Shown in pieces: positions 1 to 16,837 of a stretch of DNA of 16,837 bases. The notes under the pieces were generated by a model. That model was not told where the DNA came from. It saw only the letters and a program-made list of their open reading frames with translations, and searched no databases. The translations under genes were made by a program, and so were the position numbers. The DNA comes from Bugula neritina (taxonomy: Eukaryota > Animalia > Bryozoa). Within the stretch, counting starts at the first letter, position 1. Each line of letters begins with the position of its first letter. The stretch covers positions 1-16,837 of the forward strand of contig CAXIUT010000170.1 of NCBI GenBank assembly GCA_964035545.1. Direction: 5' to 3'.

Positions 1-94
1 CCAACCCCAACCCCAACCCCAACCCCAACCCCAACCCCAACCCCAACCCCAACCCCAACCCCAACCCCAACCCCAACCCCAACCCCAACCCCAA
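1..94. repeat. Left telomere, (CCCCAA)n
   Basis: Uninterrupted CCCCAA hexamers from base 1 to 94. C4A2 is the Tetrahymena-type (oligohymenophorean) ciliate telomere repeat. Confidence 0.99.
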
Positions 95-151
95 ATCTTC
101 AATCATTTTTTATAATTTATAAGATTGATTTAGTAGATCAAAAATTAATAA

Positions 152-862
152 TCATTGGATATAAGTTCTAGCCGTATCTTTTTTCTGGTCTCTTCTTCCT
201 AACTATTTTCTTTTTGTCTAATAATTTTTATTTTCTTCTCCCTTTTCCATTTGGGTTATTTTATTTTGTTGCATTTTTTTTTTTGCTGAAAAAGATCTAT
301 ATTCCTCTACTATTTGATTAATAGACTTTCCAAATTAATCCTCAATTTTTTTATCTCCTTTAATATACATATCTAATTCCTCTTTCAAATCTATAATCTC
401 TTTCTGCTTTTTTTTGATTTCTATCTTAAGAACAAGAACTTATTTTACATAACTTTGTTCTTAAGATAAAATATCATCATGATCTGACAGAGTTGAGATA
501 CCTAAATATCTTAGTTCTGATTTGAATTCTTCTTTTAGCTCATTAGTTTTGAACAAACATTTTTTGATCTATTAATGATTAATTTTTTTTTCTTTTTATT
601 CCAGTTTTTTATCTTTCTTTGCTTGTTTTTCTTTTTCTTTATTTTTTTGTTTACTTATGAATTCGCTATTTTCTACAATATAATTTTTTATTTCAATTTA
701 TAATTTTTGAATTATTTTCAGCATAAGTGAACGCTAGTAATCGAATCGGATAGATTCTTTTTATGCCTGTTGTCTAATCTAAACAAGTTTTTATCGAATA
801 ATAGATAGTTCCTCTTCTTAATTATCAATTAGAGTAAGTTGTTTCTCACTAAATGTAGTCAT
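152..862 (-). CDS. Hypothetical Glu/Lys-rich coiled-coil protein, 236 aa (TAR=Glu)
   Basis: ATG at 862 to TGA at 154-152 with no internal TGA. Reads MTTFSEKQLTLIDNEEEELSIIREKLVEIRQQAEKE...KIEIKKKQKEIIDLKEELD...TARTYIQ. Heptad-like E/K/L/I composition; no family recognised. Confidence 0.75.
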
Positions 863-1095
863 TTATTAAATTATCTTTGTTAAGTTTTGATCCTTTGATT
901 TTATTTATAAAATACGAATTAATATTGAATTAGTAACGAACTCTTAATCAATCATGAATTATAATACAATTTTAAAACATTTTTATTCCCATTCATATTA
1001 AAACAAGGTAGAAAAGTAACTAAAAGTTTTAGTTTTAGTTTAGAGTTCAGCCGAAAAAAAATGATAACACAATAAAAAGAAATAAATCCATACTA

Positions 1096-1353
1096 TCAGA
1101 AGTCGTATTCTTCTAGCTTAAGAAAATCAATATTATCATCCACAACATCTTCAATTAAATTAGAAAAATCATGCAAATAATTATTGTATTGATGATTTTT
1201 CTTTAACTCCTCTTCTTATAACAGTTTTTTGTATTAATTCAGACATTTCTAATATAAATTTCTAGTGCTTATCTAGTAAAAGATATTGTTGACTGTATCT
1301 AGAAAACCATATTTAATTTATTATCTCTTATTCAATGATTGCTAGCTTTCCAT
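1096..1353 (-). CDS. Small hypothetical protein with acidic C-terminus, 85 aa
   Basis: MESEQSLNKREEIKYGFLDTVNNIFYEISTRNLYEKCLNEYKKLLEEEELKKNHQYNNYLHDFSNLIEDVVDDNIDFLKLEEYDF*. It fills the gap between two genes and ends in TGA-T like the others. No homology recognised. Confidence 0.5.
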
Positions 1354-1511
1354 TCGATGATTTCTAATATATTATTAATTATAAACAAACTGTCCTCTGA
1401 AGTACTTCAACAATCAAATATGATTTTCTACATTAATCCCAATCCTCAGATACTCAATATTATCAGAATCAATCAATTAAAAAGCTTTATTCAATCATTT
1501 AAATTAATATA

Positions 1512-2228
1512 TCATTGTTTATTTATTATTTTAAGATAACAATATCCGTCATTGTAATTCCAGTCCTCTAGAAGTTCTTTCAAACTAAGGTTAAGATCTA
1601 TTGCTATGTTATGGCTTAAAACTTATTTTTGAACCAAATCAAGTTCAAATAAATAAAAACAATATTATTTTATCGTCATTTTAAGTCGTTCTTCTTTTCT
1701 TTAGATCAGTTTTCCCTAAATAATTACCTTCAAAGCAATTGCATTTCCTTAGTATTTTGATACTTTATGCAAACAATGGCTAAAACCCTTCAAATGAAGA
1801 TTATAGAGCTCCATTTGAGACTATAAATTCAGTTTTTTGAAAACATGATCGCACCCTCCTTCCCGATTAATAATAGTATACCCTTTTTTCCAGCTTATCA
1901 TCATCAATCTAAATCCTTACGGATATATCAGTTCACTATGTTCTACCTCGACCTATCCATAATTGTCCACAAATAGCCCGATTGGTAAATCTAATGGCAA
2001 ATACTCTCCTTTATACTTCAATCTTATTTTTCCAGACGAACAGCCTTCTGGAAAATATATACGGAAATGTGCAAATAGAGTGGGTAAGTAGAGTGCAGGA
2101 TAATGAAAATGATAGAGAGAAAGAGGAAGTACTTAAGGACGATAGAGCTAGTCGAGTTATTAATAGAGAGATGGAGTTATTTGGAAGTAGCAAAGTAATT
2201 TACTTCTTCTCAAAATTTAATCACTCAT
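1512..2228 (-). CDS. ATG5: Autophagy protein 5 homologue (divergent), 238 aa
   Basis: KIRLKYKGEYLPLDLPIGLFVD resembles ATG5 [34 protein letters not shown] resembles the helix carrying the ATG12-acceptor Lys. The C-terminal VLSHNIAIDLNLSLKELLEDWNYNDGYCYLKI resembles [32 protein letters not shown]. The frame is continuous from ATG to TGA. Confidence 0.75.
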
Positions 2229-2296
2229 ATTAATAGTTTATAATAAGCTTTATATATTCAAGATCGACATAATCCAATACCTTTAGATCGATATAA

Positions 2297-3979
2297 TCAG
2301 ATACCATACCGCATTCTGAGTTCAGGATCTATTATTTGTTTTCTTCTTTTCCTTTTAGGAGGTTCTTTCTTTATTTCTTCAACTTCTTCTGACTCTTTTT
2401 TCTCTCCCTTCCCCAAAGAACTATTCCCTCCATCTTTTGTCACAGACTAACGGTTGTCATCATTTCCATCTCCATTTATTCCATTCACAAAATTTAGATT
2501 TTCATTCTTATAGTCATTATTTTCAGACTCCTAAGAAGAACTTTCACTTTCCTTTTTCTTCATCCATTTATTCTGAGTAACATTTTATATCACCAAGGCT
2601 GTATCTTGTTTTGGTTCATTCTAAATATTCTAAAGAGTATCTTACTGTTTAATAGCTTCCACATTCTTTTACTAAAGATTGTTTTGGACAGTATTCTCAC
2701 TGCTAAAATATTTTTATTTGATTGATAACGGTAGTTCCACTGCAAAAAAAATTAACAAATTAACAGAAAAAGTGAAAACACAAGCTATGGCAGCTGCTCG
2801 ACTAGATGCATAGTTGTCCTGGTTTATCTAAACCAAATAGTACATTATTAGAAGTACAACAGTCAATGCCTAGGCTACTTTATAGACTGCTAACCTACTG
2901 AATTCTTTATAAAGCCCATTGATATAGTCAAATATGAACTAAACAACCAAGAAGACAAAGGCAAAGATAAAGAAGAGATATTGATACTTTAGAGGAACAA
3001 CTATCATAACTGGTAAGATAATCTTTTTAGCAAAGTTAATATACATCACTTTTTTAGTTTTGAAGTATTAAATTCTGTAATAATAAGAGTAGGACATCAC
3101 AAACACAAGAATATGTAGGTATATTACACTTAAAGCAACAACACCTACATTGACAGGACTAACGAAAACCAGACTTACCAACAGGACCAAACAAGTCTCT
3201 TGTACCATCAAAAATAAAAAGCATAACAAAAATTTAGCCATGGTTATAAGTACATCTTCACTAAATGTTTTCCAACAAGAACAACTCTCGTCAGTTTCTT
3301 CTCCATCTCTCTCTCCCGAATCCCGTCTCGATTGAGAAGATTTGTTAGACACACCTTCAAATATCACATCTTCTTTTTTCTTTTATTCCACTCTCTTCGA
3401 GCGACGAAGAGTAATACAAGAAATAATAATTAATAAAATCAAAGGAATAAGAGTAAAAGCAGCCAAAAGAGCCAGATTTTAACCAATAGAGGTAGTTTGA
3501 AGATATTTATGAAGTCTGTAGTTTTTACTTGCCACCATTACATAGTCCTAGGTTTTGTAACTATAACCAACCACATTGAATATCATTAGGTATTGAAATC
3601 CTTGTAGAACGTATCCTATTGGATTAACCCAAGCAATCTCCACTAAGTTGTATAATCCATATGTTTGGAAAGTTAGCAAAAGGTAGAAAGATTACTTTGT
3701 ACGAAAAAACAGACACACTGATATCAAAAGCAGAAAGATTATTATTCCTAAAGCATTTGCTTCTGGAGCAAAAGTTTATACACAAGTGCCGGAAGGGTAA
3801 ACACTAGACCAATATTAGGAAGGCATGACTGTGGGATCTTCCACTGTTTCTATCAGAGATCCAACCGGACAAGTCAGACAACTCACGTACTATGAACCAG
3901 TGCAAGTAGCGCAGGAATAGTGACAGTTAGAACTATTCGAAATGGTGAACAACAAGGAAAGGAGGTATATAATGATCAT
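2297..3979 (-). CDS. Multi-pass membrane protein with signal peptide and one furin-like Cys-rich repeat, 560 aa
   Basis: MIIIYLLSLLFTISNS (signal peptide), then CHYSCATCTGSEYVSCLTC, then roughly 8-9 hydrophobic segments and a charged low-complexity tail ending ...KRKRRKQIIDPELRMRYGI*. Contains track ORF 3068..3367 in frame; no internal TGA. Confidence 0.85.
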
Positions 3980-4099
3980 TTTATTATTAATAGAGTTGAA
4001 TACAAAAGATTATCTTCAATTAACTATGAATCAATAAATAAACCTGATAGTTTTAAATTGATCTGTATTTTTGATATATTAAATATAAATCAAATCCTG

Positions 4100-5194
4100 A
4101 TGATGAAAATTTGTCCCTGTCTCAGAGACTTATGCCAGTTTGGCAGAAGAAAATAACTAAAAGAGAAAAGTAGATAAGCTGAAGAAGAGGAACTCATCAA
4201 TCAGATCAACTAGTAAACCGCCCTTGCAGACATCATCCCACAATCATCAACTCGTCATAAAACAACCAAGGATCATTCCAATTAAAAAATCAAAATCCCA
4301 GACTATTTCTAAAAAGAAGAGCCTCAATTATCCAGTGAATAAAGTGATTTGCTTAACGTTAAGATGTAGCTTTCTCCTCAGAACTAAAAGAAATAAATAA
4401 ATAAAAACAATTAAGAAAGAGATATTGAAGATCTCATTCGAGAATAGTTGAAGCTAACACCTCCAAAAGCAATTCAAAAAGAATATTAGTAGTAACCTTA
4501 ACTAAAGATAAAGGAATAATCTTTTTAAGTGATGTTCTAATAGATAAACCAACATACTTTTACAATAAATTTGGATCCTCTTGACCCTTTCTATTCGATT
4601 GTCCACTAAAAAACTAACAAAATAACAGAACATTTTTCCAAGAAAGGACCTTTAATCGATATTGTAGGTTAAAATAAAGCTAGTTTTGAAATAATGAATC
4701 TATCAAGCAACAGACTAACAACATTTTTAATAAAGTACAAGTTAAAATGCAGTTTTTCATAATATTTTACATTATGCAAAAACTAAAAGATCCATTTGTC
4801 CTTTAGCAACACGATCAGTGATATAAAAGTTATTTAGACATTCAAACCTAACCTTACAAAAAACACCATTAAATTCAAACGACTAGGAAGCTTCGAATCT
4901 AGAGACTGTTTTTATATCAAATATCAAAACAGTTCAAAACAGTAACATTGGGAAATCTATATCAATGATGATAAAGCCTAAAGTAGTCCTTCTTTCAAAA
5001 CCTGTGAGTTATTCTGCATCAAAAACATCAGATAACTACAAGCAAGAAAACTATCTATTACTTAATATCTATAGATAGACCTACAGTCAAGTAACATCAA
5101 CAACATGATACCTAAATTAGCCAATTAGTACAAAAACTATCTCAATAGTATGCAAACACATATAGAAAACAACTATCTCCAGGAAACTGCCTGA
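4100..5194 (+). CDS. Putative START/Bet v1-like lipid-binding domain protein with acidic N-terminal region, 364 aa
   Basis: Open frame from ATG 4100 (or 4103) to TGA 5192-5194. The N-terminus MMKICPCLRDLC is followed by a Glu-rich region. The C-terminal ~200 aa contain IKFKRLGSFESRDCFYIKY (START 'xxRD' strand), ITEYLEIDLQS and a terminal amphipathic helix. The CDS is well supported; the domain call is tentative. Confidence 0.6.
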
Positions 5195-5264
5195 TCATTA
5201 TTTATGTCATCAATTAAACTTTAACTTTATTTGTCAAAGTTTAAATATTATCTACAATTTGAAA

Positions 5265-7259
5265 ATGAATAAAATATTACAAATAGTAGAAAGATTTCTT
5301 CGAAAATATCCTTCAACTACCAATATACAACCTCTAAATAACTTCCTCAAACTATAATACCTTTATTCATCTCCTTATACAAACTCGAAACATAAAAAAA
5401 ATATTATCTTTCCCATTAAAAATATCTTGCAAGGCTAAATTCAATAAAATCTATCAAAAAGCCTCATTTATTCCTCGAAAGGAAGAATAGAAGAATCAGA
5501 ATCATTCGATTCTATCTTAATCAATAACAAACACTAAAAAATAATTCAAGACGATTGTTTTGGTAAACCGCATCACACTCTTGACCACTCTCTATGGATT
5601 TATATCGCATAAATTAAGTAAGAATCAGTAAAAAGTTACTTTAATTTTGGAAAAGGAAAGTTAAAATATGTTTTTGATTTCGGGTAGGGATACGAAGGAA
5701 TCAAACAAGTTGGAATATTTATATGGCATAAAAAAAATAAACAAATTTATCAAGTGTAAATTGATAAAAATATTATTCCAGCTCATGTTAGTTTTGCCAA
5801 CTCTTAGGGATCAGAAATTATATTCCATGGATATTAAAGAAAACACTTTGGATCAGGCATCTTACACTGTCTCAACAGAAAAGTCAATCTTTATCATGCT
5901 CAACTAACATTTACTAAAAATCTCTTTAAAGACTAATAACAGATCAAATAGGAACAAAAGTAAGTCAATATATGTAGAAGCTAAGTCACTGATATCTTTG
6001 ATGACAAAAACTAAACAAAAATGTTTCCAAGAGTATCTCCATGCTATAACTATCTGGTCTACCTCAGCGGAACAGATATCATACACACATTCTACCTTGA
6101 TCTAGTCATAGCTAAAAAAGTTAATAAAAAATGGATCTAAACTTATAGGCTCAAAGAAAAGGTTGTAGGATTTTACGATTCCCTGACAAACTATCTTGTT
6201 AAATAAAAAAATTCTATCTACAATATCTTCCAGACATACTAAAACTCAACCAATCAAATTTATAAAATAAACATTTAAACTCATTAAATCATCAACCTTA
6301 CTAAGACATTCCATCATTCTAATTTCACTATTACCGATGTCAAACCAACCGGACTTATCACAGGAACCATTTCCACCTATAACTACAATACCTTTTTCTA
6401 CAGTTAATAAAATCAACTCATCCCGATCGACCCTCTCAGTAAATAATCCTTTTCAGTTCAAGAATATAAAACACCCATACCAGCAGTTCTCCTTACTGAA
6501 AAACATGAAAATATAGATGAAGAATTCAGAGAGAGATCAAAGAATAGACCAATGATCGTTATATTTCATGGTGGCCCTCATGCTACTTACATACCCATGT
6601 TAACAAGTCTCAGATATACTCTTCTAAAAATGGGATATGCTATTCTCCTACCTAACATTCCAGGATCAACCAGCTATGGACCAGAATACCTCAAAAAATA
6701 ACTCAAAGGAATAGGAGAAAAAGATGTCAAGCCGTTTCTCGAACTCTTAGATACTATCCTCGACTAGGAATGGACTATCAATAAGGAAAGAGTTCATGTG
6801 CTTGGAGGAAGTTATGGAGGGTATCTTGCCGCATTACTAGGCTCAAGATATTCTTAATACTTCAAATCAGTCATTATTATGAATGGAGTTCTCAACAATG
6901 CCGCTATGATGTGGTTTACTGATATTCCAGAATGGATTACAGCTGAAACTCTGGGTCATTCTCAACTACACTCCCTTTCCTAATAAGATTATACCTAAAT
7001 GTGGAAGCAATCAGCTTCTATGAAGCCTATGAAAGTCCCAAGTTTACAATTTTTGGGAGGTAAAGATCTAAGAGTTCCTTACAGACAAGGCTTGTTTTTT
7101 GATGCTATAACGAAAGAATATGGTACACCTATTACCACTCATGTTTACTAATAAAGTAGTCATAGTTTGTAAGATTCTGTTGAAACATCAATAGACATTT
7201 TGGTAAAATCAGTTGCCTTTTTATAAGAAATTAAGGAGGAGTAGTTAAAAATTAAATGA
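5265..7259 (+). CDS. APEH: Acylaminoacyl peptidase (APEH-like, peptidase S9C), paralogue 1, 664 aa
   Basis: N-terminal WIYIAE and DFGE motifs, FHGGPH oxyanion segment, nucleophile GGSYGG at ~6804-6821, catalytic Asp in GGKDLRVP and His in ESSHSL. Length is a multiple of 3 and the motifs share one frame. Confidence 0.92.
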
Positions 7260-7361
7260 TATTTCAACTTGATTATATAAAAATAATGATAATTTGATTT
7301 GTTTACTCAATAAAACAACAATTACAATAGTTAGACTTGATTAAAATAAATATCTGTCACA

Positions 7362-8573
7362 ATGCAAAAGGAAGATAATGATTACTATACCCCTCCAAAA
7401 ACAGCTAAAATGTTCATCAACACCATCCAAAACGCCTTCCATAAAAAATAAGGAGACAAAATAGCAAAAGAACTCAAAGATCTCTATTTCACTCCTCTAT
7501 ATCATAATGTACCTGAAAAAAACTGGCATCTTACAATAAATACTCAATCATTCAACGATGCATAACCATCTATTGGATCTGCCTTTGCTAAGTTATTAGA
7601 ACTAGTAAGAGACTATTCGATCGAAAGGGCGGGAAGCCGATGGTCTGAATGTTTTTAAAAGCATATGCAGACCTTGATAGTTGTTCTGAGGGTGTTGTAA
7701 GAGATGAAAGATGTGAAATTTTGGGTTGTGAAGGGGTTATTAGTAGTGTTAAGAGCAACAAAAAAGATATTTTTGACATGTTTGCAAAGAATAAACAATA
7801 GCACAATGGCAGCTCGACTAAAAAACTCTCTCTTCAACACTCTTCAACGTTTTAAAACAGCTAAAGCTTTATAATAAATTTTAAAAAGGTAGTTTCTTTC
7901 ATTGGTTGATGTGATGCAAGTGTCTATTCTTCTTTTCTTTCACAACTACGAACAAATCCAAAGAATTCTCTACTCTTCAAAAATTTATGGATAAATAAGT
8001 GATCGATATATAGATAACTTTTTATTTCAAAAAGGTAAATACGCTCTTATAAATGAGAAGTTTTCATAAGCTGAAAGTAGTTTTATGAAAATAAGACTAA
8101 AAACCCAAGGACAGAAAAGACTAGTCATGAGATATCTCATTCCTTGTAGAATATTTCTTGGAAAACTATATTAATCAAAAAACAAATAATAGTTTACTTA
8201 ATACTAAGAATTAATATCAGCAATAAAGACAGCAAATTTCAAACTATATGATTAAATAACTAAAAGATATCAAAAACTATGGCTCAAAAGAGGCATCTAT
8301 CTGCTAATGGATAGAGTAAAAATCATCCTTTGGCGAACTCTTATCAAACAACTCTTCCATGCTGTTGGAACCAAAATAGATCTATAAATAGTAGAACGAG
8401 TTGTAAATTTACGAGGAGGAAACGAAGAAATCAATGAGTGTATCTGCATTGTAGCCAATCTCATTTATTAGGGATACATTAAAGGATATATATTCCAGAA
8501 TGAAAGCAAGAGGACTTTGGTATTGAAAAGCAGTGGAAACCCTTTTCCTAAGCTTTAGGTGATTGCAAAGTGA
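7362..8573 (+). CDS. PCID2: PCI-domain protein PCID2/Thp1/Csn12-like (TREX-2 type), 403 aa
   Basis: QKRLVMRYLIPCRIFLGK, WLKRGIYLLMDRVKIILWRTL and C-terminal ECICIVANLIYEGYIKGYI...LVLKSSGNPFP match the PCID2 family winged-helix C-terminus. Confidence 0.85.
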
Positions 8574-8606
8574 TTAATTAAATAAGATAATATATCAACA
8601 ATTATA

Positions 8607-10747
8607 ATGTCTGCCAGTGAAGGGGATAAGTTGGACCAGGTAGAAAGCTTGGTTCATACCATCCTGGCTCTTCCCAACTGTCAACAAACAGAAGTCTAAA
8701 GACATATCGCAGGTATTCTCCTCGAATAGTCACCCATCAACTCTGCCTAGCTCTCATAAATGATCCAAGACTTCCTCACTCTCTTCAGACTAGAACGCAC
8801 ATAATCTAACAAACGATGTTAAAACCTATTTACGACAATGAAGCAAGCTAAACTACTAAGTGAAGATAATAAATTTAGTCTATCAGCAGATAAACTGGAC
8901 AAAGCTGTGGTGTTAGAAGAAGTATTATCGATGGATGAAGCCAGACAGCCTCTATTTGCCAAGAAGCCAACAGCTGGCAACAGCAATACCTAGATGTCTA
9001 AATGGAAGAAGAAAGAGAAAGGAAAAGATAAAAACCAACATAAAGCTTTAGCCAGTTTTCAAAAGCATATGGTTGAAATAGAACAAAGAAAAAAGTAACT
9101 ACCACCTGTGCAAATAAGAAGATAAATGATGGGACTCAGTAGAAATAACGATCTTATTCTTGATAACATTAGTTTAACTATTGCAGGTAAAACTCTTCTA
9201 GAAGCAACAAATCTAAAAATAGCCTATGGTCGTAAATATGGTTTAGTTGGCCGTAATGGTATCGGTAAAACTTGTCTTATGAACTCCCTGGCTAGAGGAT
9301 AATTTCCTAAAATGCCCAAGCATCTACAAATTCTATTAGTTGAACAATAGCTTAGAGATACTTCAAAGTCAGTCATGCAAACAGTCCTAGAAACAGATAT
9401 AGAAAGAGAGTAACTCCTCAGTTAACAAGAACAACTCTCTAATGAAGAATCTAACTCAAGTTCTGTGACAAATAGGCTCAATCAAATCTACAAAAGATTA
9501 GATTAAATTGATGCAAACAAAGCTTAGTCAAAAGCTGCAACCATCTTGGGTGGTTTAGGATTCACCGTCAGCATGCTTCAAAAACCCGTAGGATCGCTTT
9601 CAGGAGGATGGAGAATGAGAGTTGCTCTTGCCCGTGCCCTCTTTGTCTAACCTGAAGTTCTTCTATTGGATGAACCCACCAATCATTTAGATTTAGATGC
9701 TGTCATGTGGCTCTAAGATTACATCTGTAACTGTAAAAGCACAGTAGTTATAGTTTCTCATGCTAGATAATTTTTAAATGTAACTTGTAATGAAATCATT
9801 CACTTTTTCAACTAAAAATTGCACTACTATAGAGGTAACTACGACACATTTTAAAAATTGAGGATATAGAATAGAGAAAGAAATAAAAAGTCTCTTGATA
9901 ACCAACAAATGAAACTAGAACATATGCAAGCCTTTATCGATAAATTCAGGTACAATCCTCTCTACTCAGATTTAATGCTAAACGAGCCTCTCTGGTCCAA
10001 TCCAGAATCAAAGCTATCAATAAAATGGAGATGGTGGAGTAGATCATAGAAGATCCCAGCTGTGTTTTCATCTTTCCTAGTCCAGATAAACTCAGGCCTC
10101 CTCTCCTCAAAATAGAAGACGGATACTTTGCCTATTCATAGCAATAGAATATTTTGAGAAACATCAACTTCGCAATAGACATGGAAAGTAGAATCGCTAT
10201 AGTAGGAGCCAATGGAGTCGGTAAAAGTACCCTTCTTAAGCTGCTTGTAGGATCACTTGAACTTTCAAGTGGAAATTCTTACAGAAATTCAAGACTAGGA
10301 CTTTCCATGTTTACACAACACCACGTTGACCAGCTAAAACTTCATCTATCTCCTCTCGAACAGTTTATTTAAGACTTCCCCAACGGAACACAAGAAGTTT
10401 ACAGGTCTCATCTTGGATCTTTTGGTGTTACTGGCACTCTTGCTCTCAGACCTAACTATCTCCTCTCTGGAGGACAAAAATCAAGAGTAGCTTTCGCCCT
10501 GGCAATGTGGAAAAACCCTCATATATTAGTACTGGATGAGCCTACTAATCACTTAGATATTGATGCAGTCAATGCTCTCATTATAGCTTTAAACAACTAC
10601 CAAGGAGGAGTTATTATCGTTTCTCATGATCAGCATCTTATTTCTACGGTCTGTGAATAAATCTGGTACATCAAAGAGACAAGAGTTAGAAAATTTGTTG
10701 GAGATTTCTAGGATTACAGGAGACAATTAGCTCAAGGAAAACTTTGA
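8607..10747 (+). CDS. ABCF3: ABC-F family ATPase ABCF3/GCN20, 706 aa; join(8607..9949,9970..10747)
   Basis: Two ABC domains and no TM segments: [43 protein letters not shown]; then [34 protein letters not shown]. The linker [24 protein letters not shown] is restored by removing a 20-nt intron. Confidence 0.95.
9950..9969 (+). other. 20-nt spliceosomal intron (GT...AG) in ABCF3
   Basis: GTACAATCCTCTCTACTCAG. Its removal repairs the frame shift between DKFR and (F)[11 protein letters not shown], giving a spliced CDS of 2121 nt (707 codons). Confidence 0.88.
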
Positions 10748-10765
10748 TTTGTATAACATAAAGCA

Positions 10766-11764
10766 TCATATATTTTTAGATGAAGAAGGAGAGTCATTAT
10801 GCCACTATCCAGGATACTTCTTGCCATTAACGATCAGTACTCCTCGACCTTCGCGCTTACCATTCACCCATTCTCCCTCAAACTTCTTTCCATCTCTGCT
10901 CTTGAACTTTCCATGTCCCTCCTTTTTATCATTGGAATACCAACCTTCGTAACTAGAAGAATCTAGCCATAAATAAGTCCCGAATCCATGCTTTTTTCCG
11001 TCAATAAAGCCTCCCTCATAGGTTTCTCCATTTTTGTACTTGATTTTTCCTCTTGTTGAAGTCATTTCATTATTTGAAAACTCTCCCTCGTATTCCCACT
11101 CTTCTCCATTCACATAGTAACCATTTCCATGCTTTTTACCTGCCACATACTATCCTTCGAAAACAATCGTCGAACCAGGCTTGCTCCAAACTTATTTACC
11201 TTTTCCATTGGGAAGATCGCCCTACCACTATCCTTCATATCTATATCCTATATTTTCATAACAGAAAGTTCCCTGTCCTTGCGCTTGCTCTTTAAAAAGT
11301 TCACCTTAGTAATACCACCCCTGAGAACTAACAAATCTTCCCTGACCACTTGGGACTCCTTTAATAAAAGATCCTGTATAGCAACTACCATCAGGATAGA
11401 CTAATCTTCCTTAACCATGTGGTAGACCATCTAACCATTCACTATTGGCATCATATATGAGTCCTGCATTATTGATAGCAAAAGCAGAGGAATCTTTAGT
11501 ACCGTTTGGCATTTAAAATGAGGATGTAGGGACAAAAATTTTGAGTTTGTCTTAAATATCTGTAACATTAGGATGAGTTTTTGGGACAATATCTACTGGT
11601 GAAAAGTTTTTAACTAACAGATCTTATCTTTATGCAGCTGGATAGACTTGACTGAGATGGCTAACTTTTTGGAAAGCATCACTTTGAGTCATTTTATAGT
11701 TTTTGTTTGTGGGATCATGTTCCCGTTTATCAGTTTTATCATCAGAGCAGCATTGCTGTCCCAT
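10766..11764 (-). CDS. MORN-repeat protein with N-terminal MGQQCC acylation motif, 332 aa
   Basis: Joins track ORFs 11630..11833 and 10805..11146 in one frame. Contains repeated YEGEW/YEGGFIDGKKHGFG/YEGWYSNDKKEGHG/FEGEWVNGKREGRG MORN units and ends ...PGEWHNDSPSSSKNI*. Confidence 0.92.
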
Positions 11765-12494
11765 TATAGAATTGTTAAATATTATACTCTTAACTGACCT
11801 TTTGTAATTTAGATAATTTATTGAAATAATCAAACTAAATTAAACTAAAAATCATCACTTTGAACATTAGATATCAAATCAGTCTTAAATACAATTAACC
11901 ATTTTTAAATAGATAATCAAGTTTATTAATAATAATCCAAAATTAACAATTACAACTTTCTTTTAAAATAATCACTCGTTCTAGAACTCTTAGTCAAGAA
12001 AAGAACATAGTTTTCAACTCTGCACGTTTAGATCGATAAATTTTAAATAATATATAAAAGATTAAAACTACTTATCATAAAAACATTTCCAATTCAAAAC
12101 AAGAGAATCAAAATAATAAAAATAATAAAAAGGAACTATATTTCAGTGATATTCATGTTCAAAGGAATTATCAACAACTAAGAAATCAATAAAACAACTC
12201 TTAATTACCTTCAGAAGGATCCTAGTCATTCTCAAAAAATTAAAAATACAAATGGACAGATAGAATACAACCAGATACAAAAGAAATTTTTATAAAAAAT
12301 AGTAAATTAGTTAATAAGTCAAAAGAAGCTTTTTTAAATTATAATAGTCAAAAGCCATTTTCTAAAAGAGTTACATAAAAAAGAAAAGTTTTTTTTCGAA
12401 CTAAATAAAACTAATATGATTTTGAATAAATCTGATTCGTTCATAATTGGTCAGCTACTATCTGAGTAATTATATCAAATTACTTAAAATATAA

Positions 12495-13304
12495 TCATGG
12501 ATCAGTCATCTAATACTTCAAAGCTGCAGTATCAAACACCATCAACATAAGTGCCCAGCTAGTGGCTTGAAAAGGAATAACCATAGCTCCTTTGTAAAAC
12601 CCTTTAAATCCTTCTTCTTTCCATATTTTACTTCCATATTTTAGAAATCCAAGAAGTGAGTTCATGATAATCCTTCTCCTTCTAACAATTTCGATGGGAT
12701 ATACAGCAGTTTCAGCAATAATGGAACAAAAATAAGCTAAAAAGGCTTTTTATTGAATAGTTTTTGCCTTAGTTTTATTAGTATCATAAGTTCCATTATA
12801 TATAGCTCGATAAGTGCACATGGTCAATAGTACATTAGGATATCCTTTATAGAAATATTTATAGCCATATTGAGAAGTGATAGTGGTAATTGCCTTTAAG
12901 ATTGAAAGATGTTTTTGAGTGTTGTTATTTTGCAACTGTCGGACGATATCAGTCGGATAGATGAGAGTTGTTGCTGATATTCCAGATGCCATTGATATAA
13001 AGATGTTGTTAATGAATTTGTTTTAAAAATACCTTTGAAGAGTTCCACGCACATAGTAATTAATCACCTCTATTGGATATATTCTACTCAACATTACCAA
13101 ATTTCCCTTCCAAAATGCTAATATCCCCTCAGTTTTATAAATAGTTGAAGCGCAATTCGATATCGATCTGTATGATTGGGAAATACGACCAAGAGCCAGC
13201 AACTATTTGTTTGTTATCATACGCATCTTCAATATCTATAATGGAGTGTTTATCGTGAATATTAATATCACAGAAACAGTCTTCAATATTATTTACTCCA
13301 ACAT
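12495..13304 (-). CDS. Mitochondrial carrier (SLC25), divergent ADP/ATP-carrier-like, 269 aa
   Basis: Three Px[DE]xx[KR] signatures: TPLEILKMR, YPTDIVRQ, YPIEIVRRR. Also EGILAFWKGN, YRAIYNGTYDT and EEGFKGFYKGA. The loop NKELLALGRISQSYRSISNC and the YRAxYxGxYD motif are AAC-like. Confidence 0.88.
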
Positions 13305-13346
13305 TGCATCACCTATTATTTAATTAATTAAATATATCTCATTATT

Positions 13347-14618
13347 TTATTGCTTATCATTTATCATCTTATCATTTATTAATTATCATCTTATTGCTTA
13401 TCATTTATCATCTTATCATTTATTAATTATCATCTTATTGCTTATCATTTATCATCTTATCATTTATTAATTATCATCTTATTGCTTATCATTTATCATC
13501 TTATCATTTATTAATTATCATCTTATTGCTTATCATTTATCATCTTATCATTTATTAATTATCATCTTATTGCTTATCATTTATCATCTTATCATTTATT
13601 AATTATCATCTTATTGCTTATCATTTATCATCTTATCATTTATTAATTATCATCTTATTGCTTATCATTTATCATCTTATCATTTATTAATTATCATCTT
13701 ATTGCTTATCATTTATCATCTTATCATTTATTAATTATCATCTTATTGCTTATCATTTATCATCTTATCATTTATTAATTATCATCTTATTGCTTATCAT
13801 TTATCATCTTATCATTTATTAATTATCATCTTATTGCTTATCATTTATCATCTTATCATTTATTAATTATCATCTTATTGCTTATCATTTATCATCTTAT
13901 CATTTATTAATTATCATCTTATTGCTTATCATTTATCATCTTATCATTTATTAATTATCATCTTATTGCTTATCATTTATCATCTTATCATTTATTAATT
14001 ATCATCTTATTGCTTATCATTTATCATCTTATCATTTATTAATTATCATCTTATTGCTTATCATTTATCATCTTATCATTTATTAATTATCATCTTATTG
14101 CTTATCATTTATCATCTTATCATTTATTAATTATCATCTTATTGCTTATCATTTATCATCTTATCATTTATTAATTATCATCTTATTGCTTATCATTTAT
14201 CATCTTATCATTTATTAATTATCATCTTATTGCTTATCATTTATCATCTTATCATTTATTAATTATCATCTTATTGCTTATCATTTATCATCTTATCATT
14301 TATTAATTATCATCTTATTGCTTATCATTTATCATCTTATCATTTATTAATTATCATCTTATTGCTTATCATTTATCATCTTATCATTTATTAATTATCA
14401 TCTTATTGCTTATCATTTATCATCTTATCATTTATTAATTATCATCTTATTGCTTATCATTTATCATCTTATCATTTATTAATTATCATCTTATTGCTTA
14501 TCATTTATCATCTTATCATTTATTAATTATCATCTTATTGCTTATCATTTATCATCTTATCATTTATTAATTATCATCTTATTGCTTATCATTTATCATC
14601 TTATCATTTATTAATTAT
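13347..14618. repeat. Perfect tandem array: 44-bp unit x 28 plus a 40-bp partial copy
   Basis: Unit TTATTGCTTATCATTTATCATCTTATCATTTATTAATTATCATC. Units start at 13347, 13391 ... 14579. Display lines recur every 660 bp (15 x 44), and I saw no variant copies. Confidence 0.98.
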
Positions 14619-14632
14619 TATTTTATTTACCA

Positions 14633-16717
14633 TCACTTAGAAAACTCTTCCCCTCCCTTTTCTAATTTGTTCTCGATCTCTTTTATCTGCTTCTTTTTCA
14701 AGACCTGCCCCTCTAATAAAAGTTCAGGCTTTTATAAAAAAAATATCGTTTTCAAAGTTATATCCATAGCAGTATCAACAGAGTCCGACAAAGAATGTCC
14801 GCTATTCTCGTATACATAGGTATTAATAGGCACTCCGCTCTCTTTAGTAATCGAATCGAAGAATAATCCCTGTCTCCAAGCCACTCTTCTATCTTTGGCT
14901 CCCAAAAACTGAAGAGTTGGAATTTTCATCGGTTCGGAAGAAGGAGATTGTCTCCACAGAGCTTGATAATCCTCCCAACTCAAGTTGTGCAGTTCACACT
15001 TGCCTAAAGTTTCAGCAGCATTCCAATCAGGAATATCACTAAACCACAAATTTCCAATCAGATTGATCACTCCATTCAGAATAATTGCGCTTTTAAAGAC
15101 CTCAGCGTATCTGACGCCAAATATCGCTGACATATAACCTCCATAACTGCCTCCCATTGTATGCACATTGCACTTGTCTATATCTGGATGATCACTTAAG
15201 ACTTTTCGAGTTACTCCAATGACCTAAGCAGCATCTACTTCTCCTATTTTAGCTAAACTGGCCTCAAGAAATTCTTTACCATAACCTGCTGAACCTGAAA
15301 AGTTAGGATATAAAAGATAAAATCCCATCTTTAGGAGAACATATCTGAGACAAGTAAGCATATGTCCATAGGATCCATGAGGTCCACCATGTGGCATCAC
15401 AATAAGAGGTCTTTTTGAAACTCTTCCTTCAAACTGACTCCAAATATGTTCTTCTTTCGCTGATACCAGGAGAGCATGGATCGGTTAAAAATATTCCTTT
15501 TGTAAGAAGTCCTCTTTTGATGGAGGTTCAATAATAGTTATCTTTTTATGTTTAATATAGAAGAAAGAATTATAGTTATTGGTAGTGACGATTCCAAATA
15601 TGACATTTTGTTCTATACTGGTGATCTAAAAGGAGTGATTTAAATAATTTTAAGTGATGTTGTTATACTAGCCTGTTTCTAAGTTTATTTTGTAAATATG
15701 AGAGCTACTTCTTTCACTTGTCTGAGTTATTCCGAATACTTGGTCATCTTACTAGATTAAATAGTTTTTAAGAGTAGAATTATATCCTATGATCTTTTAC
15801 TTTATCCGGTTGGTCTCCACCCATTCTCCTTCCTTCTTCTTACATACAACGAAATCTTTATAAAAAGTATGAGTCTTACCAGTTCCACTCAAATAAACAC
15901 AATAATTCATACATTTTGATATCTTTGGAAACACTTTGGTTTAGTTTTTGTCATTAACGAATAACTCAATGACCTAAGCAATCACCTCTTTCTTGTCATT
16001 TTTCTTTTATTCTACTTATTTTTCGTTCTCCAGTATTTAATATTTCGCAGAATAGATACCAATAGGTTTGTTGAAGCAAAAAACGAGGCCATAGCCAAAA
16101 GATCGAACCTTATATGCATGAAATATGATTTATGTGCCTTCTTGATTAGCAAAGGAAGCATAGCATGGAATCAAGTTGCTTTATATGGGAATTCTAACAA
16201 CTTTTTTCAGTGCTTTATTCCACACAAAGATTCCAGTTTCTTTAATATTGTCATAGGTTTATCCGAAATCATGTTTAAAGGGTAATTTTCCTTTACCTTG
16301 ATTGAAATAACTTTTAGGTTAATCTTGCTTGATTTAAGCTATATAGACCCATTTAGATCCATTTGAGCTAGATTGAGCTTCTCCAAAAACATCATCTTGA
16401 AACACCTTCTCATGCTTACCTTTAGTCTCAATTGAATCGAATGAACTACTTTCCTATATTCTTCCTTTTTCACTGTTATGAGATAACCTTTTCATAACCG
16501 GACTGATCTTTTGAAACTGTTTCGTGTTTTAGTGAATGTAGTAAGACTCCTTTTTATTTTTGCTATCTGTGTAAGGAGAAGAATATGAATGAGTGAGTTT
16601 AAAGAAATTCTAAAAATACTAGATTGATGCTACAGATGGATATTTCTTTAAATACTCCTATACTTTCTCTAGTACTAGCTATTGAAGAACCTTTTGCTCT
16701 GTTATTGGTATTTACAT
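14633..16717 (-). CDS. APEH: Acylaminoacyl peptidase (APEH-like, peptidase S9C), paralogue 2, 694 aa
   Basis: Starts ATG TAA ATA (MEIPITEQ...) at 16717. Contains WVYIAE, DFGE, VMPHGGPH, GGSYGG, GAKDRRV and ENSGHSL. Includes track ORF 14732..15166 in frame and ends ...GGEEFSK* at TGA 14635-14633. Confidence 0.92.
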
Positions 16718-16741
16718 TTAAAATATCTTTTAAAATATCCA

Positions 16742-16837
16742 GGGGTTGGGGTTGGGGTTGGGGTTGGGGTTGGGGTTGGGGTTGGGGTTGGGGTTGGGGT
16801 TGGGGTTGGGGGTTGGGGTTGGGGGGTTGGGGTTGGG
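16742..16837. repeat. Right telomere, (GGGGTT)n
   Basis: GGGGTT hexamers to the end of the window, the reverse complement of the left end, with one G5 and one G6 run distally. Confidence 0.99.

What the first reader, a model, noticed from the sequence alone, without database searches (positions are those of the whole stretch)
152..14635. Every predicted stop is the tetranucleotide TGA-T (11 of 11)
Seen: CAA TGA T (152), TTC TGA T (1096), CAA TGA T (1512), ATC TGA T (2297), GCC TGA T (5194), AAA TGA T (7259), AAG TGA T (8573), CTT TGA T (10747), ATA TGA T (10766), CCA TGA T (12495), AAG TGA T (14633). Even assuming 40% T, 0.4^11 is about 4e-5. Known: eRF1 reads the +4 base, and standard-code eukaryotes generally favour a purine there. 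Inference: termination may use an effectively four-base UGAU signal read by a modified UGA-only eRF1, or TGAT may double as a 3'-end-processing signal given the tiny 3' UTRs. I cannot tell whether a similar bias is already reported for related ciliates.
Basis: partly seen in the sequence, partly recalled or inferred. Interest (0 to 1): 0.7.

Follow-up and report, generated by a model that had tools for sequence, protein, structure and literature searches.

The report
UGA stop almost always followed by U
In this ciliate, whose only stop codon is UGA, about nine genes in ten have a U right after the stop, and relatives with the same genetic code keep that U, so it is a strong, selected version of the known effect of the base after a stop codon and not a new mechanism.

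Summary
Confirmed. All 11 TGAT sites exist. Nine end ORFs with strong coding signal and two (1096, 1512) end weak ORFs.

The window is a complete 16.8 kb ciliate macronuclear chromosome (C4A2/G4T2 telomeres) inside a 216 Mb assembly that earlier scan notes call a bryozoan. TAA/TAG encode Glu (peritrich code) and TGA is the only stop.

In about 215 kb of this ciliate, a stop caller blind to the +4 base gives T at +4 in 57 of 64 clean gene ends (89%; A 6, C 1, G 0). Positions +5 to +24 carry only 33-48% T. Non-stop TGAs have T next in 33-49%.

At the orthologous CCT-gamma stop, 20 of 20 distinct metagenomic relatives that read TAA/TAG as Glu (GC 29-55%) keep TGA-T, while +5 onward varies freely. 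Ciliates that read TAA/TAG as Gln show about 45-62% T (Paramecium 15/26).

The best reading is selection for the least leaky UGA-N signal. It is a preference, not an obligatory four-base stop, because about 10% of genes end in UGA-A. The eRF1 is altered (QIKD for NIKS, GTS loop one residue shorter), but no link to +4 is shown. The 3'-end-signal idea is unsupported, and no RNA data exist.

The scan had already noted this bias on two other contigs of this genome.

The parts
1..94 (.). Left telomere, C4A2 repeats. With the G4T2 repeats at 16741-16837 it shows that the window is a complete macronuclear chromosome.
   Evidence: Read directly. The window is the whole of contig C179.
151..154 (-). 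Stop TGA (152-154) plus +4 T (151) of an unknown gene whose coding signal spans 152-850.
   Evidence: Coding score 28, coding runs up to the stop, nothing coding downstream.
1095..1098 (-). TGA-T ending a weak 105-codon ORF (1096-1413); tentative gene.
   Evidence: Coding score only 5.0.
1511..1514 (-). TGA-T ending a weak 269-codon ORF (1512-2321); tentative gene.
   Evidence: Coding score only 5.1.
2296..2299 (-). TGA-T ending a probable membrane-protein gene (ORF 2297-4015).
   Evidence: Coding score 26 and tail score 4.4. No Pfam match for the piece tested.
5192..5195 (+). TGA-T ending an unknown gene (3899-5194).
   Evidence: Coding score 30.
7257..7260 (+). TGA-T ending a gene (5253-7259) that looks like a paralogue of the S9 peptidase gene at 14633-16600.
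   Evidence: Coding score 63. Its pieces read like those of the 14633 gene, but the two pieces scanned gave no Pfam match.
8571..8574 (+). TGA-T ending an unknown gene (7344-8573).
   Evidence: Coding score 23.
9950..9969 (+). 20-nt GT..AG intron in the ABC-F gene. It explains the apparent ORF end TGA-G at 10155-10157.
   Evidence: Read directly. Removing it joins frames 8574.. and 9899.. into a continuous ABC-F linker. ABC_tran domains lie on both sides.
10745..10748 (+). TGA-T ending the ABC-F ATPase gene (about 8607-10747).
   Evidence: Coding score 32. PF00005 matches at 9126-9299 and 10373-10657.
10765..10768 (-). TGA-T ending a MORN-repeat gene (10766-11722). It lies only 18 nt from the convergent ABC-F stop.
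   Evidence: Coding score 53. PF02493, E 3e-18.
12494..12497 (-). TGA-T ending a mitochondrial-carrier gene (12495-13385).
   Evidence: PF00153 matches reach profile position 88 of 96 five codons before the stop. Coding score 16.
14632..14635 (-). TGA-T ending an S9 prolyl-oligopeptidase-family gene (14633-16600).
   Evidence: PF00326, E 1e-14, reaching profile position 196 of 213 near the end. Coding score 54.

Best explanation
The organism is a ciliate with the peritrich nuclear code: UAA and UAG encode glutamate and UGA is the only stop. In it, and in the relatives that share this code, purifying selection keeps a U immediately after the stop codon. About 80-93% of genes end in UGA-U, about 10% in UGA-A, and almost none in UGA-G or UGA-C. 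The likely reason (inferred, not shown) is termination fidelity. UGA is the leakiest stop codon, this lineage has no other, and UAA/UAG cannot serve as back-up stops. In yeast UGA-U is the least read-through of the four UGA-N signals: a C after the stop weakens eRF1 recognition, UGA-A is preferred by near-cognate Trp-tRNA and UGA-G by Cys-tRNA. So U is the base that best favours eRF1 over tRNAs. Shown here: the bias, its restriction to real stops, its independence of base composition, and its conservation across relatives. Inferred: that the selected property is termination efficiency.
For: The bias in this ciliate: a stop caller that never looks at +4 (a three-periodic Markov coding score upstream of the TGA, with no coding signal downstream) gives T 57, A 6, C 1, G 0 at 64 clean gene ends. 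The stricter cut gives 42/45 and a looser 'terminal' class gives 66/84.

Position specificity: +5 to +24 carry only 33-48% T.

Controls: TGAs that are off-frame, antisense or otherwise non-stop have T next in 33%, 42% and 49% of cases. ORF ends caused by introns or frame changes have 42% T (14/33).

Conservation: at the orthologous CCT-gamma stop, 20 of 20 distinct metagenomic relatives that read TAA/TAG as Glu (GC 0.29-0.55) have TGA-T. In the same sequences +5 to +15 and the synonymous sites just upstream vary freely. Other gene ends in those loci give 23/28 T.

Contrast with Gln-code ciliates: CCT-gamma stops at the conserved position give 8/13 T, other metagenomic gene ends 5/11, annotated Paramecium genes 15/26, and Ichthyophthirius 2/5. 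This ciliate versus Paramecium: Fisher p = 0.002.

Mechanistic precedent: in yeast the readthrough order is UGA-C > A > G > U, with Trp-tRNA preferring UGA-A and Cys-tRNA preferring UGA-G/C (PMC4748822). C after UGA is avoided in other UGA-only ciliates (PMC10553269). T is more frequent than A after terminating TGA/TAG in Condylostoma (PMC5062323).
Against: No functional data exist for any ciliate, so the link to termination efficiency rests on yeast and mammalian reporters. In mammalian cells UGA-A, UGA-G and UGA-U contexts were all classed as strong (PMC5829715), so a generic fidelity argument does not obviously predict an almost exclusive U. It also does not explain why Paramecium, which is equally UGA-only, shows a much weaker bias. 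Gene ends were called by a coding score, not from RNA. The relatives are related to one another, so 20/20 is not 20 independent events.
Confidence: 0.65

Rival explanations
1. Co-evolved release factor. The peritrich-type eRF1, altered at the residues that read the stop codon, recognises U at +4 directly or needs it for efficient binding. UGA-U would then be a true quadruplet signal for this factor, not just the generically least leaky context.
For: The single ciliate eRF1 found (contig C314) has QIKD where the family has NIKS and a GTS loop one residue shorter than human eRF1. The bias is far stronger in the Glu-code clade than in Gln-code ciliates, as expected if it tracks a lineage-specific factor.
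Against: About 10% of well-supported genes end in UGA-A. From my own knowledge of the solved termination complexes, the +4 base stacks on 18S rRNA rather than on eRF1. Only one eRF1 sequence of the clade was seen, so no correlation could be tested.
Confidence: 0.17
2. TGAT is part of an mRNA 3'-end-formation or UTR signal, needed because 3' UTRs are tiny.
For: Intergenic spacers are very short, for example 18 nt between the convergent stops at 10747 and 10766.
Against: Only +4 is constrained and +5 to +24 show no motif. TGAT occurs 847 times off-frame in about 133 kb of coding sequence, so it could not specify a 3' end. Short E-clade contigs that may be transcripts end 21-41 nt after the stop, not at it (weak evidence). 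No RNA runs were available.
Confidence: 0.05
3. Context-dependent meaning of UGA: only UGA-U terminates, and UGA-A/G/C inside genes is translated (as Trp, Cys or Sec) or read through by design.
For: It would explain the near absence of UGA-G and UGA-C at gene ends.
Against: Of 123 strong ORF ends, only 6 are followed by coding signal in the same frame, and 4 of those 6 are TGA-T. No in-frame TGA was seen in the CCT-gamma matches of the Glu-code relatives. UGA-A ends genes that have no coding signal downstream.
Confidence: 0.03
4. Composition, mutation bias or gene-calling artefact: T is simply common in AT-rich 3' flanks, or the first reader picked stops by eye.
For: The genome is about 30% GC, and T follows 39% of all TGAs in the window.
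Against: Neighbouring positions have 33-48% T against 89% at +4. The bias persists in relatives with 47-55% GC. My caller ignores +4. Non-stop TGAs do not show the bias.
Confidence: 0.02

Closest known systems
Tetranucleotide stop signals: the effect of the +4 base on eukaryotic termination efficiency (McCaughan 1995; Beznoskova 2016, PMC4748822; Cridge 2018, PMC5829715)
   Same: A single base after the stop codon is non-random at real stops. In yeast UGA-U is the least read-through UGA-N and UGA-C the most.
   Different: From my own knowledge, standard-code eukaryotes mostly favour a purine at +4 and their biases are modest. Here U reaches about 90% and is invariant at an orthologous stop across a whole clade.
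Stop-codon context in other UGA-only or ambiguous-code ciliates (Oligohymenophorea sp. PL0344, Paramecium, Tetrahymena: C avoided after UGA, PMC10553269; Condylostoma: T more frequent than A after terminating TGA/TAG, PMC5062323)
   Same: The direction of the bias is the same (C avoided, T favoured) in ciliates that depend on UGA.
   Different: Those reports describe mild trends. My own counts for Paramecium are 15/26 T. I found no report of a near-exclusive U, nor of its association with the Glu-code (peritrich) clade.
Bacterial +4 U preference (Poole, Brown and Tate 1995, E. coli; from my own knowledge)
   Same: U after the stop is the strongest termination context and is enriched in highly expressed genes.
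   Different: The release factors (RF1/RF2) and the ribosome are different, and there is no homology of mechanism.
Peritrich nuclear genetic code (NCBI table 30; Campanella, Carchesium: PMC5062323)
   Same: TAA/TAG align with Glu and TGA is the sole stop.
   Different: It is a ciliate assembled alongside what earlier scan notes describe as a bryozoan, with 5-100 kb chromosomes and C4A2 telomeres.

Membership tests
Ciliate with the peritrich nuclear code (table 30) | In-frame TAA and TAG stand where homologues have Glu | tested here: met
   In eRF1, 6 of 8 in-frame TAA/TAG fall at positions that are Glu in human eRF1 as I recall that sequence. In CCT-gamma of the relatives at 84.5% identity or more, almost all in-frame TAA/TAG align with Glu of the query, and TAA/TAG alternate with GAA/GAG at one codon.
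Ciliate with the peritrich nuclear code (table 30) | TGA is the only stop codon | tested here: met
   All strong ORFs are delimited by TGA and contain many TAA/TAG. The longest standard-code ORFs are about 100-200 aa, against 400-1900 codons with TGA as the only stop.
Extended (tetranucleotide) stop signal | Position-specific base bias at +4 of real stops beyond local composition | tested here: met
   89% T at +4 against 33-48% at +5 to +24.
Extended (tetranucleotide) stop signal | The bias is absent at TGAs that are not stops | tested here: met
   33%, 42% and 49% T at off-frame, antisense and other TGAs; 42% at intron or frameshift ORF ends.
Extended (tetranucleotide) stop signal | Evolutionary conservation of the +4 base | tested here: met
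   20 of 20 distinct Glu-code orthologues keep T while the flanks vary.
Extended (tetranucleotide) stop signal | The +4 base changes termination or readthrough efficiency in this organism | not testable with these tools
   This needs reporters, ribosome profiling or in-vitro termination assays.
Obligatory quadruplet stop (UGA-V read as sense) | No gene ends in UGA-A/G/C, and UGA-V occurs in frame inside genes | tested here: not met
   6-14 well-supported ends are UGA-A. Same-frame continuation after a TGA is rare and is mostly after TGA-T.
3'-end-processing signal | A motif specific to mRNA 3' ends at a fixed distance from the poly(A) site | tested here: inconclusive
   There is no motif beyond +4 and TGAT is common elsewhere. 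Poly(A) sites could not be mapped because no RNA runs exist.

The most novel reading that the evidence does not exclude
The release factor of peritrich-code ciliates (QIKD in place of NIKS, shortened GTS loop) has become a true quadruplet reader that terminates efficiently only at UGA-U. The roughly 10% of genes ending in UGA-A would then be systematically leaky and make C-terminally extended proteins. This would be a lineage-wide change in how eukaryotic stop signals are decoded, tied to the Gln-to-Glu reassignment of UAA/UAG.
Probability: 0.12. Interest if true: 0.75.

Novelty: new variant of a known kind. Interest (0 to 1): 0.5.

Why it matters
Little is known about how ciliates that rely on the leaky UGA as their only stop codon keep termination accurate. 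A clade in which the base after the stop is almost fixed as U, opposite to the purine preference I recall for standard-code eukaryotes, is a natural experiment on the +4 effect. It predicts measurable differences between UGA-U and UGA-A/G/C. It offers an eRF1 with unusual stop-reading motifs to test. It also gives a practical rule for annotating genes in peritrich-code genomes and metagenomes: real stops are TGA-T, while TGA-G/C usually marks an unspliced intron or a frame change.

Tried and rejected
The sample therefore stayed at 20 stretches of 10 kb, the window and the eRF1 locus.

RNA evidence: the six runs that hold the stretch are of unrecorded kind, and the ten runs guessed to be RNA hold none of it. 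The four runs I laid down behave as DNA contigs, with no joints and coverage of the intron and the spacers. Poly(A) sites and splicing could therefore not be checked.

A beta-tubulin query returned only generic eukaryotic tubulins and no ciliate loci.

The exhaustive profile search with a CCT-gamma piece, followed by a cluster look-up, led to unnamed or non-ciliate proteins.

A model-free 'longest ORF' stop caller was too noisy in this AT-rich genome (67-72% T; its 'continuing' filter did not work) and was dropped.

The 24-residue eRF1 piece holding QIKD was too short to hit solved structures. That motif was read directly, against the known TASNIKS motif.

Tetrahymena could not be sampled. Walking along the Paramecium scaffolds was not possible, because neighbouring genes contain introns or TAA/TAG and cannot be given by reference.

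Tandem in-frame TGAs after the stop showed no visible enrichment in this small sample.

Full report
WHAT THE WINDOW IS

The 16,837-base window starts with C4A2 repeats and ends with G4T2 repeats. It is the whole of contig C179 of a 216 Mb, 321-contig assembly. Earlier notes of this scan describe the large contigs as a bryozoan and the small telomere-capped ones as a ciliate living alongside it; I did not test the host identity. All 20 other small contigs I sampled look like ciliate DNA: 19 start with the same telomere, GC is 25-34%, and their ORFs are long only if TGA is the sole stop.

In-frame TAA/TAG are sense codons, and they stand for glutamate, not glutamine.
- In the ciliate's eRF1 gene (contig C314, L001 589-1926, minus strand), 6 of 8 in-frame TAA/TAG fall at residues that are Glu in human eRF1. 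The human sequence is from my own memory. The canonical Gln positions, such as the GGQ motif, use CAA/CAG.
- In CCT-gamma of related metagenomic ciliates, TAA/TAG align almost only with Glu of the query.
- At one codon just before the CCT-gamma stop, TAA and TAG alternate with GAA and GAG among relatives.

This is the peritrich nuclear code, reported for Campanella and Carchesium (PMC5062323).

CHECKING THE OBSERVATION

All 11 heptamers exist at the given places. To judge whether they are real gene ends without looking at the base in question, I trained a three-periodic third-order Markov coding model on the long ORFs of the sample (about 215 kb). It separates the true frame from the other frames well: 5.2 +/- 2.9 against -10.3 +/- 9.7 per 150 nt, measured on the ORFs it was trained on.

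For every TGA I scored three things: the coding signal upstream in frame, the last 60 nt before the TGA, and the best coding signal in any frame on the same strand from +7 onward. The +4 base enters none of these scores.

- an ABC-F ATPase ending at 10747;
- a MORN-repeat protein ending at 10766;
- a mitochondrial carrier whose last repeat ends five codons before the stop at 12495;
- an S9 peptidase ending at 14633.

The gene ending at 7259 reads like a paralogue of that S9 peptidase, but its two scanned pieces gave no Pfam match. The ORFs ending at 1096 and 1512 have weak scores and are tentative. The strong ORF ends that are not TGA-T (10157 TGA-G, 3923 TGA-C) are followed by coding sequence in another frame. 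The first is explained by a 20-nt GT..AG intron at 9950-9969, which I read directly.

IS IT GENOME-WIDE AND SPECIFIC?

Over the whole sample, the 123 strong ORF ends have T 84, A 27, G 6, C 6. These include ends created by introns.
- Requiring coding signal right up to the TGA and none downstream gives 64 clean ends: T 57, A 6, C 1, G 0 (89%, CI 79-95%).
- A stricter cut gives 42/45, and a looser 'terminal' class gives 66/84.
- In the clean set, positions +5 to +24 have 33-48% T, so the signal is confined to one base.
- TGAs that are not stops have T next in 33% (off-frame in coding, n = 2529), 42% (antisense, n = 3101) and 49% (elsewhere, n = 4012) of cases.
- ORF ends followed by coding in a shifted frame have 42% T (14/33).

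IS UGA-V EVER READ AS SENSE?

Only 6 of the 123 strong ORF ends are followed by coding signal in the same frame, and 4 of those are TGA-T. The CCT-gamma matches of the Glu-code relatives hold no in-frame TGA. Several UGA-A ends have good coding signal up to the stop and none after it. So U is preferred but not obligatory.

RELATIVES

A scan of metagenome contigs with a stop-free 182-residue piece of CCT-gamma (L015) returned 80 loci. They fall into two groups.
- Those at 84.5% identity or more use TAA/TAG at Glu positions.
- Those at 78% or less use TAA/TAG at Gln positions.

At the orthologous stop, just after the conserved ...R-D-G, all 27 readable Glu-code loci have TGA-T. They make 20 distinct sequences including this ciliate's own, with GC from 0.29 to 0.55. 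In those 20 sequences +5 to +15 take all four bases, and the synonymous sites of the last codons vary. That is the pattern expected for purifying selection on +4 alone. Other gene ends in those loci, called with the same method, give 23/28 T.

Gln-code ciliates are clearly weaker.
- Ten metagenomic CCT-gamma stops at the conserved position, plus Paramecium tetraurelia, P. octaurelia and Ichthyophthirius, give 8/13 T.
- Other metagenomic gene ends give 5/11 T.
- Annotated genes around CCT-gamma give 8/13 in P. tetraurelia, 7/13 in P. octaurelia and 2/5 in Ichthyophthirius.
- This ciliate against Paramecium: Fisher p = 0.002.

The Paramecium figure (15/26) is itself slightly above a 40% background (p = 0.05). 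The Glu-code clade therefore looks like the extreme of a general tendency.

MECHANISM

Shown: a conserved U at +4 that is specific to real stops. Inferred: what it is for.

The best-supported reading is termination fidelity. In yeast, readthrough at UGA-N ranks C > A > G > U. A C after the stop impairs eRF1 decoding, UGA-A is preferentially read by Trp-tRNA, and UGA-G/C by Cys-tRNA (PMC4748822). UGA is the least robust stop, and C after it is avoided in other UGA-only ciliates (PMC10553269). In Condylostoma, T is more frequent than A after terminating TGA/TAG but not after internal ones (PMC5062323).

A lineage with UGA as its only stop cannot use UAA/UAG as primary or back-up stops. It also carries abundant tRNAs for UAA/UAG that are near-cognate to UGA; that last point is my inference. 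Such a lineage should be under strong pressure for the safest context.

This does not explain why the bias is so much stronger here than in Paramecium. One candidate is the release factor. The single ciliate eRF1 reads QIKD where the family motif is NIKS, and its GTS loop aligns to human eRF1 with one residue missing. No link to +4 could be tested, so I keep this as the main rival (0.17).

The 3'-end-signal idea lacks support and cannot be tested without RNA.

COMPARISON WITH WHAT IS KNOWN, AND NOVELTY

Stop-codon context effects are textbook knowledge, and mild C-avoidance or T-excess after UGA has been noted in ciliates. In six full-text searches and the papers I read I found no report of a near-fixed U at +4, nor of its association with the peritrich code.

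The scan itself had already noted the same bias on two other contigs of this genome (s1-435079 and s1-437855). My counts were made with my own method on other DNA, and they agree with those notes. I rate the finding a new variant of a known kind, of moderate interest.

LIMITS

- The sample is about 215 kb.
- Gene ends rest on a coding score, not on transcripts.
- The relatives are not independent of one another.
- Tetrahymena was not sampled.
- The human eRF1 sequence used for comparison is partly from memory; only residues 8-46 were aligned by a tool.
- The eRF1 ORF was read through TAA/TAG only inside a local script, for reading.

Noticed in passing
window 13347-14627: A tandem array of a 44-bp unit, 29.1 copies, 99% matching, lies between the start of the mitochondrial-carrier gene and the stop of the S9 peptidase gene. 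Read on the minus strand it accounts for 117 of the window's non-stop TGAT occurrences, so it inflates naive TGAT counts.
   Followed up: partly
window 8001-8004: In DNA run X2 two contigs break here. One continues into CCCAACCCC... (telomere-like) and the other has 21 unrelated letters. This suggests an alternative telomere-addition site or rearrangement junction inside the gene at 7344-8573.
   Followed up: no
window 10748-10765: Only 18 nt separate the stops of the convergent ABC-F and MORN genes, so their 3' UTRs must be tiny or must overlap the neighbour's coding sequence.
   Followed up: no
L001 589-1926 (minus), G000 contig C314: The ciliate's eRF1 has QIKD in place of the NIKS motif, a GTS loop one residue shorter than in human eRF1, and YNCDSRF as its YxCxxxF motif. 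The position of human Glu55 is a TAA codon, which is Glu in this code. The gene's own stop is TGA-T.
   Followed up: partly
G000 contigs C10, C11, C14, C15: These contigs start with C4A2 telomeres and also carry several internal G4T2 arrays, for example C10 at about 9.7, 11.0 and 19.6 kb. This looks like several minichromosomes joined in assembly, or alternative fragmentation sites.
   Followed up: no
window 7000-12999 in public runs: Near-identical DNA of this chromosome is held by runs labelled with three different organisms from three studies (shares 0.27-1.00; only five differences listed in run X3). The same ciliate, or a very close relative, therefore accompanies several hosts or samples.
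   Followed up: no
window 5253-7259 (+) and 14633-16600 (-): Two genes that look like paralogous S9 prolyl-oligopeptidase-family genes sit on opposite strands of the same small chromosome. Only the second has Pfam support.
   Followed up: no
L075, L078, L095 (metagenome loci): Single-gene CCT-gamma contigs end in other telomere types: G4T3-like in L075 and L078, where the gene stops at TAA, and G4T4 in L095, where it ends TGA-A. These are nanochromosomes of other ciliate lineages picked up by the same query.
   Followed up: no

What the first reader, a model, noticed from the sequence alone, without database searches (positions are those of the whole stretch)
13341..14627. 1.27-kb perfect satellite bracketed by an 11-bp direct repeat: candidate retained IES or somatic amplification
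Seen: ATTATTTTATT occurs at 13341-13351 and 14617-14627, partly overlapping both array ends. The array lies 14 bp past the APEH-2 stop and 42 bp before the carrier ATG. Deleting it with one repeat copy (1276 bp) leaves a 52-bp spacer, typical for this chromosome. Known: ciliate macronuclei are largely purged of satellites, and germline-limited IESs are bounded by short, often TA-containing, direct repeats. Inference: an unexcised or facultatively excised IES-like element, or a recent rolling-circle/slippage amplification of a single 44-bp spacer, possibly acting as a copy-number, replication or segregation element. This is the best candidate here for an undescribed system.
Basis: partly seen in the sequence, partly recalled or inferred. 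Interest (0 to 1): 0.75.

Follow-up and report, generated by a model that had tools for sequence, protein, structure and literature searches.

The report
Ordinary young minisatellite in ciliate spacer
A 44-base unit repeated 29 times sits between two genes on a tiny somatic ciliate chromosome; its "bracketing" 11-base repeat is the array's own first and last unit junction, so it looks like an ordinary, recently expanded minisatellite and not a new excision or copy-control system.

Summary
Period 44 is perfect from 13347 to 14618 (1272 bp), and ATTATTTTATT occurs only at 13341 and 14617. The spacer arithmetic (14 bp, 42 bp, 52 bp left after deletion) is correct.

The bracket is not an independent feature. 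14617-13341 = 1276 = 29 x 44, so the two 11-mers are junctions 0 and 29 of a lattice of 30 unit junctions. The 28 inner junctions read ATCATCTTATT, which differs by two C/T changes.

The unit is nested: heptamer TTATCAT, then 22 bp, then 44 bp. Its G+C (18%) matches the ordinary spacers of this chromosome. It has no GT on either strand, no inverted repeats, no fold, no Rfam or tRNA match, and no copy elsewhere in the assembly.

A second, different private AT-rich array (29-bp unit, 2.2 kb) lies on another ciliate contig (C11), in about 170 kb sampled.

Best reading: native spacer DNA amplified by slippage or unequal exchange. The IES reading has no support of its own.

Interest is low.

Earlier notes of this scan describe the same ciliate's minichromosomes and internal telomere tracts. 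The notes I was shown did not cover this array; one follow-up report overlapping my stretch exists and was withheld.

The parts
13347..14618 (.). Perfect period-44 tandem array (28.9 units; unit begins TTATTGCTTATCAT...), 18% G+C
13341..13351 (+).
14617..14627 (+).
14619..14640 (.). Decayed partial unit: 14 of 22 bases still match the periodic expectation, running into the peptidase stop codon
13305..13346 (-). 42-bp native spacer directly upstream of the carrier ATG (inferred promoter and 5' leader), left intact by the array
   Evidence: inference
12495..13304 (-). Mitochondrial carrier gene (stop 12495-97, ATG 13302-04)
   Evidence: Pfam Mito_carr on three stop-free pieces; translation
14633..16714 (-). 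S9 peptidase (APEH-like) gene, stop 14633-35; orthologues at 41-62% amino-acid identity in 19 metagenome contigs
1..94 (.). C4A2 telomere (left end of the minichromosome)
16742..16837 (.). G4T2 telomere (right end), with a few homopolymer-length irregularities

Best explanation
This is a young minisatellite, private to one locus, with a higher-order repeat structure. It is built from the native AT-rich spacer between two co-oriented genes on a complete 16.8-kb macronuclear minichromosome of a ciliate that travels in another organism's assembly.

Shown: 30 junction 11-mers lie at exact 44-bp steps. The first and last read ATTATTTTATT and the 28 inner ones ATCATCTTATT.

Inferred history: a heptamer-rich spacer (TTATCAT-like) first formed a 22-bp and then a 44-bp unit. 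An ancestral segment R-Y-R (11-bp R, 33-bp Y) was duplicated by replication slippage or unequal exchange. One inner junction acquired two T-to-C changes, and that variant was amplified to about 28 copies. The two outer junctions abut unique DNA, cannot be replaced by unequal exchange, and so keep the ancestral form.

The array most likely has no function. It is tolerated because it leaves 42 bp upstream of the carrier ATG and 14 bp after the peptidase stop untouched.
For: Exact period 44 over 1272 bp. 1276 = 29 x 44, and all 30 junctions are in register, with only the two outermost sharing the T,T variant. The unit splits into 7+7+7+1 twice; the two 22-bp halves match at 17 of 22 bases, and the cyclic self-match is 34/44 at shift 22 (TRF period 7). 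The right flank still matches the lattice at 14 of 22 bases. Array G+C is 0.18, against 0.09-0.19 for ordinary spacers of the same chromosome. The unit occurs nowhere else in the 216-Mb assembly, even with 3 mismatches allowed, and the heptamer is not enriched in 168 kb of ciliate DNA (131 matches against 161 for the reversed control). There are no inverted repeats beyond trivial AT matches. The single strand does not fold (MFE 0). There is no Rfam family and no tRNA. Neither strand contains GT, and TGA occurs 37-39 times in each minus-strand frame. A second private array with an unrelated 29-bp unit lies at C11:5310-7533. Tandem repeats are reported in the Tetrahymena MAC (PMC1557398), and Paramecium minisatellites are mainly, but not only, germline-limited (PMC13085455).
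Against: No reads, no germline (MIC) sequence and no second individual were available, so neither copy-number variation nor an array-free form could be looked for. Orthologous peptidase loci in relatives do not have the carrier gene next door, so the ancestral spacer could not be seen directly. The order of events (R-Y-R first, C,C variant later) is a parsimony inference. Perfect identity of 28 units is also what consensus polishing of few reads could give.
Confidence: 0.8

Rival explanations
1. A retained or facultatively excised IES-like element, whose 11-bp terminal direct repeats mark the excision boundaries.
For: The 11-mer is exact and rare in the window. It contains TA. Removal of 1276 bp would leave a 52-bp spacer, which is within the normal range. 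In Paramecium most minisatellite DNA is germline-limited (PMC13085455).
Against: The repeat is in register with the array and is two of its 30 junctions, so it carries no independent information. The sequence sits in a telomere-capped somatic chromosome. Its composition equals native spacer. No second form of the locus exists in the assembly. Matches to the Paramecium end consensus TAYAGYNR are weak, at best 3 of 5 informative positions. Tetrahymena data argue that excision targets foreign DNA, not repeats as such (PMC1557398).
Confidence: 0.05
2. The array is real but its length or perfection is partly technical: collapse, expansion or over-polishing in a contig built from few long reads of a low-coverage cobiont.
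For: The contig is about the length of a single long read. The right telomere shows homopolymer-length irregularities (GGGGGTT, GGGGGGTT), typical of thin coverage. There is only one copy of the locus in the assembly.
Against: The array edges grade into unique flanks through point variants, in register, which an artefact would not produce. The array has no homopolymer longer than 3. A 1.27-kb array is far shorter than a long read. A second, imperfect array on C11 shows that such arrays exist in this organism.
Confidence: 0.07
3. A functional cis element: a spacer or insulator separating two tandem genes, a terminator pad for the peptidase gene, or an AT-rich replication origin.
For: Strong strand asymmetry (73% pyrimidine on the + strand; GC skew -0.75). 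There are four TGATAA motifs per unit, all on the sense strand of both genes. The position is exactly between a stop and a start. At least two of about eight sampled chromosomes carry kb-sized AT-rich arrays.
Against: The units of the two arrays are unrelated and each is private. Most sampled chromosomes have none. The motif is not enriched elsewhere. Other gene pairs on this chromosome manage with 33-117 bp. The array is not found in relatives (though those are short-read contigs). Four ATGs and four TGAs per unit would cripple any transcript leader.
Confidence: 0.08

Closest known systems
Eukaryotic minisatellites (VNTR) and higher-order tandem repeats generated by replication slippage or unequal exchange
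   Same: Unit of 10-100 bp. Head-to-tail, locus-specific array. Nested sub-periods (7/22/44). Homogeneous interior with variant or decayed edge units. Non-coding and compositionally like its surroundings.
   Different: It sits on a 16.8-kb, telomere-capped, amitotically dividing polyploid somatic chromosome. It is AT-rich, whereas classical vertebrate minisatellites are GC-rich. Polymorphism was not examined.
Tandem repeats retained in the Tetrahymena thermophila macronucleus (PMC1557398)
   Same: Non-invasive repetitive DNA that passes into, or persists in, the somatic genome of an oligohymenophorean ciliate with C4A2 telomeres.
   Different: A different organism (TAA/TAG are sense codons; earlier notes say peritrich code), much smaller chromosomes, and no germline reference to compare with.
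Paramecium minisatellites and TA-bounded IESs (PMC13085455)
   Same: AT-rich tandem arrays with species-specific units. The short direct repeat at the ends superficially resembles IES boundaries.
   Different: Paramecium minisatellites are mainly germline-limited and often tied to Helitrons at chromosome ends. Here the array is somatic, internal, has no hairpin or Helitron ends, and its 'terminal repeat' is its own period.
Second array of the same ciliate, G000 C11:5310-7533
   Same: A kb-sized, AT-rich, private minisatellite on a small somatic chromosome.
   Different: Unrelated 29-bp unit (58/87 higher order), only 93% homogeneous, and it abuts an internal G4T2 tract. A short (3-unit) and a long (about 76-unit) version lie on either side of that tract.

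Membership tests
Minisatellite / higher-order tandem repeat | Head-to-tail copies of a 10-100 bp unit | tested here: met
   44 bp x 28.9 exact copies, no indels
Minisatellite / higher-order tandem repeat | Locus-specific, not dispersed | tested here: met
   The unit is found only at C179:13347-14627 in the 216-Mb assembly, even at 3 mismatches or fewer. It is absent from the viral and prokaryote collections.
Minisatellite / higher-order tandem repeat | Edge units variant or decayed relative to a homogeneous interior | tested here: met
   The outer junctions read ATTATT against 28 inner ATCATC. The right flank matches the lattice at 14 of 22 bases.
Minisatellite / higher-order tandem repeat | Copy-number polymorphism between molecules or individuals | not testable with these tools
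Ciliate IES (internally eliminated sequence) | Present in germline DNA, absent from mature somatic chromosomes | tested here: not met
   The array lies inside a contig capped by C4A2/G4T2 telomeres at both ends, which is a somatic chromosome. Retention in a subset of copies cannot be excluded.
Ciliate IES (internally eliminated sequence) | Boundary direct repeat that is independent of the element's content | tested here: not met
   The 11-mers are 29 x 44 bp apart and in phase with the 28 inner junctions.
Ciliate IES (internally eliminated sequence) | Paramecium-type TA ends with the TAYAGYNR consensus | tested here: inconclusive
   The best register gives 6/8 and 6/8, of which 3 positions are free, in 82% A+T DNA. 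The end consensus for this ciliate group is unknown to me.
Ciliate IES (internally eliminated sequence) | An excised form detectable | not testable with these tools
   No alternative contig exists. Reads were not available.
Transposon / MITE / Helitron | Terminal inverted repeats, a 3' hairpin or a coding capacity | tested here: not met
   Only trivial AT-rich 16-nt, 81% matches. The single strand does not fold. TGA is present in all minus-strand frames.
Tiny-intron / micro-exon cassettes noted elsewhere in this ciliate | Tandem ~20-nt GT...AG introns separated by 1-2-nt exons | tested here: not met
   There is no GT dinucleotide on either strand of the array.
Structured non-coding RNA | Match to a family, or a stable conserved fold | tested here: not met
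   Rfam gives 0 matches. MFE is 0 kcal/mol, z = +1.5 (DNA parameters). No tRNA.

The most novel reading that the evidence does not exclude
Kilobase-scale private minisatellites (this one and the one on C11) are somatically unstable in this ciliate's polyploid, amitotic macronucleus. Their copy number would then differ between chromosome copies, and they would mark fragile sites where breakage and new telomere addition create the nested or 'train' chromosome forms seen on other contigs.
Probability: 0.1. Interest if true: 0.45.

Novelty: new member of a known kind. Interest (0 to 1): 0.15.

Why it matters
It matters little as a system. It shows that a perfect array with matching ends needs no excision or amplification machinery, and it removes a false lead. 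It has modest value as a ready-made VNTR marker for this uncultured ciliate. Together with the C11 array, it also shows that the somatic minichromosomes of this lineage are not free of satellites, so long spacers here should not be read as retained germline DNA without germline data.

Tried and rejected
- **Alternative form of the locus in the same assembly.** Both flanks are unique to C179.
- **Other assemblies of the same organism.** Exact-match scans for the right flank and the unit in genome contigs and viral contigs found nothing.
- **Orthologous spacer in relatives.** Nineteen metagenome contigs carry the peptidase orthologue (41-62% identity); a twentieth locus did not align. None has the carrier gene beside it, and one carries a carrier-like fragment about 6.8 kb away on the opposite strand. 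As short-read contigs they hold no large arrays, so this is uninformative.
- **Shared regulatory motif.** The heptamer and the junction motif are not enriched. The 14-mer ATTATCATCTTATT recurs only in a 24-bp x 3 mini-array on C11.
- **Protein-coding repeat on the + strand.** All three frames are open only because TGA needs a G that the strand lacks. The period is not a multiple of 3, and the ORFs run antisense into two Pfam-supported genes. Rejected.
- **Micro-exon cassette, transposon, Helitron, ncRNA.** Rejected; see the membership tests.
- **Gene finder.** Simple codon-usage and position-specific finders were too weak to annotate the chromosome, so spacer lengths come from reading translations by eye.
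- **Method note.** For local tblastn in a script I translated the two flanking genes with TAA/TAG as sense codons. For the shared tools only stop-free pieces were sent, by reference.

Full report
**What the window is.** The 16,837-bp window is a complete linear molecule, capped by (CCCCAA)n at the left and (GGGGTT)n at the right. It is contig C179 of a 216-Mb, 321-contig assembly. Many small contigs of that assembly carry the same telomeres. Long open frames appear only when TGA is the sole stop codon. Earlier notes of this scan call the organism a peritrich-code ciliate (TAA/TAG = Glu) carried along in an animal's assembly. I did not test the taxonomic label. Comparison of two peptidase paralogues on this chromosome is compatible with TAA/TAG being sense codons.

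**Checking the observation.**
- TRF reports a 44-bp unit, 29.1 copies, 99% matches, no indels, at 13347-14627.
- A script shows that period 44 is exact from 13347 to 14618, and that only the last four bases of copy 29 differ.
- ATTATTTTATT occurs twice in the window, at 13341 and 14617. The expectation is 0.27, and 7 of 200 shuffles give two or more.
- The flanking genes are both on the minus strand. To the right is an S9 peptidase (APEH-like) whose stop is at 14633-35. To the left is a mitochondrial carrier whose ATG is at 13302-04. Both are supported by Pfam matches on stop-free pieces sent by reference. The peptidase also has orthologues at 41-62% amino-acid identity in 19 metagenome contigs.
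- Other spacers that I could read on this chromosome are 33, 70, 102 and 117 bp, with one unexplained stretch of about 730 bp.

**The bracket is the array.** 14617-13341 = 1276 = 29 x 44. Searching ATYATYTTATT gives 30 matches on the + strand at exact 44-bp steps from 13341 to 14617. The first and last are ATTATTTTATT and the 28 between are ATCATCTTATT. The "direct repeat" is therefore junction 0 and junction 29 of the array's own lattice. Any tandem array carries such a repeat at its ends, so it says nothing about excision.

Both outer junctions share the same two-base variant. This is most simply explained as follows (inference):
1. ATTATT was the ancestral state, in a segment R-Y-R with an 11-bp R and a 33-bp Y.
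2. The C,C form arose once at an inner junction.
3. That inner unit was then amplified.
4. The outer junctions abut unique DNA and cannot be overwritten by unequal exchange.

On this reading the pre-expansion spacer was 96 bp, not 52 bp. Both values are within the local range.

**Anatomy of the unit.**
- The 44-mer parses as TTATTGC TTATCAT TTATCAT C / TTATCAT TTATTAA TTATCAT C. That is two 22-bp halves matching at 17 of 22 bases, each made of three heptamers plus one base (TRF period 7). This nesting is the usual trace of stepwise slippage and unequal exchange.
- Beyond the right edge, 14 of the next 22 bases still fit the lattice, up to and including the peptidase stop codon. The array therefore grades into its native flank.
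- Its G+C (0.18) equals that of the ordinary spacers (0.09-0.19). It is native spacer DNA, not an import.

**What it is not.**
- *Not a member of a dispersed family.* The unit occurs nowhere else in the assembly, even with three mismatches. It is absent from the viral and prokaryote collections.
- *Not spliceable.* There is no GT dinucleotide on either strand, so it cannot be one of the tiny-intron/micro-exon cassettes noted elsewhere in this organism.
- *Not coding.* The minus (sense) strand has four ATGs and four TGAs per unit, and 37-39 TGAs in each frame. The + strand frames are open only because that strand has one G per unit. They run antisense into both genes, and 44 is not a multiple of 3.
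- *Not a transposon.* There are no terminal inverted repeats or hairpins.
- *Not structured.* The single strand does not fold at all (MFE 0, z +1.5).
- *Not a known RNA.* Rfam and ARAGORN find nothing.
- *Not a shared motif.* The heptamer is not enriched in 168 kb of ciliate DNA: 131 matches against 161 for the reversed control.

**Analogues.** In the only sample I could fetch (parts of seven other ciliate contigs), TRF finds one more large array. It lies at C11:5310-7533, with a 29-bp base unit (58/87 higher order), 2.2 kb long and 93% matches. It is also private to its contig, and its unit is unrelated to this one. So kb-sized AT-rich arrays are not rare in this somatic genome, but they do not form a family.

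The literature agrees that ciliate somatic genomes are depleted of repeats, not free of them:
- The Tetrahymena MAC paper reports small but significant amounts of repetitive DNA in the MAC. It argues that excision targets foreign DNA, not repeats as such (PMC1557398).
- In Paramecium, minisatellites are mainly, but not exclusively, germline-limited (PMC13085455).

**Likely consequences (inference).**
- With 116 upstream ATGs, the array cannot be part of the carrier's leader. The carrier transcript must therefore start in the 42 bp left of the array.
- The peptidase transcript probably ends in the first unit or units.
- An in-frame ATG at 13367 in the first unit could add 21 codons to the carrier if transcription started further upstream. 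Nothing suggests that it does.
- The array is most simply neutral ballast between two intact gene ends.

**What could not be done.**
- No reads, coverage, germline DNA or RNA were available. Copy-number variation, an array-free form and the true unit count in reads therefore remain untested.
- Relatives do not share the gene order and are short-read contigs, so the ancestral spacer was not observed.

**Verdict.** The IES-type reading is not supported, and the slippage-amplification reading is supported. This is an ordinary, recently expanded, locus-private minisatellite, of low interest.

Noticed in passing
L015 (G000 C11) 5100-7571: A 2.2-kb private minisatellite (29-bp unit) begins right after an internal G4T2 tract (C11:5251-5309). 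The last ~70 bp before the tract (end of a 3-unit mini-array plus a 26-bp flank ending CAGATATTG) are about 90% identical to the end of the long array plus its flank (7500-7571; whole 150-bp alignment, mean column identity 89%). So a short-array copy capped by a telomere is followed by a long-array copy that continues into more chromosome.
   Followed up: partly
L017 (G000 C11:20001-21645) 122-189: A 24-bp x 3 mini-array shares the exact 14-mer ATTATCATCTTATT with the unit junction of the window's array. I found no other occurrence in 168 kb of ciliate DNA.
   Followed up: partly
window 11765-12494: A stretch of about 730 bp with 21% G+C and no gene I could recognise lies between the ATG of a MORN-repeat gene (11764, minus) and the carrier stop (12495-97). 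This is far longer than the 33-117 bp spacers elsewhere on the chromosome. There is no tRNA or Rfam match.
   Followed up: no
window 5265-7259 (+) and 14636-16714 (-): Two diverged S9 peptidase (APEH-like) paralogues lie in inverted orientation on one 16.8-kb chromosome. The second starts about 25 bp from the right telomere.
   Followed up: no
window 16742-16837: The right telomere contains GGGGGTT and GGGGGGTT variants among the GGGGTT repeats. These are either homopolymer read errors at thin coverage or real repeat variants.
   Followed up: no
L027-L028 (G000 C17): This 17.4-kb contig has 46-49% G+C, unlike the ciliate contigs (25-34%), so it is probably from a different organism in the same assembly.
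   Followed up: no
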